Part shown: positions 1-64,000 of the stretch, one piece after another
How the letters are laid out: each line of letters starts with the position of its first letter
How positions within the stretch are numbered: position 1 is the stretch's first letter
Origin: Candidatus Methanomethylicia archaeon
Lineage (GTDB): Archaea > Thermoproteota > Methanomethylicia > Culexarchaeales > Culexarchaeaceae
DNA: 64,000 nt
Direction of reading: 5' to 3'
NCBI GenBank assembly: GCA_038727515.1
Contig: JAVYVS010000001.1
Coordinates: 544,001 to 608,000, forward strand
Notes under the pieces: model-generated
What the model was told of the DNA's origin: nothing
Databases searched by the model: none
The model's input: the letters and a program-made list of their open reading frames with translations, nothing else
Translations under genes and position numbers: made by a program

Positions 1-1093
1 ATATGTCTAGTGGAAATATAACTAGTGAAAGTAGTATGTAAATCCGTGATATATACTCTATGTTGCTTAGAATGAATAGTGCCAATGGATCTCTCCTTAT
101 ACAATGACTTAATTCATGCCCTAAGACAGCTTTTAATTCATCATCATTCAATTTATAAAGTAAACCAGAAGTTACAATTAACAATGCACTTCTAATAATA
201 GGACCAGAAACTCCAGCATTGGAAATAATGGTATTTGCTAAAACAATCTTTGGAGTTTTAACATTAAATTTTCCACAAACTTCTGAAACAATTTTATATA
301 GGGATACACGTTTAATCCTAATTTTATCATATCTACAATCGATACCAAAACTATTTAAGATAGATGAAACAATTTCGGGAGTGGGTATAACACCTAAATT
401 AAAGGTTTCATTATATAATTTCTCCTTAATACTTAGGATATCACCCCAACGTTTAGAAGTTAATTCATTAAATAGAGATAAGGGGAAACTACAACTTATA
501 ATATATACATCTCCATGCTCCTTACTTATACTCCAATCACCCATAAATGACAGTATTTTTGGAGATAATATGAATAATAACGCTTGAAATGATGCTATAC
601 CAATAGGTGCATAAACCCCCATAAAGAGGAAAAAGAATACTCCAATAATTAGAGACAAAGCAAATAATGAAGCTAAACTACCAGTAAAAATCCCATAAAG
701 TATCTTCTTAGATAAACTAAGAGTTCTCGTTGGAATAACAGGTAAACCCGGAACAAAAACTAGAATTAAAGTACCATCTCTAGCAACGGAATAAAATTCA
801 CTAGTAAAATAGTAAATGTTCAAAGCTATATTCAATATATACTCATAGGGAAGTGAAGAATCATAGGATATCTCCAACCTAGGATATACATCACCAAAAA
901 GTTTTGCTTCAACAATAGATTCACCATATTTAACTCTAAAAGTTAATTTATTTTCATCAACCCCTACATAATCTAATGTATACTTATACCATTCCTTAAC
1001 CTTGGATTCAATAAAAGATAAATAACTAGAAAATTTCTCCATGGGTATTTCAAAACCAAGCTCAAAATTCTTAATCAAATTAAATCCAAACAA
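1..1093 (-). CDS. HtpX-like M48 membrane zinc metalloprotease, 3'-truncated by window edge (not in ORF track)
   Basis: Manual minus-strand translation is open from TTG 1093 (alternatives TTG 1078, ATG 1042) to the edge. It has hydrophobic helices then ...NAGVSGP...LIVTSGLLYKLNDDELKAVLGHELSHCIRRD (HExxH in M48 context). Confidence 0.85.
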   Translation of the reverse strand, partial: MFGFNLIKNFELGFEIPMEKFSSYLSFIESKVKEWYKYTLDYVGVDENKLTFRVKYGESIVEAKLFGDVYPRLEISYDSSLPYEYILNIALNIYYFTSEFYSVARDGTLILVFVPGLPVIPTRTLSLSKKILYGIFTGSLASLFALSLIIGVFFFLFMGVYAPIGIASFQALLFILSPKILSFMGDWSISKEHGDVYIISCSFPLSLFNELTSKRWGDILSIKEKLYNETFNLGVIPTPEIVSSILNSFGIDCRYDKIRIKRVSLYKIVSEVCGKFNVKTPKIVLANTIISNAGVSGPIIRSALLIVTSGLLYKLNDDELKAVLGHELSHCIRRDPLALFILSNIEYISRIYILLSLVIFPLDI

Positions 1094-1155
1094 ATATCAA
1101 ATACTATTTAGAAATAAATATTTATCTCATGAAAAACAATTTATTTGGGGTTTAA

Positions 1156-1929
1156 ATGAATTTAAAAGTAGATTTAAATTGTGATTTAGGTGAAAGCTTC
1201 GGTAGATATAAACTTGGATTTGATGAAGAAATAATGCCACATATAACTTCAGCAAATATAGCATGCGGATTTCATGCAGGAGATCCAAATATCATGAGAA
1301 AAACTGTAAAATCAGCTATTAAAAATAATGTTGAAATAGGATCACATCCAGGATTACCAGACCTATTAGGATTTGGAAGGAGATGGATTGAAGTAGAAAG
1401 AGAAGATATTGTAAACTACATGTTATATCAAATGGGTGCTTTAGATGCATTCATAAAAGCTGAGGGAGGGAAGATGCTACATGTAAAACCACATGGTGCA
1501 TTATATAATAAAGCTGCTGTAAGTGAAGAAGTATCGGAAGCAATAGTAGAGGCTATAGAGAAATATAATCCAGAACTAATACTTGTAGGACTTGCAAAAT
1601 CTAAAATGATCGAAGTATCAGAGAAACATAAAATAAAATATGCCATAGAAGCATTTGCTGATAGAGCATATATGAGTGATGGATCTTTAGCTCCAAGAAG
1701 TATGAAAGGTTCTGTAATAACAAATGTAAATGAAATTATTGAAAGAGCTATAAATATGCTGAAATATGGAAAAGTAAAAACAATAGATGGTAAAGAAATA
1801 GAAATTGGAAAAGTTACTACAATATGCATACATGGTGATACCCCTGGAGCTGTAGAGATAGCTTCAAATCTAAAGAAAAGGTTGATTGAAAGTGGAATAG
1901 AAGTAACTAAAATGGTAAATATTGTTTAA
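1156..1929 (+). CDS. pxpA: 5-oxoprolinase subunit A (LamB/YcsF family)
   Basis: DLNCDLGESFG, SANIACGFHAGDP, HVKPHGALYN, FADRAY, ICIHGDTPGA motifs. Confidence 0.92.
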   Translation: MNLKVDLNCDLGESFGRYKLGFDEEIMPHITSANIACGFHAGDPNIMRKTVKSAIKNNVEIGSHPGLPDLLGFGRRWIEVEREDIVNYMLYQMGALDAFIKAEGGKMLHVKPHGALYNKAAVSEEVSEAIVEAIEKYNPELILVGLAKSKMIEVSEKHKIKYAIEAFADRAYMSDGSLAPRSMKGSVITNVNEIIERAINMLKYGKVKTIDGKEIEIGKVTTICIHGDTPGAVEIASNLKKRLIESGIEVTKMVNIV

Positions 1930-1931
1930 AG

Positions 1932-2639
1932 ATGGAGATAATAGAAGTAGAAGAAGTAGATTCCACACAGAATTTAGCTAGGAGATTACTTGAAATAATA
2001 AGTGGAGATTTTATTGTAATAGCTAAAAAACAAACATCGGGATATGGAAGGAAGAAGAGTAAATGGTTTTCACCAGATGGAGGATTATGGTTTACACTAG
2101 TAATTAGAAGGGAAGAGTTAAACTTGAATATTCTACCAATAATTGTATCAGTATCAATAGCTAAAGTCTTAGAAAAAAGCATTAATGTAGATGTACAATT
2201 AAAATGGCCTAACGACATATATATGAAAAACAAAAAGATTGGAGGAATAATATGTGAAGCAATAATCATTGGTGAAAGAATAAATGCAATATTAATTGGA
2301 GTTGGATTAAACGTTAACATTGATGAAATTCCAGAAGAAATTAAAGATAAAGCAACATCAATAAAAATTGAAACAGGAAAAACCTATGACAATAATAAAC
2401 TACTAAGGGAAATCGTAAATGAAATATATGGGAGTTTAAAGGTAGATATCAAAGAAATAATCAATTATTGGAGAAATAAGGATATAACCATTAATAAAAG
2501 GATAAGATCCACGTATAAGGGTAAAATCATTGAAGGTATAGTTTTAGATATTAATGATGATGGTTCATTGAAAATGTTAACTGATAATTACCAGAACATA
2601 TATCATTGGGAAATAGATAAAATAGAGATATTAAATTAA
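1932..2639 (+). CDS. birA: Biotin-protein ligase (no N-terminal HTH)
   Basis: DSTQ, QTSGYGR..KWFSP.GGLWFT, LKWPND, KKIGGI, IGVGLNVN. Confidence 0.92.
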   Translation: MEIIEVEEVDSTQNLARRLLEIISGDFIVIAKKQTSGYGRKKSKWFSPDGGLWFTLVIRREELNLNILPIIVSVSIAKVLEKSINVDVQLKWPNDIYMKNKKIGGIICEAIIIGERINAILIGVGLNVNIDEIPEEIKDKATSIKIETGKTYDNNKLLREIVNEIYGSLKVDIKEIINYWRNKDITINKRIRSTYKGKIIEGIVLDINDDGSLKMLTDNYQNIYHWEIDKIEILN

Positions 2640-2670
2640 TCTAAGCATATAATTTAAATTGGTGTAAAAC

Positions 2671-3930
2671 TTGGCTTCAAGTGAAATTGGATTTAAGACT
2701 CTAATTAAAGTTAATGATGCAATTGAAATGATAAAAAGGAAACTAAAACATAGATTAGTAGAATATGAAGAAGTAAGAATTTTAGAAGCATTAAATAGGA
2801 TATGCTATGAAAATGTGACATCTCCAATGGATATACCACCATTTGATAGAGCGGCAATGGATGGATATGCAGTAAAAGCAGAAGATACAATTAATGCATC
2901 TATAAAAAACCCAATACTACTAGAGGTTACAAACTGCATAGAACCAGGAAATATTAAAGATCTAGAGGTTAAAAGTGGTTGTGCCATAGAGATATCAACA
3001 GGATCTCCAATACCAAAAAATGCAGATGCAGTAATACCATATGAAGATACAAAGAGAATTGGAAAGTATATAGAGGTATATTCTCCAGTTCATCCAGGAA
3101 AGAACATATCATTTAAAGGAGAAGATATAAAGAAGGGGGATATTATCCTAGAGAAGGGGACTATAATAAGACCATGGGATATAGCTGTATTAGCTTCAAC
3201 AAATATTAGTAAAGTGAAAGTTCTCAGAAAACCGAAGATAGGAATTCTATCCATTGGATCAGAAATAATTGAACCTGGAAGTCGATGGGAAGAAGGGAAA
3301 ATATTCAATAGTACAGGAGTGATGTTAAGGGCGTTTGTAATGGAAGATTTAGGGGAACCAATAGATTTAGGAATAGTAGAGGATGAAGAAGATAAAATAT
3401 GTGAAAGAATAATGAATTCAATAGACAAATGTGATATTATAATAACGACTGGAGGAACAGCTATAGGTAAAACTGATAAAACGATAAACGCTATAAAGAG
3501 TATTGGTGGAGAAGTAATATTTCATGGAGTATCCATGAGACCTGGAAAACCAACAGCTATGGCAATATTAAATGGAAAACCAATAGTAATGTTATCAGGA
3601 TTTCCAGTGGCTGCATTAACTGGATATCAAAATTTCGTAAGGAAGATTATAGAACAAATATGTGAAATAAAATTTCTACCACAACCAAAAATTAAAGCTA
3701 AGATAGCTAGAAGAATCGCATCTCAATTAGGCTCTAGAGAACATTTAAGGGTAAAAGTTGTTAAGAGGGGAGATGAATATATAGCAATACCATTAAGGTT
3801 AACAGGTTCAGGATTACTCTCATCAATAACGCAAGCAACAGGAATTATTGTAATACCAGAAGAACTTGAAGGTTTAGAAGAGGGAGAGGAAGTAGAAGTA
3901 ACGTTGATTAGAGGGGTGAATGAAAATTAG
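2671..3930 (+). CDS. moeA: Molybdopterin molybdotransferase MoeA
   Basis: PPFDRAAMDGYAV, ISTGSPIP.ADAV, TTGGTAIG, MRPGKP, LSGFPV. Confidence 0.93.
   Translation: MASSEIGFKTLIKVNDAIEMIKRKLKHRLVEYEEVRILEALNRICYENVTSPMDIPPFDRAAMDGYAVKAEDTINASIKNPILLEVTNCIEPGNIKDLEVKSGCAIEISTGSPIPKNADAVIPYEDTKRIGKYIEVYSPVHPGKNISFKGEDIKKGDIILEKGTIIRPWDIAVLASTNISKVKVLRKPKIGILSIGSEIIEPGSRWEEGKIFNSTGVMLRAFVMEDLGEPIDLGIVEDEEDKICERIMNSIDKCDIIITTGGTAIGKTDKTINAIKSIGGEVIFHGVSMRPGKPTAMAILNGKPIVMLSGFPVAALTGYQNFVRKIIEQICEIKFLPQPKIKAKIARRIASQLGSREHLRVKVVKRGDEYIAIPLRLTGSGLLSSITQATGIIVIPEELEGLEEGEEVEVTLIRGVNEN
2834..2888 (+). repeat. 55-bp exact direct repeat, copy 1 (in moeA1); copy 2 at 4080-4134
   Basis: taccaccatttgatagagcggcaatggatggatatgcagtaaaagcagaagatac identical at both positions. 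Confidence 0.9.
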
Positions 3931-5905
3931 AAAGATATTCCATAAACTGTTTTCAATAGATGAAGCTCTTAAATCAATTGAAGAAAACATTGAAATAAAA
4001 CCTATAGGAATAGAGGAAGTGGATTTAAAAGATGCTGTAGGGAGAATTTTAGCTGAAGATATAATTGCAGATATAGATTTACCACCATTTGATAGAGCGG
4101 CAATGGATGGATATGCAGTAAAAGCAGAAGATACTTATAAAGCAAATGAAGAAGAACCTGTAAAACTTAGGGTTATTGGAAAGATTGAATCTGGTGAAGA
4201 ACCAATATTGGAATTAGAATCGGGACAAGCAATTGAGATATCTACAGGTGCACCAATACCATTTGGAGCTAATGCAGTGGTAATGGTGGAATATACACAT
4301 AGAGAAAATGATCATGTAATGATTTATAAACCTGTAACTATAGGGGAGAATATTGTACAATCTGGCTCAGATTTAATGATTGGAGAAACAATACTTAGAT
4401 CTGGAGAAAAGCTTACTAGAAGAGAAATAGGTGTATTAGCAGCACTTGGAATATCTAGAGTTAAAGTTTATAAGAAACCAAGAGTAGCAGTAATATCCAC
4501 CGGAAATGAACTTATAAAACCTGGAGAGAGAGTTCAACCATATAAAGTGTATGATGTTAATACATATAGTATATCAAGTGCTATTATAGAGAGTGGTGGA
4601 GAACCAATAATTATTGGAGTTGTAAGAGATTGTGAAAGAGATATTAAAAGTAAGATTGTAGAAGCATTGGAGAAATCAGATATTGTATTAATTTCTGGGG
4701 GGACTTCAGCTGGAGTTGGAGATTTAGTTTATAGAGTTTTAAATGATATAGGTAAACCTGGAATAATAGTACATGGGTTAAAGATTAAACCTGGAAAACC
4801 AACGGTAATAGCAATTGCAAATGGTAAATTAATTGTAGGATTACCTGGATGGCCTGTTTCAGCATTAATGATATATGGTTTAATAATTGAACCTATCTTA
4901 TCTAAAATGATTGGTATAGGGAAGATTAACCATAAAGAGATAAACGTAAAGATTGCTAGAAGAGTTAAATGTGAAAGAGGAAGGGATAATCTAATACCAG
5001 TGAGCATAATAATTGACGATGAAGGTAAATTCATTGGATACCCATTGATGGAACATAGTGGAGCAATAGCTACCTTAAAAAGAGCCGATGGATACTTTAT
5101 AGCGAAAGAAAATAGAGAATTTATAGAAGAAGGAGAGGAGGTTAAAGTTAAACTCTTCTCAGAAATGATTGATATACCAGATGCAACAATAATTGGAAGT
5201 CACTGTCCAGCATTAGAAGAAATTACTAAAATATTAGGGAAAATGGGATATAAGATAAAAACAATATCATCAGGATCCATGGATGGTTTAATTTCAATAA
5301 TAAATGGTGAAGCAGACATAGCTGGAATACATATATTAGATGAAAAAACCATGAAATACAATATTCCAATACTTGAAGAAATGAAATTAAAAAATGCAGT
5401 ATTAGTAAAGGGGTATAGTAGAATACAAGGGCTAATAATTTCAAAGGGAAATGAAAAGAATATAAAGGGTTTTGAAGATCTATTGAGGAGTGATATAAGG
5501 TTTATAAATAGGAATAAGGGTTCTGGGACAAGAATATTCATAGATTATATGTTAAAGAAAGTAGCTAAAGAAAGAGGTTTAGAATTTGAAGAAATTAAGA
5601 AGAAGATTAAAGGATATTATATTGAAGCAAAAACGCATTCATCCATAGCTTCAGCAATAAAACTTTCAAAGGCAGATGTAGGTGTAGGAATAAAAACTGT
5701 AGCAGTAAGATATGATCTAGGATTTATACCATTAACAATAGAAGAGTACGACTTTATAATTAAAGAGAAAAGCCTGAATAAGAATGTTATAAAAGATTTC
5801 ATAAAAGTTTTAAAAAGTGAAGACTTTAAAAGAATATTGAAATCACTTGGCATGGAACCCTCAAAGAATACTGGAGAGATAATTTGGGGTGTAAAAAGTG
5901 AATGA
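3920..5905 (+). CDS. moeA: MoeA fused to C-terminal periplasmic-binding-protein (LysR substrate-binding-like) domain
   Basis: MoeA motifs (PPFDRAAMDGYAV, SGGTSAG, IKPGKP, LPGWP) plus C-terminal GSHC, GSMDGL, AGIH, FINRNKGSGTR. Confidence 0.92.
   Translation: MKIRKIFHKLFSIDEALKSIEENIEIKPIGIEEVDLKDAVGRILAEDIIADIDLPPFDRAAMDGYAVKAEDTYKANEEEPVKLRVIGKIESGEEPILELESGQAIEISTGAPIPFGANAVVMVEYTHRENDHVMIYKPVTIGENIVQSGSDLMIGETILRSGEKLTRREIGVLAALGISRVKVYKKPRVAVISTGNELIKPGERVQPYKVYDVNTYSISSAIIESGGEPIIIGVVRDCERDIKSKIVEALEKSDIVLISGGTSAGVGDLVYRVLNDIGKPGIIVHGLKIKPGKPTVIAIANGKLIVGLPGWPVSALMIYGLIIEPILSKMIGIGKINHKEINVKIARRVKCERGRDNLIPVSIIIDDEGKFIGYPLMEHSGAIATLKRADGYFIAKENREFIEEGEEVKVKLFSEMIDIPDATIIGSHCPALEEITKILGKMGYKIKTISSGSMDGLISIINGEADIAGIHILDEKTMKYNIPILEEMKLKNAVLVKGYSRIQGLIISKGNEKNIKGFEDLLRSDIRFINRNKGSGTRIFIDYMLKKVAKERGLEFEEIKKKIKGYYIEAKTHSSIASAIKLSKADVGVGIKTVAVRYDLGFIPLTIEEYDFIIKEKSLNKNVIKDFIKVLKSEDFKRILKSLGMEPSKNTGEIIWGVKSE
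4080..4134 (+). repeat. 55-bp exact direct repeat, copy 2 (in moeA2)
   Basis: Identical to 2834-2888. Confidence 0.9.
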
Positions 5906-6569
5906 AATAAAAATAATCGCTATAACCGATGTCCATGGAAGATTAAATCAAACTTTAAAGATAGCTGAAATATCAAAGCATAAAGATGTAGATGCAATAA
6001 TAGTTTCAGGGGATTTATCAAGATATAAGTCTATTGAAGAAGCTAAAGAAGTGCTTGAAATCCTAAGATCTAGTGGAAGAAGAATTTTCTATATACCGGG
6101 AAATATGGATGACCCAAAAATATGTAGTGAAATACTTATAGAAAATGTAGAGTGTGTACATGAAAAGAAAATTGGATTTAAGGGTTATACCATAATTGGA
6201 GTTGGTGGAGCTTTAATTGGGCCTTTTAATACCCCATTTGAATTAAGTGAAGAACAGTTTCTAGAAATATTTGGAAAGTTATTGAACGAAAACTTAAAGA
6301 ATAATGTAATACTCGTAACACACAATCCACCATATAATACAAATGCTGATAAAACAAGTTTCAACGAACATATTGGAAGCAAAAGTATAAGATTAATCAT
6401 AGAAAAAATGGAACCAATATTAAATGTTTGTGGACATGTGCATGAAGCTAGAAGTATAGATAAAATTGATGGAACAATAATAGTTAACCCAGGACCATTA
6501 ATGTATGGTTACTATGCGGAAATAATAGTTGGAGAAAATGTTGAAGCTAAACTACTTAAACTTCCCTAG
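5898..6569 (+). CDS. Calcineurin-like metallophosphoesterase (Icc-related)
   Basis: TDVHG, SGDL, PGNMD, THNPP, CGHVHE, VNPG. Confidence 0.9.
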   Translation: MNEIKIIAITDVHGRLNQTLKIAEISKHKDVDAIIVSGDLSRYKSIEEAKEVLEILRSSGRRIFYIPGNMDDPKICSEILIENVECVHEKKIGFKGYTIIGVGGALIGPFNTPFELSEEQFLEIFGKLLNENLKNNVILVTHNPPYNTNADKTSFNEHIGSKSIRLIIEKMEPILNVCGHVHEARSIDKIDGTIIVNPGPLMYGYYAEIIVGENVEAKLLKLP

Positions 6570-7846
6570 AAAATTTCATGGGAAAATAAATCCACATATG
6601 TTTCTCTTCTTCTAGCTAAATAGGTTTTGCCCTCATGGAAAATAACTATGGCAGCTCTAGGTCTACTATTATAATTACTTGACATGGAAAAACCATAAGC
6701 ACCAGTATTCATTATTGCTAATATATCCCCTGGATTAACCTTATTAAGTTTAACATTAAAACCAAATACATCTGAACTTTCACATATAGGACCAGCAACA
6801 TTATATTCATATAGTTCTTCATTGGAAGATAAATTGAGTATTGGGTGAGTTGCTCCATAAAGTGCAGGTCTAATTAAATCGTTCATTCCAGCATCCACTA
6901 AAACCCATTTAAATCCATAATCCTCTTTAACATAGTTAACCCTAGTTAAAAGTATACCGGAATTACCAACAATAAATCTTCCAGGTTCAAATATTATAAG
7001 AGGATTATCAATAAAGAATTCATGTGGTGGATCAATTAATTTACGAATTACTTCACAATATTCATTTAGTGGAAATATTCTTTCATCTTTTGAATATGGT
7101 ATTCCAAATCCTCCACCAAGATCAATGATTTCCAATTTAATACCAAACATTTCATATAATCTACTACAGAAATTTAGAATTTCATTTACAGCTATTCTAT
7201 AAGGTTCAATATCGAAGATTTGTGATCCTAGATGTATATGAATACCGGAAACATGAATATTATCTAGTTTTAAGGCAGTTTCATAAGCTTTAAAGGCATT
7301 GTAAATACTTAAACCGAATTTATGTATTCTAGCTCCAGTACCTATATGAGCATGAGTTTTAACTGGAATATCAAAATTCACTCTAACACCAATAGAAGTT
7401 TTAACATTCAATTCACTGGAAAACTTATTTATCCAATATAGTTCATCGATGTTCTCAATGTTTATCAATAAAATGCGTGAAGAAACAGCATCAAAGATTT
7501 CATTTGGAGATTTAGATACACCATCAAAAACGATTTTATTTGATGGTACATTGACGAGTTTAGCTGCATAAAGTTCACCGCTAGAAACAACTTCAGCTCC
7601 TGCACCCAATTCATTCAAAAGTTTAAGTAATGCTAGACATGTATTAGCCTTATAAGCATAGCATATCAAATTCCTCTCCCAAATCTTATCTAAAGAATTC
7701 TTTAAAGTAATGTAATTGTGTTTAACCATGTCAAGATCAATGAGGTATAATGGAGTTCCATACTCTTCAACTAAAGCTTTAAAATTTAAACCTCTATCCT
7801 TTAAATTTTCAATATATCTTTGAAAAACAAAAGGATCATTATACAT
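6566..7846 (-). CDS. lysA: Diaminopimelate decarboxylase
   Basis: YGTPLY, YAYKAN (PLP Lys), HIGTG...KFG, HIHLGSQI, LGGGFG, EPGR, GPICESSD, GAYGFSMSSNYNSRPR. Confidence 0.9.
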   Translation of the reverse strand: MYNDPFVFQRYIENLKDRGLNFKALVEEYGTPLYLIDLDMVKHNYITLKNSLDKIWERNLICYAYKANTCLALLKLLNELGAGAEVVSSGELYAAKLVNVPSNKIVFDGVSKSPNEIFDAVSSRILLINIENIDELYWINKFSSELNVKTSIGVRVNFDIPVKTHAHIGTGARIHKFGLSIYNAFKAYETALKLDNIHVSGIHIHLGSQIFDIEPYRIAVNEILNFCSRLYEMFGIKLEIIDLGGGFGIPYSKDERIFPLNEYCEVIRKLIDPPHEFFIDNPLIIFEPGRFIVGNSGILLTRVNYVKEDYGFKWVLVDAGMNDLIRPALYGATHPILNLSSNEELYEYNVAGPICESSDVFGFNVKLNKVNPGDILAIMNTGAYGFSMSSNYNSRPRAAIVIFHEGKTYLARRRETYVDLFSHEIF

Positions 7847-7853
7847 TGATGAT

Positions 7854-8693
7854 TCATCTCAACAATGTTGAAGCTAGATATATCATAACCCGTAAAACTT
7901 TAAAACATTTTAAGTAATCATCTGAAACATATTCAACAGTTGTTGCATCAATCCTCTTAACATCAGGTATCATTGTAGCTAAATCAGCCATACCAGAATT
8001 CATAAAGGTTAAATTCAATTTTATGGGAGGTTTAAATTTAAATGGTGAAAACTTTGATAAGTTTTCCAGAGCACTTTTAGCAGCAGATTTTATTAATTCA
8101 CGAGCTTCACTTGGATGAATACATAAAGCAGAATATCTACCAAAAGCTTCCTTAACCTTAACAGTCATAACATTTCCAAGAAGACTTTTAGCTTCCTCCA
8201 CAACAGTTGAATCTCCAGTAACTAAAACTACTGGGACATTATAGTATCCAGCTATACCAGCATTAATACCAACTTCACCAACACTTAAACCATTTATCGA
8301 AATATTGCGAACTACAGAACCTGAAATTGTATGATCAAGGATTGCATTAATACTACCAAATTTAGCATGATAACCAATGAAGAATGCAGCATCAAAAGTT
8401 TCATTTATACCAGCCATCATTGATAAAACCTTTGGAGAACCAGTTATCAATTTAGCCTTTGGATGTAAATCCTCAATAATTATGTTTCTCATAGAACCAT
8501 GAGAATCATTAACTATAATTTCATCAGCACCACCAATAATTGCACCTTCAATAGCAGCATTAACTTCAGAAGTCATAAGTTTACATGCACGTTCATACTC
8601 TCTACTACCAGGATTTGTTTGATCGCTATGAACTACACCACAAATACCTTCCATATCTGCAGAAATGAAAACCTTAAATCCCAAAAAATTCAC
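7854..8693 (-). CDS. dppA: D-aminopeptidase DppA (peptidase M55)
   Basis: FISADMEGICG, VNDSHGSM, FIGYHA, LDHT, GEVGIN, VTGD. Confidence 0.92.
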   Translation of the reverse strand: MNFLGFKVFISADMEGICGVVHSDQTNPGSREYERACKLMTSEVNAAIEGAIIGGADEIIVNDSHGSMRNIIIEDLHPKAKLITGSPKVLSMMAGINETFDAAFFIGYHAKFGSINAILDHTISGSVVRNISINGLSVGEVGINAGIAGYYNVPVVLVTGDSTVVEEAKSLLGNVMTVKVKEAFGRYSALCIHPSEARELIKSAAKSALENLSKFSPFKFKPPIKLNLTFMNSGMADLATMIPDVKRIDATTVEYVSDDYLKCFKVLRVMIYLASTLLR

Positions 8694-8754
8694 CAGTAAA
8701 TAATATTAAAAAACAAAATTTAAAGGTGAAGATAAAGTTTAATGATATTAAAAA

Positions 8755-9909
8755 TCACCATTCAAATAATTCTACGTTAGCTCTTGGAACTATAACTCTC
8801 CTACCATCTTGTAATTCTATTTCAACAATTCTCACTGGAGATTCTGTTTCAACAGGTTGAAGCTCCACTGGGAGATTTACAACTTTTGCCAATTGTCCAA
8901 AGTATGGAGCTCTAATAACTCTAACCTTAGTTCCAGGCTTCATTCCTCCAACATATATTTCAGATTCCAATGGAAGAGATAATGGATCTACATCACTACG
9001 TGGAATAACTATTTCAGGTCTTATAACACCAGCTCTAATTTGTGTTGCACCATCAAAGCAAGCTAATTTACCTTCATTAGCTTTAAACATATTGAAAGTT
9101 CTAGAAGCCATAGGTATTTCACCAAATCCCTCTGTTATAATTACCGTCATAGAAATATCTTCCCTACCAGTAATTGCAACTCCTATCTCATAACCTAAGA
9201 AATCCTTAATATCCTTAAAATCAATTCCACCAACGACAATTCCAGCAGTACCAACTTCCATAGCTTTCTTAAGAACTTCAGCTGAAGCATATGAACCTCC
9301 AACAACTAGTTTACCCTTCCACTTAGGTGAAACCATATCAACAGTCAATTTATCCTTTGGAGAGTCAACAGCAACAAACACTTCTCCATGTCTTTCACCG
9401 CCAATACCGAAAATACCCTCAATAAATGTGGATGCACATTCTATAACTACACCTTCCTTTGGAATGATTTCAGTGACAATACCAGGTATGTATGCATCAA
9501 GTTCAACTGGTATCGGAGGTTCTCTAACAATTATCTGACCAGTAACTTCTGAGATATGTTCAATATAACCATCTGTTGGAGATTTAACTTCAGATTTCAA
9601 TAATCCAAAGAAGGCTCTATAACTTGCAATAATGTCACCTTTACTAACTTTATCTCCAATTTTCTTCTTTACATATAATGGTAATTCCTCAGGTTCAATA
9701 CCTAAAATGGCAGCTGCACTAACAATATGTATGTCTCCAGGAAGACTTGTTCTAGCTACAACATCACTATAATTAACTTTATCACCCTTATTCACAAGAA
9801 CTTCGCCTGGAAGAGGCAGTCTCCTAACTTTTCTAAATCTAAATAACTCAGAAATTCTAAGACCAGGGGTGTATGCATGTGCAGATTGAGAAACTTTCTC
9901 AGAGGACAT
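8755..9909 (-). CDS. Conserved hypothetical protein: barrel-sandwich-hybrid-like repeats, alpha/beta middle domain, C-terminal KOW/SH3-like domain; partner of GlmL-like ATPase
   Basis: GEVLVNKGDKV and KKKIGDKVSKGDIIA...VKSPTDGYI (hybrid-motif-like); C-terminal PGTKVRVIRAPYFGQLAKV (KOW-like); RBS GGGGTG; 13 nt downstream of the ATPase gene. Confidence 0.7.
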   Translation of the reverse strand: MSSEKVSQSAHAYTPGLRISELFRFRKVRRLPLPGEVLVNKGDKVNYSDVVARTSLPGDIHIVSAAAILGIEPEELPLYVKKKIGDKVSKGDIIASYRAFFGLLKSEVKSPTDGYIEHISEVTGQIIVREPPIPVELDAYIPGIVTEIIPKEGVVIECASTFIEGIFGIGGERHGEVFVAVDSPKDKLTVDMVSPKWKGKLVVGGSYASAEVLKKAMEVGTAGIVVGGIDFKDIKDFLGYEIGVAITGREDISMTVIITEGFGEIPMASRTFNMFKANEGKLACFDGATQIRAGVIRPEIVIPRSDVDPLSLPLESEIYVGGMKPGTKVRVIRAPYFGQLAKVVNLPVELQPVETESPVRIVEIELQDGRRVIVPRANVELFEW

Positions 9910-9922
9910 ATTATTTCACCCC

Positions 9923-11773
9923 CTAAATTTTCTCTTTTTCTAAAATACTCTCTGGATAAGCATTTAAAGCTTTAAACCATTTAATCAATGCATTCCTACG
10001 TTGATTGAAATCTTCTGGGAGTTTTAGAGGTCTCCCTCTAGCATCAATAACTATTCCAGCAGCTCCACCCCAAACAGTAGCCTCCCTCTTCTTGCCTGGA
10101 CCCATACCCACATCAAAATCTCCAGTGGGTTCTATAACTACATTAGCAGTTTCATCATCCTTTAGTGGTATTCTATCTATATCACCATAATTGACCACTT
10201 TTTCCACAGTTCTTCCATCAGGCATAGTTGCAGTAACTTTAACAGCTGGACCGGTGGATTTTGAGTGTCCATCAAGAGCTATAACCGTACCAAGTTTAAC
10301 TATACAATCTCTTTCAAAGATTTCCATAGCAGCCTTTGGATGAACAGTTGAGAGAACTCCTAGATGTGGCATCATGAATATACTATCACACATAAGTCTA
10401 GTAACACCTTTAGGTTGGAAGGCATCTATCAATATTAATGCAGCTTGTTGTCTACGTGGAGTATGGGATAGAAGACCTCCAGTACCACCAATTAATTGTA
10501 TATTCATCATATTAATGTATGTTTCAGTCTCCATAGATTGTTCAAATATATCTGCAATTGTCCTCTTCCTTTGAATTCCTCTTAAACCTCTAGCTAGAAG
10601 TTTATGATGTTCAAATCCAAGTCTAATAGCTTCACGTGCTACAGCATGTTCAACCATTAAATCATCTAATGTTTGAGGTAATGTAGTTGGTCTAATCATC
10701 TTATTAGCCAACCTATTTCTAACCTCTCTTTCATCAATTTCAAATGGAATCCACCTCATAATATTGGTTACACCAGCTTCCTTCAAAACATTCGTAATAC
10801 TGTAACTCATACCAAGATTTGCACTAACAGTCCTAACAAATTTACCATCATATACGGAGTAAACATTAGTTGTAGCACCACCTAAACCCACACCCAAAAC
10901 ATTTATCTTCCACATTCTTGCAATAGTCCTAAACATCATACCTTCACCAGCAGGAGTTGGCATAACTGGAACCATAACCCATTCAGTCAATTTATGATAA
11001 CCAGGGGCATGAGCCATAACATGCTCCATAAACAATCTATGAATAGCATCTCTAGCAGGTTCAACAACTTCAACTTCTAAAACAGGTCTTAAATTCTCTA
11101 CAATAGTTAGATCAAAAGTTTCCCCTAAAGTCTTTTTAATATGCTCTCTAGCATCCTTATTACCAGCATAAACAATTGGAAGCTTATATCCCAATCCAAA
11201 TCTAGGTTTAGGTTCAGCAGCCTTTATAAGCTCAGCCATTTCAACAACATGTTTAATGGTTCCACCATCAGTTCCACCAGCTAATAGAATCATATCAGGC
11301 CTCAAGAAACGCATACGCTCAATCTTCTTATGTGGAGGTCTACCATCATCAATAGCCATAACATCCATAACTATTGCTCCAGCTCCAAGAGCAGCTCTCT
11401 CAGCACTTTCCGCAGTCATAGTTTTAACTACGCCTGCAACCATCATTTGCAATCCACCGCCAGCACTACTTGTTGAAACATACAAATCTACACCAACATT
11501 GTTTCCCTGATATGGTATTATGAGCCCAGAGCCATCAGGTTTCAGTAGTTTGTGACCAGTTAATTCTTCAACTTCAGTTATAGCATTGCGTAAACCCATG
11601 GTAACATCTTCAAAAGGTTTTTCCACAGTGGTTGGAGCTTCACCAGCAACTATAAATCTCCAAACACCATCAACCTTTTTAAAGAGCCTAGCCTTTGTAG
11701 TCGTACTACCCACATCAGTTGCTAAAGCAACTTGCATACGTTCAACATCAAATTGAATAACTTTTTCACTCAT
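9923..11773 (-). CDS. Glutamate mutase L (GlmL/MutL)-like ASKHA-family ATPase, long form
   Basis: ATDVGSTTTKA (phosphate 1), STSSAGGGL, AERAALGAGA, LLAGGTDGG, YAGN, MPTPAG, GLGGATTNVYS (phosphate 2), RTVSANLGM, IGGTGGLL; ATG 11773 follows AGGTG RBS. Confidence 0.85.
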   Translation of the reverse strand: MSEKVIQFDVERMQVALATDVGSTTTKARLFKKVDGVWRFIVAGEAPTTVEKPFEDVTMGLRNAITEVEELTGHKLLKPDGSGLIIPYQGNNVGVDLYVSTSSAGGGLQMMVAGVVKTMTAESAERAALGAGAIVMDVMAIDDGRPPHKKIERMRFLRPDMILLAGGTDGGTIKHVVEMAELIKAAEPKPRFGLGYKLPIVYAGNKDAREHIKKTLGETFDLTIVENLRPVLEVEVVEPARDAIHRLFMEHVMAHAPGYHKLTEWVMVPVMPTPAGEGMMFRTIARMWKINVLGVGLGGATTNVYSVYDGKFVRTVSANLGMSYSITNVLKEAGVTNIMRWIPFEIDEREVRNRLANKMIRPTTLPQTLDDLMVEHAVAREAIRLGFEHHKLLARGLRGIQRKRTIADIFEQSMETETYINMMNIQLIGGTGGLLSHTPRRQQAALILIDAFQPKGVTRLMCDSIFMMPHLGVLSTVHPKAAMEIFERDCIVKLGTVIALDGHSKSTGPAVKVTATMPDGRTVEKVVNYGDIDRIPLKDDETANVVIEPTGDFDVGMGPGKKREATVWGGAAGIVIDARGRPLKLPEDFNQRRNALIKWFKALNAYPESILEKEKI

Positions 11774-11854
11774 CACACACACCTAATTAACTTAAACAAC
11801 ATTATAGTTATCAGCAATTTAAACTTTACCATTTAATCAACGGAATTTAATAAA

Positions 11855-12301
11855 TTATTTGCTTTTAACTTCAGAAGTTGATTCTACAGTTTCACTCTTA
11901 GTACTTGAGGTGCTGGAAAAACTTAATCTTATATATGTATTTTGAGCACACTCATTAATATTAGATCTCAACAATAGTATTTTAATAGTCCAAACTACAG
12001 CTATACCAGTACTAAGTATTATCAGATTAAACTCTAATAGTGGTAATATGACGATTAATGCAAATAATAATGCAGAAACACTTAATCTATAACCAAATCT
12101 TAAAAAGTCAACTTCATCTATAACATATATTTTCGCTTCACCAAAAATATCGCTATATATTAAATCGCAACCCCTCTCCTTAGAGATTTTTGTGTTAAGC
12201 CCTCTACGCCTCATTTCTTCAGCAAAACTCTTAAGAAATTCACTTCTCATACCGCCAATTTCTGGAAAAAGTCTTTCATTAATAGATATGCTAACCGACA
12301 T
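11855..12301 (-). CDS. Hypothetical membrane protein (two TM helices, Ser/Thr-rich tail)
   Basis: Hydrophobic hairpin LSVSALLFALIVILPLL...IILSTGIAVVWTIKILLL; fills the gap between same-strand genes. Confidence 0.65.
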   Translation of the reverse strand: MSVSISINERLFPEIGGMRSEFLKSFAEEMRRRGLNTKISKERGCDLIYSDIFGEAKIYVIDEVDFLRFGYRLSVSALLFALIVILPLLEFNLIILSTGIAVVWTIKILLLRSNINECAQNTYIRLSFSSTSSTKSETVESTSEVKSK

Positions 12302-12354
12302 TTAAATCCAAATAGTTTAAAGAATAAAGGATATAATAACGTTTGTGGTTTAAA

Positions 12355-14169
12355 TTACGTTCTAGAAACTTCAAAATTAATATTTAAACCAGAATCCAAA
12401 GCATTCTTTAAATATTTACCAACATCACTGGATAAATTAAAAACAAGTCTAGCTCTCTTATCACATCTATAAGACCCAAAATACTTTCCATCAATATATA
12501 AATTCACGTTTAACTTAGCATATTCACGATCAAAATAGAATATTAAACTACGTTTAGTCTCCCTATAAGAATAATCAATCTTAGAAGATTCAGTAAATTC
12601 ATCCCTCGCTTGAATCTTAATCCTAACATTAAACTTTCTTTCAAGTTCACTTATAATATTACCATTTCTACCAATTATATGTGGAATAACATTCTTCTTA
12701 ACTTTAACAATAACAAAATTATCAGATAAAACCTCCAATTCAGCATTAGAATCAAATCTTCTAATGAATTTCATTAAATCTTTAAAATCCCTTTCAGATC
12801 TTTTAACCTCAAGATCACGTTTAACTGGGAATATGACCGTCTCCTCACCAAAAGTATAGATTTCATATTCAACTTCATTAGTCTCAAAATCCCTAACTTC
12901 AACAACAGGTCTAGCTAAATCTTCATCCATCATACCATGAGGAACTTTAACCACCAAATCTAATACGTAAACCTTCTTAATTAAACCATCTTTAATAAAT
13001 ATGACAGTATCAATAACTTGAGGGATGACGCCAAGATCAATTCTACCAATAAATCTATGTATGGCATCTACGGGAGAAGAAGAATGTACAACACCAATCA
13101 TACCGACACCAGCAAGTCTCATATCAACAAAAACCTGGAAATCTTCAGTTTTCCTCAATTCATCAAAAACAGTGTAATCAGGTCGAACAAGCAATAGTAT
13201 TTCAGCAGTTTTATAAAACTCTCCTTCCAAAGGAGCGTATTGCGTAATTTCATCTCTAACCTGAAGATCCCTTGGAGCCTCCATAGTCTTCACTATAGCA
13301 TTCTTACTAGTACGGTAAAATTCAGCTAGAGCAGAGGCAAATGTGGATTTACCAGCACCTGGAGGGCCACAGATAAGTATACCCTCAGCTCTTTCAGCAA
13401 GCCTCCTCTTCAATTTATCTGATAAAGCATAATCATCAATAGAAACTTTAACTATAGGTCTAACGGCAGTAATCTCTAAACCATCGGAAAATGGTGGTCT
13501 AGCTATAGCAATCCTATATTCACCTAGTTGAATAACCATGGCACCACGTCTAACAATCTCTATGAAGGCATTACCATCAGAGTGGCAACGCTTTAAAATA
13601 TCTCTAATTATATATTCAAGTTCAGCTCTACTACAAGGTTCTTCTCTAATTTTAACAAGCTCCCATCTACCAGGTTTACCACGTTTAGCATAAGGTGGAA
13701 CACCCTCCTTCAAATGGATACTCATAGTATCACTAGTAAAAAAGTTTTCAAGTTTAATATGAGCATAACTTTCCTCAGCACCAATAAATCTAACTTTAAT
13801 CCCCTCAGCTTCAGAAACAAGAGATTGAACATAATCCATAGTATATAGGGTAGCATCATAATCTTTAGCTACATTTCTAATTAGAGCATCAATCCTACCC
13901 ATCTCAGCCATCTTAATATCATCAACAGAAGCAATTTCACCAACAAACTTTATAATAATATTTCTATCAGTACAAAGCTTCCTCAACCTAATTAGTTCAT
14001 CTAAACCCTTAAAACCACGTTCACTACCACTAGAAGCTTGTGCTTGCAATTCATCTAAAACAACCCTTGGAACTATAATTTCCAAATCCCTTAAATCTTC
14101 ATCTAAAATAATTTTCGAAAGTTTACCTTCCACTAGAATACTAGTATCCGGAACTATCCTATTTACCAT
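12355..14169 (-). CDS. PIN-domain ATPase with KH domain (PINA / MJ1533 family)
   Basis: N-terminal IVPDTS PIN, GPPGAGKST Walker A, KTMEAPRDL, RPDYTVFDELR, GVVH, KH IIGRNGNII; likely ATG 14169 after GGTG. Confidence 0.9.
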   Translation of the reverse strand: MVNRIVPDTSILVEGKLSKIILDEDLRDLEIIVPRVVLDELQAQASSGSERGFKGLDELIRLRKLCTDRNIIIKFVGEIASVDDIKMAEMGRIDALIRNVAKDYDATLYTMDYVQSLVSEAEGIKVRFIGAEESYAHIKLENFFTSDTMSIHLKEGVPPYAKRGKPGRWELVKIREEPCSRAELEYIIRDILKRCHSDGNAFIEIVRRGAMVIQLGEYRIAIARPPFSDGLEITAVRPIVKVSIDDYALSDKLKRRLAERAEGILICGPPGAGKSTFASALAEFYRTSKNAIVKTMEAPRDLQVRDEITQYAPLEGEFYKTAEILLLVRPDYTVFDELRKTEDFQVFVDMRLAGVGMIGVVHSSSPVDAIHRFIGRIDLGVIPQVIDTVIFIKDGLIKKVYVLDLVVKVPHGMMDEDLARPVVEVRDFETNEVEYEIYTFGEETVIFPVKRDLEVKRSERDFKDLMKFIRRFDSNAELEVLSDNFVIVKVKKNVIPHIIGRNGNIISELERKFNVRIKIQARDEFTESSKIDYSYRETKRSLIFYFDREYAKLNVNLYIDGKYFGSYRCDKRARLVFNLSSDVGKYLKNALDSGLNINFEVSRT

Positions 14170-14218
14170 AACATTCAAGCACCTTAAAGAAGAAGATGAT
14201 ACTATCAAACTAATAAAT

Positions 14219-14911
14219 TTATACCCTTGAAATACTAATCATCCTTATAACATCAGCAGTATCTTCAGCTTTATCAGCAGCAGCCTCAATATTTTCAACA
14301 GCTTCTTTAATCATAAGCCATCTACTAATCTTAGGATAAGTTTCACCCCATTCTAATATCAACATTATCAATTCAACTCTACGCTCATCTATTTCCTCCT
14401 CTAACCTCTCAACTTCTTCAGCTACATCAATAGCTTTAATTGGATTTTCAATAAGAGTATTAAAGGCATCCCTAAGCTTCAATGTTATATTATACGATAA
14501 ATCAGCAAGCAGTTTTAAACCATCAACAATCCCTTTAGGAAGCAATACACCTTTAGCCATGGAAAGCTTTCTACCAGCAGATTTAGCATTTGAAGCAATG
14601 TCATCAGCAGTTAAAATTAAATTCATAATTTCCTCTTTATCAGAAGGATGAAATGGACCTTTAGAAAGTTCATTGAGAATCTTCTCTTTAACATCATCAG
14701 CATCCCTCTCCCTTTGAAAAACAATCTTAAAGACATTGTCAACTTTATTAAAATCATTATCACAAAATGCATAAATAAGATCTCTTAAAGCTGAAACAGT
14801 TGATAAAATACATTCTATATGAACTCTAACAATATTTAAAATTTCCAATTCACGCTTCCTACCAAACCATAGAGCAGGATATGTTGGTTTAAAGTCCAAA
14901 TAATCCACCAC
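14219..14911 (-). CDS. DUF47/PhoU-like phosphate transport regulator
   Basis: ERDADD...ADDIA and EEEIDE...ADKAED repeats; divergent from pit. Confidence 0.85.
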   Translation of the reverse strand: MVDYLDFKPTYPALWFGRKRELEILNIVRVHIECILSTVSALRDLIYAFCDNDFNKVDNVFKIVFQRERDADDVKEKILNELSKGPFHPSDKEEIMNLILTADDIASNAKSAGRKLSMAKGVLLPKGIVDGLKLLADLSYNITLKLRDAFNTLIENPIKAIDVAEEVERLEEEIDERRVELIMLILEWGETYPKISRWLMIKEAVENIEAAADKAEDTADVIRMISISRV

Positions 14912-15004
14912 TTAAATAAAATACAACTAAATCATAATATAAGGATTTTCATTAAAAACGAAAAATCTTTAAACAATACCTATCGAAATAAATGAGAAAT
15001 ATCA

Positions 15005-16057
15005 GTGATTAATGAGGCGGGTGTATTGATTGATACAGTAATGATACTATTGACCATTGGATTACTATTATCATTCCTCCTCTCATTAAGTCTCGGTGCA
15101 AATGATGCTGCAACACCAACAGATTGCGCTGTAGGAGCAGGAGTAATATCAATTAAAAGGGCTCTATTCTTATTTGCAATATTCACATTTATAGGAGCAG
15201 TGACTCAAGGATTCATGGTAATTAAAACTATAGGTAAAGGTATAGTTAATGAAATAGATATTGTAGGTGCAATATCAATATCAATTGCAACATCTATATG
15301 GGTATTATACTGCTCATATAAGGGTTTAGATGTTTCAGTAACACATAGCAGTATTGGAAGTGTAACTGGATACGGCTTAATAGCCTATGGATTTTCAGGA
15401 TTAAATTATGATGTTATCAAAAATGTAGTTATAAGTTGGGTAACATCACCAATATGCGCAATATCACTATCATATACTCTATATAAGTTAACCATGAAAA
15501 TCCTAATGAATAAACCTTGGACATATAGATTGGAGAAAGTAATATCATACGGATTAATATTCTCATTATGCTTCTCAGCATACTCCTTTGGAGCAAATGA
15601 TGTTGGAAATGCTACAGGAGCATATGTAACAGTAGCTACGAAAATTGGTAAAATTCCAGATTATAATACAATGTTATTCTTGTCAATTTTAGGAGCTACA
15701 GGTATAGCTATTGGAGGATTATTCTGGGGGAGAAGAGTTATAGAGACTGTGGCATTTAAAATAACTAGAATTGATGCAATTATGGGTATGATAGCTGAAT
15801 TAAGTAATGCATTGGTGGTATATTTATTCACAACAATACCATACATGATATTTGGATTTGGAATGCCAATATCCACATCAATAGCAAGCAATTCATCAAT
15901 AATAGGAGTAGGATTAGCAAAAGATTACAAAGCAGTAAATTACAGGACTATTTTAAAATTAGTAATAGGGTGGTTATCAACACTCCCAATGACAATGCTA
16001 ATAACTGCCATAGTATACATAACTTTAAAAACAATTATTATGGTGCCTCAAATATGA
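15005..16057 (+). CDS. pit: PiT-family inorganic phosphate transporter
   Basis: Two GANDA/GANDV motifs, VSVTH, PISTS, multiple TM helices; start may be ATG 15041. Confidence 0.92.
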   Translation: MINEAGVLIDTVMILLTIGLLLSFLLSLSLGANDAATPTDCAVGAGVISIKRALFLFAIFTFIGAVTQGFMVIKTIGKGIVNEIDIVGAISISIATSIWVLYCSYKGLDVSVTHSSIGSVTGYGLIAYGFSGLNYDVIKNVVISWVTSPICAISLSYTLYKLTMKILMNKPWTYRLEKVISYGLIFSLCFSAYSFGANDVGNATGAYVTVATKIGKIPDYNTMLFLSILGATGIAIGGLFWGRRVIETVAFKITRIDAIMGMIAELSNALVVYLFTTIPYMIFGFGMPISTSIASNSSIIGVGLAKDYKAVNYRTILKLVIGWLSTLPMTMLITAIVYITLKTIIMVPQI

Positions 16058-16695
16058 AGAGAATAGTAATTCTTGGACCCCCTGGTTCTGGTAAGGGGAC
16101 GCAAGCAAAATTAATCTCTGAAAAATATGGAGTACCACATATATCAACTGGAGATGTATTAAGGGAAAACATATCTAAAAAAACAAAAATTGGGGAGATC
16201 GTTAGGGAATATATAGAGAGAGGAGAATTAGTTCCAGATGAAATAATAATTAAAATAACGATAGATAAGCTAATTGAAGCAGTAAACGTTAGTGGAGGAT
16301 ACATATTGGATGGATATCCAAGAACTATACCTCAAGCAGAAGCATTAGAGAAATCAATTATAAAACCAGAAATAGTAATAGATATAAAACTTAGTGAAGA
16401 TGAATGCGTTAGAAGATTAACAAATAGAAGATACTGCCCCAATTGTGGAGAAGTATATAATATGTTACTTAAACCACCAAGAGAAAACGAGAAATGCGAT
16501 AAATGTAATGTGAAACTTTTACAGAGGGAAGATGATAGAGAAGATGTTATAAGAAGGAGATTTAAAGAATATTACAATAAAACGAAGCCAGTAATGGATT
16601 ATTATAGAAGTATTGGAAAATTAGTTGAAGTTGATGGTGGTGGAAGTATAGAAGAAATTCATAAAAGAATATTGGAGATATTAAAGTTTACTTAA
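16054..16695 (+). CDS. adk: Adenylate kinase, bacterial type with Zn-binding LID
   Basis: MKRIVILGPPGSGKGTQA, HISTGD, LDGYPRT, LID CPNC...CDKC, QREDD; true start ATG 16054 overlaps pit stop (ATGA). Confidence 0.93.
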   Translation: MKRIVILGPPGSGKGTQAKLISEKYGVPHISTGDVLRENISKKTKIGEIVREYIERGELVPDEIIIKITIDKLIEAVNVSGGYILDGYPRTIPQAEALEKSIIKPEIVIDIKLSEDECVRRLTNRRYCPNCGEVYNMLLKPPRENEKCDKCNVKLLQREDDREDVIRRRFKEYYNKTKPVMDYYRSIGKLVEVDGGGSIEEIHKRILEILKFT

Positions 16696-17916
16696 TACTT
16701 CATCAATATCAATTGAAACTTCAATTGGTTTTTCAACTACACTTAAAGTTGTTGAAACATCCTTTAAACCAAAACCAGATATTACACATACAATTAAGTC
16801 ATTGGCATCAATAACATCAAATTCTCTAAGTTTCTTAACTAAAGCTAATGGAGCTGCAGCTGCAGGTTCAGCATATATACCCTCAAATTTAGCAATAGCC
16901 TTATATGCCTCTATAATCTCATCATCAGATACAGCTTCAACAATACCATTACACTCCTTCAAAGCTCTATAAAGTAGAGGCCAACCAGCAGGATTTCCAA
17001 CAGCAATAGCACTAGCAATAGTTTTAGGTTCTTTAACTACTTCAATAACTTCACTATTAGCTTTAAAAGCTTTAACCATAGGTGCACATCCTTCAGCTTG
17101 AACACATGCCATTCTAGGCATACCATTAATCCAATCAAAATCAACCATTTCTTTAAATCCCTTAAAAGCACCTATAGCAGCTGTCCCCATACCAACAGAT
17201 TGAATATACCAATCTGGAGCCTTCCATCCAAGTTGCTCACAAATTTCATATGCAAGAGTCTTTTTACCCTCCTGTCTAATGGGATTAATAACTCCACCAT
17301 TATATATCCAACCAAGCTTTTCAGCAACAATCCTAGCAATCCTACTAGCATCATCAAAAGTTCCATTCACAAGGAAAACTCTACTACCATAAATCATTAT
17401 TGAAGCAATCTTCTCCCTAGAAGCATATTTAGGTGCAAAAACTATACTTTCAATATTAGCCAAAGCACAATATGCAGCTTGAGCTACACCAGCATTCCCC
17501 GTTGAGAAACCAACCATACCAGGAGCTTTCAATTCAAGCGCTCTACTAACAGCTGCAGAAGAACCCCTATCCTTAAATGATCCAGTGGGATTAAGATACT
17601 CAAGCTTTAAAAATAGATTCTTTAAACCAAGAATAGATCCTAAACGCCTACTCCTAATAAGTGGAGTCCAACCTTCACCCATACTAACAATACAAGAATA
17701 ATTTTCAATAGGAATAAATTCCCTATAACGCCACATATTAAAATCTCTAATGGAAATTTTAGCTTTACTAACAATAGACTTAATATAATCATAATTTAAT
17801 TGAAATTCAAGTATAGAACCACAATTTAAACAAAAATTAATGTTTAAATAGGGATCAAATTCAGAGCCGCATTTAACGCATTTCAATGATTTAATTTTGC
17901 TAACCATAACCACCAC
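16681..17916 (-). CDS. thrC: Threonine synthase
   Basis: N-terminal CxxC...CxxC, MGEGWTPL, NPTGSFKDRG, STGNAG, EGKKT, EPAAA, SGFGLK. Confidence 0.88.
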   Translation of the reverse strand: MVVMVSKIKSLKCVKCGSEFDPYLNINFCLNCGSILEFQLNYDYIKSIVSKAKISIRDFNMWRYREFIPIENYSCIVSMGEGWTPLIRSRRLGSILGLKNLFLKLEYLNPTGSFKDRGSSAAVSRALELKAPGMVGFSTGNAGVAQAAYCALANIESIVFAPKYASREKIASIMIYGSRVFLVNGTFDDASRIARIVAEKLGWIYNGGVINPIRQEGKKTLAYEICEQLGWKAPDWYIQSVGMGTAAIGAFKGFKEMVDFDWINGMPRMACVQAEGCAPMVKAFKANSEVIEVVKEPKTIASAIAVGNPAGWPLLYRALKECNGIVEAVSDDEIIEAYKAIAKFEGIYAEPAAAAPLALVKKLREFDVIDANDLIVCVISGFGLKDVSTTLSVVEKPIEVSIDIDEVLSKL

Positions 17917-18029
17917 TAAAAAATATGCATAGAACTAAATAATAATAGTGGAAAATATATTTAAACAGTTATTTCAAGATCTCCAAAACGTTAAAAAAGT
18001 AGTTTTAGAATAATGGTTTATGGGTATAA

Positions 18030-19322
18030 ATGATTGGTGAAGGTTCACGTAAATTATATGAACGCGCAAAAAAGGTTACACCTGCAGGTGTAAGTTACGC
18101 AATAAGATACTTTGAACCATACCCAATATATATAAGGGCTGCAAAGGGATGTAGAGTTTATGATGTAGATGGAAATGAATACATAGATTACTGGGTTGGT
18201 CATGGAGCACTACTACTTGGACATAACCCACAAATAATGTTAAAAGCGTTAAGGGGGGCCATAGAAATTGGAACGCACTTTGGATTATCACATGAATATG
18301 AAGTTGAATATGCAGAACAAGTTGTTAAAATGATTCCAAGTGCAGAAATGGTTAGATTCACAAATAGTGGAACAGAGGCAAATATGTATGCCATAAGATT
18401 AGCTAGAGCATACACTAAAAGGGTAAAAATAGGAAAGATGGAAGGGGGATGGCATGGTGGATACGATGCATTACATGTGGCAGTAAATCCACCTTTTGAA
18501 AAACCTGAATCAGCAGGATTAACGGAGGAAGCAACAAAAGACACGATACCATTACCCTTCAATGATCTAGAAACCATAAGCAAAATTATGAGGAAAAATG
18601 AACTTGCATGTATAATAGTTGAACCAGTACTTGGCGCTGGAGGATGTATACCACCAGAAGAAGGATTCCTCCAAGGTTTAAGAGAACTATGTGACGATTA
18701 TGATACACTACTAATATTTGATGAAGTTATAACTGGATTTAGATTATCACCTGGAGGCGCACAGCAATATTATGGAGTATACCCAGATATAACAGTTCTA
18801 GGAAAAGCTGTGGGTGGTGGAGGATTAAGTATTGGAGCAATATGTGGAAAAAGTGAAATTATGGAGTTAATGGATCATACAAAATACAGGGATAAGAGTG
18901 AAAGGGTATTCCATGGAGGAACATACACAGCAAATCCACTCGTAAGTTATGTTGGAACAATAATGTTAAGGGAATATGAGAAAGGATACATATACCCACA
19001 CATAAATAGCCTTGGAAAGAAGCTTAAAGAAGAATTAGAAGAAGTATTTCAGAGATACAATATAGATGCACATACAACTGGAGAAGGATCTATGGTTGGA
19101 ATACACTTTACAAAGAAGAAACCAAAAAATGCTAGAGAAGCAAATGAAGGTAAAAATGAAGAAATGGCGAAAGAATATCATAAATTCCTATTGGAAAAGA
19201 AGATAATAGTAATAAAACCAACATTACCACATACATTCATAAGTTATGCACATGGAGAAGAAGAAATAAACAAATTAGTAGAAGCAACAGAAGAATTTGC
19301 AAAGAAAATTAAAGGTAGATAA
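18030..19322 (+). CDS. hemL: Glutamate-1-semialdehyde 2,1-aminomutase-like class III aminotransferase
   Basis: DVDGNEYIDY, NSGTEA, GGWHG, LIFDEVITGFR, LGKAVGGG, GGTYTANP. Confidence 0.75.
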   Translation: MIGEGSRKLYERAKKVTPAGVSYAIRYFEPYPIYIRAAKGCRVYDVDGNEYIDYWVGHGALLLGHNPQIMLKALRGAIEIGTHFGLSHEYEVEYAEQVVKMIPSAEMVRFTNSGTEANMYAIRLARAYTKRVKIGKMEGGWHGGYDALHVAVNPPFEKPESAGLTEEATKDTIPLPFNDLETISKIMRKNELACIIVEPVLGAGGCIPPEEGFLQGLRELCDDYDTLLIFDEVITGFRLSPGGAQQYYGVYPDITVLGKAVGGGGLSIGAICGKSEIMELMDHTKYRDKSERVFHGGTYTANPLVSYVGTIMLREYEKGYIYPHINSLGKKLKEELEEVFQRYNIDAHTTGEGSMVGIHFTKKKPKNAREANEGKNEEMAKEYHKFLLEKKIIVIKPTLPHTFISYAHGEEEINKLVEATEEFAKKIKGR

Positions 19323-19328
19323 TTTAAT

Positions 19329-19496
19329 TCAACCCCCAAAAACATATTCACCTAAAATAGATGAACATATAGGACATTTCATGTGAAGCTTAGAACTACA
19401 GATATTACAAAAAATATGTTTTTTATTACAAACATAGACATCATCATATACAAAAAGTTTTTTCCCACATCTAATACATCGACCTAGTAACACCAT
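19329..19496 (-). CDS. Small stand-alone RING-HC (C3HC4) finger protein, 55 aa (below ORF-track cutoff)
   Basis: MVLLGRCIRCGKKLFVYDDVYVCNKKHIFCNICSSKLHMKCPICSSILGEYVFGG*; spacing C-x2-C-x12-C-x3-H-x2-C-x2-C-x7-C-x2-C; TATA-like TTTAAA upstream. Confidence 0.85.
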   Translation of the reverse strand: MVLLGRCIRCGKKLFVYDDVYVCNKKHIFCNICSSKLHMKCPICSSILGEYVFGG

Positions 19497-19523
19497 AAAA
19501 ATCCCTATAACAATATAGATAGT

Positions 19524-19533
19524 AAAATTTAAA
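19524..19533 (-). promoter_or_regulatory. Putative TATA box of the RING gene
   Basis: Minus-strand TTTAAATTTT about 28-37 nt upstream of ATG 19496. Confidence 0.4.
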
Positions 19534-19617
19534 CATAACCTAAGAATTGATTACCAAATTATCCTTTAGAAATAAAAGAGCAAAAAAGATATAACAAGAT
19601 TAAATTAAGCAATAAAT

Positions 19618-20952
19618 GTGAAGAAAGTAAATTTATGGGAAATAAAAAGTTACTCTGGAGTTAGAGGGATATATGGAGTTCAAGTAACACCAGAAGTAAT
19701 CTATAGAATTGTGAATGCATATGCTTCAATAAAAAATCCTGAAAAAGTAATTATTGGGAGAGATACAAGACCTTCAGGGATCCCACTAAAATATGCAGCT
19801 ATATCAAGTTTAACAACAGTTGGATGTAAAGTGATAGATGTAGATGTATCTCCAACACCAGCAATACTATACTTCACAAAGGAACTTAAACAAAATGGTG
19901 GAATAGTGATATCAGCATCCCACAATCCACCAGAGTACAATGCAATAAAAATTGCAGATAAAAATGGAATTCTAATATGGGATGAAGATCTAGATGAAAT
20001 AATTAGGAAAGCCGAGAAAGAAGAAATAAATATTTCAAAAAATCCAGGAAAAGTGGAACTGAGAGATATAAACAATGAGTATATAAATAGAATTATAAAG
20101 GTCATAGATCTGAGGGAAAGGGTTAAGGAAGGATTGAAAGTTCTCGTAGATCCAGGTGGAGGAGCAGGATCTCTAACTACACCAAAATTACTATCAAAAA
20201 TTGGATGTAGAGTTATATCAATAAATTCAATACCGGGGAAATTCAATAGACCAATAGAACCAACTGAAGAAGCTTTAAAGGAAACATCAAAAATCGTTAA
20301 ATTAGTAAATGCAGATATAGGTTTTGCACATGATTGTGATGCAGATAGACTTGTATGTATAGACGAAAAGGGGAAAGTTATTGGTGAAGACTACAGCATG
20401 GCAATAGCACTAAAATTTATACTCAAAACCAAGAAAATCAGTAAAATTGTAATTAATATAGCATCATCAAAAGTCATACAAGATATAGCGGAAGAATATG
20501 GCGTTAAAGTCTATTGGTCTAAGGTTGGAGAAGCAAATATGATTAAAAAGATCATTGAAACAGATAGCGATATAGGAGTAGAGGGTAGTAGTGGAGGATT
20601 AATATTAAAAGAACACCATTTAACGAGGGATGGAGCTATAGCTGCACTATCAATAATAGGCGAAGTATCTGAAACGGGAAAAACACTTTCACAAATAATT
20701 GAAGAACTACCTAAATACTATATGTTAAAGAGGAACATACCAAGAAATAATATAAATGTAGAGGATAAGATAGAATCACTAAATGAACTTGGGGAAATAA
20801 ATACAATAGATGGAGTGAAAATATCATCAGAAGATTATTGGGCTTTAATTAGACCATCAAAAACAGAACCAAAAATAAGGATAATAGTAGAGGCAAAAAC
20901 AGAGGAAAAAGCTGTAGAAGTAATGAAAAAAATTATACGTAAAATAAGTTGA
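19618..20952 (+). CDS. Alpha-D-phosphohexomutase (phosphoglucosamine mutase / PMM-PGM)
   Basis: SGVRG, GRDTR, SASHNPPEYN (phospho-Ser), DCDADR, VGE, IRPSKTEPKIR. Confidence 0.9.
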   Translation: MKKVNLWEIKSYSGVRGIYGVQVTPEVIYRIVNAYASIKNPEKVIIGRDTRPSGIPLKYAAISSLTTVGCKVIDVDVSPTPAILYFTKELKQNGGIVISASHNPPEYNAIKIADKNGILIWDEDLDEIIRKAEKEEINISKNPGKVELRDINNEYINRIIKVIDLRERVKEGLKVLVDPGGGAGSLTTPKLLSKIGCRVISINSIPGKFNRPIEPTEEALKETSKIVKLVNADIGFAHDCDADRLVCIDEKGKVIGEDYSMAIALKFILKTKKISKIVINIASSKVIQDIAEEYGVKVYWSKVGEANMIKKIIETDSDIGVEGSSGGLILKEHHLTRDGAIAALSIIGEVSETGKTLSQIIEELPKYYMLKRNIPRNNINVEDKIESLNELGEINTIDGVKISSEDYWALIRPSKTEPKIRIIVEAKTEEKAVEVMKKIIRKIS

Positions 20953-20969
20953 ATATTAAATTGAAGAAA

Positions 20970-21934
20970 ATGAGTGAAAAAAAATACTAGAAATAAAAAG
21001 TGGAGATAGAATAATTCAAGTAACAGATAAAAATCTTAGAGTTATTGAAGGACCATTTATAGATAGAACAAATAGGAGAGTTGGAATACCCAGAGAAAGA
21101 TTCTTTGCAAGAGAAGAATATCAACTATTTTGGGAAATGGAGATACCAGTAAATAAAATTGTAAACATTGATTATGACCGTGGAAAACTTAAAATAACAT
21201 GGATGAAGAAAGAGAAGGAAAGATATGAAAAACCAGAGGAGAATACCATAAGATTATCAGAATATGAAGCAATACAAATAATAGATGCATTGAATAGACT
21301 GAGGAAAGGAGAAGACCCAATATTATTAGCAAAAGAATATTCCCAATCATTCATAGGATATAGAGAAGAAATATCAAATGGAGAATTAATTGTGAGCATA
21401 GAGGGGGAAAATATAAAAATTGAAAGTGGAGAGTTGAATAGAATAATAAGCTATAGATACATAATGCCATATGTATCATCATTATTTGGAAGAATATCAG
21501 ATATATACTCTGAAAGGATACCAATAAAAGATATTTCAAATGTAAAAATTGAAGAAAAAGATAGGGGTATTCGTGGAAAAGAGTATAATGTAAAAATAAC
21601 ACTCAAAAATGGTAAAGTTAAAAACATAAATTTCAGTAATGAAAAGGAGAAAGCTGAAAGATTTACTAATGTATTAAATAAGATGATAGAAACAATAACT
21701 AAGAAAAGAGAGAAAATAAAATATGAAATTGTATATAAAATACCAGAAGAAGATTTAACAAAAACAACCATTAAAATAAGCGATTTAAGATCAATACTTG
21801 CACCAACATTAGTAATATTTCTAATACTTGCAACCCTAGCTAGAGAATACATAGGAAAAGATATAACAACAACAGTATTAATGCTCATATTATCACTCAT
21901 TTTAGGAGCAATCTGGAAGAAGATAAGAGAATGA
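20970..21934 (+). CDS. Hypothetical membrane-anchored protein with two PH-like repeats; 5' end broken by an A8 run
   Basis: Reading frame open 20978-21934; ATG 20970 and GTG 20974 are each one base out of frame across A8 (20977-20984); repeats EIPVNKIVNIDY / RIPIKDISNVKI; two C-terminal TM helices. Confidence 0.6.
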
Positions 21935-21962
21935 AAAGGTTTTTACATAAATAAGCTAAACT

Positions 21963-22904
21963 ATGCTGTGGTATGCAAATATGAATTATGGTGCACAAAG
22001 TGAATATAGTAGATTAAAAAGTGTTTTAATGCATATTCCGGGAGAAGAAATAAATATAATTGATGGAAGTAATAGGGAGGTATACTTATTTAGGGAAGTT
22101 CCACATTTAGAGAAATTTAGAGAAGAACACTTAAAATTCATGGAAGCATTAAAAGGGGAAGGAGTAAGAATATACCTAGTTGAAGAATATGTATGTGAAG
22201 AAACAAAAAACATAATTAAAATGTGTCCAAATATGCTGTTTACAAGGGATACGGGAACTATAACAATTAAGGGTGCAATAATAGGGAGAATGGCCCATCA
22301 AGCTAGACATGTTGAACCAATAATAGTTATGGAAGCTCTGAAAAATATTGGAGTACCAATGTACATGGTTATGAAACCTCCAGAAATATTTGAAGGTGGA
22401 GATGCAGTATGGTTAAATGAAGAAACATTGATGGTAGGTTACGGAACGAGGACAAATGAAGAAGCTATATTAAGGATGGTGATGGAAAATATTGGAGTTA
22501 TATGTGAAAATATAATAGCAGTACCACTACCTAAAAGAAGAGTTCATCTTGATGGAACACTAATGATACTTTCAGAAGATACTGCAGTAACGAGAATAGA
22601 GGATATTTCCATGTATCCATCAAAGATATATTCGAAAAATAATGTGAAAATAGTTAATCTAGCTAATTGGCTTAAAGAAAACAAATATGAATTAATAACA
22701 GTAACTGATAGAGAAGATAGAATGTTTGGAGCAAATCTCGTTTCAATAGGAAATAAGAAAGTGTTTTCATATATTTGGAATAGAAGGATTATGAAGGAAC
22801 TTGAGAAAAGAGGTTTTGATGTTATTGGTATAGAGGGATATGAACTTGTTAAAGGTGGAGGAGGACTACACTGTATGATACTACCAATAGAAAGGACACG
22901 CTAA
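21963..22904 (+). CDS. Amidinotransferase / arginine deiminase / DDAH superfamily protein
   Basis: SEYSRLKSVLMH.PG.E, NMLFTRD, FEGGD, HLD, GGGGLHCM; start may be ATG 21981. Confidence 0.88.
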   Translation: MLWYANMNYGAQSEYSRLKSVLMHIPGEEINIIDGSNREVYLFREVPHLEKFREEHLKFMEALKGEGVRIYLVEEYVCEETKNIIKMCPNMLFTRDTGTITIKGAIIGRMAHQARHVEPIIVMEALKNIGVPMYMVMKPPEIFEGGDAVWLNEETLMVGYGTRTNEEAILRMVMENIGVICENIIAVPLPKRRVHLDGTLMILSEDTAVTRIEDISMYPSKIYSKNNVKIVNLANWLKENKYELITVTDREDRMFGANLVSIGNKKVFSYIWNRRIMKELEKRGFDVIGIEGYELVKGGGGLHCMILPIERTR

Positions 22905-23587
22905 AACGATATTTGAAACCAAGTTTTACACATAAATCTAACTGGGCAAATATTATGTTTTGGATTTCTAGCAGAACAAAATTCTCTACCTAAAGCTATA
23001 AGCAATAAATGTAAACGTAGATATTCAGATTCTGGATAATTCTTCATCCAAAAACTTTGTATATCCTCATATTTAGCTTTAACATCAACAACACCCAATC
23101 TCTTTGAAACTCTAGTTATATGAGTATCAACGGGAAAGATAGCGCATCTACCAGTAAAGAGAAGTAGTACATCCGCAGTCTTAAGTCCAATTCCAGGAAG
23201 AGATAAAAGTATTCTTCTAGCTACATCACAAGGAAGATTTAAAATATTGTTGAGATCACTATTATAATTTTCTAAGATAATTTTTGATAGAGCAATGATC
23301 CTATTAGCTCTATTAAAGTGTAGACCAGCTGGTTTAATAAGTTCAGCCAATTCAACAGGAGAAATCTTACTTAAGGTTTTAGCATTTATATCATATTTTG
23401 ATGATAAATTACTATAAGCTTTAATGGCATTCTTATCATTAGTATTTTGAGATAGTATAGTCATTATTAAAAGTTTAAATGGATCTGAAGATCTAGAAGC
23501 AATTATAGCAGCATAATCATCATAATTCAATTTAACCCCATTAACAAGCATATTCAAAAAGGCTTGTGGATTAAAATGATAAGACAT
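22901..23587 (-). CDS. nth: Endonuclease III (HhH-GPD DNA glycosylase/AP lyase)
   Basis: ILSQNTND, LPGIGLKTADV, FPVDTHITRV, C-terminal Fe-S loop. Confidence 0.88.
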   Translation of the reverse strand: MSYHFNPQAFLNMLVNGVKLNYDDYAAIIASRSSDPFKLLIMTILSQNTNDKNAIKAYSNLSSKYDINAKTLSKISPVELAELIKPAGLHFNRANRIIALSKIILENYNSDLNNILNLPCDVARRILLSLPGIGLKTADVLLLFTGRCAIFPVDTHITRVSKRLGVVDVKAKYEDIQSFWMKNYPESEYLRLHLLLIALGREFCSARNPKHNICPVRFMCKTWFQISF

Positions 23588-23706
23588 AAATATAGGTAGT
23601 GAGGAGAGAGATATAATCTTTTTCAGAAAATAGAATTATAGAATTCGAGTTTTGAAAAGCTAAATTTTATGAATAGAATGAATACAATCTAATCTGGTGT
23701 TATAGT

Positions 23707-24906
23707 TTGAGGAAGAAGTTTTATGATGGATATAAATCCTTCCAATATTTAGAAGCAGGGAAAGATTATAGAGTTTTTAAATTGGCGAAGGAGATCGATA
23801 GAGTTCCATCTAAAGATATTGAATTAAGTAAAAGTGAAGAAGAAAGAGTTTATGAAATATTGGAGAAATACATAGTTATATCACTACATGATCACTCAAC
23901 AATTTTCCCAGAGAATCCTGAAGAAATACCAGCATATATTAGATGTGGAAGAATGTGGACTGGATTTGAGGGTTTAGTTTTATCGGGTGTAGATGTGATT
24001 TTTGAAGGTTTATTCAATGGTATAGGTCCAATAACTTCTAAAGATCCATGGAATTGGGAGAATATAGTGTATCAGATTGGAATGTTTACTTCAGATATTG
24101 ATCATCAAAATACATTATTCATAGTTAGAAGATTTTCAGATATTGAAAAAGCTTACAGAGAGGGTAAAATAGGTATTGTAATACATATAGAGGGAACACC
24201 TAGAATAGGGGATGAAATAGATAGAATAGATGTTCTTTACGGTCTTGGAGTTAGATGTATGGGTATAACATATAGTAGAGGTAATGAATTTGGAAGTGGA
24301 CTTGCAGATAAAGTAGATAGAGGACTTACAGATCTCGGATATAAATTGGTTGAAAGAATGAATAAAATTGGGATGGCAATAGATTTAGCACATGTAGGAG
24401 ATAAAACCTCTCTTGATATTATTGAAGCAAGTAAAAAGCCAGTATTCATTACACATGCAGGTGCAAGAACTCTATGGCCAACTAAAAGAATGAAACCTGA
24501 TGAAGTTATACAAGCACTAGCTGAAAAGGGAGGCGTATTTGGAGTAGAAGCTTCCCCACATACAACATTAACATTGAATGATAGAAAACATACAATAGAA
24601 ACCGTGATGAGACATTTTCAATACATAGAAAAACTTGTGGGAATAGATTACGTAGCCTTTGGACCAGATACACTATTTGGTGATCATGTAGCATTACATA
24701 AAGTATTTTCAAGGGAATTATCATTAACTGAAACTAGACCTAGAGAACTAGAATATACAGAAGTAGAATATGTTGATGGTTTGGAAAATCCATCACAATT
24801 TAAGAATATCATTAGATGGCTTGTTAAAAATGGTTATAGTGATGAAGAAATAGGAAAAGTAATTGGTGGGAATGTAATTAGGGTTTTAAGGGAAGTATGG
24901 TATTAA
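23707..24906 (+). CDS. Membrane dipeptidase family (peptidase M19)
   Basis: ISLHDH, HIEG, GITY, GLTDLG..LVERMNKIGMAIDLAH, ITH, GPD. Confidence 0.88.
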   Translation: MRKKFYDGYKSFQYLEAGKDYRVFKLAKEIDRVPSKDIELSKSEEERVYEILEKYIVISLHDHSTIFPENPEEIPAYIRCGRMWTGFEGLVLSGVDVIFEGLFNGIGPITSKDPWNWENIVYQIGMFTSDIDHQNTLFIVRRFSDIEKAYREGKIGIVIHIEGTPRIGDEIDRIDVLYGLGVRCMGITYSRGNEFGSGLADKVDRGLTDLGYKLVERMNKIGMAIDLAHVGDKTSLDIIEASKKPVFITHAGARTLWPTKRMKPDEVIQALAEKGGVFGVEASPHTTLTLNDRKHTIETVMRHFQYIEKLVGIDYVAFGPDTLFGDHVALHKVFSRELSLTETRPRELEYTEVEYVDGLENPSQFKNIIRWLVKNGYSDEEIGKVIGGNVIRVLREVWY

Positions 24907-25529
24907 TTGAGATTTTCTTGAGTCTTCCTAAAACCCTTATACTTTGTTATTCTAGAACTGATAACAGTATTACATGGGAGATATATCAATTTTCCATCAT
25001 CAGTAGATATTACAACAAATAATGCTGTAATATCTTCAATATAACCATTAACACCAGCAATTTCAACTCTATCACCAATCATAAATGGTCTTGATAATAA
25101 TATGAATATTCCAGCCATAATTTGACCTAAAGTTTGCTGTGAAGCATATCCAACAATCATACCAATAAATCCACCTAAAGCAACACCAGCAGTTGGATTG
25201 GAAATAGCTCCAGCCATAGTTGCAAGCATAGCTCCAATACCAAGAAGTCTAAATAAACTTCTAATAGCAGCTGATGTAGAATGATCATACTTAGATCTAA
25301 AAGACCAATAAACTATTTCAGAAAAGTAATATACTATTAGATATCCAAAGAGTAAACCAGCAATTACATCAACATAAATCTTATAACTAGAAACATCAAT
25401 TTTAAAGGTTTCAACAATAAATGTATACATTACATATTGTATTAAAGCTGATGAGAAAACATATAATAAAATTACAGTTATAAATTTGTATAAAGCCGAT
25501 TTAAAATTATTAACCACATCCACCACCAA
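24903..25529 (-). CDS. Small MscS-family mechanosensitive channel
   Basis: Three TM helices, GYASQQTLGQIMAG...RPFMIGDRVEI, G.IEDI. Confidence 0.85.
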   Translation of the reverse strand: MVVDVVNNFKSALYKFITVILLYVFSSALIQYVMYTFIVETFKIDVSSYKIYVDVIAGLLFGYLIVYYFSEIVYWSFRSKYDHSTSAAIRSLFRLLGIGAMLATMAGAISNPTAGVALGGFIGMIVGYASQQTLGQIMAGIFILLSRPFMIGDRVEIAGVNGYIEDITALFVVISTDDGKLIYLPCNTVISSRITKYKGFRKTQENLN

Positions 25530-25532
25530 AAT

Positions 25533-25853
25533 CTACTTCTTAATCCATCTATCAAAATCTCTAACGGTATACTTGTTTAAAGTGTATTTTAAAGCATCTT
25601 CAAGATTAATCCTATAATAATTTGATATGCATATCAATGCAAAGAATACATCCCCAATTTCTTCTAAAAGAGATTCAAAATTACATTCAGATTTACCGAT
25701 CTCCATAGAATTTAAAATCCTTGAGAGTTCTCCAACCTCTTCCATTAATGCTGCCAACATGGATAAAGGCTTCCAATATCCACCGCCAAAATTCTTTATC
25801 CACTCATCAACCATATTTTGAAGATCTAAAATTCCAACCATAAGAATCACCAA
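25533..25853 (-). CDS. MazG-like nucleotide pyrophosphohydrolase (YpjD-like)
   Basis: GYWKPLSMLAALMEEVGEL, EEIGDVFF, KY..RD. Confidence 0.88.
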   Translation of the reverse strand: MVILMVGILDLQNMVDEWIKNFGGGYWKPLSMLAALMEEVGELSRILNSMEIGKSECNFESLLEEIGDVFFALICISNYYRINLEDALKYTLNKYTVRDFDRWIKK

Positions 25854-25858
25854 AAGTA

Positions 25859-26971
25859 TTAGGGTAATTCAAGAAACTTTAAACCTCTATCATCAATAAG
25901 CCGTTTAAATACTTCGAAATACTTTAAGTTTATCCCAATAAATTCCGGTGGCAATAATCCTTTATCAACTATTATATTGTCGATAACCATTTTAGCAATT
26001 GAAGATTGAGTGAAACCAGTAGTCTTTGCCATAGCAGTAATATTGAGATTAAAATCATAACATAAATCCATAATGAACTTCCTATGAATATTGCTATTAG
26101 AAAATGCTTCAATATACATTACCACACGGTCTGGAACATTTCTAACCATAATTTTATTGAGAATTTTTGCAGTTAAAATATTCATTTTAATTTTAACACC
26201 ATCAATATTTAAAGAATCATAACTAAGTAAACCAATCTTTTTAAGCGATCTCATAATCTCCAAATGACCTTTATATCTTAATGTATACTCTATCAATTCA
26301 CTAGACCCATTAAAGGTTTTCAACATTGTTCTAATACCATCAGAAACAAAGTATTCAAATACCCCAACCCCTAGAATTTCTATTTCTCCAGTATTCGATA
26401 ATGGATCTAAATTAACTTCAGACCCATTTAATATAGCTCTCGCAGGCCTAATATATTCATCAATTAAATCCTCAACAGACCATGTTAAAACTAAACCTAA
26501 TGGAACCGTTGAATCTAGAGATATCCCCCCAACATAAATCCTACCAATATTTAATCCACCATACATTGAATGGAAATACCCTAAAAGAATATTGGTTAAA
26601 CCAGGTGCAAAACCAGCATCAATAATTAAAACAACATTTTTCTCACGAGCAATAGGATCCAATGACCACGGGGACTCTGGAAAATAAGAAACATCAACAA
26701 CATTAATGCCAAGATTAAGTAGATTATTTAAAACTCTATATGCTATAGCTCCAGGTAATGCTGTAATGGCAACATTAAATCCCTTCAATCTATCAATTAA
26801 TAGAGGATTTGAAACATCGAGATTTAAAGTTTCCAAACCAAATTCTCTGGAGGCAATCTTCAATTTCTCATTATCAACATCAACAACCAGAGGGTGAATA
26901 TTAGACTTAACAAGATCGAAGGCTACAGCTCTACCAATATTACCAAACCCGATTAAAACTACATCACTCAT
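25859..26971 (-). CDS. Saccharopine dehydrogenase / lysine 6-dehydrogenase family
   Basis: GFGNIG, ALPG, VDVS, DAGFAPG, YVGG, TWSVEDLIDEY, TLRYKGH, AMAKTTGF. Confidence 0.85.
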   Translation of the reverse strand: MSDVVLIGFGNIGRAVAFDLVKSNIHPLVVDVDNEKLKIASREFGLETLNLDVSNPLLIDRLKGFNVAITALPGAIAYRVLNNLLNLGINVVDVSYFPESPWSLDPIAREKNVVLIIDAGFAPGLTNILLGYFHSMYGGLNIGRIYVGGISLDSTVPLGLVLTWSVEDLIDEYIRPARAILNGSEVNLDPLSNTGEIEILGVGVFEYFVSDGIRTMLKTFNGSSELIEYTLRYKGHLEIMRSLKKIGLLSYDSLNIDGVKIKMNILTAKILNKIMVRNVPDRVVMYIEAFSNSNIHRKFIMDLCYDFNLNITAMAKTTGFTQSSIAKMVIDNIIVDKGLLPPEFIGINLKYFEVFKRLIDDRGLKFLELP

Positions 26972-27027
26972 ATAAATCTAGAGAATATATCTAAAGAGAT
27001 AAAATTTATAGTTTCCTAACAATAAGA

Positions 27028-28320
27028 TCACTCATATCTAAAACGGGGTTCTTCAAAATACTTTAAAATTAATATAGCATTTATCCATCCAACAATTGAA
27101 AGAAGAATGAAAACTAATTGTTTAGATATATTTCCATAAATATACCCTCCCACAATACCTCCAATCATAGAAGCTATGGTGTTAATTAAACTAAAGGACG
27201 CCATAATCCTACCACGATATCCACGAGGCATATACTCAGTAAATAATGCAGATGACGCTGGAGCAGAAACGGAAGATAAAAATGTTGCTAATGCAAGCCA
27301 AAAGTACACTTCCATCCAACTCCTACTAAATGTAAAGCCAATATTGGTTATTGGTGAAATAAAAGCTGTAGGTATAATAAATTTCAATCTTCCAAATCTT
27401 TCAGCAGTATCGGATAATGCAGCGAATGTTGGACTTACAATTAAATTTTCAAATCTCCTAATACTATCAAGAGTACCCCAAGACATTTTACTTAAACCAA
27501 TCACGTTAACAGCATAATCAACCCAATATGGACTTGCAGCAGAACTAAATATGCCACCCGTGAAATTCATTATTAACCAAACCTTCAAAGGTCTATTCAT
27601 ATGTTTAAATGGGGGAATAAAATTCTTAAGTAATGAAAGGGATAAATGAGATCCACGAGTATCCAATTTAACATTTAAATTTAAAGTTTCTTTAAGATAT
27701 TTAACTCTAATTGTTGAAGCAGTAAAACCACAAATAAACGTTATAAAATGAAATATTCTCATCATAGGTATTAAACCATAAAAATCAATTAAACCTCCAG
27801 CAATTATTGGTGAAATTAAACCAAACATTGGTGGGAGAATTTGCCATGCAGAATAAGCTAAAGCTCTCTTAACAACCGGAGTAGAATCAGCAATTAAAGC
27901 ACTAAATGCAGGTTCTCTAAGACCTCCAATAAATCCATCATAAATTCTATGGGGTATTGCATATCTCCAATCTGGAATTAATGCTATATATAATTCTGCA
28001 GATGCTAAAGCAAAACTTAAATGAGCAACTAAACGTCTCCTACCAATCCTATCAGCAAGATAACCTCCAATAACCAATGAGAATATTCTAGAAAGACTCC
28101 AAATAGCAGTTAAATAACCGATATCCGCATATGATGCTCCAAGACCCATATAATATAATGTATCAAATGGAGCTGCAAAAGATGCTCCAAAAGTCCAAAT
28201 ACCACTAGTGATAATCATTACAAGTAGGTTACCATGTAAAACTTCACTTAAAGATCCAAAAATTGCATGACGCTTAACATTTTTAACATCCATGTATATC
28301 GCCATCCAAACCCAAACCAA
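27028..28320 (-). CDS. MFS transporter
   Basis: GGYLADRIGRR motif A, about 12 hydrophobic segments, PRGYRG. Confidence 0.88.
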   Translation of the reverse strand: MVWVWMAIYMDVKNVKRHAIFGSLSEVLHGNLLVMIITSGIWTFGASFAAPFDTLYYMGLGASYADIGYLTAIWSLSRIFSLVIGGYLADRIGRRRLVAHLSFALASAELYIALIPDWRYAIPHRIYDGFIGGLREPAFSALIADSTPVVKRALAYSAWQILPPMFGLISPIIAGGLIDFYGLIPMMRIFHFITFICGFTASTIRVKYLKETLNLNVKLDTRGSHLSLSLLKNFIPPFKHMNRPLKVWLIMNFTGGIFSSAASPYWVDYAVNVIGLSKMSWGTLDSIRRFENLIVSPTFAALSDTAERFGRLKFIIPTAFISPITNIGFTFSRSWMEVYFWLALATFLSSVSAPASSALFTEYMPRGYRGRIMASFSLINTIASMIGGIVGGYIYGNISKQLVFILLSIVGWINAILILKYFEEPRFRYE

Positions 28321-28428
28321 TACAATTAGCTTTAAAATTTCTAAGAACTAAAAAGATAAAGTTTTAGTTTACACACTTAACGAAAAGGTAATAAGTAATA
28401 AAAATATAGTTTATAATTAAGGATAAAA

Positions 28429-28683
28429 ATGTCTGCAGAAGCATTTGTATTAATAAATACACAAATAGGAGCTGAGGAAGAAGTTCTTAAAATTTTAAGG
28501 GAAATTGGAGAAGTAGAAGAAGCATTTATAGTTTATGGTGTTTACGACATAATAGCAAAAGTAAAAGCTGAAAACCTAGATAAACTTAGAGAAATCATAA
28601 CTTGGAAGATTAGAAAGATAAAGAAGGTTATGTCTACAACAACCATGGTGGTAATGGAAAAAAGTGTTAAACCACACGACTAA
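28429..28683 (+). CDS. Stand-alone Lrp/AsnC ligand-binding (RAM) domain protein
   Basis: AFVLIN...G.E, VYGVYDIIAKV, STTTMV; no HTH. Confidence 0.9.
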   Translation: MSAEAFVLINTQIGAEEEVLKILREIGEVEEAFIVYGVYDIIAKVKAENLDKLREIITWKIRKIKKVMSTTTMVVMEKSVKPHD

Positions 28684-29851
28684 ACTCAAATTTAATATTT
28701 CTACACTTAACTATTAATCGATTAACACCATCCGAATTTCTCTTTATTTCACCCAATCTAAATGTTTCAACACCATAATTTTCACATAATTTTATAATTT
28801 CATCTACAACTTCAACATCAACTATCATTACAAATCCAATCCCCATATTAAAAACAGAATACATTTCCCTTAAATCGATTTTACCAATCCTTTGAATTAA
28901 TTTGAATATTGGTGGAGGATCTGGAAGTGAATTAATGATGTAATCAATGTTAAATCCAACCTTTAAAATCTTAGATAATCCACCACCAGTAATATGAGCC
29001 ATACCATGTATAAAACAACCATATTTATGTAAAGCTTCAGCAATTATTGGTGTATATATCCTTGTTGGAGAGGATAATGCATCCATAATTGTTGAATCAA
29101 GCTCATCTACATACGAATCAAGTTTATAAGGTCCCAAATAACTAAATTTATTCTCATAATCAAAGGTTTCAGGATACTTAGAACCATAATAACTATTGAG
29201 TAAAATATGTCTAGCCAATGTTAAACCATTACACATAATACCACTATTAACATTAGATTCATATTTAGCTCTCCCAAAACTACTTAAACCCAAAATTACA
29301 TCCCCATCAACAATATTTGAACCATCAATAATCATGTTACAATCACATTCACCATAAACAGCTCCAGCAACATCAATAGTCCTTAATTGATCAGGCATAT
29401 CTGCAGTTTCACCACCAATAAAAATTGGTGAAAAAGCATTAGAGAACATACTTACCTTTGAAAGAAGATCTAAGGTTTTATTAAAACCTAAACCTATAGA
29501 TTTAATAACGACATCTCTCTCCAATTTAAATGGATTTAATGCAATATAATCCACAAATAACAAAGGTCTAATCCCCACAGTAACAATATCATCTAAATTC
29601 ATAGCTAAAACATCTTGAGCTAAATCTTCGAAAAATCGAGAATCTCCAAATTCTTTATATGCTAAATATGCAATAATAGGTTTACTTCCAGCACCATCAA
29701 CATGTAAAGATATACATCTACCATCCTTAAGTTTTAAAACATTAGTAAATGCATATGGAAATGATTTAACAATTAATCCCTCAAAAAATTTAATAGAACT
29801 TTTAAAAGCATCAACACCCATAGACTTATAAACATTAGACATCAAAAACAA
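28667..29851 (-). CDS. purM: Phosphoribosylformylglycinamidine cyclo-ligase (AIR synthase)
   Basis: YKSMGVD, HVDGAGSK, AMNLDD, GGETADM, NGLTLAR, PTRIY, AHITGGG, VFNMGIG. Confidence 0.88.
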   Translation of the reverse strand: MFLMSNVYKSMGVDAFKSSIKFFEGLIVKSFPYAFTNVLKLKDGRCISLHVDGAGSKPIIAYLAYKEFGDSRFFEDLAQDVLAMNLDDIVTVGIRPLLFVDYIALNPFKLERDVVIKSIGLGFNKTLDLLSKVSMFSNAFSPIFIGGETADMPDQLRTIDVAGAVYGECDCNMIIDGSNIVDGDVILGLSSFGRAKYESNVNSGIMCNGLTLARHILLNSYYGSKYPETFDYENKFSYLGPYKLDSYVDELDSTIMDALSSPTRIYTPIIAEALHKYGCFIHGMAHITGGGLSKILKVGFNIDYIINSLPDPPPIFKLIQRIGKIDLREMYSVFNMGIGFVMIVDVEVVDEIIKLCENYGVETFRLGEIKRNSDGVNRLIVKCRNIKFEFSRVV

Positions 29852-29946
29852 CCAAAAATAAATTTCTGAAACAATTATTAAAACCTATTTACAATGTATG
29901 AAGGAAAACATAAAATACTACTACAAACAATAACGATTTGAGAAAT

Positions 29947-30390
29947 ATGCCGAAAGTATCCGTAATAATTGGAAGTGAAAGTGATAGAGAAATTGGAGAT
30001 AAAGTTGTTCAAACTTTAAAGGAGTTTAATGTAGAAGTTGAATACAAAGTTTTATCAGCACATAGAAACCCAGATGAATTATCAAAGTATATTGAGGAAA
30101 GCGATTCAGAATTATTTATAGCAATAGCTGGATTATCGGCAGCACTACCTGGATTTATAGCTTCGAAAACAATTAAGCCAGTAATAGGATTACCTAGAGA
30201 AGTAAAACTACTTGGATTAGATGCACTACTATCCATAGTACAAATGCCACCTGGAATACCGGTAGCATGCGTTGGCATAGATAATCATAAGAATGCAGCA
30301 TTACTAGCCATAGAAATACTAGCATTAAAATATGATGAATTAAAGGAAAGACTTAAAGAATATAGATTGAAAATGAGAAGTGTTAAGTAA
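29947..30390 (+). CDS. purE: AIR carboxylase / N5-CAIR mutase
   Basis: [40 protein letters not shown]. Confidence 0.93.
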
Positions 30391-31759
30391 GTGGGTGATG
30401 GAAACGTCATCTGAAATATGTCCATTAGAATGGAGATATGGAAGTAAAGAAATGAGGAAACTCTTCAGTAGAGAAGAAATAATGAGGAGAAGATTAGAAG
30501 TAGAAGTTGCATTAACATATGGATTAGCAAAAGCTGGAATAATTGAAGAATGGATTCCAAAGAAGATTGAAGAATCAGCATCAAAAGTCACCATTGAAAG
30601 AATTGATGAATTGGAATTGAAACTTGGACATGATATAATGGCATTAGCAACAGCATTATCCGAAGTTTCAGGTGAAGCTGGAAAATATGTTCACTTAGGA
30701 GCTACAAGTTACGATATAGTGGATACTGCATGGAGCCTAATAATTAGAGATGCATTAAAAATAATTGAGAGAAAACTAGTAGAAATAATAAAGAAATTAA
30801 TAAAATATAGTCTTGAATATAAAGATACCCTAATGATTGGGAGAACTCATGGTCAACATGCACTACCAATAACATTAGGATTCAAATTTGCAAATTACGT
30901 ATATGAATTTTCTAGAAGTTTAGAGAGGATAATTGAAATGAAGAATAGATTAATTAAAGGTAAAATTTCAGGAGCTGTTGGAACAATGGCTTCTTGGAAG
31001 GATAAGGGAATAATAGTTGAAGAAGAAACTTTGAGAAGACTTAACCTCAAACCACATGAAATATCAACACAAATAGCTCCAAGAGATGGATTTGCAGAAT
31101 TAACTTCCAATATGGCTATACTTGGAAGTCAACTTGATAGATTAGCTATTGAAATAAGAGAACTAATGAGACCGGAAATAAGTGAACTTGCTGAAGGGGT
31201 AGGTAGAAGAGTTGGAAGTAGTACTATGCCTCAAAAGGCAAATCCAGTAACTTCAGAAAAGATATGTGGATTAGCTAAAGTTCTCAGATCACAAGTAATA
31301 ATTTCACTTGAAAACATCCCATTATGGCATGAGAGAGATTTAACAAATAGTAGTAGTGAAAGATTCCTAATATCACATACACTACTAACAATAGATGAAA
31401 TGCTTAATTCAATGATAGAAGTATTAGATAACTTGGTAATAAACAAAGAAAGGATGAGAAGTAATATTGGAATCACTAAAGGAACAGTAATGAGTGAAAA
31501 TGTAATGATTAAATTAGTGGAAAAGGGATTAGCTAGAACAGAAGCCCATGAAATCTTAAGAGATTTAACTAGAATAACCCAACAAAGTAATTTAAGCTTT
31601 AAAGAAGTACTTATCAAAGATGAAAGAATAAGAAAGTATTTGAGTATTGAAGAAATCGAAGAACTTTTAAAACCAGAAAACTACCTTGGTGAAATAAATA
31701 AGTTAATTACTAGAACAATAGAATATGCTGAAAAAATTATTGAGAAAATAGTCGATTAA
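30380..31759 (+). CDS. purB: Adenylosuccinate lyase
   Basis: [53 protein letters not shown]. Confidence 0.95.
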
Positions 31760-32553
31760 AGAATTTCTTCAACAATATATTCATACATAGATTTAAATAT
31801 CCAAAAGCCATCACCATAAATATCATTAAATTTTTGTAATGTAAAATTGGGATATTGCCAGAAGTAAGTTGCACGCTCTGGATGAGGCATTAAACCCATA
31901 ACATTACCATCAACATTAAATATTCCAGCAATATCCATGTAAGAACCATTGGGATTAAATGGATAGAGACCATTAGCTGGAGAACCATTAGGTGTACAAT
32001 ATCTAAATGCTATAAGATTCCTTTCAACCAATAAATTCAATACATCATTAGATGCAATAAATTTACCTTCACTATGAGCCACAGGCATTCTAACAATCAT
32101 ATCCTCACTATAATACCTCATAAAAACATTGTTCTTACCAGATGGCTTAAGGAAAATCCATCTACACTCAAATTTACCAGAATCATTGGGGGCTAAAGCT
32201 AATTTCGGCGTGAAACCACTATTAAAACCGGGTAAAAGACCAATTTCAACTAAAACTTGAAATCCATTGCATATACCAAGTATAGGCTTTCCAGATTTAC
32301 AAAATGAAAGTAAATCATCAATTAATTTTGATCGAATCTTAGAAGCCCATATAGCTCCAGCTCTAACATAATCACCATATGAGAAACCTCCAGGAATTAT
32401 TAACCCATGAAATGAAGATAAATCTACACATTTATCAATCAACTTCTTAGTGTGAATTATTGAAGCACTCATACCACATTCTTCTACGGCTCTAGCTGTT
32501 TCAACATCACAATTAGTTCCAGCAACTCTAATAATTACTATTCTAGGCTTCAT
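31756..32553 (-). CDS. purQ: FGAM synthase glutaminase subunit
   Basis: GTNCD, PGGFSYGDY, LGICNGFQ, AHSEG, NPNGS, MPHPER; ATG 32553 overlaps purL stop. Confidence 0.95.
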   Translation of the reverse strand: MKPRIVIIRVAGTNCDVETARAVEECGMSASIIHTKKLIDKCVDLSSFHGLIIPGGFSYGDYVRAGAIWASKIRSKLIDDLLSFCKSGKPILGICNGFQVLVEIGLLPGFNSGFTPKLALAPNDSGKFECRWIFLKPSGKNNVFMRYYSEDMIVRMPVAHSEGKFIASNDVLNLLVERNLIAFRYCTPNGSPANGLYPFNPNGSYMDIAGIFNVDGNVMGLMPHPERATYFWQYPNFTLQKFNDIYGDGFWIFKSMYEYIVEEIL

Positions 32554-34928
32554 AACTTTAAACCACTCCTCCAACAATCCCTCAAAACATTCGTCTTTAA
32601 ATCAAAAAGAAGATTACCCTTCAAACCATATACAATAACATTAGATGAACTAGTAACTCTACCAATAATATTCCCATCACAACCCCACTCTCTAAGCAAT
32701 TTAATAAAGTCATCTTCAAAGGATTTATCAACTTCTAATATGAATCTACCATTACTCTCAGAAAAAAGCAGTATATCATCACGATAAACATTACTCCTTG
32801 GAACATTATTTAAATAAACTTCAACACCATAATCACTTGATAAAGCCATTTCAGCAATAGCTACACCCAATCCACCATCAGATATATCATGACAAGCTTT
32901 AACATAACCCATATCTATAGCATTAATTACAAAATCCATAATCCTCTTAGAATATTTCGCATTAACCTTTGGAACCGATGAACCTATGTAACCCATTAAA
33001 CGATAATATTGTGAAGCTCCAAGTTCTGGAAACGTTAAACCAACAATAAAAACTGGATCTCCAATACCCTTAAAATCTAATGTTACAGTTTTCCTAATAT
33101 CTGGAATTATCCCAATAGCAGTTATTAGAAGAGTTTCTAATACAGGTCCCATAGGGGACTCATTATATAAACTATCTTTACCAGATATAAATGGAGTATC
33201 AAATTCTACTGCAAAATCATAACAAGCTTTTGCAGCTCTAACTAAACTTCCAAGTCTATCAGGCTTTTCAGGATTTCCCCAAGTGAAATTATCGAGTATA
33301 GCAATTCTCCTACCACCAACACAAACATTATTTCTTAAAGCTTCCTCTAAACTTGATGCAGCCATCCAATAGGGGTCAATTCTACTATACCAAGGTTTAA
33401 TTCCAACAGAAACAACTATACCCCTATAAGATTCAGATATGGGTTTAAGAACTGCGGCATCACTTGGACCACCATAAAATCCATGTAAAGGTTTAATGAC
33501 AGTTGCTCCTTGAACTTCATGATCGTAAGTTCTAATGACTTCTTCTCTACTACAAATATTTGGTGATGATAAAAGTTTACATAAAACTTCACCATAATTC
33601 TCTGGTTCACTTAAAATAGGTTCTTCAAATTTTGGTGGTATCCATGAAGCTATACGTGTAATTTTTGGTGGATGTAATAGGAAGTTGGTTTCAACATGAC
33701 ATAATAAATAACCTTTATAGTAAACATCGATCCAAGGTTCATCAATTAATTCCCCAATGACTGAAGCTTTCAATTCTTCTTCAGAAGCAATTTCAAGGAC
33801 TTTATCAACAGAATTTTCAGGTACAATTAATAACATCCTTTCTTGAGATTCTGAAATCCAAATCTCCCAGGGTAGTAAATCTTCACGTAAATGTACACTA
33901 TCCAAGAAAACTCTAGCCCCACCATTAATTCTACCAGCCATCTCAGTAACTGCAACAGCTAAACCTCCACCACCAAGATCGGTTATTCCAGAAGCTAGAT
34001 TTTCATCTCTAATCCTAATTATAGCTCTTCTCAACTTTTCTTCTTCCACTGGATCTGGAATTTGTACAGCAGATCTAGCAATACGCTCAGAATCCTCCTT
34101 CAAATCACTACTAGCAAAAGAAGCGCCATGAATACCATCTCTACCAGTGGAATTACCCATTAAAACTATTTTATCTCTAGGTTTAGCTGAAAATCTATAT
34201 GTAGAAGTGGGTAGAATACCAATACAACCAGCATAAACAACAACATTACCAACATATCCCTCATCAAAACAGATAGCTCCAGCAACAGTTGGTATACCCA
34301 TATTATTACCATAAAAACCAATACCCTTAACAACACCTCTAAACAAATATTTAGGATGCTTCAAACCCTTAGGAATAGATTCATATGGATAATTTAAAGG
34401 TCCAAAGCATAGAACATCTATACAAGCTATTGGAGATGCCCATACCCCAAGGATATCTCTAATAACACCTCCAATACCAGTTGCAGCACCACCAAAGGGA
34501 TCTATAGCTGAAGGATGATTATGAGTTTCAACTTTAACAGCTATAGAATATTTATCATCAAATTCAATTATACCAGCATTATCCTTCAAAAAGGATACAA
34601 TCCACGGCTTATTACACTTCTCAGTAGCTTTAGCAATATAACTCTTCAAAATATCATCAACAATAACATTCCCATTATCATCAACAATAATTCCTCTAAA
34701 AACTTTATGTCTACAATGTTCAGACCAAAGTTGAGAAAAAGAGTATAATTCTAAATCAAAAACAGCTCTATTAAGCTTATTAACGAAATAATCTCTTATA
34801 GATTTAAGTTCATTAAAATTCAAATTTAATCTTAAATTATTTGATAGGGAATATAGATCATCATCAGTAAAATTGGATAAATAAAATCTATAGATATCTG
34901 GTGGTATAGTAATAACATCATACTTCAT
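32550..34928 (-). CDS. purL: FGAM synthase large subunit
   Basis: WSEHCRHK, KVETHNHPS, GRDGIHGA, DLGGGG, SESQERM, ISGKDSLYN, HDISDGG. Confidence 0.96.
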   Translation of the reverse strand: MKYDVITIPPDIYRFYLSNFTDDDLYSLSNNLRLNLNFNELKSIRDYFVNKLNRAVFDLELYSFSQLWSEHCRHKVFRGIIVDDNGNVIVDDILKSYIAKATEKCNKPWIVSFLKDNAGIIEFDDKYSIAVKVETHNHPSAIDPFGGAATGIGGVIRDILGVWASPIACIDVLCFGPLNYPYESIPKGLKHPKYLFRGVVKGIGFYGNNMGIPTVAGAICFDEGYVGNVVVYAGCIGILPTSTYRFSAKPRDKIVLMGNSTGRDGIHGASFASSDLKEDSERIARSAVQIPDPVEEEKLRRAIIRIRDENLASGITDLGGGGLAVAVTEMAGRINGGARVFLDSVHLREDLLPWEIWISESQERMLLIVPENSVDKVLEIASEEELKASVIGELIDEPWIDVYYKGYLLCHVETNFLLHPPKITRIASWIPPKFEEPILSEPENYGEVLCKLLSSPNICSREEVIRTYDHEVQGATVIKPLHGFYGGPSDAAVLKPISESYRGIVVSVGIKPWYSRIDPYWMAASSLEEALRNNVCVGGRRIAILDNFTWGNPEKPDRLGSLVRAAKACYDFAVEFDTPFISGKDSLYNESPMGPVLETLLITAIGIIPDIRKTVTLDFKGIGDPVFIVGLTFPELGASQYYRLMGYIGSSVPKVNAKYSKRIMDFVINAIDMGYVKACHDISDGGLGVAIAEMALSSDYGVEVYLNNVPRSNVYRDDILLFSESNGRFILEVDKSFEDDFIKLLREWGCDGNIIGRVTSSSNVIVYGLKGNLLFDLKTNVLRDCWRSGLKL

Positions 34929-35184
34929 GATTCAACACACTCACAAAAAACTTATCTTTAACTGGATTAGCTAAAAGTCTTTGACAAATCTCATTAACAA
35001 CACTTTTAGCTTCATCAATAGAATTAGCATAAACAGTAAAAGAATAAACTTTACCAACCCTAACCCCCATAACATTATAACCTAAATCCCTTAAAGCTTC
35101 TTCAACGGTTTTACCTTCAGCATCAACAAGTCCATCCTTCAACCAAACTTCAACTCTAAAATTGAATTTACCCATATAAAACAC
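34918..35184 (-). CDS. purS: FGAM synthase PurS subunit
   Basis: LKDGLVDAEGKTV, VRVGK, LLANPV. Confidence 0.93.
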   Translation of the reverse strand: MFYMGKFNFRVEVWLKDGLVDAEGKTVEEALRDLGYNVMGVRVGKVYSFTVYANSIDEAKSVVNEICQRLLANPVKDKFFVSVLNHEV

Positions 35185-35189
35185 CCCAA

Positions 35190-36671
35190 TTAAACTTCTT
35201 CAGTTATTCTACCTTTAATCTTAACCCCCTTAAGAGCTAATTCTAATGCTAAACGTGAAAGCTCCATAGCATATTTAGTGGGGTAATTCAAAGTTAAACA
35301 CCCTAAACATAAATTACTTGATGAAATAGCGGAAACAAAATCTTCTATAGTTTGATAATTAATTGTATCAGCACCAATAAACTTACATATCTCTTCATCA
35401 CTCCTACCAAAGGCAGCCAATTCTTGAAAGGTAGCCATATCAATACCATAGAAGCATGGACCAATAATCTTTGGAAAAGTTACGAAAATATGAATCTCAG
35501 AAACATCATGTTCACGTAATTCTGAAACCACAGTTTTAAGGGTGTCACCTCTAACAATACTATCATCAATCAATGCAATATTCTTACCCCTTAATTTATC
35601 AAAAAGAATATTATACTTACGATGCAAAATTATTGTTCTATCCTCTGGAGACAATATAAAGGCTCTATGTTTAACATATCTATCCCTAACAATCCATTGC
35701 TGCATTGGTTTCCCAGAAACTTCATGAAAACCATAAGCAGCATCTACAGCTGTTTGAGGAATTGGAACAATAACATCCACCCTTCTAGCAATATCATTAT
35801 ACCTAATTGCAAGTTTCCTACCCAACTCTTGCCTAACTTCACAAACATATTTACCATTAAACTTAGAATCAGGTCTAGCAAAATATGCAAATTCAAAGGA
35901 GCATAAATTTTCACGAGCACCTTCAAAGATCTTTTTAATAGATAATTTATTATTGGATAATGTGTAGAGAAATCCTGGTTCTACAACTTTAAAATCTCTT
36001 ATATTATTGGAGTTTAAAGCAGAACTTTCAGATGCCACCATAAACATATTACCATTTTTACTAAAACCATATACCAATGGTCTAATACCACATGGATCTC
36101 TAAAGAAGAATAATGTTCCATCACTAAGTAAACCAACAACTGAATAAGCTCCATCAACATCATTCATAATTCTTTTAACAGCATCTTCAATCTTATAACC
36201 CTCAATTAAATTATGCAACAAAATTAAAGCTAAAACTTCAGTATCAGAAGTACACTTAAAACTATAACCATAAGATAGTAACTTCTCTCGAAGTAATTTT
36301 ACATTAGTAATATTCCCATTATAAGCAATACATACCTTTAAATCTTCACCAACAATCAATGGCTGAATATCAGTAGACAATTTGAGTTTAGAAAGTTCAC
36401 CACTAGTTGCATATCTAACGTGTCCCAAACCAATATTACCAACGAGTTCTTTAAATAGAGAAGACAATTTATCAAGTGAAATATCAGAAATTAAACCAAG
36501 ATCTTTAAATACATGGAAAGAACCATCATATGTAACCATACCATAAGAGTGATGTCCCCTATGATTTAAAGATACAAGAGACCAATATAAGAAGTCTATA
36601 ACGTCACCGCCATCAAACCTATAAATAGCAGAAACACCGCAATTATGTGTTAAATTCTCCATAATACCCAC
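35190..36671 (-). CDS. purF: Amidophosphoribosyltransferase
   Basis: Propeptide then CG, LNHRG, GHVRYATSG, YNGN, SDTE, CSFEFAYFARPDS, DDSIVRGDT, CFYGID, CLGC. Confidence 0.95.
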   Translation of the reverse strand: MGIMENLTHNCGVSAIYRFDGGDVIDFLYWSLVSLNHRGHHSYGMVTYDGSFHVFKDLGLISDISLDKLSSLFKELVGNIGLGHVRYATSGELSKLKLSTDIQPLIVGEDLKVCIAYNGNITNVKLLREKLLSYGYSFKCTSDTEVLALILLHNLIEGYKIEDAVKRIMNDVDGAYSVVGLLSDGTLFFFRDPCGIRPLVYGFSKNGNMFMVASESSALNSNNIRDFKVVEPGFLYTLSNNKLSIKKIFEGARENLCSFEFAYFARPDSKFNGKYVCEVRQELGRKLAIRYNDIARRVDVIVPIPQTAVDAAYGFHEVSGKPMQQWIVRDRYVKHRAFILSPEDRTIILHRKYNILFDKLRGKNIALIDDSIVRGDTLKTVVSELREHDVSEIHIFVTFPKIIGPCFYGIDMATFQELAAFGRSDEEICKFIGADTINYQTIEDFVSAISSSNLCLGCLTLNYPTKYAMELSRLALELALKGVKIKGRITEEV

Positions 36672-37610
36672 TCACAAAAATTCATTTAAACTTTTTAATG
36701 GTAAATCATCAACATTACGTTTCAAAGCTAAAACTTCATATGCTCCTCTAACTCTCCATGCAATTTGCTTTATTAAATCCATAGGTAAATCTGGTGGAGT
36801 ACCATCACCCATAAAACCTTTAGCCATTAAATAAGCTCTTAAAAACTCTTTATCTAAACAATGTCCTTCTTGAGCTACACCAACACGATAATATTTCTTA
36901 ATCCAAATTCTAGCTGAATCATGTGTAGGAGCTTCATCAATTTGAATTAATTCACCCTTATATCTACCAAATTCAAATTTAACATCTGCAATTATCAATC
37001 CAACACTTTCAGCAACCTTACTATAATATGAGTAAAGCTTAAAAGATGCTTCTTCAAGTTCATTCCATTCTTCACGTGAAACCAAATCCATATCTATAGC
37101 TTCACGTTTACTAATTTCAATATCATGACCAAAATCAGACTTTGTAGTTGTTGAAAGTATTGGTTGAGGAAGCTTTTCAGCATAACTTAAACCATTAGGT
37201 AGTTCAACACCTGAAATTATACGTTTACCACTGGAATAAGCTCTCCAAGCTGAACCATATAGATAACTTCTAACAATCCATTCAATATTAATTCTCTCAG
37301 CTCTCACAACTTTAATCGACCTATCATCGACAACTTCAACAAGATGATTTGGAAAAATATTCTTAGTATTCTCAAACCAAAAAGAGGTAAGCTTATTCAA
37401 GTAAACACCTTTAAAGGGTATAAGCTCCTTCAAAACCACATCAAATGCAGAAATACGATCACTATGGAATAATATTAGATAATCCCCAAGTTCATATACA
37501 TCTCTAACTTTACCTCTCTTAAACAATGGGAAATTAAGATTTGAATATCTAATAGTTTCAACAAATCCATTTTTAGAAAATGGATCAGGATATCTTTCAA
37601 CAATATACAA
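36672..37610 (-). CDS. purC: SAICAR synthetase
   Basis: GKVRDVY, SDRISAFD, VRSYLYGS, ADVKFEFG, DE..T.DSAR.W, DKEFLR. Confidence 0.94.
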   Translation of the reverse strand: MYIVERYPDPFSKNGFVETIRYSNLNFPLFKRGKVRDVYELGDYLILFHSDRISAFDVVLKELIPFKGVYLNKLTSFWFENTKNIFPNHLVEVVDDRSIKVVRAERINIEWIVRSYLYGSAWRAYSSGKRIISGVELPNGLSYAEKLPQPILSTTTKSDFGHDIEISKREAIDMDLVSREEWNELEEASFKLYSYYSKVAESVGLIIADVKFEFGRYKGELIQIDEAPTHDSARIWIKKYYRVGVAQEGHCLDKEFLRAYLMAKGFMGDGTPPDLPMDLIKQIAWRVRGAYEVLALKRNVDDLPLKSLNEFL

Positions 37611-37623
37611 TCACGACACCTCA

Positions 37624-39036
37624 TTAAGTAACCAACATATCTAAAGCCTTCAAATTGATTGCACGCTTAATCTCCAATCCAATACGTTCACCAAGACTTA
37701 TACGCCTGTTATACCTAACATTGGAATACTGTCCACCTAATCCCATATGAACATTAGTTCCACCACCATGCCTTAAAGCAACATCTTGAGTAACAGGTAT
37801 ATGCATTGGAGCATCCCTAGTAATACTATCATATAAACCAAAACCAACACTTGCAACTTCGACATCAGGTTTTAAAGAAGGTTTAAAATCATATTCACTA
37901 GGTTTACCCCAAGTTATAATGGTTTGAAGACACCATGCACCTATAATTCCAGGTGGAACTTCATCCTTTAAACAAAGTAAAAATCTATTTGCACATCTTA
38001 AAACATCCTTTATTAAAGATTCTCTTACACTAACCATGACGTGAAGGGTAACTTCAAAAGATGGAAGAATTTTATTGCTTAACTTTTGCTGAACATCTAT
38101 TGGAAGTCTCTTAAGACCATCTAAAATGGTTTCTCTACGTTCATCAATGGATAAGAATTCATTAGCTAAACAAATTCTAGCTTCATCTAAACTTATATTG
38201 TAAATCTTAGAATAATACTCTTCAACACTCCCCCAACACTTAATAGAATTAATTGGTGAAAAGAAGAAATTGAAATTCGCATGTGGACCCAAAATCAATT
38301 CTTCAACTCTAGCAGCTTTGATAGAATCCTCATTAACATAACCATCTTCAAAAGCTTTTTCAACTTTAAGTTCAAGATCACTTGAATCAGCAGCAAAAAT
38401 AAATACCCTCTCAAAAATTCTATTTGGATGATAAGTTTTGAGAATTAAAGGTTTATCATAAGGCTCCTTAAACCTTATACCCCTACTATAAATTTCATAT
38501 AGAATAGGTTTTGGATGGGGAATACCAGCCTTCTCAAGATACCAATAATAATCTTTATCGATACCTCTATTTTCAATTTTAAGAAGCCTCCTAGAACCAA
38601 GAATAGGTATTGAAAAATCATTTTCAATAACACTACAATAATCATCTCCACCAACATAAACGGAAAAAGCTCTATTTGGAATTTGAATAGCTTCTAATTC
38701 AATTAGATCATCAACATGTTTCACAATATCAGAATACCTGTCTAAAATGAGGATAGCATACCTCCAATCACCCTTTAAATCGTGTAAATCTTCAACAACT
38801 AAAACATCCCTAGAAATAACTTGAGGTAAATCTTCAATAAACTCGTCAACTCTACCTGCAATAGCATTATGCAAATATATAATAGCTCTATCTCTAGTTG
38901 TATATATTATGCTTCTTAAATTATTACTCCTAGCACCACTCCAAGCATCCAAAGCTGAATGTGAACCTATAATCAACATACAAGGATTCTTATATCTTCG
39001 AGCAATTTCACGCATATCATCAATATCAATCAACAA
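37624..39036 (-). CDS. purP: PurP-family ATP-grasp ligase (DUF1246/DUF1297; AICAR formate ligase-like)
   Basis: IGSHSALD, IPNRAF.VYVG, GIPHP, EELILG, LSIDERRET, VRESL, PPGIIGAWCLQ, RHGGGTN; likely TTG start near 39033-39036 after GGTG. Confidence 0.82.
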   Translation of the reverse strand: MLIDIDDMREIARRYKNPCMLIIGSHSALDAWSGARSNNLRSIIYTTRDRAIIYLHNAIAGRVDEFIEDLPQVISRDVLVVEDLHDLKGDWRYAILILDRYSDIVKHVDDLIELEAIQIPNRAFSVYVGGDDYCSVIENDFSIPILGSRRLLKIENRGIDKDYYWYLEKAGIPHPKPILYEIYSRGIRFKEPYDKPLILKTYHPNRIFERVFIFAADSSDLELKVEKAFEDGYVNEDSIKAARVEELILGPHANFNFFFSPINSIKCWGSVEEYYSKIYNISLDEARICLANEFLSIDERRETILDGLKRLPIDVQQKLSNKILPSFEVTLHVMVSVRESLIKDVLRCANRFLLCLKDEVPPGIIGAWCLQTIITWGKPSEYDFKPSLKPDVEVASVGFGLYDSITRDAPMHIPVTQDVALRHGGGTNVHMGLGGQYSNVRYNRRISLGERIGLEIKRAINLKALDMLVT

Positions 39037-39177
39037 AAACACCTTTATGAAAAAGATATGTAAACATTTATTTATATTTTGCATTTCACAAAAATGTAAA
39101 ATTTAAACAACTGATTAAATGAAACAAAAATAACAACTATTAAAAAATGAATCATGTAAAGTATATCTCAGATATTT

Positions 39178-40554
39178 ATGAAGGTAAAGATAATAGCTAC
39201 ACTTGGACCATCAACAAAAGACATTGAAACCATAAGGGAAATGGTAATTAAAGGAGCTTCAGCCTTTAGAATAAACTTTAGCCATGGAAGCGAAGAAGAA
39301 TGGAGGAAATATGTAAAATATGTAAGAACTATTGAAAGGGAATTAAACGTAATAATAGGGATTGGGGGAGATTTAAAGGGTGGAAGCGTTAGGATAGGGG
39401 AATTACGTGAACCAATAAAGTTGAAAATGAACATGGAATTAATGATATTAAATAAACAAAAAGACTATGAAGGTAATATACCATTACCATACATAGAATT
39501 CTATGATATCATAGAGCCAGGAGATATAATCTTAATGGACGATGGGAAAATAATGTTGAAAGTAGAAGACGTAAAGGAGGATAAAGTAAAAGTAAGATCA
39601 TTAACACCTGGTGAAATAACTTCAAGGAAGGGAATAGTTGTAAGGGGGAAAGAATTTAATATACCAGCAATAACTGAAGAAGATTTAAAGAACATAAAAT
39701 TTGCAGTGGAAAACTCATTGGATTACATAGGCTTAAGTTATGTTAAAAGTGGAGAGGATGTGAAGAAATTAAAGAAGATACTTTATGAAGCTGGATGTGA
39801 AGAAACAGCAGTAATGTCAAAAATTGAATGCGTAAGTGCTGTTAAGAATTTGGAGGAAATAGTGAGAGAATCAGATATGATATTAGTGGCAAGAGGAGAT
39901 TTAGGTATGCAATTTCCATTAGAAAGAATACCAGTATTACAAAGAGAAATAATTGAAAAAACAAGATTAAAGGGTAAACCAGTAATTGTAGCAACACAAG
40001 TGTTAGCATCAATGATTGAAAATCCAACACCAACAAGAGCAGAAGTAACAGATGTAGCACATGCAATAATAGAGGGGGTGGATGCAATAATGTTAACTGG
40101 AGAAACAGCCATTGGAATATATCCAGTGGAAGCAGTAGAATGGCTTAAAAGTATAATAGAAGCAAATGAAGAAAAGATAAACATAGAGTTAAAACCCATA
40201 GATGATGATTTACAAAAAAGATTTGCACATAGTATAGTTGTACTTGCAGAATCTATAAACTCAAAATTAGCAGTATATACACAAAAGGGGAGAATGGCTG
40301 CAAGAATTGCTGCATATAGACCTAGAGTGCCAGTATATGCAGCATCAAATAACATTAGAACACTTAGAAAATTATCTATGATTTGGGGTTTAAAAACCAT
40401 AAAAGTTGATGCAGAAGGGTATATGGAGGGATTAGAGGCCACATATCAAGCATTAATGAGGGAGGGATATGTAAAGGATAATGAGACATTGGTCTTAACA
40501 TATGGGCTAATAGAAGAAGGAGAACATATAATAAAAATAAAGAGGAAGATTTAG
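39178..40554 (+). CDS. pyk: Pyruvate kinase
   Basis: KIIATLGP, RINFSHG, DLKG, SKIE, VARGDLG, ATQVLASM, PTRAEVTDV, MLTGETA. Confidence 0.96.
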   Translation: MKVKIIATLGPSTKDIETIREMVIKGASAFRINFSHGSEEEWRKYVKYVRTIERELNVIIGIGGDLKGGSVRIGELREPIKLKMNMELMILNKQKDYEGNIPLPYIEFYDIIEPGDIILMDDGKIMLKVEDVKEDKVKVRSLTPGEITSRKGIVVRGKEFNIPAITEEDLKNIKFAVENSLDYIGLSYVKSGEDVKKLKKILYEAGCEETAVMSKIECVSAVKNLEEIVRESDMILVARGDLGMQFPLERIPVLQREIIEKTRLKGKPVIVATQVLASMIENPTPTRAEVTDVAHAIIEGVDAIMLTGETAIGIYPVEAVEWLKSIIEANEEKINIELKPIDDDLQKRFAHSIVVLAESINSKLAVYTQKGRMAARIAAYRPRVPVYAASNNIRTLRKLSMIWGLKTIKVDAEGYMEGLEATYQALMREGYVKDNETLVLTYGLIEEGEHIIKIKRKI

Positions 40555-41759
40555 AAACCCGAGGTTAAGTATCTGTATGCTAATGCTGCATAAGCTGCAG
40601 AACCATATTTCAATGCAGATTCATCTATATCAAATCTAGGATTATGGTGGGGAGCCACTATACCCTTCTCAACATTTCTAGTTCCAAGTTCTAGAAATGC
40701 CCCTGGAATTCTCTCAAGATAATATGAGAAATCTTCACCACCCATACTAGGTTTAACTTCAACAACATTATTTGAACCAACAATTTCACATACAACACTC
40801 TTAGCCATCCTAGTAGCTAAAGGATGATTTATGGTTGGTGGAACACCATCAATTGTAGCAACAATACATTCAGCATTAAAAGCTTTAGCAGTATTCTCAG
40901 CAATCTCCTTAATACGCTTCTTCAATAAATCTCTAACTTCAAATGTTAAAGCCCTATATGTACCAATTATATTCGCTCTTTCAGGTATTATGTTAAATGC
41001 TGTTCCAGCATGTACAGAACATGCACTAACAACCCCAGATTCCAATGGATCGAGATTTCGACTAATAATAGTCTGTAAATTCAATATTATACTTGAAGCA
41101 ACTACAATTGGATCCACAGCTTTATGAGGGGAAGCACCATGACCACCAACACCTTTAACTTCAATTTCAAATCTACCAGTAGAAGCAAGTATAGGTCCCT
41201 CCTTCAATCCAATTTTACCAACATCTAAATCATTCCAAACATGAAAACCAAATATAGCTTCAACATCAGGATCTTTTAAAACACCTTCCTCCACCATCTT
41301 CAAAGCTCCACTCTTACCACCACCCATCTCTTCAGCTGGTTGGAAAATTAATTTCACAGAACCATTAAGTTTATCCTTCATTTCAGATAAAATTCTAGCG
41401 GCTGTAAGAAGCATGGCGACATGAGCATCATGACCACAAGCATGCATAACCCCTGGAATCTTAGACTTATATGGAACATCATTCTCTTCTTGAATTGGGA
41501 GGGCATCCATATCAGCCCTTAAAGCTACAACTCTACCCTCACCACATTTTAAAATACCAACAACACCAGTTTCAGCAACACCGGTTTGAACACTATAACC
41601 CCATTTACTAAGCATATCTGCAACAAGTTTTGCAGTTCTCTTCTCTTGAAAACCAAGTTCAGGATACATATGTATTTCACGTCTAAAACCTATGGTTTCA
41701 TTCTCTAATTCAATAGCTCTACTCAATATCCATCCATACACATTCATATCAAATACCAA
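40551..41759 (-). CDS. M20D amidohydrolase / carboxypeptidase
   Basis: HMYPELGFQE, LRADMDALP, MHACGHD, FQPAEE, GGHG, MGGEDF, HHNPRF. Confidence 0.92.
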   Translation of the reverse strand: MVFDMNVYGWILSRAIELENETIGFRREIHMYPELGFQEKRTAKLVADMLSKWGYSVQTGVAETGVVGILKCGEGRVVALRADMDALPIQEENDVPYKSKIPGVMHACGHDAHVAMLLTAARILSEMKDKLNGSVKLIFQPAEEMGGGKSGALKMVEEGVLKDPDVEAIFGFHVWNDLDVGKIGLKEGPILASTGRFEIEVKGVGGHGASPHKAVDPIVVASSIILNLQTIISRNLDPLESGVVSACSVHAGTAFNIIPERANIIGTYRALTFEVRDLLKKRIKEIAENTAKAFNAECIVATIDGVPPTINHPLATRMAKSVVCEIVGSNNVVEVKPSMGGEDFSYYLERIPGAFLELGTRNVEKGIVAPHHNPRFDIDESALKYGSAAYAALAYRYLTSGF

Positions 41760-41808
41760 AATAAAATGAAGTACCTCAAATAATAAAATTATCGAAAAAT
41801 ATCATAAG

Positions 41809-43035
41809 TTATGTTTTTAATACTATAGCCCACGTTGGAAAATTGTAGTATGCATTAACAGTCCTTCTAACCTCAATATAGTAAACGTAAACTGTGTACC
41901 CTTCTTCGCCGAATATATGTACTGAAGCTCTCACAGCATATCCAGTTTTAATAACTAAAGCGACATCTATGGGGATTTTTAATGGTATTGGAAGATATTG
42001 TTGTGGTATGTTAATTACAAAGCCAAATACAGGTATAGCAAAGCTCATACTAACATCACCTTCAAGATTTACACCAGTTGCAGGAGTATTCCATCCTTTT
42101 CCAGCAGCACTCTTTAGATATATTTCTGTCCCTTCTATATCATCACCTTTCACAGCCATTAAGGTTTCTGGTAAATGGTATCTTATGTATACTCTATGCT
42201 CTCTATAAACTTCTCCACCATTAGCAGGTTCTTCATACTCCCAACACTCATATGTACATGTAACTAAACAAGAAACATAACCAACACTATTTTGACCAAC
42301 ACTAAAAGTAACTTCATTACTCTCAGAATTACTAATAACAGTTATTTCTTTACCTATTTTCCATGGGATTATAATATTATTTGTTGGGTATAGAGTTACG
42401 GAAAATGTACATTTAAAACCCACTATCCCATATTTTGTTACCTCATAATAAGCAGTTGCTCTAGTATGTTGATCAGTAACTACTTTAAATAGAGTTTCTC
42501 GTTTTGACTCTTCTTTACTATATATTAATCTCGCCCATGGAGGAGCTTGTTGCTCAGTAATTATTGTTCCAAGTTTTTCTTCAACTTTTGTAAGTTTATC
42601 AGTTAACTCCACAATTACATTAGCTTTTAATGGACCAATAGCTGTTAATGGCAACTCTGTTGATCCAACTCCAAAATACTTATACCCTTCATATTTACCT
42701 ATTGCTGTAATATAGAGTACTGGGTGTAGTTTTATACTTCTCTTTTCAGCTTCATTCCAATCAATTAATGGTTTAATCACATCTTTTATTGATAATGTAA
42801 TTGTGGCTATTCCATGTTCATTTGTTGACGTAGCTTTTATAAATCTAGTTCCATTGGGTGCAGTTGCAAAGATATATATGTTTGCATTTGGAATAGCTTT
42901 GTAATCTTTGGTTACGATTATAGCCAGATATACCTTATCCATTTCTTGAGCTACAATACAAACTCCTAGTATGAGAGATGATATGAATAATACTAAGATA
43001 AATATTGTTTTTAGATTAAACTTCTTAGAAAACAT
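41809..43035 (-). CDS. Hypothetical secreted beta-rich protein
   Basis: Signal peptide MFSKK + hydrophobic core; prealbumin-like IPNANIYI...TNEHGIATI; Thr/Val/Tyr-rich strands. Confidence 0.7.
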   Translation of the reverse strand: MFSKKFNLKTIFILVLFISSLILGVCIVAQEMDKVYLAIIVTKDYKAIPNANIYIFATAPNGTRFIKATSTNEHGIATITLSIKDVIKPLIDWNEAEKRSIKLHPVLYITAIGKYEGYKYFGVGSTELPLTAIGPLKANVIVELTDKLTKVEEKLGTIITEQQAPPWARLIYSKEESKRETLFKVVTDQHTRATAYYEVTKYGIVGFKCTFSVTLYPTNNIIIPWKIGKEITVISNSESNEVTFSVGQNSVGYVSCLVTCTYECWEYEEPANGGEVYREHRVYIRYHLPETLMAVKGDDIEGTEIYLKSAAGKGWNTPATGVNLEGDVSMSFAIPVFGFVINIPQQYLPIPLKIPIDVALVIKTGYAVRASVHIFGEEGYTVYVYYIEVRRTVNAYYNFPTWAIVLKT

Positions 43036-43111
43036 ATAACATCAAATAAAATTTTGTAGAAACATATATATATCGTCAACAACTTTAATTTACAATTTAA
43101 GTTTTAGAATG

Positions 43112-44170
43112 TTAAATTATATTTTTAATCCAGCTTCTTCCACCCCAGAATTTTCCACGTATATTTAAATTGTATTCACATTTAGGACATTTAGATTCAT
43201 CTTTAAGGTCATAAATGAAAATTTGAAACCCATATCTTTCAATTAGAAGTTTATTGCAGTTTGGGCAATAGGTATTTTCACCTTTAAGTTCTGGTGCATT
43301 CCCTAAATATACGTGTTTTAAACCAGTTTTACGAGCTATTTCAGCAGCTGTTTTAAGCATATATGATGGTGTTGAAGGACGATCATACATTTTATAGTCT
43401 GGATGAAATCTAAGTATATGGAATGGTATTTCAAAACCTAAATTATTAACGATCCAACTACATAGATTTTCAAGATCTTTCTCCCATCCTTCAAGTCCAG
43501 GTATTAGTAAATTTGTGATTTCAATGAATATATTATTTCTCTTCAATTCCAGTAGACATTCAAATATTGGATTAACATCGAAAACACTGGAAAACTTTCT
43601 ATATGCCTCTGGATTTGCTGAACATTTAAAATCTACAGTTGCTGCATCTAGGTATGGAGCTATAGTTCTAACGGCTTCTGGAGTCATATACCCATTGGTT
43701 ACAAAGGTATTGAATAAACCTTTACTTTTAGCTATTTTTGAAGTTTCATATGCATATTCGAAAAATATTGTTGGCTCAGTATACGTATAGCTTATACCCT
43801 GACAATCATTTTCTAAAGCTAATTCAACTATTCTTTCAGGTGGAATCTCACGACCATAAATTTCCTCTTCTTGACTAATAACCCAATTATCACAGAATAA
43901 ACATCTAAAATTACAGCCAATGGTAGCTATACTTAGAACTGATGCCCCTGGATTAAAGTGAAATAAAGGTTTTTTCTCGATAGGGTCGCAAGCAATAGAA
44001 CATGCTTTAGAGTAAACTAATGAGTAAAGTTTTCCACCAATATTTTTACGAACACGGCAAAAACCTGTTTTACCTTCAGCAATTATACATCTACGAGCAC
44101 ATAAATTGCATTTAACATTACCATTACCAATAGATTCATATAACATTGCTTCCTTCAAAATACATCCCAA
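43112..44170 (-). CDS. amrS: AmmeMemoRadiSam-system radical SAM enzyme (PflA-like)
   Basis: CNLCARRC...GFCRVR, DPIEKKPLFHF.PG, GCNFRCLFCDN, YTYTEP, C-terminal CPNC/CPKC. Confidence 0.9.
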   Translation of the reverse strand: MGCILKEAMLYESIGNGNVKCNLCARRCIIAEGKTGFCRVRKNIGGKLYSLVYSKACSIACDPIEKKPLFHFNPGASVLSIATIGCNFRCLFCDNWVISQEEEIYGREIPPERIVELALENDCQGISYTYTEPTIFFEYAYETSKIAKSKGLFNTFVTNGYMTPEAVRTIAPYLDAATVDFKCSANPEAYRKFSSVFDVNPIFECLLELKRNNIFIEITNLLIPGLEGWEKDLENLCSWIVNNLGFEIPFHILRFHPDYKMYDRPSTPSYMLKTAAEIARKTGLKHVYLGNAPELKGENTYCPNCNKLLIERYGFQIFIYDLKDESKCPKCEYNLNIRGKFWGGRSWIKNII

Positions 44171-44228
44171 ATATTAATTTGATAACAAGTATAATAACTT
44201 ATTTCAAGAAAAATTATAGGGGACTAAT

Positions 44229-45254
44229 GTGTTTAGAACTCTAGGTAGAACGGGATTAAAGGTTTTTCCAATAGGATTCGGTGGGATACCAATACAAGTC
44301 GTTGAAGATAGAGAAGCAATAAAAGTGATCAGGAGAGCATATGAACTTGGAGTAAACTTTTATGATACTGCAAGAGTATATGGATCAAGTGAAAGAAAAA
44401 TTGGGGAAGCATTAAATGATGTTAGAGAAGAAGTGATAATTGCAACTAAAACAACAGCTAAGAGTTATGAGAATGCCATTAAAGATTTGGAAACAAGTTT
44501 ATCTGAATTGAAAACAGATTACATAGACATATGGCAATTACATAATGTAAGTACCCATGAAACTCTAGAGAAAGTATTGTCAAGTAATGGTGCTATAGAA
44601 GCATTAAAGGAAGCAAAAAAGAGGGGTAAGGTTAGATGTATTGGGATAACAAGCCATAATTTAAATGTATTAATTAAAGCTATGGAAACAAATATATTTG
44701 ATACAATACAATTCCCATTCAACTACTTATCAGATGAAGCAAAAATAGATGTTATACCAAAAGCCATTGAAATGAACCTTGGAATTATAGCAATGAAGCC
44801 AATAGCTGGAGGAGAAATAAATTACCCAAAAATAGCTTTGAAATACGTATTAAAACATAATGTAACTGTAGCAATACCGGGAATGAAGAGCATAATTGAA
44901 GTAGAAGAAAATGTTTCAAGCATAAAGGATGGAATTGAAATAACAAAAGAGGAAGAAGAAATAATTGAATATGAGAGGAGGAATATGGAGAAAATATTTT
45001 GTAGAGGATGCATGTACTGTATGCCATGCCCTCAAGGGATACCAATAAGTCAACTACTAAGAATAAAACAATTTGTTAATAGAACTGGAATAAGTAGACA
45101 AGTAATAGAAATTTATGAAGAAGCAAAAAATACTGTTCCAAACTGTAAACTATGTCGACAATGTGAAGAAAAATGTCCATACAATCTACCAATAACAACA
45201 TTGATCCATGAGAAACTGGGATGGATTGAAAATGAATTAAAGAATAGGGGATAA
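44229..45254 (+). CDS. Aldo/keto reductase with C-terminal 4Fe-4S domain
   Basis: LGRTGLKV..IGFG, DTARVYG, IATK, DYIDIWQLH, AMKP; CRGCMYCMPCP and CKLCRQCEEKCP. Confidence 0.9.
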   Translation: MFRTLGRTGLKVFPIGFGGIPIQVVEDREAIKVIRRAYELGVNFYDTARVYGSSERKIGEALNDVREEVIIATKTTAKSYENAIKDLETSLSELKTDYIDIWQLHNVSTHETLEKVLSSNGAIEALKEAKKRGKVRCIGITSHNLNVLIKAMETNIFDTIQFPFNYLSDEAKIDVIPKAIEMNLGIIAMKPIAGGEINYPKIALKYVLKHNVTVAIPGMKSIIEVEENVSSIKDGIEITKEEEEIIEYERRNMEKIFCRGCMYCMPCPQGIPISQLLRIKQFVNRTGISRQVIEIYEEAKNTVPNCKLCRQCEEKCPYNLPITTLIHEKLGWIENELKNRG

Positions 45255-45271
45255 TTTGATTAGGTGTTCAA

Positions 45272-46126
45272 ATGCTCATAGACTATATAATATTGATGGT
45301 GGCAATATTCAGCGTATCTTGGGCATCAATACTAGTACTATTATCAAATGCTCCAGGAATAGTATGTGCATTCTGGAGGATGACATTATCTTCAATAATA
45401 ACCCTCTTTCTAACATCCATAAAAAATAAGGAGATAAAAGTTGTATTAAACATTCCAATAATATTCTCCGGTATAAGTTTAGCGATACACTTCTCATTTT
45501 GGATGGAATCATTATATAAAATCCCAGTGGCATTAAGTACAACAATAGTAAATTTACATCCAATATTCTCAACCATAATTGGTTCATTAATTAGAGAAAA
45601 AATAAAAAGGATACATTTAATTGGAATAATTACAGCCATAATTGGAGCGGCAATAATGGTTAAAGTATGGGAGATAAGTACAGAAATAGAATATCTTGGA
45701 ATAATATATGCACTTATAGGGGCATTATCATTTTCAACATATCTTTCAATAAATAAAATTTCAAGGAAAAACATGGACACATTAACATTAACAACGGGAG
45801 TTTATGGTATTGGAGGATTAACAACTCTAATCTACATAATGATAAATAAAATAAACTTCATAATATACCCGCAATCAACGTGGATCTACATAATATTGAT
45901 AACAATGATACCAATGTTAATGGGGCATACTCTACTAAACTATCTACTTAGAAATTTGGGATTAGTAATAGTTGCAGTTTCAACTTTGGGAGAACCTATT
46001 GGATCAACAGTTTTAGCATATACAATCTTAAAACAAAAAATTGATTTAACACAAATATTTGGAATGATGACAACCTTAGCTGGAATCTTTATCACAACGC
46101 TAAGTGAAAGAAAAATTAACCAATAA
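45272..46126 (+). CDS. DMT/EamA family transporter
   Basis: About 10 TM helices, AFWRM, LAIHF..W, GHTLLNY, LGEPIGS. Confidence 0.9.
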   Translation: MLIDYIILMVAIFSVSWASILVLLSNAPGIVCAFWRMTLSSIITLFLTSIKNKEIKVVLNIPIIFSGISLAIHFSFWMESLYKIPVALSTTIVNLHPIFSTIIGSLIREKIKRIHLIGIITAIIGAAIMVKVWEISTEIEYLGIIYALIGALSFSTYLSINKISRKNMDTLTLTTGVYGIGGLTTLIYIMINKINFIIYPQSTWIYIILITMIPMLMGHTLLNYLLRNLGLVIVAVSTLGEPIGSTVLAYTILKQKIDLTQIFGMMTTLAGIFITTLSERKINQ

Positions 46127-47123
46127 AATCCAATAAATAATTTGAAAGTTCAGAAATTTTAAAGGGGTTGAAACCAGTGTCATCTATTGTTTCAATACCC
46201 CTTAAACTCAACCTATATTTAACCCCCCTAGGAACTTTAACTTTAGATACTACAAACATCTTTTTAGGCTTGTATAACGAAAGGTAAACATCAATAACAT
46301 CTAATGCTTTAACATTCTCTAAATTACCATTAGTTAAAGTCATTATCCCCTTAGAAAATCTAAATTTCTTCCACCAACCATCAACCTCCTTACATTCGAT
46401 TATCATAAATGGACGTTTAACCAACATATTTCTTGAATTACTTGAACTTTTACTTGGAAGAATGTTTCTAACCCATCTATGATAAATCATTATATCTGGT
46501 CTTGGAGCTGCATTCAATGATAACTTTGAACTACGCCTAACTTTCTTTATACGTTCAATAGGGCGTGGAGCTTCCACAAAGAAACTAAATCTCTCACCAT
46601 CAATTTCTAAAACATAATTTGGAGATAAGGAATTATTACCTTGAAAACCTTTACGAGACAAAATAATCCACTTATTACGTGGGTATATAATCTTTATTTC
46701 ATGGGAATGTAAATTATAGGGAATAGATAAAACAACGAAATTCTGAAACATAAGTTTCAAATTGGACTCCAAACACTTCTTGATCGTCAAATTAATTATT
46801 GAATTAAAATTCTCTAAATCAAGATCCTTTAATATAAGTTCATATGATTTAGAGACAAATAAATTTATGATATGATTTAGGGGATCTTCTAGAAATGATG
46901 AAAGCTGTTTTGAATGTATTATATATGGGGAATTCAATATTGTTTTAATATCTTCACAAAAATCATTGTACACATAAACATGTTTACGAATAATCTCAAT
47001 TTCATCTCCAAAAACCTCTTTAATATAAGATTTAGCAAATTCCATATATTTATCTTCATCAAAGATTTTAGATGCCCGTAAATCCTCATATATAGATTCC
47101 CACATTAAATTCACCTTATCCAC
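46116..47123 (-). CDS. Hypothetical protein with PD-(D/E)XK nuclease-like C-terminal domain
   Basis: PRPDIMIY ... MIIECKE motif pair. Confidence 0.6.
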   Translation of the reverse strand: MDKVNLMWESIYEDLRASKIFDEDKYMEFAKSYIKEVFGDEIEIIRKHVYVYNDFCEDIKTILNSPYIIHSKQLSSFLEDPLNHIINLFVSKSYELILKDLDLENFNSIINLTIKKCLESNLKLMFQNFVVLSIPYNLHSHEIKIIYPRNKWIILSRKGFQGNNSLSPNYVLEIDGERFSFFVEAPRPIERIKKVRRSSKLSLNAAPRPDIMIYHRWVRNILPSKSSSNSRNMLVKRPFMIIECKEVDGWWKKFRFSKGIMTLTNGNLENVKALDVIDVYLSLYKPKKMFVVSKVKVPRGVKYRLSLRGIETIDDTGFNPFKISELSNYLLDFIG

Positions 47124-47229
47124 ACTAAAACATAATCAATACACACCACTAAACTTAAACGATAAATTACGGAATGAATAAGAAGAATAAAGTAAATAAA
47201 TGTAATTAACCGTAAAATATAAATAATCA

Positions 47230-47910
47230 TTAAGCTTCCAGTAACCTTATATAACCAATACCATATGGAAGCTCATTCAAAAAGGAATTAAACTTAAATA
47301 TTGAAACTACAGGTAAACCATTATAAATCCCAGAACTTTCATCTAAAAGTGTAACTATCACAGGAATGAAATAGATTTTACCATTAAAATCTAAATTAAA
47401 TAAACTTCTAAAAACCTTTGAGAAAAGTAATGTTTTATCATTATGAAGTTTAATTGCTCTTTCAATAATTGATGGACGATTGATAGACCAATGCTTACAA
47501 TCTAAACAAATAACATATGGAATTTTAAAACCAATTAAATCCAATTCAAATCTTTTTGAATCAATTTTAAACCTAACATTTTTATAAACACTATAATCAA
47601 AAGCTTTTAAAACTTCAAAACATAGGTTTTCAAATTCCCTCCAATTCAAAAATTTTGAAACCCTCTTAACATCAATACCTAAACCAATAGCGTAATATGC
47701 AAGTTTCAATCTATCTTTAACCTTAATGGACAATATACCATCAAAATCAATAAAATCAATAAACCCAAGCTCCATTAAACGCTTTAGACAATCCATTACA
47801 TGATCAAATGATAAAAATGTGTATTCAATTATTTCATCAATATTGCAAATAGGTTTATTTTCAGTAAGCATAAGAACAGTTAATATAACTTTATCGAGAA
47901 AAATTTGCAA
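47230..47910 (-). CDS. wHTH + Mrr/restriction endonuclease-like domain protein
   Basis: N-terminal wHTH; WREFE.LC...FELDLIG...CLDCKHW. Confidence 0.72.
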   Translation of the reverse strand: MQIFLDKVILTVLMLTENKPICNIDEIIEYTFLSFDHVMDCLKRLMELGFIDFIDFDGILSIKVKDRLKLAYYAIGLGIDVKRVSKFLNWREFENLCFEVLKAFDYSVYKNVRFKIDSKRFELDLIGFKIPYVICLDCKHWSINRPSIIERAIKLHNDKTLLFSKVFRSLFNLDFNGKIYFIPVIVTLLDESSGIYNGLPVVSIFKFNSFLNELPYGIGYIRLLEA

Positions 47911-48143
47911 AATACTCCCTAAATAAATTCTAGACCTCGAAAATATAATCTTTAAAGTTTACATATATGAAGATATATGCATCAAGACTAAGTAAATACA
48001 AGTTGTATTAATCAATTAAATGCAAAAGAAAATACATTTAAAGCATGGAGAAAAGAGAGCATAAACAATCAATTGTAGATTTCAATGTATGTATAAACTA
48101 CAGCTTATAAAAGAGTTGAAACATAAAGTATTGTGAAACAACG

Positions 48144-48398
48144 ATGTCTAGGGGAAAAGTAAGTGTGAAAGAGAGATGTCACATTTGTGGAAGAAAACTT
48201 TCAAGGAATAGCTTAACCATTAGCAGAGGTAATCTAAAACCAATGTATGAATATATCCTTAAAAACGGTGAAAAGAAATTTTTGTGCTCCACATGCTTTA
48301 ATAAAATCGTGGGATTAGAATTACTAGAGTTCCTTGAGAAAATAAATGAGGAAAGCAGTAGTAAAAAGGTTAAAGTATATAGTGCAACCAATTACTAG
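48144..48398 (+). CDS. Small zinc-finger protein
   Basis: CHICGRKL ... FLCSTC; directly abuts nnr start. Confidence 0.65.
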   Translation: MSRGKVSVKERCHICGRKLSRNSLTISRGNLKPMYEYILKNGEKKFLCSTCFNKIVGLELLEFLEKINEESSSKKVKVYSATNY

Positions 48399-49958
48399 AT
48401 GATGCAAAAAATAGAAAAGGGATTAAGTGTAGAGGAAATTCAAGCAATAGACGTAAATTGTGAATATCTAGGTATAAAAAGATTAATGTTAATGGAAAAT
48501 GCGGGTGCAGAAGTTTCAAGGATAATTCTTGAAATGATAAAACCGAAAAAATGTATAACTATAGTGGCTGGAAGTGGAAATAAGGGTGGAGATGGATTTG
48601 TTGCAGCAAGACATTTGTCTAGATTGGGGATAGAGATTATAGTTATACTTATTGGGAGACCAGAAAGCATAAGAAGTGAAGAAGCAAAAATAAACTGGAA
48701 GATAATAAATGAATTAAAATCATCAATAAAAACAATAGTAATTGAAGATACAAGTCAAATAGATTCAATAAAGGAGTTATTGACTAAATCAGAGGTTATA
48801 GTTGATGCACTACTTGGAACTGGTATAAGAGGTTTAGTAAAACCACCAGCATCAGAAATAATAAAGATTATTAATCACGCAAGAGAATGTGGAGCAAAGA
48901 TAGTATCAATAGATGTACCATCAGGTATAGATCCAAATAACGGAACCCCATTGGGAGTAGCTGTAAAAGCTGATTTAACCATTACACATCACAAACCAAA
49001 AATTGGGTTAATGACAAAGGATGGAACTGGATATGCTGGTGAAATAATAGTATCAAACATTGGAATCCCACCAGAAGTAGAATTATTCGCAGGACCTGGA
49101 GACGTCATAATAAACATTAAAAGGAGAAGGGAAACTTCACATAAAGGTGATTTCGGTAGAATAATCGTTATTGGTGGTAGCATAGAATACACAGGTGCGC
49201 CAGCTCTAACAGCTTTAGCCGCTTTAAGAACTGGAGCCGATATATCTATAATCATAACTCCAAGTAAAATTGCAAATGCCATAAGAAGTTTCTCACCAAA
49301 TTTAATAGTTAAAGAATATGAAGGAGAATACTTAAATACAAAGGGATTAAAGATTATTGAAAAAGAAATTGAAAAAGCAGATGTTGTAGCTATTGGACCT
49401 GGATTATCTTCTACACAAGAAGTTTTAGACAATGCAATGGAAGTATTTAAGATGGCAGCTGAAAAAGGTAAAAACCTAGTTATAGATGCAGATGCACTAA
49501 AAGCTTATGCTAAAAACCCATCAATAGTTAAAGGAACAAGAACAATAGTAACACCACACACAGGAGAATTCAAAATAGTAACGGGAATAACTCTGCCAAA
49601 TGAAGAAGGAGAAGGATGGAAAGATAGGATACCAATAGTCATGAATGAAGCAAGAAAACTCGAAGTAACAATACTATTGAAATCACATTATGATATAATT
49701 TCAGATGGCATAAAGGTTAAGGTTAATAGAACTGGAAATCCAGGTATGACTGTGGGTGGAACTGGAGATGTACTTACAGGGGTAACATCAACATTCCTAG
49801 CTTGGACTAATAATACATTTAGATCTGCAGTAGCAGCAGCATTTATAAATGGTTTAGCAGGAGATATAGCTGTTTCTGAAAAAGGGTATCATATAACTGC
49901 AACTGATGTGGTGGAGAAAATTCCCGAAGCATTTAAAATCGTGGAGAAATACGTTTAA
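48399..49958 (+). CDS. nnr: Bifunctional NAD(P)H-hydrate epimerase/dehydratase
   Basis: LMENAG, GSGNKGGDG, DALLGTG, SIDVPSG; HKGDFG, GGS..YTGAP, DADAL, TPH.GEF, GGTGDVL. Confidence 0.95.
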   Translation: MMQKIEKGLSVEEIQAIDVNCEYLGIKRLMLMENAGAEVSRIILEMIKPKKCITIVAGSGNKGGDGFVAARHLSRLGIEIIVILIGRPESIRSEEAKINWKIINELKSSIKTIVIEDTSQIDSIKELLTKSEVIVDALLGTGIRGLVKPPASEIIKIINHARECGAKIVSIDVPSGIDPNNGTPLGVAVKADLTITHHKPKIGLMTKDGTGYAGEIIVSNIGIPPEVELFAGPGDVIINIKRRRETSHKGDFGRIIVIGGSIEYTGAPALTALAALRTGADISIIITPSKIANAIRSFSPNLIVKEYEGEYLNTKGLKIIEKEIEKADVVAIGPGLSSTQEVLDNAMEVFKMAAEKGKNLVIDADALKAYAKNPSIVKGTRTIVTPHTGEFKIVTGITLPNEEGEGWKDRIPIVMNEARKLEVTILLKSHYDIISDGIKVKVNRTGNPGMTVGGTGDVLTGVTSTFLAWTNNTFRSAVAAAFINGLAGDIAVSEKGYHITATDVVEKIPEAFKIVEKYV

Positions 49959-50622
49959 CAAAAAATTTCAATAGATGGGGTGAATCAAGTATCTTCCTTA
50001 AATAATAAGATTTACGTATAATTGGAATAGCTTTACCTTTAACAATACATTCTATAATGTCATCAATATTAGATTTAGCTTCATGGATAAAGGTACATGC
50101 AAATCCAATAGTCCAAGGTGTATGAGCATCAGAACCTGCAATCAATGGTATTTTCAATGGGAAAATATCTAAAGATGTTTTAAATGGATATATTTCTAAA
50201 GCATCAAAATAATTTTTAAGATTATATATTCTCTCACCAATACCAGAAGAACGAAATATATGTGCAGCAATAATAATACCACCAAGATCTTTAACGAAAT
50301 CGTAAAATTGATGGAAATCTAATATGCACCTATCTGGAAAATCACATTTAAAACTTGGGAAAATTACAGTTACATGACCAAAATCAAAGGAAAATTCAGC
50401 TCCAGGTAAAACTATTAAATCATTAACTTTAGCATCTAAATAAACTTTAAACCGTTTATTAAGTAAACTTAATGAATCAACATTATAGATGTGATCAACA
50501 AAAGCTAATCCATCAACTCTCCCAACACTATATTTAACAATTTTACTTGGATTATAAAGTCCATCTGATAATGAAGAATGTACATGAACATCAATATACA
50601 TAACTAAAATAAATAGTAACAA
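49933..50622 (-). CDS. PHP-domain phosphoesterase
   Basis: DVHVHS..SDG, VDH, GAE...GH, AAH, GSDAH. Confidence 0.88.
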   Translation of the reverse strand: MLLFILVMYIDVHVHSSLSDGLYNPSKIVKYSVGRVDGLAFVDHIYNVDSLSLLNKRFKVYLDAKVNDLIVLPGAEFSFDFGHVTVIFPSFKCDFPDRCILDFHQFYDFVKDLGGIIIAAHIFRSSGIGERIYNLKNYFDALEIYPFKTSLDIFPLKIPLIAGSDAHTPWTIGFACTFIHEAKSNIDDIIECIVKGKAIPIIRKSYYLRKILDSPHLLKFFVKRISPRF

Positions 50623-50745
50623 GTCAATATAAATAACTATTATGTAAAACTAGTAACTATCTACATGATAAATTCACTCTAGTGAAAACATATCCACTAG
50701 AAACAACTTTATTAAAATAAAGATACATATAAGAATTGAATAAGA

Positions 50746-53313
50746 GTGTTAAGTAATAGAGGGTTAAATTATCCATTTACAGCAATAGTAGGTCAAGAGA
50801 AAGTGAAGAAGGCATTACTCACAATACTAGTGGACCCAACAATAAGTGGAGTACTAATAATAGGACCAAAAGGTTCTGGAAAAACTATTATCGCACGCTC
50901 CATAGTAGACTTATTACCAGAAATAGAAATTGTTGAAGGATGTACTTTCCATTGCAACCCATATAAAGTGGAAGAAATGTGTAATCAATGTAAAGAGAAG
51001 ATTACCAATGGAGAAAAGATTGAAATTGCAAAAATGAAAATGCCATTTGTAGAATTACCAATAAGTGCTACAGAAGATAGAGTAGTAGGATCAATAGATT
51101 GGGAAAAAGCTATAAGAGAAGGTGTGAAAGCTTTTCAACTAGGATTATTAGCGCAAGCAAATAGAGGAATACTATATATTGATCAAGTAAATATACTCCC
51201 AGATTCTTTAATAGATGTAATACTTGATGCTTCAGCATCTGGATGGAATGTAGTGGAGAGAGAAGGAATAAAATTGGTGCATCCAGCTAGATTTACATTG
51301 ATTGGTACAATAAACCCTGAAGAAGGAACTTTAAGACCACAAATACTGGATAGATTTGCATTATGTGTAAAAATGGAAGATATAACAGATGTAGAACGTA
51401 GAAATACCATAGCCATTAGAAACATGTTATTTGAAGAGGATCCATTAAAATTCATTGAAGAATGGAAAGAAAAACAGATTGAAGTAAAAAAGAAAATAGA
51501 AGAAGCAAGGAAAATTCTCCCAATGGTAAAAGTTCCGAGGGAAGTTGAAGAAAAAACAGTGGAATTATGTATAAAGATGAATGTAGATGGTCATAGGCCA
51601 GACATTATTATAACTAAAGTATCAAGAGTATTAGCAGCTTTAGATGGAAGATTAGAAGTATGTATTGATGACATACTTAGTGCAGCTGAATTAGCATTAC
51701 CACATAGAATTAAAGGTGAAGAATTTAAGCAGATAACTAGTGAAGAATTGAAGCAGACACTAGCATTAGCAACCACAGTTTCAAAAGCAGAAGATAAAGC
51801 TGAAGAAACTGAAGAAGAAATAAAACAAGTGAAAGTTGAAATTGGAGAAGGAATGGCTTTACCACAAATATCAAAACCTCCTGAAATTAAGAAGAAGACA
51901 TGGAATATACCTATGCCAATAGCATTAGTGATAATGATGGTTATGTATTATTTTGTCTTCTATTTTGCATTTGCAGCAGTAACATTAATGTTTGCTGGAA
52001 CTATGGGTAAGGGATGGGAAGAGGTTAGTGAATTAATGAGTGGAGAATTATATAAATGGGCTGCAATAGCACTTGGAGGATACATGCTTCTTCAAACAAT
52101 TCTTAATGCATTATCGAGGAGGAGAAAGATAGCTTATGTTAAAGCCGTTAGAGTACAGGAGGAGGAGGCAAAGAGGATAATTACACATAGAATTTTAGTA
52201 AAAGAACAGATAGTGGAGGCTCCTCCACCAATACAGAAATTTGGTGCAAGAGCATTTCAATACATATCATTATTAGGTACAAAGATTCTTTCAAGTTATA
52301 GGGCAGCTATAGATAAGGGTAGAAAGATCTTTCAAAGTATTTATGATGTAATGGCAACTCCACCACCAATGTTCAAAATAACATTATCCTCAGAATATAT
52401 GAAGGGGAGGAAGAAGGGAAGAGCAGAAGTTTCCAGAGGAGTATGGATTAGGAGGGGGAAATATGTTAAACATGCATTACCAAAGGAAAAACCATATGAT
52501 ATCGCCATAGCGCCAACAATAAGAAGTGCAGCTCCAAAACAAAAGATTAGAAGTAAAAGACAAGGTGTAGCAATAAACATAGATTATGATGATATAAGGG
52601 TTAAAGTCAAAGAAACAAGAATGCCACTAATAACCATGATAGTTTTAGATATAAGTGAATCTATGGTTTCCTCAATAGAAAGCGTAAAAGCTGCAATAAG
52701 AGGCTTACAAAAGGGAGCTCATGCTAAGAGGGATAAAATTGGATTAATAGTATTTAAAGGTAAACATGCAGAAGTACTGCAATATCCAACAACAAACGTA
52801 AATGCGGTAGTGGAGAAATTAATTAATGTTGGTGTAAGTGATTTCACACCTCTAGCTGCAGGTTTAAAGAAGGCTAGGGAAATACTTATGATGGAGAAAT
52901 CAAAAATGAAGGAATCTATACCAGTAATGGTTATAATATCAGATGGAATAGCAAACGTACCATTAGAAAATCCATTATCACCAGAGAATAGAAGTAGATT
53001 TCTAAATCCAGCTCAAGCAGATGCACTGGATATAGCGAGATTAATAGCTAAAGATGGAATAAAAACAATAGTGATAAATACAGATCATAGATCAGATGAA
53101 ATATACAAGAGGATATATTATAGAAGGGATATGCAAGTAGTATTTTATACACCAACTGCATTAATGATGGAATTAGCAAAAATAACTAGAGGAAAATACT
53201 ATGGATTAAGAGCAGATAAACCAATAGCAGAAATAGTTATAGAAGATGTTGTAAGTCAAATGCTAATAATACCGGAGAAAGCTATGGAACCAATAGGATT
53301 CTATATGGAGTAG
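50746..53313 (+). CDS. ChlI/ChlD-like chelatase AAA+ protein with internal TM hairpin and C-terminal vWA domain
   Basis: YPFTAIVGQE, GPKGSGKT, ATEDRVVGS, ANRGILYIDQVN, EREG, NPEEG.LRPQILDRF; vWA LDISESM, TPLAAGL, ISDGIAN. Confidence 0.88.
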   Translation: MLSNRGLNYPFTAIVGQEKVKKALLTILVDPTISGVLIIGPKGSGKTIIARSIVDLLPEIEIVEGCTFHCNPYKVEEMCNQCKEKITNGEKIEIAKMKMPFVELPISATEDRVVGSIDWEKAIREGVKAFQLGLLAQANRGILYIDQVNILPDSLIDVILDASASGWNVVEREGIKLVHPARFTLIGTINPEEGTLRPQILDRFALCVKMEDITDVERRNTIAIRNMLFEEDPLKFIEEWKEKQIEVKKKIEEARKILPMVKVPREVEEKTVELCIKMNVDGHRPDIIITKVSRVLAALDGRLEVCIDDILSAAELALPHRIKGEEFKQITSEELKQTLALATTVSKAEDKAEETEEEIKQVKVEIGEGMALPQISKPPEIKKKTWNIPMPIALVIMMVMYYFVFYFAFAAVTLMFAGTMGKGWEEVSELMSGELYKWAAIALGGYMLLQTILNALSRRRKIAYVKAVRVQEEEAKRIITHRILVKEQIVEAPPPIQKFGARAFQYISLLGTKILSSYRAAIDKGRKIFQSIYDVMATPPPMFKITLSSEYMKGRKKGRAEVSRGVWIRRGKYVKHALPKEKPYDIAIAPTIRSAAPKQKIRSKRQGVAINIDYDDIRVKVKETRMPLITMIVLDISESMVSSIESVKAAIRGLQKGAHAKRDKIGLIVFKGKHAEVLQYPTTNVNAVVEKLINVGVSDFTPLAAGLKKAREILMMEKSKMKESIPVMVIISDGIANVPLENPLSPENRSRFLNPAQADALDIARLIAKDGIKTIVINTDHRSDEIYKRIYYRRDMQVVFYTPTALMMELAKITRGKYYGLRADKPIAEIVIEDVVSQMLIIPEKAMEPIGFYME

Positions 53314-53322
53314 GTATAGGGT

Positions 53323-55311
53323 TTACAATCCAATTAAAGTTAATGATAAATTTGTTAACCAACCCAAAAATATTGAAAGGATTACTGTAAAAAGCGATAT
53401 TAATGTAGCTCTCTTCCAACCTTCTTCCCTAACACAAGCGGCTATTGTAGCTACACATGGAATGAAGAACATTACAATAATTGTGAATACAAGCATTTGT
53501 TTAAACGTCATAAACATTCGAAGATCACTTGAACCAAAAAGTTCTTCGAGCATAATTAACGCAAGTTCTTTCCTAAGTATACCAAAAATCAATGGGAACC
53601 CAGCTATAATAGGCAATCCCAATAAACCGGAAATCAATGGTGACATAATGTATGAAATAGGTTCAACCAAATTTAATTGATAAAATAAACTTAAAATTAC
53701 ACTTCCAACAACTATTAAAGGCGAAGCCTCATAAAGGAAGCTCTCAACTCTACGCCAAGTCTTAATTAAAATAGCTCTTAAAAATGGTTTTCGGTAATCA
53801 GGCATCTCCATTATCAAACCCACAGGACATCCAGGTAGAACCTTATTTAAAAGAAGACCAATTAATATCACCACAAATATATTAACCACATAGAGAAGTA
53901 ATCCATAAATTAAACCAATATATTTGCCTACAATCCCTAATATCACCACAGTCCTAGCACTACATGGTATTAAAACAACTAGAAAACTCAAAAGAAACTT
54001 TTCACGATCACTTTCCATAATTCTACATCCTAAACATGCGGGAACATTACAACCATAACCCAACATTAGAGGTAGAAAAGCTTTCCCATGTAAACCGATT
54101 CTATGCATAAAAGCATCCATTAAATACGCAGCTCGAGGCATATACCCAGTATCTTCCAAAATTGAGAGAATAAAATAGAATGGTAAAATGTAAGGTAACG
54201 ATATTGTTAAAACAGCAATAAAACCATTGATTAAACCACCAACAATAATACCATATAAAGGTTCAGGAAGATGATATAACAATAAACTAGAAATTTGAGG
54301 CATAAACACATCATCAAATATATAATCCAATAAGCTTTCAAGAAAACTTCCACCAATAAAGATGAAATAGAAAATCCCAAAAAACACCAACACCAATATC
54401 AGATATCCAATTATGGGATGAGTAGTCCAATAGTTCAATCTATCTGAAAGAGAAAGGCGTATAGCTTCTTTTTCAATAAATTGAACATTTGCAAGGATAT
54501 CCCTATTTATTATACCATACCGTTCAGAAGATATTATTGATGTTATGGATTCACCATGAATCTTCTCCAATTCTTCAATAAATTCTTGAACTAACAATAA
54601 TACAACTTTACCTTCATCTAACTCACTAACCATTCTTAAAACATGATCATCCCTCTCAAGTAGTTTTATGGAAATCCACCTTGAAGGATATTTTGAACAT
54701 AAATTAGGAAGATATCTCTCCACGATTTTAGCTATAATTGAAACCTTCTCTTCAACTTCTCTACCATACCTAACTTTAAATGGTGATAAACGTATTCTAC
54801 CCTCAAAAACATCAACAATAGTTTTAACAAGTTTATCAATACCACTACCAGTTACAGCAATCATAGGTATAACAGGAACTCCAAGAATTCTACTCAATTT
54901 TTCAACATCTATACGTAAACCTTTACTTTGAGCTACATCCATTAAATTTAATGCAATAATTAATGGAGCGTTTAATTCAAACAATTGTAGTGTTAAATAC
55001 AAATTTCTTTCCAGTACAGAAGCATCAACAACATTAACTACAATATCGGGCTTAGCTGAAACAATATATTCCCTAGCAATAATTTCCTCTTCAGAATAAG
55101 TGGAAAGAGAATATATACCAGGTAAATCTATAACATTTATTTCATAATCACCATAAATCAATTTACCTTCAGCTTTCTCTACAGTTTTACCAGGCCAATT
55201 ACCAACTATCTGACTGCCACCAACAAGATTATTAAAAATAACACTTTTACCCACATTAGGCTGACCAGCCAATGCAACATTAATCCTCTTTCTAACCATA
55301 TAAACCATCAC
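53323..55311 (-). CDS. feoB: Ferrous iron transporter B
   Basis: GQPNVGKS, GNWPGKTVE, DLPGIYSL, NLMD, LEDTGYMPRAA, GCNVPA, PCSAR, MEMPDY, PCVA. Confidence 0.96.
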   Translation of the reverse strand: MMVYMVRKRINVALAGQPNVGKSVIFNNLVGGSQIVGNWPGKTVEKAEGKLIYGDYEINVIDLPGIYSLSTYSEEEIIAREYIVSAKPDIVVNVVDASVLERNLYLTLQLFELNAPLIIALNLMDVAQSKGLRIDVEKLSRILGVPVIPMIAVTGSGIDKLVKTIVDVFEGRIRLSPFKVRYGREVEEKVSIIAKIVERYLPNLCSKYPSRWISIKLLERDDHVLRMVSELDEGKVVLLLVQEFIEELEKIHGESITSIISSERYGIINRDILANVQFIEKEAIRLSLSDRLNYWTTHPIIGYLILVLVFFGIFYFIFIGGSFLESLLDYIFDDVFMPQISSLLLYHLPEPLYGIIVGGLINGFIAVLTISLPYILPFYFILSILEDTGYMPRAAYLMDAFMHRIGLHGKAFLPLMLGYGCNVPACLGCRIMESDREKFLLSFLVVLIPCSARTVVILGIVGKYIGLIYGLLLYVVNIFVVILIGLLLNKVLPGCPVGLIMEMPDYRKPFLRAILIKTWRRVESFLYEASPLIVVGSVILSLFYQLNLVEPISYIMSPLISGLLGLPIIAGFPLIFGILRKELALIMLEELFGSSDLRMFMTFKQMLVFTIIVMFFIPCVATIAACVREEGWKRATLISLFTVILSIFLGWLTNLSLTLIGL

Positions 55312-55931
55312 TTTAAACGTTTAACGTAAATTCTAGATGCAATACCCCTACCAATAACTATCTCATAACCTCTAACCCTTAGGATAAATGGGCCTCCAAA
55401 TGGACCTGCAGATAAAACTTCTAACTCTATTCCAGGTGTCAACCCCATATCTGAAAGCCTCCTAAGAATACCGTAACCACCCATAGCATACATAAATACC
55501 CCCCTCTCTCCCGGGCGAAGATTCGTTAGTGGTTCAGCTTCTTCAACATTGCCATCAAATTTTGAGAGAAAATCTTTAAGGGAATTGATCTCGTCGTCAT
55601 CTAAACCATGGCTATACTTTAAATGTTCATGAACAACACCAGAACTTATATTTTCTAAATCACATTTACCATGAATTAATTTGTCATGTATAAAGGTTTG
55701 TCTATAATTTAATACGAAGTCTCGTCCTGCTTCTGTTAAACTTAGATTATCACCCGAGATTAAACCTTTATTTAGAGCTAATTTTAAGACTTCATTAACA
55801 AATAAGGGAGGAATACTAAGTTTCTTTGATATTAAATCTATAGTGGGTTGAATACCTGAAAGAGTCATAGAATATATTGTTTCTAGAACTTTTGGCATTA
55901 ATCTTTCCACTAAATCCATATCATAACCCAT
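55308..55931 (-). CDS. feoA: DtxR-like wHTH fused to FeoA domain
   Basis: N-terminal wHTH (...LSLTEAG), His-rich middle, C-terminal RRLSDMGLTPG...GPFGGP...IGRGIASRIYV; likely ATG 55931 or 55919. Confidence 0.8.
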   Translation of the reverse strand: MGYDMDLVERLMPKVLETIYSMTLSGIQPTIDLISKKLSIPPLFVNEVLKLALNKGLISGDNLSLTEAGRDFVLNYRQTFIHDKLIHGKCDLENISSGVVHEHLKYSHGLDDDEINSLKDFLSKFDGNVEEAEPLTNLRPGERGVFMYAMGGYGILRRLSDMGLTPGIELEVLSAGPFGGPFILRVRGYEIVIGRGIASRIYVKRLK

Positions 55932-55935
55932 AATT

Positions 55936-56397
55936 CTAAACCTCCAAGGGGCATTTACCACCATTCAAACAAATGTTATTACATGGAAGAGGATTACCAT
56001 GTGGACATTGAGAAGGTATATTTAGAACTTTGCAAATTCTAAAAACACTTTTATCATCAATATAATGTTCAATTGAGCAAATCTCAGATATGACTTTTTC
56101 ATCGATATTAAACTTTAACAGATAATTATACAAACACTCTAGAATTTCTCTTTTAAGAATGTATTTGAAAGCAAGGTTTTCCCCTTCAATAGTTAATTTC
56201 ACACCCCTATAAGGAACATAATTGCAAAGTCCAATATTATTAAGCCTTTGAACAGCTTCAGTAGTGGTAGATTTAGAAACCCCTAAAAATTCAGCTAAAC
56301 TAGAATTATTAACCCAACCATCACTACTAATTTTCATCAAACTATAAATTGCAATGAGATAATCTTCAATTCTCTTATGTTTAAAGATTTCAGACAC
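55936..56397 (-). CDS. DtxR/MntR family metal-dependent repressor
   Basis: EDYLIAIY, LAEFLGVSKSTTT, Y.PYRGV.LT, IEH, CPHGNPLP. Confidence 0.92.
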   Translation of the reverse strand: MSEIFKHKRIEDYLIAIYSLMKISSDGWVNNSSLAEFLGVSKSTTTEAVQRLNNIGLCNYVPYRGVKLTIEGENLAFKYILKREILECLYNYLLKFNIDEKVISEICSIEHYIDDKSVFRICKVLNIPSQCPHGNPLPCNNICLNGGKCPLEV

Positions 56398-56406
56398 AGA
56401 AAAATG

Positions 56407-56444
56407 TTATTAAACAGTTTAATAAAAATTTCGGTTATACGAAA
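56407..56444. promoter_or_regulatory. Candidate metal-repressor operator(s) upstream of dtxR-feoA-feoB
   Basis: Perfect 19-bp palindrome TTATTAAAC-A-GTTTAATAA (56407-56425) and TTTCG-N6-CGAAA (56429-56444), 10-47 nt upstream of the GTG at 56397. Confidence 0.55.
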
Positions 56445-56488
56445 AGTGTATACAAAAATCAATATAAAAATATATATTGTTGAAATAA

Positions 56489-58054
56489 TTATATATTGAT
56501 GAAATAATGTTTAAGTTTACCATTCTCAAGGTTAAAAACTATCCTCTTCAACCATTCATTGGATTCATTTGGATAATCAACTCTGTAATGAGCCCCTCTA
56601 CTTTCTTCACGAATTAAACTTGAACATGCTACAACTTCTGATACTAAAAGCATATTTTCAAATTCTAGAAACTTTAAAACATCAAGTCTTGAGGATATGG
56701 ATACATCAGAAACTTTAACCTTTAAATCATTAATAAGTTTTAAAAGCTCCATTAAACTATTACCGCTACGAATAACACCACAATTCCTCCACATACCCCT
56801 CTTTAATTCCAATCTTAAATCATCAATTATATAAGAGCCAGAACGGGGAAAATTGATTTTATTGGAAAATGATTTCATAATCTCACTAGAATCAATCTTT
56901 TTTAAATCTTTTTGAAGAGCATATTTTGAAGCTTGATATCCAGCTATAGCACCAAAAACAATAGTCTCAGTAAGCGCATTACCTCCAAGTCTATTTGCAC
57001 CATGAACTCCACCACAAACTTCACCACAAGCATAAAGCCCTCGAATATTAGTACTGCAATTATCATCTATTAATATTCCACCCATAGTAAAATGAGCTGT
57101 GGGAGCAACCTTAAACTTACTACCACTCAAACCAAAAATCTTAATAAGATGTACTGATGATTCAGGCATAACTTCCATTGGATCCATATTTCCAATATCC
57201 ATTATTAAAGCATCATCAATACCAAATCCATTTAATATTTCGGTAAAGAGAGCTCTTGAAAATAAATCTCTATTTTCAATTATGATTCTACCTAAAGGTT
57301 TATTGAAACCATATTTTAAAATGACATCTTCACCAACATTATTAATGATCTTTGCATTATAAGCTGGGAAAAGCCATGATGGTTTCCCCTTCTCAGCTAA
57401 ACCTAGAGGGAAAAATTGAGTAAACTCCATATCCACGAGTTTGGCTCCAGCTCTTAACGCCATAGCACATCCATCACCAGAAACTCTAATAGGATTATCA
57501 TTTCTCATGAAAACCTGGCTAAACCCTCCCGTTGAAATAATTACCGATTTTGAATATACTGGTATAAGTTTATTTGATGGTAAATGTAATATTAATGCGC
57601 CGTAAACTTCATGTTCATCAACTATTAAATCTAAAACCATAGAATTCTCTAGAAATGTTACATTGATCCTCTTGGCATAATCCCTTAAAGGCTTAATTAA
57701 ACCTAAACCAGCAGTTAAAGGACCATCACCAACACTAGCCCCTCCATCCCTAAACTTTATATCAACATTGAAATTTCTTAATTCCATTAATCTATTTGAA
57801 GCTTCATTTACAAGAACTTTAACAAGTTTACGATCATTAATAAATCTACCACCAATAATAGTATCCTCAAAATGTCTTTCTACACTATATGAGCCAAAGG
57901 CAGCTCTAAAACCTCCACCAACATATAAACTACATGAAGCAAAACCAATAGGAGCTTTAGAAACTAATATAACATTAACACCCATTCTCTTAGCTTCAAT
58001 AGAAGCTCTAAGACCAGCAGCTCCACCACCAATCACTAAGACATCAGTTTCCAA
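56489..58054 (-). CDS. SdhA/FrdA/NadB-family flavoprotein
   Basis: VIGGGAAG, STGG, GDG.AMA.RAGA, DMEF.QF, AHFTMGG, GLYACGE, HGANRLGGNAL, ESRGAHYR.DYP. Confidence 0.85.
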   Translation of the reverse strand: METDVLVIGGGAAGLRASIEAKRMGVNVILVSKAPIGFASCSLYVGGGFRAAFGSYSVERHFEDTIIGGRFINDRKLVKVLVNEASNRLMELRNFNVDIKFRDGGASVGDGPLTAGLGLIKPLRDYAKRINVTFLENSMVLDLIVDEHEVYGALILHLPSNKLIPVYSKSVIISTGGFSQVFMRNDNPIRVSGDGCAMALRAGAKLVDMEFTQFFPLGLAEKGKPSWLFPAYNAKIINNVGEDVILKYGFNKPLGRIIIENRDLFSRALFTEILNGFGIDDALIMDIGNMDPMEVMPESSVHLIKIFGLSGSKFKVAPTAHFTMGGILIDDNCSTNIRGLYACGEVCGGVHGANRLGGNALTETIVFGAIAGYQASKYALQKDLKKIDSSEIMKSFSNKINFPRSGSYIIDDLRLELKRGMWRNCGVIRSGNSLMELLKLINDLKVKVSDVSISSRLDVLKFLEFENMLLVSEVVACSSLIREESRGAHYRVDYPNESNEWLKRIVFNLENGKLKHYFINI

Positions 58055-58101
58055 AAGATCACCAAAAATAATATGAAATTACAAGATATAAACTAAATCA
58101 T

Positions 58102-58920
58102 TTAAAACATAACTTTAGATAGTATAAAATTGTATAAATCGACTCTTCTATCATTTAAAACATTATTCAATGGTGTTATCCATTTATCTCTAGCTATAAG
58201 TGGATCTACATCAACTATCCCTACAACTTCTTCAGATTCTCCAGCTGAAAGTAGAACTTCCATATTTGGATTAACAATTTGACTTAAACCAGTATACCTT
58301 AATTTTAATCCACCCCTCTCTTCAACACCAACTCTATTAGCAGTAACCGTGTAAACTCTGTTTTCAATAGCCCTAACCCTCATAGCCATTTGAGCATATT
58401 GTAAAACCAAATTCGCTGGATGACAAATTATATCAGCACCTTTTAAAGCTAAGATCCTCGCAACCTCAGGAAAACACCAATCAAAACATATCATAATTCC
58501 AATTCTAGCTAAACCAATATCATAAACATTAAAATCAGAATTTCCAGCATCAAAAAATAGCTTTTCCCTATTAAATAAATGAGCTTTACGATAAACACCA
58601 ATAAGACCATTAGGCCCAATCAAAACAGCTGAATTATACAGTTTATCAACATACTTTTCAGCTAAACCAGCAACTATAAATACATGCTTCTTATATGCGA
58701 AGTCAATAAGCTTTCTACAAGTATATCCATTAGGTATTTCTTCAGCTAAATCTAAAACTTCACTTCTACTAGTAAATAAATAACCAGTATTAAATAATTC
58801 TGGTAAAACTATAAGGTCAAAGGATGATTCTGAAAGCATCATTAATGCCTTTTCAACATTATCTTCAATTTCACCAAATTTTGGATTAAACTGTAGGAAT
58901 CCTATCTTCAAAACTATCAT
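58102..58920 (-). CDS. Carbon-nitrogen hydrolase (nitrilase superfamily)
   Basis: Catalytic triad LPELF, YRKAHL, ICFDW; RAIEN, NRVG. Confidence 0.92.
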   Translation of the reverse strand: MIVLKIGFLQFNPKFGEIEDNVEKALMMLSESSFDLIVLPELFNTGYLFTSRSEVLDLAEEIPNGYTCRKLIDFAYKKHVFIVAGLAEKYVDKLYNSAVLIGPNGLIGVYRKAHLFNREKLFFDAGNSDFNVYDIGLARIGIMICFDWCFPEVARILALKGADIICHPANLVLQYAQMAMRVRAIENRVYTVTANRVGVEERGGLKLRYTGLSQIVNPNMEVLLSAGESEEVVGIVDVDPLIARDKWITPLNNVLNDRRVDLYNFILSKVMF

Positions 58921-58956
58921 TAAAAAATAGTAAAGTTGAGTTATTAAAGATTTATT

Positions 58957-60153
58957 TTAGCATGGTATTGTTAAGCTATCTATATCCCTTGGATAAAATG
59001 TTACAATTTCAACTCCATCATCAGTTATTATTACGGTATCTGAATGTCTAAAACCGGCAAATCCAGGTATATATATTCCAGGTTCACATGAGAAAACCAT
59101 ACCTGGCTTTAAAATTGTTTGATCACCATCTTCAATCCATGGAGGTTCATGTCCTTGGAGCCCAATACCATGACCAACCCTATGCAAAATGTATTCTGAT
59201 GGTACACCTTCTTCTTTGAATACTTTAAAAGCAGCCTTATTTACATCACTACATTTAACTCCTGGTTTAAAAGCATCTAGAGAAGCTTGCTGAGCTTTCA
59301 ACATTATATTAAAGTATTTGATTTGTTTATCATTTGGTTTTCCAACGATCATAGTTCTTTCAAGTTCAGAATTATACCCCCCAATTCTAGCACCAGCTCC
59401 AGTAACAAGGACATCACCTTCACGTATAACAATATTTGAAGCTAACATATGTGGATATGCAGAATAAACCCCTATTTGACCTCTAAAACCAGCTGAAGCT
59501 GGAAGCATAGTTCCAGGTTCAAATTCAGGTCCAAGAGCTTTAATCATAGCAAGTGAAGCTTCAAAACTAGCTCTAGCAGCAACTTCAATCTCTAAAGCTC
59601 CGGGATAAACATATTCCTGGAGAAGTTTATGAGCTAAATTACCCCACTTAGCACTTTCCCTTATAAGTGAAAGTTCTTCTTCATCCTTAATAATACGCAT
59701 ATCACTTATAATTTTCCCAAGATTTTCAATTTTAACAGTAGGTAATACTTCACCTAATGATGGCCCGACATAACCCATAATACCAGGATATCCAGGGGCA
59801 TCTACAGCAATCTTTTTATCACCAAGTTTTAATTCTTCTAATCCCCTCGCTAAAACTTTCATTGGATGTTCAACACCAGGATATTCAAAATAGACAATCC
59901 TCTTTTTAATATGTGGGACTCTAAATTTTGAATGATCTTCTTCAAGTCTTGGTATAAATAGTATAGGTTCATCATCCACTGGAAGTATTAGTGCAGTAGG
60001 CCTCTCAGTTGAAATTATCGTATATCCAACAAGATAGAAAACATTTAAAGGTGTGAATAAGATCATCGCTTTACACTCACGTTTTTCAAGTTCTTTACGA
60101 ATATAATTCATCCTTTTCTCATGCGTCTTCCAACTAATAGCATATCTACCCAT
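58957..60153 (-). CDS. M24 Xaa-Pro peptidase / creatinase-like protein
   Basis: RIIKDEEE, GYNSELERT, HRVGHGIGL..HEPP, EPGIY, GFRHSD. Confidence 0.85.
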   Translation of the reverse strand: MGRYAISWKTHEKRMNYIRKELEKRECKAMILFTPLNVFYLVGYTIISTERPTALILPVDDEPILFIPRLEEDHSKFRVPHIKKRIVYFEYPGVEHPMKVLARGLEELKLGDKKIAVDAPGYPGIMGYVGPSLGEVLPTVKIENLGKIISDMRIIKDEEELSLIRESAKWGNLAHKLLQEYVYPGALEIEVAARASFEASLAMIKALGPEFEPGTMLPASAGFRGQIGVYSAYPHMLASNIVIREGDVLVTGAGARIGGYNSELERTMIVGKPNDKQIKYFNIMLKAQQASLDAFKPGVKCSDVNKAAFKVFKEEGVPSEYILHRVGHGIGLQGHEPPWIEDGDQTILKPGMVFSCEPGIYIPGFAGFRHSDTVIITDDGVEIVTFYPRDIDSLTIPC

Positions 60154-60222
60154 AAAAACACCAAATAAAACTAGATAAATAGAGTATAAAGCTTTAACTA
60201 AATAATAAATAAAACTATAAGA

Positions 60223-60801
60223 TTAATCAAGTTCTTCAGGTGAATAAGACATTTTACGAAGCTTATCTATACTATCTTTAAAACCGCTTACAAGTAAAAG
60301 AATTCCTCCAGTAAGAGTAAAATCTTCCGGAGGATCTTTAATCCATCTCTCCCCTGGAGATCTAACAGCCAATACATTAATCCCCATTTCATCAAGTTCA
60401 AGCTCAGATAGAGATTTACCATCAATTTCACTTCCTTTACCAACTCTAATTAGAGAAACACCTTCTTCAGTTTCACTGAAAACCATACTTAATATTGGAT
60501 GAGATTTAAATCCCCTCATAACAACGTCAGCTATTGAGGCAGCAGCATCAGAAATAGATTCCATACATAAACTAAGCCTAATAACACCTAAAATGTTATG
60601 AATATCTCCGTCAATATCCTTAGCCTTTAAACATTCCAATTCTAAATCTGTATGTAATCTATCCACTTCTTCCTCCATAGCTAAAACTTCATGGGCAATA
60701 CTCTGATCATTGTATAAAAGGGAGTAATAAGCTAAATCAATCATAGACCTAGACATATCCATTATCTTAATAAGCTTCTCCTCAATAACATTAAAATTCA
60801 T
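60223..60801 (-). CDS. PhoU + TrkA-C (RCK_C) domain protein
   Basis: MIDLAYYSLL...EEEVD...ESISDAA PhoU repeat; GSEIDGKSL.EL.L...VLAVR. Confidence 0.85.
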   Translation of the reverse strand: MNFNVIEEKLIKIMDMSRSMIDLAYYSLLYNDQSIAHEVLAMEEEVDRLHTDLELECLKAKDIDGDIHNILGVIRLSLCMESISDAAASIADVVMRGFKSHPILSMVFSETEEGVSLIRVGKGSEIDGKSLSELELDEMGINVLAVRSPGERWIKDPPEDFTLTGGILLLVSGFKDSIDKLRKMSYSPEELD

Positions 60802-61427
60802 TTTTCAAACACCTCCCTCAAATCTTTAATTTCACCAGAAACAACCTTACTAAAATTATTTAATCCATCCATAGAACCCTTAACTATGAGAACATCATTT
60901 TCAAGAATAACCTCGGAATCTTCAGGATCAATGATTATTTTAGATCCTCTTCTAATAGCTAAAATATATATTCCAAAATAAACATCTAGATTTAAATCAG
61001 CTAATCTTTTCCCAATAAGTATAGAATCTTTATTTGGAATAAATCGTCTATATTGAGGTTCAACTTTACTTAAAGCATTCTTTAAACATGAAGGTATACC
61101 AAGCTTAAGTCTAATAACTTGAACTATATCAGCAGCAGCATTAGAAATATTATCAATAGCTATTGCAAGTTTCATAACTCCTGCAAGAGTTTCAGCATCT
61201 TCTAAATCTCTAACGGCAATAGATGCACTAGCCCAAAGTTCATACAATAAAGAATCTATATCCCTTTCAAATTCTAAAACTTCTTCAGCTAGATCAGCAT
61301 CATCAAAAAACACTGAAGCATAAGCTAAATCCACTATTAAACCACATAGATTCTTCATATCAACTAAAACTTCCTTAACAGGACGAGGCCTATGTCTCCA
61401 AATATTAGAATGAGTATGCTCACCCAT
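60798..61427 (-). CDS. PhoU + TrkA-C (RCK_C) domain protein
   Basis: MKNL..LIVDLAYASV...DNISNAAADI; SILIGKRLADLNL...ILAIRRG...D.LIVKG. Confidence 0.85.
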   Translation of the reverse strand: MGEHTHSNIWRHRPRPVKEVLVDMKNLCGLIVDLAYASVFFDDADLAEEVLEFERDIDSLLYELWASASIAVRDLEDAETLAGVMKLAIAIDNISNAAADIVQVIRLKLGIPSCLKNALSKVEPQYRRFIPNKDSILIGKRLADLNLDVYFGIYILAIRRGSKIIIDPEDSEVILENDVLIVKGSMDGLNNFSKVVSGEIKDLREVFEK

Positions 61428-61511
61428 TTAATCAATAAAACCTCCAAGACAACTATATAAATTATAATAGTCATATAAATTAAAATTTTATGGAGATTAT
61501 GAATGAAGTAT

Positions 61512-62807
61512 TCACGGGTAAATAATTAAGCTTAAAATTATAACTAAAATAGCACCATAAAGATCTGAAATAGATGTTTCAAGAGGTATTACAAAGTTAT
61601 CAGGATCCCAACCTCTACCATAAGAATAACAACCAACAATATATGAAACAAACATTATCACGGTAGAACCAAAAAACATAACTAAAAAGCATAATAAGAG
61701 CATATTAGATAATGTAGGAATTAAACCAGTTAATGAAGCTAAACCATAACCAAGTAAACCATAAACAAACCCCATAAAAGAAGCTGAAAGAAGCATACCA
61801 ATAAATTCATTAAACATAGTTGAAATAGAAGAAATCTTTGAATCTAAATATCCTAAGGCAAGCCTAGTAGTGGTAACACTACCAAAAGATGAACCTACAC
61901 CACCAATAGCATTTAATAATACTGGATAAACCATTAGAATCTCAGGATAATGAACAATATCTTCGATAAAGCTAGCTAGTAAGAGACCATTAATAACACC
62001 ATCAAAACTACAAACAAACCCTACTGGAACCGCCTCTCTAATAATAGTCCTATACATATCAATCCTCCTATCAAACTTATAAAAATACCAAATCAATATA
62101 AGTATTGGAAGAAATAAAATTGGATATATAAGTGTCACCATTAAATTTCCACTTAAAATTAATATTACAGAAATGCTATAACAGAGGGAAACAATAAAAT
62201 CATTAAGAATCCCAACAATGGGATATGCAACAACATCAGGATCCAATCCCTTCCTAAAACTAATAAAGGCAGCAAAAATATTTAAGGGAAGAGCAACGAA
62301 AGTTGCGACAACACATGTAAATAGACTTGCAATAATAAAATTGGTGAATTCACCAATGGAAACTTGTTTAAAAATTAAGTTTATGAAAAATGCTAGTAAC
62401 CCAACTAATATGGAATCTATATATGCCAATAGTATGGAAACCCTAATTAAAGAATAAAAATCTATAGTATTATTTCTCCAAGAAGCTTTAATTCGACCTA
62501 TATTAAGCATGGTGGTTAAATTCCCAGTAAAAACACCAGCAACATCACCTCTAATAGTTAAAACCACTGGAAATAATGCTACAACCCAGTGATATAAAAT
62601 CATGAGAGGACTTAAATTAGAAACAACTCTACCAGATAAAAGTCCACCACTACTAAAAGATAAAGCAAATGCACACTGTAGAAAGTTCTTCCAAATAATT
62701 CTGCGAGATAATCTAATCAATGTTGCCCCATGATCAGCATAGCCTCCTAAGACATAGTTTAAATCAAAAATAGTGTTATAATTCATTTTAAATATTTTAC
62801 TATACAA
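61512..62807 (-). CDS. MgtE/SLC41-type divalent cation transporter (two membrane repeats, no CBS domains)
   Basis: RGDVAG...GLDPDVVAYP...ND and GGVGS...GWDPDNFVIP...SD; start uncertain (TTG 62720 plausible). Confidence 0.85.
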   Translation of the reverse strand: MYSKIFKMNYNTIFDLNYVLGGYADHGATLIRLSRRIIWKNFLQCAFALSFSSGGLLSGRVVSNLSPLMILYHWVVALFPVVLTIRGDVAGVFTGNLTTMLNIGRIKASWRNNTIDFYSLIRVSILLAYIDSILVGLLAFFINLIFKQVSIGEFTNFIIASLFTCVVATFVALPLNIFAAFISFRKGLDPDVVAYPIVGILNDFIVSLCYSISVILILSGNLMVTLIYPILFLPILILIWYFYKFDRRIDMYRTIIREAVPVGFVCSFDGVINGLLLASFIEDIVHYPEILMVYPVLLNAIGGVGSSFGSVTTTRLALGYLDSKISSISTMFNEFIGMLLSASFMGFVYGLLGYGLASLTGLIPTLSNMLLLCFLVMFFGSTVIMFVSYIVGCYSYGRGWDPDNFVIPLETSISDLYGAILVIILSLIIYP

Positions 62808-62855
62808 TGAAAAGCTTCAATAACAATAAATACAAAATATAAGTATGGTGGAAAA

Positions 62856-63875
62856 TTGATCGAAATAAAAAGGGAATTACTAGAAGAAGCAAAAAGCATA
62901 CACGCAGAATCCATAATAATAGATGGACATTGCGATACAATATTACATATGTTTCCAAGACCAAACATACCGGGGAGTAAACCTAGAAGTATATTGGCTA
63001 AAAATGATACTGGACATGTAGATTTACCAAGATTAATGGAGGCAAACGTAACATGTCAATTCTTCGCTATATACACTGAGCCAATATATAAACCTTTGAA
63101 GGCAACAGCAAGAGCTTTAGAGTTGATGGCAAAATTTTATGAGGAAGTAGATAAATCTGAGGGGAAAATAATAGTGGTAAATAATTCAAGAGATATATTA
63201 AATGCAAAAGTTGAAGGAAAATTAGCAGCATTGATATCCATGGAAGGTGCGGAACCAATACAACATAATCCAATAATACTTAGAATGTTCCATAAACTTG
63301 GGTTAAGAGCAATCTCATTAACATGGAATGAAAGAAACATGCTTGCAGATGGTGTTGGAGAATCAAGAACTCAAAGTAAATTAACAGAATTAGGATTAAA
63401 CGCTGTGGAAGAGATAAGGAAATTGAAAATGTTATTGGATGTATCACATCTAAGTGATTCATGCTTCTGGGATTTAATTGAAAATTTCAAATTCCCCATA
63501 ATAGCTTCACATTCAAATGCAAGAGCAATATGTAATCATAGGAGAAATCTAACTGATGAACAATTAAAAGTCTTAGCAGAGAGGGGAGGAGTTACTGGAA
63601 TAAACTTTTCACCTTCATTCATAGTTAGCGAGGGAAAAGCAACCATAGATGATGTAATAAAACATATAGATCACATAGTGAATGTAGCTGGAATAAATTA
63701 TGTGGGATTAGGATCTGATTATGATGGAATATCATCAACACCAATAGGATTAGAGGATGTTAGTAAATTACCAAATTTAACAGCAAAATTACTAGAACAT
63801 GGGTATAGTAAGAACGATGTGAAAAAGATTCTAGGAGAAAACTTTCTAAGAGTGATAAAAGAGGTTATTGGATAA
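62856..63875 (+). CDS. Membrane dipeptidase (peptidase M19)
   Basis: IDGHCD, HVDLPRL, SMEG, LTWN.RN, LDVSH, ASHSN, RNLTD, GLGSDYDG. Confidence 0.93.
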   Translation: MIEIKRELLEEAKSIHAESIIIDGHCDTILHMFPRPNIPGSKPRSILAKNDTGHVDLPRLMEANVTCQFFAIYTEPIYKPLKATARALELMAKFYEEVDKSEGKIIVVNNSRDILNAKVEGKLAALISMEGAEPIQHNPIILRMFHKLGLRAISLTWNERNMLADGVGESRTQSKLTELGLNAVEEIRKLKMLLDVSHLSDSCFWDLIENFKFPIIASHSNARAICNHRRNLTDEQLKVLAERGGVTGINFSPSFIVSEGKATIDDVIKHIDHIVNVAGINYVGLGSDYDGISSTPIGLEDVSKLPNLTAKLLEHGYSKNDVKKILGENFLRVIKEVIG

Positions 63876-64000
63876 TGGAAGTAGACATATTGATATTAAA
63901 TGGGAGAATTATTGATGGTACAGGAGGACCATGGTATAAAGCAGATATAGCAATTAAAGATGGTAAAATAATAGCCATAGGGAAAATAAGTGGTGTAGAT
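63875..64000 (+). CDS. N-acyl-D-amino-acid deacylase-like amidohydrolase, N-terminus only
   Basis: MEVDILILNGRIIDGTGGPWYKADIAIKDGKIIAIG; ATG overlaps the dipeptidase stop (TAATG). Confidence 0.75.
   Translation, partial: MEVDILILNGRIIDGTGGPWYKADIAIKDGKIIAIGKISGVD

Follow-up and report, generated by a model that had tools for sequence, protein, structure and literature searches.

What is a 55-residue protein with the metal-ligand pattern of a eukaryotic RING-HC domain and a Gly-Gly end doing between a hemL-like aminotransferase gene and a phosphohexomutase gene of a Culexarchaeaceae archaeon, and is it encoded by a real gene at all? The window analysed here, i.e., a stretch of 64,000 nucleotides of contig JAVYVS010000001.1, comes from a genome of 1.59 Mb that is 93.6% complete, and the initial annotation had offered two readings of the small open reading frame (ORF) within it: an orphan E3 ligase of a dispersed ubiquitin-type system, or a RING protein whose own Gly-Gly tail would serve for its activation or conjugation. 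Below, we consider the evidence for the gene, the fold and sequence family of its product, the two ubiquitin-related readings, and a third one that involves aS34, a recently described protein of the archaeal small ribosomal subunit.

A conserved small gene between hemL and a phosphohexomutase

The ORF and its translation are present on the minus strand as described previously, and so is the TATA-like box upstream of it (Table 1). The position of this box relative to the ATG implies a very short leader, and a purine-rich, putative Shine-Dalgarno-like element lies between the two. The product is basic (computed net charge of +5 and pI of 8.9) and reads C7-x2-C10-x12-C23-x3-H27-x2-C30-x2-C33-x7-C41-x2-C44, including the H-I-F-C and C-P-I-C motifs; that is, all eight ligands are found, and the protein fits the canonical RING-HC spacing of C-x2-C-x(9-39)-C-x(1-3)-H-x(2-3)-C-x2-C-x(4-48)-C-x2-C. 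The Ser directly after the last Cys (the linchpin position) and the VFGG end were likewise read in the translation as had been claimed.

Table 1. Coordinates (window numbering) of the small gene, its sequence elements and its two neighbours
Feature	Position	Strand	Remarks
RING-like ORF	19329..19496	(-)	55 aa; ORF and translation; stop codon 19329-19331
RING-like core, C7 to C44	19365..19478	(-)	ligand codons read from the ORF
Predicted zinc-site ligand codons 1-4	C7 19476-19478; C10 19467-19469; C23 19428-19430; H27 19416-19418	(-)	
Predicted zinc-site ligand codons 5-8	C30 19407-19409; C33 19398-19400; C41 19374-19376; C44 19365-19367	(-)	
C-terminal Gly54-Gly55 codons	19332..19337	(-)	protein end VFGG
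TATA-like box TTTAAATT	19526..19533	(-)	-37 to -30 from the ATG; putative function, from sequence
Purine-rich AGGGA	19502..19506	(-)	-10 to -6; putative Shine-Dalgarno-like element, from sequence
hemL-like class-III aminotransferase	18030..19322	(+)	conserved left neighbour, convergent with the small gene
Phosphohexomutase	19618..20952	(+)	conserved right neighbour, divergent; 121-nt promoter region common to both genes

A six-frame search recovered intact orthologues in all eight further Culexarchaeales genomes that are at least 90% complete, representing three families, with amino acid identities to the ORF protein of 76-81% and 43-49%. In nine Culexarchaeales genomes of three families, and likewise on a metagenomic contig (L031), the small gene is flanked by the same aminotransferase and phosphohexomutase genes, and this arrangement is unchanged across orthologue-bearing genomes with GC contents of 32 to 43%. 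The identity of the neighbours is consistent with precomputed domains: Pfam Aminotran_3 is annotated on the left-neighbour orthologue at two loci (L030 and L031), and PGM_PMM_I-IV on the right neighbour at L031. Close orthologue pairs show dN/dS values of 0.07-0.11 at synonymous divergences of 0.4-1.7, i.e., strong purifying selection. The start codons are aligned across the orthologous loci, where TTATATTTAA or TTTAAAT occurs at a similar upstream position and GGGGTG or GGAGGT is found 6-17 nt 5' of the ATG. Hence, based on the same slot in nine genomes, the low dN/dS and the conserved upstream elements, the ORF is a genuine gene, far beyond what chance would produce. In one metatranscriptome (X1), contigs more than 99% identical to both flanking genes were found, and none of its contigs covered the small ORF; three runs of raw reads placed no reads there.

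Predicted fold, sequence family and the ubiquitin-related readings

Exhaustive and word-seeded protein searches retrieved homologues of 55-66 aa, annotated as hypothetical, from metagenome-assembled genomes (MAGs) of Methanomethylicia and from Pyrobaculum, Thermoproteus, Caldivirga, Infirmifilum and other Thermoprotei, and Candidatus Culexmicrobium species are further named relatives. We refer to these proteins collectively as the short form. This conserved gene of 55-66 aa is often missed by gene callers or labelled "hypothetical". In an alignment of 14 members (A1), the invariant residues (numbered as in the ORF protein) are G5, R6, C7, R9, C10, G11, C23, C30, C33, K36, C41, P42 and L48, and the charge is uniformly basic across the family (net +4 to +9, compared to +5 to +11 in aS34). 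The ligands that give the ORF protein its C3HC4 appearance are among the variable positions. The His at ligand 4 is confined to the window's family: in the two other Culexarchaeales families and in many Thermoprotei a Cys stands there, as part of a C-x2-C that comes with one additional residue, and the Pyrobaculum proteins have no ligand at this position. Ligand 8 can be Cys, Asp (C-P-x-D) or lost altogether, and among the Thermoproteales there are homologues with Asp, or no ligand, at position 4 and/or 8. Since the His is restricted to the window's family and ligand 8 varies, the "eukaryote-like" C3HC4 look is, judging from the alignment, a local deviation from a C4C4-type domain. Members also differ at the linchpin position directly after the last Cys, which is Arg or Lys in the Culexmicrobium family.

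An AlphaFold2 (AF2) model built from the family alignment (pLDDT 89.5) consists of three short hairpins, with a helix that follows ligand 6. In Foldseek and VIA-align comparisons the model aligned only to cross-brace domains, namely aS34, RING, ZZ and U-box. The best Foldseek match was aS34 (9fhl_a; TM 0.79, rmsd 1.8 A, 54 columns); VIA-align gave Z 8.2 to the same chain (rmsd 1.4 A and 31% identity over 52 of the 55 residues) and Z of 5.5 or less for all other entries (ZZ, RING, U-box). The family profile searched against PDB sequences also ranked 9fhl_a first (E 4.1e-5). The structure search that had been suggested as a check thus returned a cross-brace RING-like fold, and we conclude that the ORF protein is predicted to be a cross-brace, two-zinc, RING-like domain, the zinc binding and the cross-brace pairing of the ligands being putative.

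None of the Pfam RING models reached its cut-off with the ORF protein, the scores (bits vs. cut-off) being 19.7/27.9 for zf-RING_5, 20.6/29.3 for Sina_RING, 12.0/27.3 for zf-RING_2 and 9.8/27 for zf-C3HC4_2. The resemblance to SINA/SIAH RINGs noted in the initial annotation is real (Sina_RING E 5e-4; SIAH1 structure Z 4.4) but below threshold (20.6 vs. 29.3 bits).

Does a RING-like fold imply a role in ubiquitin-type conjugation? Under the first reading, the ORF protein would be the orphan RING E3 of a dispersed ubiquitin-like system, recruiting an E2 or acting together with a ThiF-type E1 and a ThiS/MoaD-type modifier. The RING-like fold itself speaks for this, as do the match, at 96.5%, between the family profile and that of genuine operonic RING-H2 proteins (see below), the conserved C-P-x-C motif together with the Arg/Lys that the Culexmicrobium family has next to the last Cys, and the presence in the window's genome of a single ThiF-family E1 along with four small proteins of the ThiS family, scoring above the cut-off. 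However, one ThiF and four ThiS proteins are the usual sulfur-carrier complement, and such ThiF/ThiS pairs form universal sulfur-carrier systems that need no E3. A search of the window's genome for the remaining components, which the initial annotation had proposed, found no UQ_con E2, no ubiquitin-family gene (PF00240) and no JAB gene (PF01398); nor was a UQ_con E2 found at cut-off in 12 Culexarchaeales genomes, or in any of the 128 carriers of the short form or aS34 (64 each) in a sample of 401 Thermoproteota genomes. The same search worked as a positive control, detecting an E2 in 69 other genomes of the sample, and in all eight genomes checked the genes for the E2 and for the true RING-H2 protein were less than 2 kb apart. 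The control RING-H2 proteins also differ from the ORF protein by sequence, reaching 40.6 bits with zf-RING_2 and carrying invariant C-F-x-x-W and C-P-x-C-R-R motifs. Further, E2-docking RINGs typically have an aliphatic residue two positions after the first Cys, where the short family has an invariant Arg. Given the lack of an E2 in the carriers, this invariant Arg and the variable linchpin position, an E2-dependent E3 role for the ORF protein is very unlikely, and we attach little probability to the orphan-ligase reading as a whole, the variant with ThiF and ThiS partners included.

The second reading, in which the ORF protein would itself be activated or conjugated through its C-terminal Gly-Gly in the manner of a ubiquitin-like modifier, starts from the VFGG end and from the VVGG end of the three closest orthologues and of P0002, a near-identical metagenome fragment; the tail is also predicted to be flexible (mean pLDDT of 66 in the last block of the model). 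Yet the Gly-Gly is confined to the window's family (four close sequences including L003-L005, 76-81% identical) and to P0002; the members compared from the other Culexarchaeales families and from farther afield (L006-L010, P0003, P0006, P0007, P0011 and P0013) do not have it, and their tails are unrelated. In addition, the modelled fold is a zinc knot rather than a beta-grasp, and the genome has no gene of the JAB-family proteases (Pfam PF01398). We consider this reading hardly credible. Taken together, the earlier RING interpretation survives as to the fold and the superfamily of a stand-alone RING-like protein (Z 8.2 to aS34; 96.5% to RING-H2), and fails as to both the E3 and the Gly-Gly roles.

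Relation to aS34 and possible association with the ribosome

The protein to which the model is most similar, aS34, was found in 2025 on the head of the 30S subunit of Saccharolobus solfataricus, where it contacts h33, uS3 and uS14 (Nat Commun 2025, PMC11698992). It corresponds to S. solfataricus Q97ZK4 (PDB 9fhl chain a), has two zinc knuckles, and was confirmed by mass spectrometry; its likeness to RING E3 domains was noted (PMC11698992). The RING-like fold gave rise to speculation on ribosome quality control. The published distribution of aS34 comprises Acidilobales, Desulfurococcales, Fervidicoccales and Sulfolobales only, and its absence from Thermoproteales and Thermofilales was stated outright; aS34 was reported to co-occur with domain 2 of eS6 and to have no conserved operon partner (PMC11698992).

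For profile-profile comparisons, we aligned 14 aS34 orthologues (A3) from genomes that gave weak matches to the short-family profile, one of these sequences being identical to a member of the published aS34 alignment (PMC11698992), and used true small RING-H2 proteins (A4, from families f17 and f37) as the calibration family. The short family (A1) matched aS34 at 98.0% (hhalign; E 1.7e-13, 55 columns), compared to 96.5% (E 9.9e-10) for RING-H2 vs. the short family and 97.1% (E 7.7e-11) for RING-H2 vs. aS34; the corresponding hhalign scores were 70 for the short form and aS34 vs. 52 and 60 for the RING-H2 links. The pairwise matches thus place the three families in one superfamily, within which the short form and aS34 are the closest pair, by a moderate margin. 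Searches of genomes point in the same direction. The short-family profile found aS34 orthologues in 37 of 64 aS34-type genomes at E of 1e-3 or lower (best 6.6e-9), all the matches inspected in these genomes being aS34 orthologues, and the only match of the aS34 profile in the window's genome was the ORF at 19329-19496. A single-sequence search with an aS34 fragment gave no match in the window's genome, the ORF included, so profile searches were needed. It is important to note that zinc knuckles with no relation to aS34, namely those of aIF2-gamma and LysW, are among the genome matches of the aS34 profile at E 1e-4 to 1e-6, and hence that such values alone are no proof; on inspection, the weak aS34-profile matches elsewhere in the window's class proved to be LysW and other small zinc proteins as well as the zinc knuckle of aIF2-gamma. 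Overall, these comparisons indicate that the short form is very probably homologous to aS34.

The distribution of the two forms was assessed in the 401 Thermoproteota genomes, evenly drawn, with strong matches defined as E <1e-16 for the short-family profile and E <1e-24 for the aS34 profile. The short form gave one strong match in each of 64 genomes and aS34 one strong match in each of 64 other genomes, with an overlap of zero. Within families the presence was near-universal: the short form was found in 23/23, 14/14 and 8/8 genomes (the last being all Culexarchaeales in the sample) and in further families with Pyrobaculum/Thermoproteus, Caldivirga/Vulcanisaeta-type and Thermofilaceae members (named carriers include Pyrobaculum, Thermoproteus, Caldivirga, Infirmifilum and Culexmicrobium), and aS34 was found in 17/17, 17/17, 13/13 and 5/5 genomes, among others. 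The rest of the window's class gave no strong match to either profile (for the short form, 0/24, 0/4 and 0/6 in the main families). Such a near-universal, single-copy and mutually exclusive pattern is what would be expected of divergent orthologues. Based on the exactly complementary distributions, we consider the short form to be not only the closest relative but also the probable orthologue of aS34.

Gene neighbourhoods add little to this picture. The short form has no conserved operon partner and its neighbours differ between lineages (a 138-aa ORF downstream of the Pyrobaculum homologue is without a Pfam match). Genes with a PAPS-reductase domain, 28-31% identical, adjoin aS34 in one of its families and the short form in Thermofilaceae, and one genome has a hemL-like gene at a distance of 3.5 kb from aS34; both are weak links, and no other neighbourhood was found to be common to aS34 loci and short-form loci.

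If the short form is the orthologue of a ribosomal protein, is it on the ribosome too? We hypothesize that two structural zinc sites (C7/C10/C30/C33 and C23/H27/C41/C44) would hold a compact knot, that the invariant basic face of this knot (G-R-C-x-R-C-G-K/R plus K36) would dock on RNA or ribosomal proteins, and that the short form would, through this docking, act as a ribosome-associated component or factor and not as an E2-dependent ubiquitin ligase. Homology to aS34, the complementary distribution, the basic charge and the lack of a conserved operon partner favour ribosome binding, whereas several observations count against it. None of the chains in the 70S ribosome of Pyrobaculum calidifontis (9e71/9e7f), the only solved ribosome of a genus that carries the short form, resembles the Pyrobaculum homologue; this is a 2.4 A structure in which unassigned densities were identified with ModelAngelo, and its eS27 matches a Pyrobaculum genome almost perfectly. 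The purified ribosome of Pyrobaculum, then, would lack the short form, have it in sub-stoichiometric amounts, or have lost it in preparation, although the Pyrobaculum proteins may be unrepresentative of the family because their second zinc site is degenerate. Also on the negative side, the short form has no G-H-x-G-W motif, its ligand 6 differs from that of aS34, and eS6 domain 2 is absent from the window's genome, where the eS6 open frame is 121 aa long and covers the N-domain only. Weighing these, we put association of the short form with the ribosome at roughly even odds.

Three further observations concern the same ribosomal context. A complex prediction of the ORF protein with the genome's own uS3 and uS14 and zinc scored 0.01, which speaks neither for nor against binding. 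A Culexarchaeum aS33 fragment (taken from an alignment in PMC11698992) gave no match in the window's genome and weak matches only (E 2e-3 to 8e-3) in 6 of 12 Culexarchaeales genomes. Finally, we rejected the possibility that the short form is the aS35 of P. calidifontis, the homologues of aS35 being helical and Cys-free.

Alternatively, the short family might consist of free, non-ribosomal, basic RING-like adaptors, either independent or ancestral, that bind nucleic acid or another partner, with the Sulfolobales-type lineage alone having recruited a descendant as aS34 and added the G-H-x-G-W extension, eS6 domain 2 and aS33. The P. calidifontis 70S model without such a chain, the short form's missing N-terminal extension and different ligand 6, and the missing eS6 domain 2 all speak for this alternative, and the site-2 ligands are degenerate in Pyrobaculum as if constraints differed there. 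On the other hand, a near-universal, single-copy distribution that is strictly complementary to that of aS34 suggests orthologues with a shared core role; purifying selection, basic charge and the lack of an operon partner fit a housekeeping RNA- or ribosome-binding protein equally well; and at least one aS34 orthologue (L078) may also be without the extension, namely if its translation begins at the first ATG. We regard a free protein as a possible but rather unlikely explanation. Our preference, held with only slightly more confidence than doubt, goes to the combined reading that the ORF encodes a small, basic, two-zinc RING-fold protein that is the probable orthologue of aS34, is associated with the ribosome, and is not an E2-dependent ligase.

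Implications and comparison with known systems

What is new here is that a shorter and mostly unannotated homologue of aS34 fills the lineages reported to be without aS34, i.e., Thermoproteales and Thermofilales, and occurs also in Culexarchaeales. The assumed absence of aS34 from these lineages thereby becomes a question: is the protein a general feature of the Thermoproteota ribosome head, or a free zinc protein that was recruited once? For annotation, a name is now available for the conserved 55-66-aa gene, namely short aS34-type RING-like zinc protein. More broadly, three archaeal families (the short form, aS34, and the E2-linked operonic RING-H2 proteins) may serve for tracing the RING fold between translation and ubiquitin signalling. 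A far more speculative scenario, and in our view a long shot, is that the short family represents an E2-independent RING-like module, bound to the ribosome head or to RNA, that links translation surveillance to ThiF/ThiS-type (SAMP/Urm1-like) conjugation and is Gly-Gly-activated in Culexarchaeaceae. If this were true, aS34 and its short relatives would mark a pre-ubiquitin function ancestral to RING E3 ligases.

How does the short form compare with the systems it could be taken for? The best Pfam match of the ORF protein is DUF1272 (PF06906; E 1.7e-5, residues 5-45), at 25.3 bits, which is exactly the gathering score. The Cys pairs are similarly spaced, but DUF1272 comprises bacterial Cys-rich proteins of unassigned function whereas the ORF protein is archaeal. 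The ORF protein is the only one of the 14 A1 members that reaches the DUF1272 cut-off, eight of the 14 match at E <0.1, and one further homologue (P0020) carries PF06906 in precomputed annotation. A full-text literature search for DUF1272 yielded nothing useful, and no functional information is transferable from it.

The RING-HC domains of eukaryotic E3 ligases (RNF8, SIAH1, TRAF, RNF4) share with the ORF protein the eight-ligand C3HC4 spacing. They match the model, behind aS34, at a Foldseek TM of 0.53-0.63 and a VIA-align Z of 4.3-4.6. In the short family at large, however, the His ligand varies, and the carriers are without E2 or ubiquitin. The operonic small RING-H2 proteins (the "srfp" type of Caldiarchaeum, A4) are similar to the short form in being small and stand-alone and in having a similar first knuckle and C-P-x-C. 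Passing the zf-RING_2 model, the C-F-x-x-W and C-P-x-C-R-R motifs, and an E2 neighbour are features of the RING-H2 proteins that the short family has none of.

With aS34, the differences are considerable as well. The short form is 55-66 aa long and starts 4-10 residues before the first Cys, whereas aS34 (about 72 aa) has a 14-residue N-terminal extension with a near-invariant G-H-x-G-W. The first knuckle is an invariant G-R-C-x-R-C-G in the short form and C-R-I-C in aS34; the loop between ligands 4 and 5 has 2-4 residues in the former and seven in the latter; and ligand 6 is Cys in the short form (C-x2-C at ligands 5/6) as opposed to an invariant Asp in aS34 (C-x-A-D). The two have in common an aromatic-x-C motif before ligand 5, K/R-x-L/V after ligand 6, and C-P-x-C/D with a conserved Leu four residues on. 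Both are, moreover, stand-alone, basic, single-copy proteins with two predicted or observed zinc sites, encoded outside operons.

Genes adjoining aS34 and the short form

Two weak links connect the neighbourhoods of the short form (RING-like two-zinc proteins) and of its closest relative, the archaeal 30S head protein aS34 (see table). A relative of the hemL-like aminotransferase convergent with the window's short-form gene lies 3.5 kb away from the aS34 gene in an aS34-type genome, which may be a leftover of shared synteny, or may reflect chance, with a probability of about 1 in 20 given the number of loci examined. In one family the gene immediately next to aS34 has a PAPS-reductase domain, as does the immediate neighbour of the short form in two genomes of Thermofilaceae, where the gene has an additional 4Fe-4S dicluster domain; since the genes at aS34 vs. 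short-form loci share only 28-31% identity, their orthology is uncertain.

The Pyrobaculum ORF begins 2 nt past the stop of the short-form gene, with which it may be co-transcribed; it has no Pfam match and does not adjoin the short-form gene in other lineages. The window's pyridoxal-phosphate enzyme starts with a zinc-ribbon-like C-x2-C ... C-x2-C segment, followed by the catalytic domain.

Features at the compared loci and in the window
Feature	Location	Strand	Genome	Remark
C4C4 protein, 60-62 aa	L077, L081		G259, G214	
hemL-like aminotransferase relative	L124:7662-8216		G385	59% identity over 161 aa to the window's
PAPS-reductase-domain genes	L126:4360-5592, L130:4151-5632, L131:2137-4026			
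138-aa ORF	L032:6179-6595		Pyrobaculum sp. WP30	
RING-H2 loci	L076, L111-L117		G171, G251, G341, G396, G189, G159, G321, G296	
Pyridoxal-phosphate enzyme, 411 aa	window 16681-17916	-		upstream of aminotransferase

RING-H2 genes beside E2

The conserved RING-H2 protein (78-109 aa), with C-F-x-x-W and C-P-x-C-R-R invariant, is encoded 1.5-2 kb from an E2 gene (UQ_con) in 8/8 genomes, and this neighbourhood is a Caldiarchaeum-type ubiquitin operon. Two Thermoproteota families have an E2 in all genomes (16/16 and 27/27).

A possible aS34 variant and an intermediate pattern

In one aS34 orthologue (L078, genome G107) the G-H-x-G-W extension at the N-terminus is seemingly missing, as translation from the first ATG gives a 59-aa protein that begins M-K-K-C-R-I-C; because the open frame spans 79 aa, a non-ATG start further upstream is possible. 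The C4C4 protein ends in Y-T-P-P, and G259, one of the genomes carrying it, also has a divergent UQ_con match (59 bits). Its spacing, C-x2-C-x11-C-x2-C-x4-C-x2-C-x8-C-x2-C, is a pattern between those of the short family and aS34.

Follow-up and report, generated by a model that had tools for sequence, protein, structure and literature searches.

The gene at positions 50746–53313 (+ strand) of the window, the whole 64,000-nucleotide stretch of DNA analysed here, codes for a membrane-anchored ChlD-like protein (TM-D), which is probably the D-type adaptor of an AAA+/vWA motor with two ChlI/ChlD-like components and no CobN/ChlH subunit. We also lean, with somewhat less confidence, towards regarding the membrane-anchored ChlI/ChlD pair as a distinct archaeal machine unrelated to tetrapyrrole chelation, i.e. 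a motor of the chelatase type that would have been co-opted for work at the inner face of the membrane, where it would remodel a membrane-associated client or load a cofactor into it, and whose adaptor would have given up ATP hydrolysis repeatedly and independently, repeating the I/D division of Mg-chelatase. Many archaea have ChlI/ChlD genes but no large subunit; these genes are as a rule labelled 'Mg chelatase', and their function without chlH/cobN has been called unexplored (Kuznetsov et al. 2022; PMC9227772). The missing CobN and HemB genes argue against this usual annotation, and the hairpin of TM-D is a first physical clue to these ChlI/ChlD genes, as it places the work of the motor at the membrane.

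Domain organization and the membrane hairpin

The TM-D gene has a GTG start and a frame that is open throughout its 855 codons, and the domains are ordered AAA+, acidic linker, two-helix hairpin, AAPxQ and MIDAS-vWA. Pfam searches of the product identify Mg_chelatase (residues 11–192), AAA_lid_2 (270–333) and VWA (630–800) domains. The ChlI-type AAA+ module with its lid (aa 1–335; 50746–51750, +; PF01078 and PF17863) matches the PDB structure of Synechocystis ChlI (8osf, E 1e-95) and is modelled by AlphaFold2 with a pLDDT above 90, and the vWA/integrin-I domain (aa 628–820; 52627–53205, +; VWA_2 and VWA, PF13519 and PF00092) matches BchD (2x31, E 5e-10), bearing out the AAA+-vWA architecture proposed in a preliminary description of the gene. 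That description also took the Walker A and MIDAS residues to be intact, as indeed they are: Walker A reads GPKGSGKT (aa 40–47; 50863–50886, +), the MIDAS comprises D635, S637 and S639 (DISES, 52648–52662), T701 and D733, and both K46 and the MIDAS residues are invariant in 80 of 80 relatives. Within the AAA+ module is a four-Cys knuckle (C66, C70, C79 and C82, CX3C...CX2C; 50941–50991, +) that is invariant in the module alignment (A3) and is found in 96/96 archaeal ChlI-type modules checked; cyanobacterial ChlI (8osf) has no Cys across the aligned stretch.

The acidic linker (aa 345–387; 51778–51906, +), assigned from composition across the relatives, is disordered in the model (pLDDT <50) and ends with KKK. 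It is followed by two hydrophobic helices. Helix 1 (aa 388–420; 51907–52005, +) lies in a segment (TM1, about aa 386–420) with a Kyte-Doolittle 19-residue maximum of 2.31, which is conserved in hydrophobicity, the sequence itself not being conserved. Helix 2 (aa 435–458, followed by RRRK; 52048–52119, +) is weaker in TM-D (about 1.4, calculated by hand, vs the usual 1.6) and aligns with clear second segments (1.9–2.1) in close relatives. AlphaFold2 models both as helices (390–420 and 435–458) with pLDDT values of about 85–91. Homologues keep the insert, with two hydrophobic segments in 75 of 79 relatives and the hairpin present in about 80 clusters from Bathyarchaeia, Culexarchaeia and Methanomethylicia, and a chimera or misassembly is thereby ruled out. 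In the relatives, the 15-residue flanks of the hairpin carry on average 4.9 and 3.7 K/R against 0.8 and 1.1 D/E, which fits an N-in/C-in topology that would leave the AAA+ and vWA domains both cytoplasmic; hydropathy, modelled helices and conserved positive flanks thus agree with the preliminary description on this arrangement.

The AAPKQ motif (aa 595–599; 52528–52542, +) is part of a GRYV...PTIRAAAPxQ...DIRVKVRE block that corresponds to the precomputed Pfam family PF26791 ('AAPxQ') and is seen in alignments A1 and A2. A search of the protein atlas with residues 345–625 returned AAPxQ clusters only, at sub-threshold scores. When 1.84 billion representatives were searched with a profile of the hairpin-region alignment (A1), there were 612 hits at E ≤1e-3, 227 at E ≤1e-10 and 12 at E ≤1e-30; only about 15–25 of the hits span the hairpin part, and the remainder match the AAPxQ block alone. 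In a tree of vWA domains the membrane forms are a single clade (SH-aLRT 96), and the membrane and soluble long forms together are separated from canonical short ChlD (SH-aLRT 100). We found no account of a membrane anchor in the literature on AAPxQ and on transmembrane ChlD in archaea.

A stand-alone ChlI and the Walker B replacements

The genome containing TM-D (G000, 93.6% complete) encodes a separate ChlI of 357 aa with an intact Walker B (ILYVDEIN). Its gene (G000:C2:38174-39244) is on a different contig and unlinked to TM-D, and the pairing thus rests on co-occurrence and on the operons of distant relatives. Two other genomes of the same family, G080 and G206, have the same ChlI and membrane-form pair. 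In 10 of 11 Bathyarchaeia genomes the membrane-form gene is immediately preceded, on the same strand, by a ChlI gene (about 350–390 aa), the two overlapping by 4 nt at one extreme and being separated by 113 nt at the other; in the eleventh (G263) the membrane-form gene is broken and the linked ChlI is absent. The two genes are unlinked in Culexarchaeia-like genomes. Collectively, the membrane form and a stand-alone ChlI occur together in 3/3 own-family genomes and 13/15 fetched carrier genomes, the exceptions being G263 and the 0.9-Mb genome G252. Among 251 sampled genomes a complete stand-alone ChlI was seen only in the three that have the membrane form, with two others (G004 and G117) containing only ChlI-like fragments of about 170–180 aa. 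There is no other ChlD-type vWA protein in G000 for the stand-alone ChlI.

With an intact ChlI in G000 and an operon partner in Bathyarchaeia, TM-D is probably a D-type adaptor of an I/D motor and not a lone scaffold. The preliminary description had proposed a membrane-tethered, ATP-binding but hydrolysis-poor scaffold; the tether, the nucleotide-binding residues and the loss of the catalytic Glu stand, but the lone scaffold does not, given the ChlI with intact DE in the genome. A version of that proposal, in which TM-D alone is a homo-oligomeric, ATP-locked membrane scaffold or sensor and the unlinked ChlI paralogue serves another process, would accommodate the separation of the two genes in G000 and in Culexarchaeia-like genomes, and we note that a single gene suffices for the soluble long form and that a Walker B Gln typically stabilises ATP-bound oligomers. 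It is nonetheless doubtful in view of the co-occurrence of the pair, the confinement of complete stand-alone ChlI to membrane-form genomes in the sample, the tight Bathyarchaeia operons, and the lack of any other vWA protein in G000 that ChlI could serve.

The Walker B motif of TM-D reads ILYIDQ (51169–51186, +), with D146 and Q147 encoded by gat caa exactly at 51181–51186, so that Gln replaces the catalytic Glu as the preliminary description had claimed. It is not the single-read error that was considered there as an alternative, since DQ is fixed in the entire clade of 73–99% identity (clusters P0001–P0008, G080 and G206), which includes TM-D's own cluster (P0002, 99% identical) and relatives of 73–84% identity from independent JGI, Logan and ENA samples. 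Across 80 membrane forms Walker B is DE in 50, DQ in 13, ED in eight, DD in four, DN in four and DG in one, and the Glu has been replaced (by Q, N, D or G, or in an ED swap) at least nine separate times on the family tree; the Walker A Lys, the conserved arginines and the MIDAS never vary across this family. Such replacements are found only in the adaptor subunit, with DE in 17/17 distinct sequences of the stand-alone I partners and in 24/24 soluble single-gene forms. Between G000 and G080/G206 the AAA+ module of the D subunit is 72% identical, its vWA domain 89% and the stand-alone I 88–89%.

Since TM-D retains its nucleotide-binding residues and has lost the catalytic Glu, a predicted ATP-binding, hydrolysis-poor role is a fair reading of the sequence. 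The putatively 'dead' Walker B state is clade-specific, and because DE persists in at least half of the family, many lineages may have a D-subunit module that hydrolyses ATP. With a separate ChlI that has an intact Walker B, the E-to-Q change is in line with the usual I/D arrangement, where hydrolysis does not fall to ChlD. ChlD is without ATPase activity; its E152Q mutant assembles with ChlI at sub-nM apparent affinity with reduced activity, and its Walker A mutant K49A is dead (PMC3789969).

In the mechanism we propose, the stand-alone ChlI would form the hydrolysing ring, and membrane-anchored TM-D would bind ATP without turnover, the bound nucleotide promoting assembly with ChlI as in the engineered ChlD E152Q. 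The ring would then work on the vWA domain of TM-D, as in CobST, NorQD and CbbQO, with a target held by the outward-facing MIDAS at the inner membrane surface, where the motor would remodel it or help to load a cofactor into it. Such MoxR-class AAA+/vWA pairs are known to insert cofactors or remodel enzymes, including the membrane-bound cNOR (PMC9976466; bioRxiv 10.64898/2026.10.09.757910), and in CobST a vWA finger enters the AAA+ pore (bioRxiv 10.64898/2026.10.09.757910).

Tetrapyrrole genes and genomic neighbours

The preliminary description noted that no ChlH/CobN gene is in the window, and this holds well beyond it: CobN/ChlH (PF02514) was found neither in the 64 kb nor in G000 as a whole, G080, G206 or 11/11 Bathyarchaeia carriers. 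HemB is present in 0/18 carrier genomes (G000 and 17 others), and G000 also yielded no HemC or CbiX. These absences rest on MAGs, with three of the carriers being closed chromosomes; they make tetrapyrrole chelation by TM-D unlikely, and the target of the motor is probably not a tetrapyrrole. Four Culexarchaeia-like carriers do have CobN. In three of them (G251, G253 and G264) a third, short soluble ChlI-type gene is within a few kb of CobN; in the fourth, G252, CobN is a contig-end fragment and the third gene is not seen.

That TM-D belongs to a genuine class I chelatase of tetrapyrroles (Mg, Co or Ni), whose motor would work either with a large subunit too divergent to have been recognised or, at the membrane, on tetrapyrroles or corrinoids obtained by salvage, e.g. 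beside an importer, is therefore improbable. The nearest NCBIfam families of TM-D are ChlI, ChlD and 'putative cobaltochelatase' (TIGR02442), and Pan et al. (2020) took Bathyarchaeota chlI/chlD to be chelatase genes and a hint of chlorophyll synthesis (PMC7110647); the Culexarchaeia-like genomes with CobN are also without HemB, so salvage-type chelation exists in the group. However, every NCBIfam score is below its curated cut-off (590.5 bits vs 779.45 for TIGR02442, 367 vs 499.55 for TIGR02031), CobN and the tetrapyrrole genes are missing as listed above, CobN also from closed chromosomes, and G251, G253 and G264 carry a short soluble ChlI-type gene of their own near CobN. Nor did a large conserved neighbour emerge. 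Clustering of neighbours over 19 and then 15 loci revealed no third gene that is conserved alongside the pair at any of them, and Pfam searches of genes downstream of the Bathyarchaeia operons gave housekeeping functions only (Elf1, PcrB, PolD DP2 and TPP enzymes), with no client candidate.

The TM-D gene ends 9 nt from the stop of feoB (53323), the spacing given in the preliminary description, which suggested coupling to Fe/Co uptake. The spacing stands but the coupling is not supported: feoB is on the opposite strand, and the two genes converge and are thus not co-transcribed. A scaffold functionally coupled to FeoB-dependent uptake of Fe (or Co) would be in keeping with the 9-nt interval, with an adjacency that is kept in G080, G206 and the loci L003/L004, and with both products being membrane proteins with metal links. 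But the two genes are adjacent only in relatives of at least 78% identity; at loci of 56% identity (L005 and L025–L027) feoAB is 4.6 kb away, with TldD/PmbA and Sua5 genes between, plus DapB in L005, the annotated Bathyarchaeia locus L007 is free of feo genes, and among the other Bathyarchaeia loci no feo-like family recurs. Moreover, feoAB has its own DtxR-type repressor upstream, and the two promoter regions share only AT-rich, TATA-like words and no convincing operator. The arrangement amounts to a local, convergent synteny that does not extend to more distant relatives, and functional coupling to FeoB is very unlikely.

A role for the I/D motor in bringing substrates to a metalloprotease of the TldD/PmbA type, or in unfolding them for it, is hardly credible, even though a TldD/PmbA pair is directly downstream on the same strand at four Culexarchaeia-like membrane-form loci and TldD/PmbA genes are divergently upstream of the soluble long form at L010 (a pair) and L014 (a single gene at a contig end), because the adjacency is absent from TM-D's own family and from Bathyarchaeia membrane-form loci, and G000 has four such pairs with none near TM-D, making TldD/PmbA likely a chance neighbour. 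An anti-phage AAA+/vWA defence system was rejected, as PADLOC models gave generic AAA+ matches only (E 4e-4 or weaker for TM-D, 3e-6 for the stand-alone ChlI) and nothing specific.

Comparison with known systems

Frameshifted chlD genes (fs-chlD) were reportedly described by Antonov et al. in 2013. These genes each yield two products, one short and ChlI-like, the other long and ChlD-like, and in archaea some occur without a large subunit; membranes are mentioned nowhere in the paper by Kuznetsov et al. 2022 (PMC9227772). Unlike fs-chlD, the I and D products here come from two separate genes. TM-D is a single open frame with no slippery A-run in 51730–51930, at the end of the AAA+ module, and fs-chlD identity is rejected.

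A soluble form of about 800 aa with ChlI, AAPxQ and vWA parts is present in Bathyarchaeia and relatives (L010–L023). It belongs to the same AAPxQ family, is the sister clade of the membrane forms by its vWA domain (SH-aLRT 100) and, like TM-D, occurs in genomes without CobN. Unlike TM-D, it lacks the hairpin and invariably has DE at Walker B; by its AAA+ module it clusters with the stand-alone I partners and not with the membrane-form modules, and a stand-alone ChlI partner was found in 0/14 of its genomes in the GTDB sample.

CobS/CobT, NorQ/NorD and CbbQ/CbbO share with the TM-D system the use of separate genes for the AAA+ protein and the MIDAS-vWA adaptor (adjacent in Bathyarchaeia, unlinked in G000). 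In those pairs the AAA+ hexamer handles the adaptor through the pore of the ring and the adaptor holds the client. The adaptors CobT, NorD and CbbO differ from TM-D in having no AAA+ module of their own, and we know of no membrane anchor in any of them. MoxR-class pairs usually have client genes adjacent, and none is evident at TM-D-type loci.

The closest parallel in architecture is with ChlD/BchD, in which a ChlI-type AAA+ module, acidic linker and AAPxQ block likewise precede the MIDAS-vWA domain. As with ChlD and ChlI, there is a separate, catalytically intact ChlI gene, which is adjacent in many TM-D relatives. The differences are in the linker, which in ChlD is soluble and acidic/proline-rich but in TM-D bears the two-helix hydrophobic hairpin after its acidic stretch; in family placement, with TM-D falling below the NCBIfam cut-offs, in a separate vWA clade, and having the four-Cys knuckle in its AAA+ module; and in genomic context, as the ChlH/CobN and tetrapyrrole genes looked for were not found in G000, G080, G206 and the Bathyarchaeia carriers, and the CobN-bearing carriers lack HemB. 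A ChlID variant of the chelatase motor serves CobN. As in ChlD, the AAA+ module of TM-D need not hydrolyse ATP (PMC3789969), and the natural Walker B series of the membrane forms parallels in evolution what the E152Q experiment did to ChlD, offering ready-made variants for testing how I/D motors split ATP binding from hydrolysis.

Domain organization and the membrane hairpin

The gene at 50746–53313 (forward strand) is an open frame with a GTG start encoding 855 residues, with Pfam matches to Mg_chelatase (aa 11–192), AAA_lid_2 (aa 270–333) and VWA (aa 630–800); the top-ranking NCBIfam models, 'putative cobaltochelatase' TIGR02442, BchI-ChlI and BchD-ChlD, all score under their curated cut-offs. 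The AAA+ module aligns with Synechocystis ChlI (8osf; E 1e-95), placing GILYIDQVNIL opposite the 8osf Walker B segment GILYVDEVNLL, and the C-terminus aligns with the BchD integrin-I domain (2x31). Walker A reads GPKGSGKT, the MIDAS residues (D635, S637, S639, T701 and D733) are all in place, and the Walker B D-Q codons are read in the DNA as gat caa (51181–51186, forward strand). About 20 residues past Walker A is a four-cysteine CX3C...CX2C motif (50941–50991; aa 66–82), probably a zinc knuckle close to the H2 insert. All 96 archaeal ChlI-type modules examined have it, whether hairpin, soluble long, stand-alone ChlI or CobN-linked, locus L002 included; cyanobacterial ChlI has no cysteine across the aligned stretch.

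The preliminary description placed a membrane hairpin between the AAA+ and vWA domains, with both facing the cytoplasm, and the family bears this out. A word-indexed search recovered more than 3000 relatives, and nearly all of the best 90 (named sources: Bathyarchaeia, Methanomethylicota/Methanomethylicia and 'Thermoproteota') are 780–870 aa long and have a pair of hydrophobic segments in equivalent positions, making the hairpin a family trait. Both segments are resolved in 75 of 79 relatives, and the region keeps its hydrophobicity but not its sequence. The window's protein has a strongly hydrophobic helix 1 (Kyte-Doolittle 2.31) and a moderately hydrophobic helix 2 (~1.4, hand-summed); close relatives have a clear second segment. 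Among the 79 relatives the 15 residues N-terminal of the hairpin average 4.9 K/R and 0.8 D/E, and the 15 C-terminal residues 3.7 and 1.1; because these flanks are K/R-rich and D/E-poor, the positive-inside rule puts both large domains in the cytoplasm. An AlphaFold2 model built on 80 relatives (mean pLDDT 78.7) has the AAA+ module at pLDDT >90, a disordered acidic stretch (aa 345–387), helices at 390–420, 424–433 and 435–458 (pLDDT ~85–90), a poorly defined region (aa 460–575) and a confident vWA domain. A near-invariant block 3' of the hairpin, GRYV..P..PWDIA..PTIRAAAPxQ..DIRVKVRE, corresponds to the newer Pfam entry PF26791 ('AAPxQ'). Our literature search found no description of a ChlD-type membrane anchor.

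Family range and the Walker B replacement

When the AAPxQ block was scanned against a genome collection, the hairpin form came up only in Thermoproteota archaea (Candidatus Culexmicrobium cathedralense, Methanomethylicota and many Bathyarchaeia), and ordinary short soluble ChlD is found in Methanomassiliicoccales, Bacillus, Chloroflexota and others. Every hairpin form falls in a single clade of the AAPxQ+vWA tree (SH-aLRT 96), joined to a soluble ~800-aa form, with both split from canonical short ChlD (SH-aLRT 100). This soluble long form is a single-gene ChlI-AAPxQ-vWA protein, always DE at Walker B, at loci L010–L023 (genomes G228, G204, G013, G141, G109, G216, G133, G089, G049, G057, G121, G041, G065 and G009), and these genomes have neither stand-alone ChlI nor CobN. 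On AAA+ sequence this form clusters with the stand-alone ChlI partners, on vWA sequence with the hairpin forms, which would fit an origin from an I + D operon through fusion or deletion.

The Walker B E-to-Q replacement is genuine rather than a single-read error, since DQ is fixed in all eight clusters of 73–99% identity from separate samples (JGI, Logan and ENA), as well as in two genomes of the same family, G080 and G206. The Walker B pair, tallied over 80 hairpin forms, is DE in 50, DQ in 13, ED in eight, DD and DN in four each and DG in one. Conservation is complete or almost complete for K46, R203, R219, R284, R321 and every MIDAS residue, and R197 is kept in 79. A tree built from 96 AAA+ modules has at least nine shifts between the Glu and non-Glu states, each inside the hairpin forms, and long stems lie under the non-Glu clades. 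The window's own DQ clade has a stem of 0.49, and its sister is a DE-bearing Culexarchaeia-like clade.

Gene neighbourhood and tetrapyrrole genes

The gene ends 9 nt short of the feoB stop, and the coupling to feoB once proposed is not supported: feoB is on the opposite strand, the adjacency is kept only at ≥78% identity, TldD/PmbA, Sua5 and (in L005) DapB lie between the gene and feo at 56% identity, and the Bathyarchaeia locus L007 has no feo genes. Upstream synteny persists down to 56% identity for a YjeF-type Nnr gene and a PHP-C protein. Window segments 48144–49958 and 49933–50622 hold a bifunctional YjeF_N/Carb_kinase gene (NAD(P)HX repair), PHP_C and a small Cys-rich ORF of 84 aa, all of which stay syntenic in L005 and L025–L027. 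Among the loci compared, no neighbour except chlI recurs across lineages. A TldD/PmbA metalloprotease pair lies directly downstream on the same strand at the four Culexarchaeia-like loci (L005:10603–13340, L025, L026 and L027). At L010 a pair lies upstream of the soluble long form in divergent orientation, as does a single contig-end family member at L014; of the four pairs in the window's own genome (G000), none is close to the hairpin-form gene.

Searches for CobN/ChlH (PF02514) matched the control genomes but neither G000 (93.6% complete), G080 and G206 nor any of 11 Bathyarchaeia carriers of the hairpin form. Within a 251-genome sample of the phylum, CobN accompanies short ChlD (600–740 aa) in 23 of 23 genomes, mostly adjoining it, and is found in none of 20 long-form genomes. 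Searches of G000 recovered no HemB, HemC, CbiX or McrA, and no HemB turned up in any of 17 other carriers, a set that includes three closed chromosomes. On this genomic evidence, the hairpin-form motor would not be a tetrapyrrole chelatase. CobN is present in all four Culexarchaeia-like genomes, in G252 (0.9 Mb) only as a contig-end fragment. In G251, G253 and G264 a short, separate ChlI-type gene lies no more than a few kb from CobN, yet HemB was not found; CobN without HemB suggests corrinoid salvage or remodelling there, not de novo synthesis.

Bathyarchaeotal chlI/chlD genes were noticed earlier and taken to hint at chlorophyll synthesis (PMC7110647). A published catalogue of chelatase genes (Kuznetsov et al.; PMC9227772) describes chlI/chlD lacking a large subunit as unexplored and makes no mention of membranes. 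The window adds a lineage with unlinked chlI and hairpin-form genes, a fixed natural E-to-Q, a family-wide contrast in Walker B conservation, and the HemB and CobN absences.

A probable stand-alone ChlI partner and a proposed mechanism

The protein had been pictured as an ATP-binding, hydrolysis-poor membrane scaffold. The anchor, the DQ pair and the kept P-loop stand, and the protein is probably not alone: searching G000 with it recovers a second ChlI-type gene (C2:38174–39244; 357 aa, 52% identical) with ILYVDEIN. In the 251-genome sample, complete stand-alone ChlI and the hairpin form are each found only in the same three own-family genomes; G004 and G117 have just ChlI-like fragments of ~170–180 aa, and G105 a contig-end frame. 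Stand-alone ChlI is present in 13 of 15 further hairpin-bearing genomes, the exceptions being G252 (0.9 Mb) and G263, which has a broken hairpin-form gene. It lies directly upstream of the hairpin form on the same strand in 10 of 11 Bathyarchaeia (4-nt overlap to 113-nt gap), and some genomes have two or three such pairs. The closed Bathyarchaeia chromosome CP070659.1 (G256; L033, L037, L073 and L083) has three I + hairpin-D units, one DN and one DE at Walker B and one following a mere 118-aa ChlI remnant, and yet another ChlI-like gene stands on its own.

Walker B is DE in each of the 17 distinct stand-alone partners. Between G000 and G080/G206 identity is 88–89% for the stand-alone ChlI; within the hairpin protein it is 89% over the vWA part and 72% over the AAA+ module. 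A constrained stand-alone ATPase, a constrained adaptor domain and a relaxed adaptor ATPase module are, at the sequence level, the signature of an I/D pair. Stand-alone ChlI would form the hydrolysing ring. The anchored subunit would bind ATP through its intact P-loop and, because that loop and the arginines are retained, could join or dock on the ring nucleotide-dependently, with ATP turnover presumably absent in the DQ clade. By analogy, the ring pore may engage the vWA domain, an arrangement demonstrated in CobST and suggested for NorQD and CbbQO (bioRxiv 10.64898/2026.10.09.757910; PMC9976466), and the MIDAS face may keep a client at the membrane.

The constraint pattern of the archaeal pair agrees with the biochemistry of Synechocystis ChlD, for which no ATPase activity has been observed: the E152Q variant equals wild type in the tightness of its assembly with ChlI and has reduced but retained activity, whereas the Walker A variant K49A is inactive (PMC3789969).
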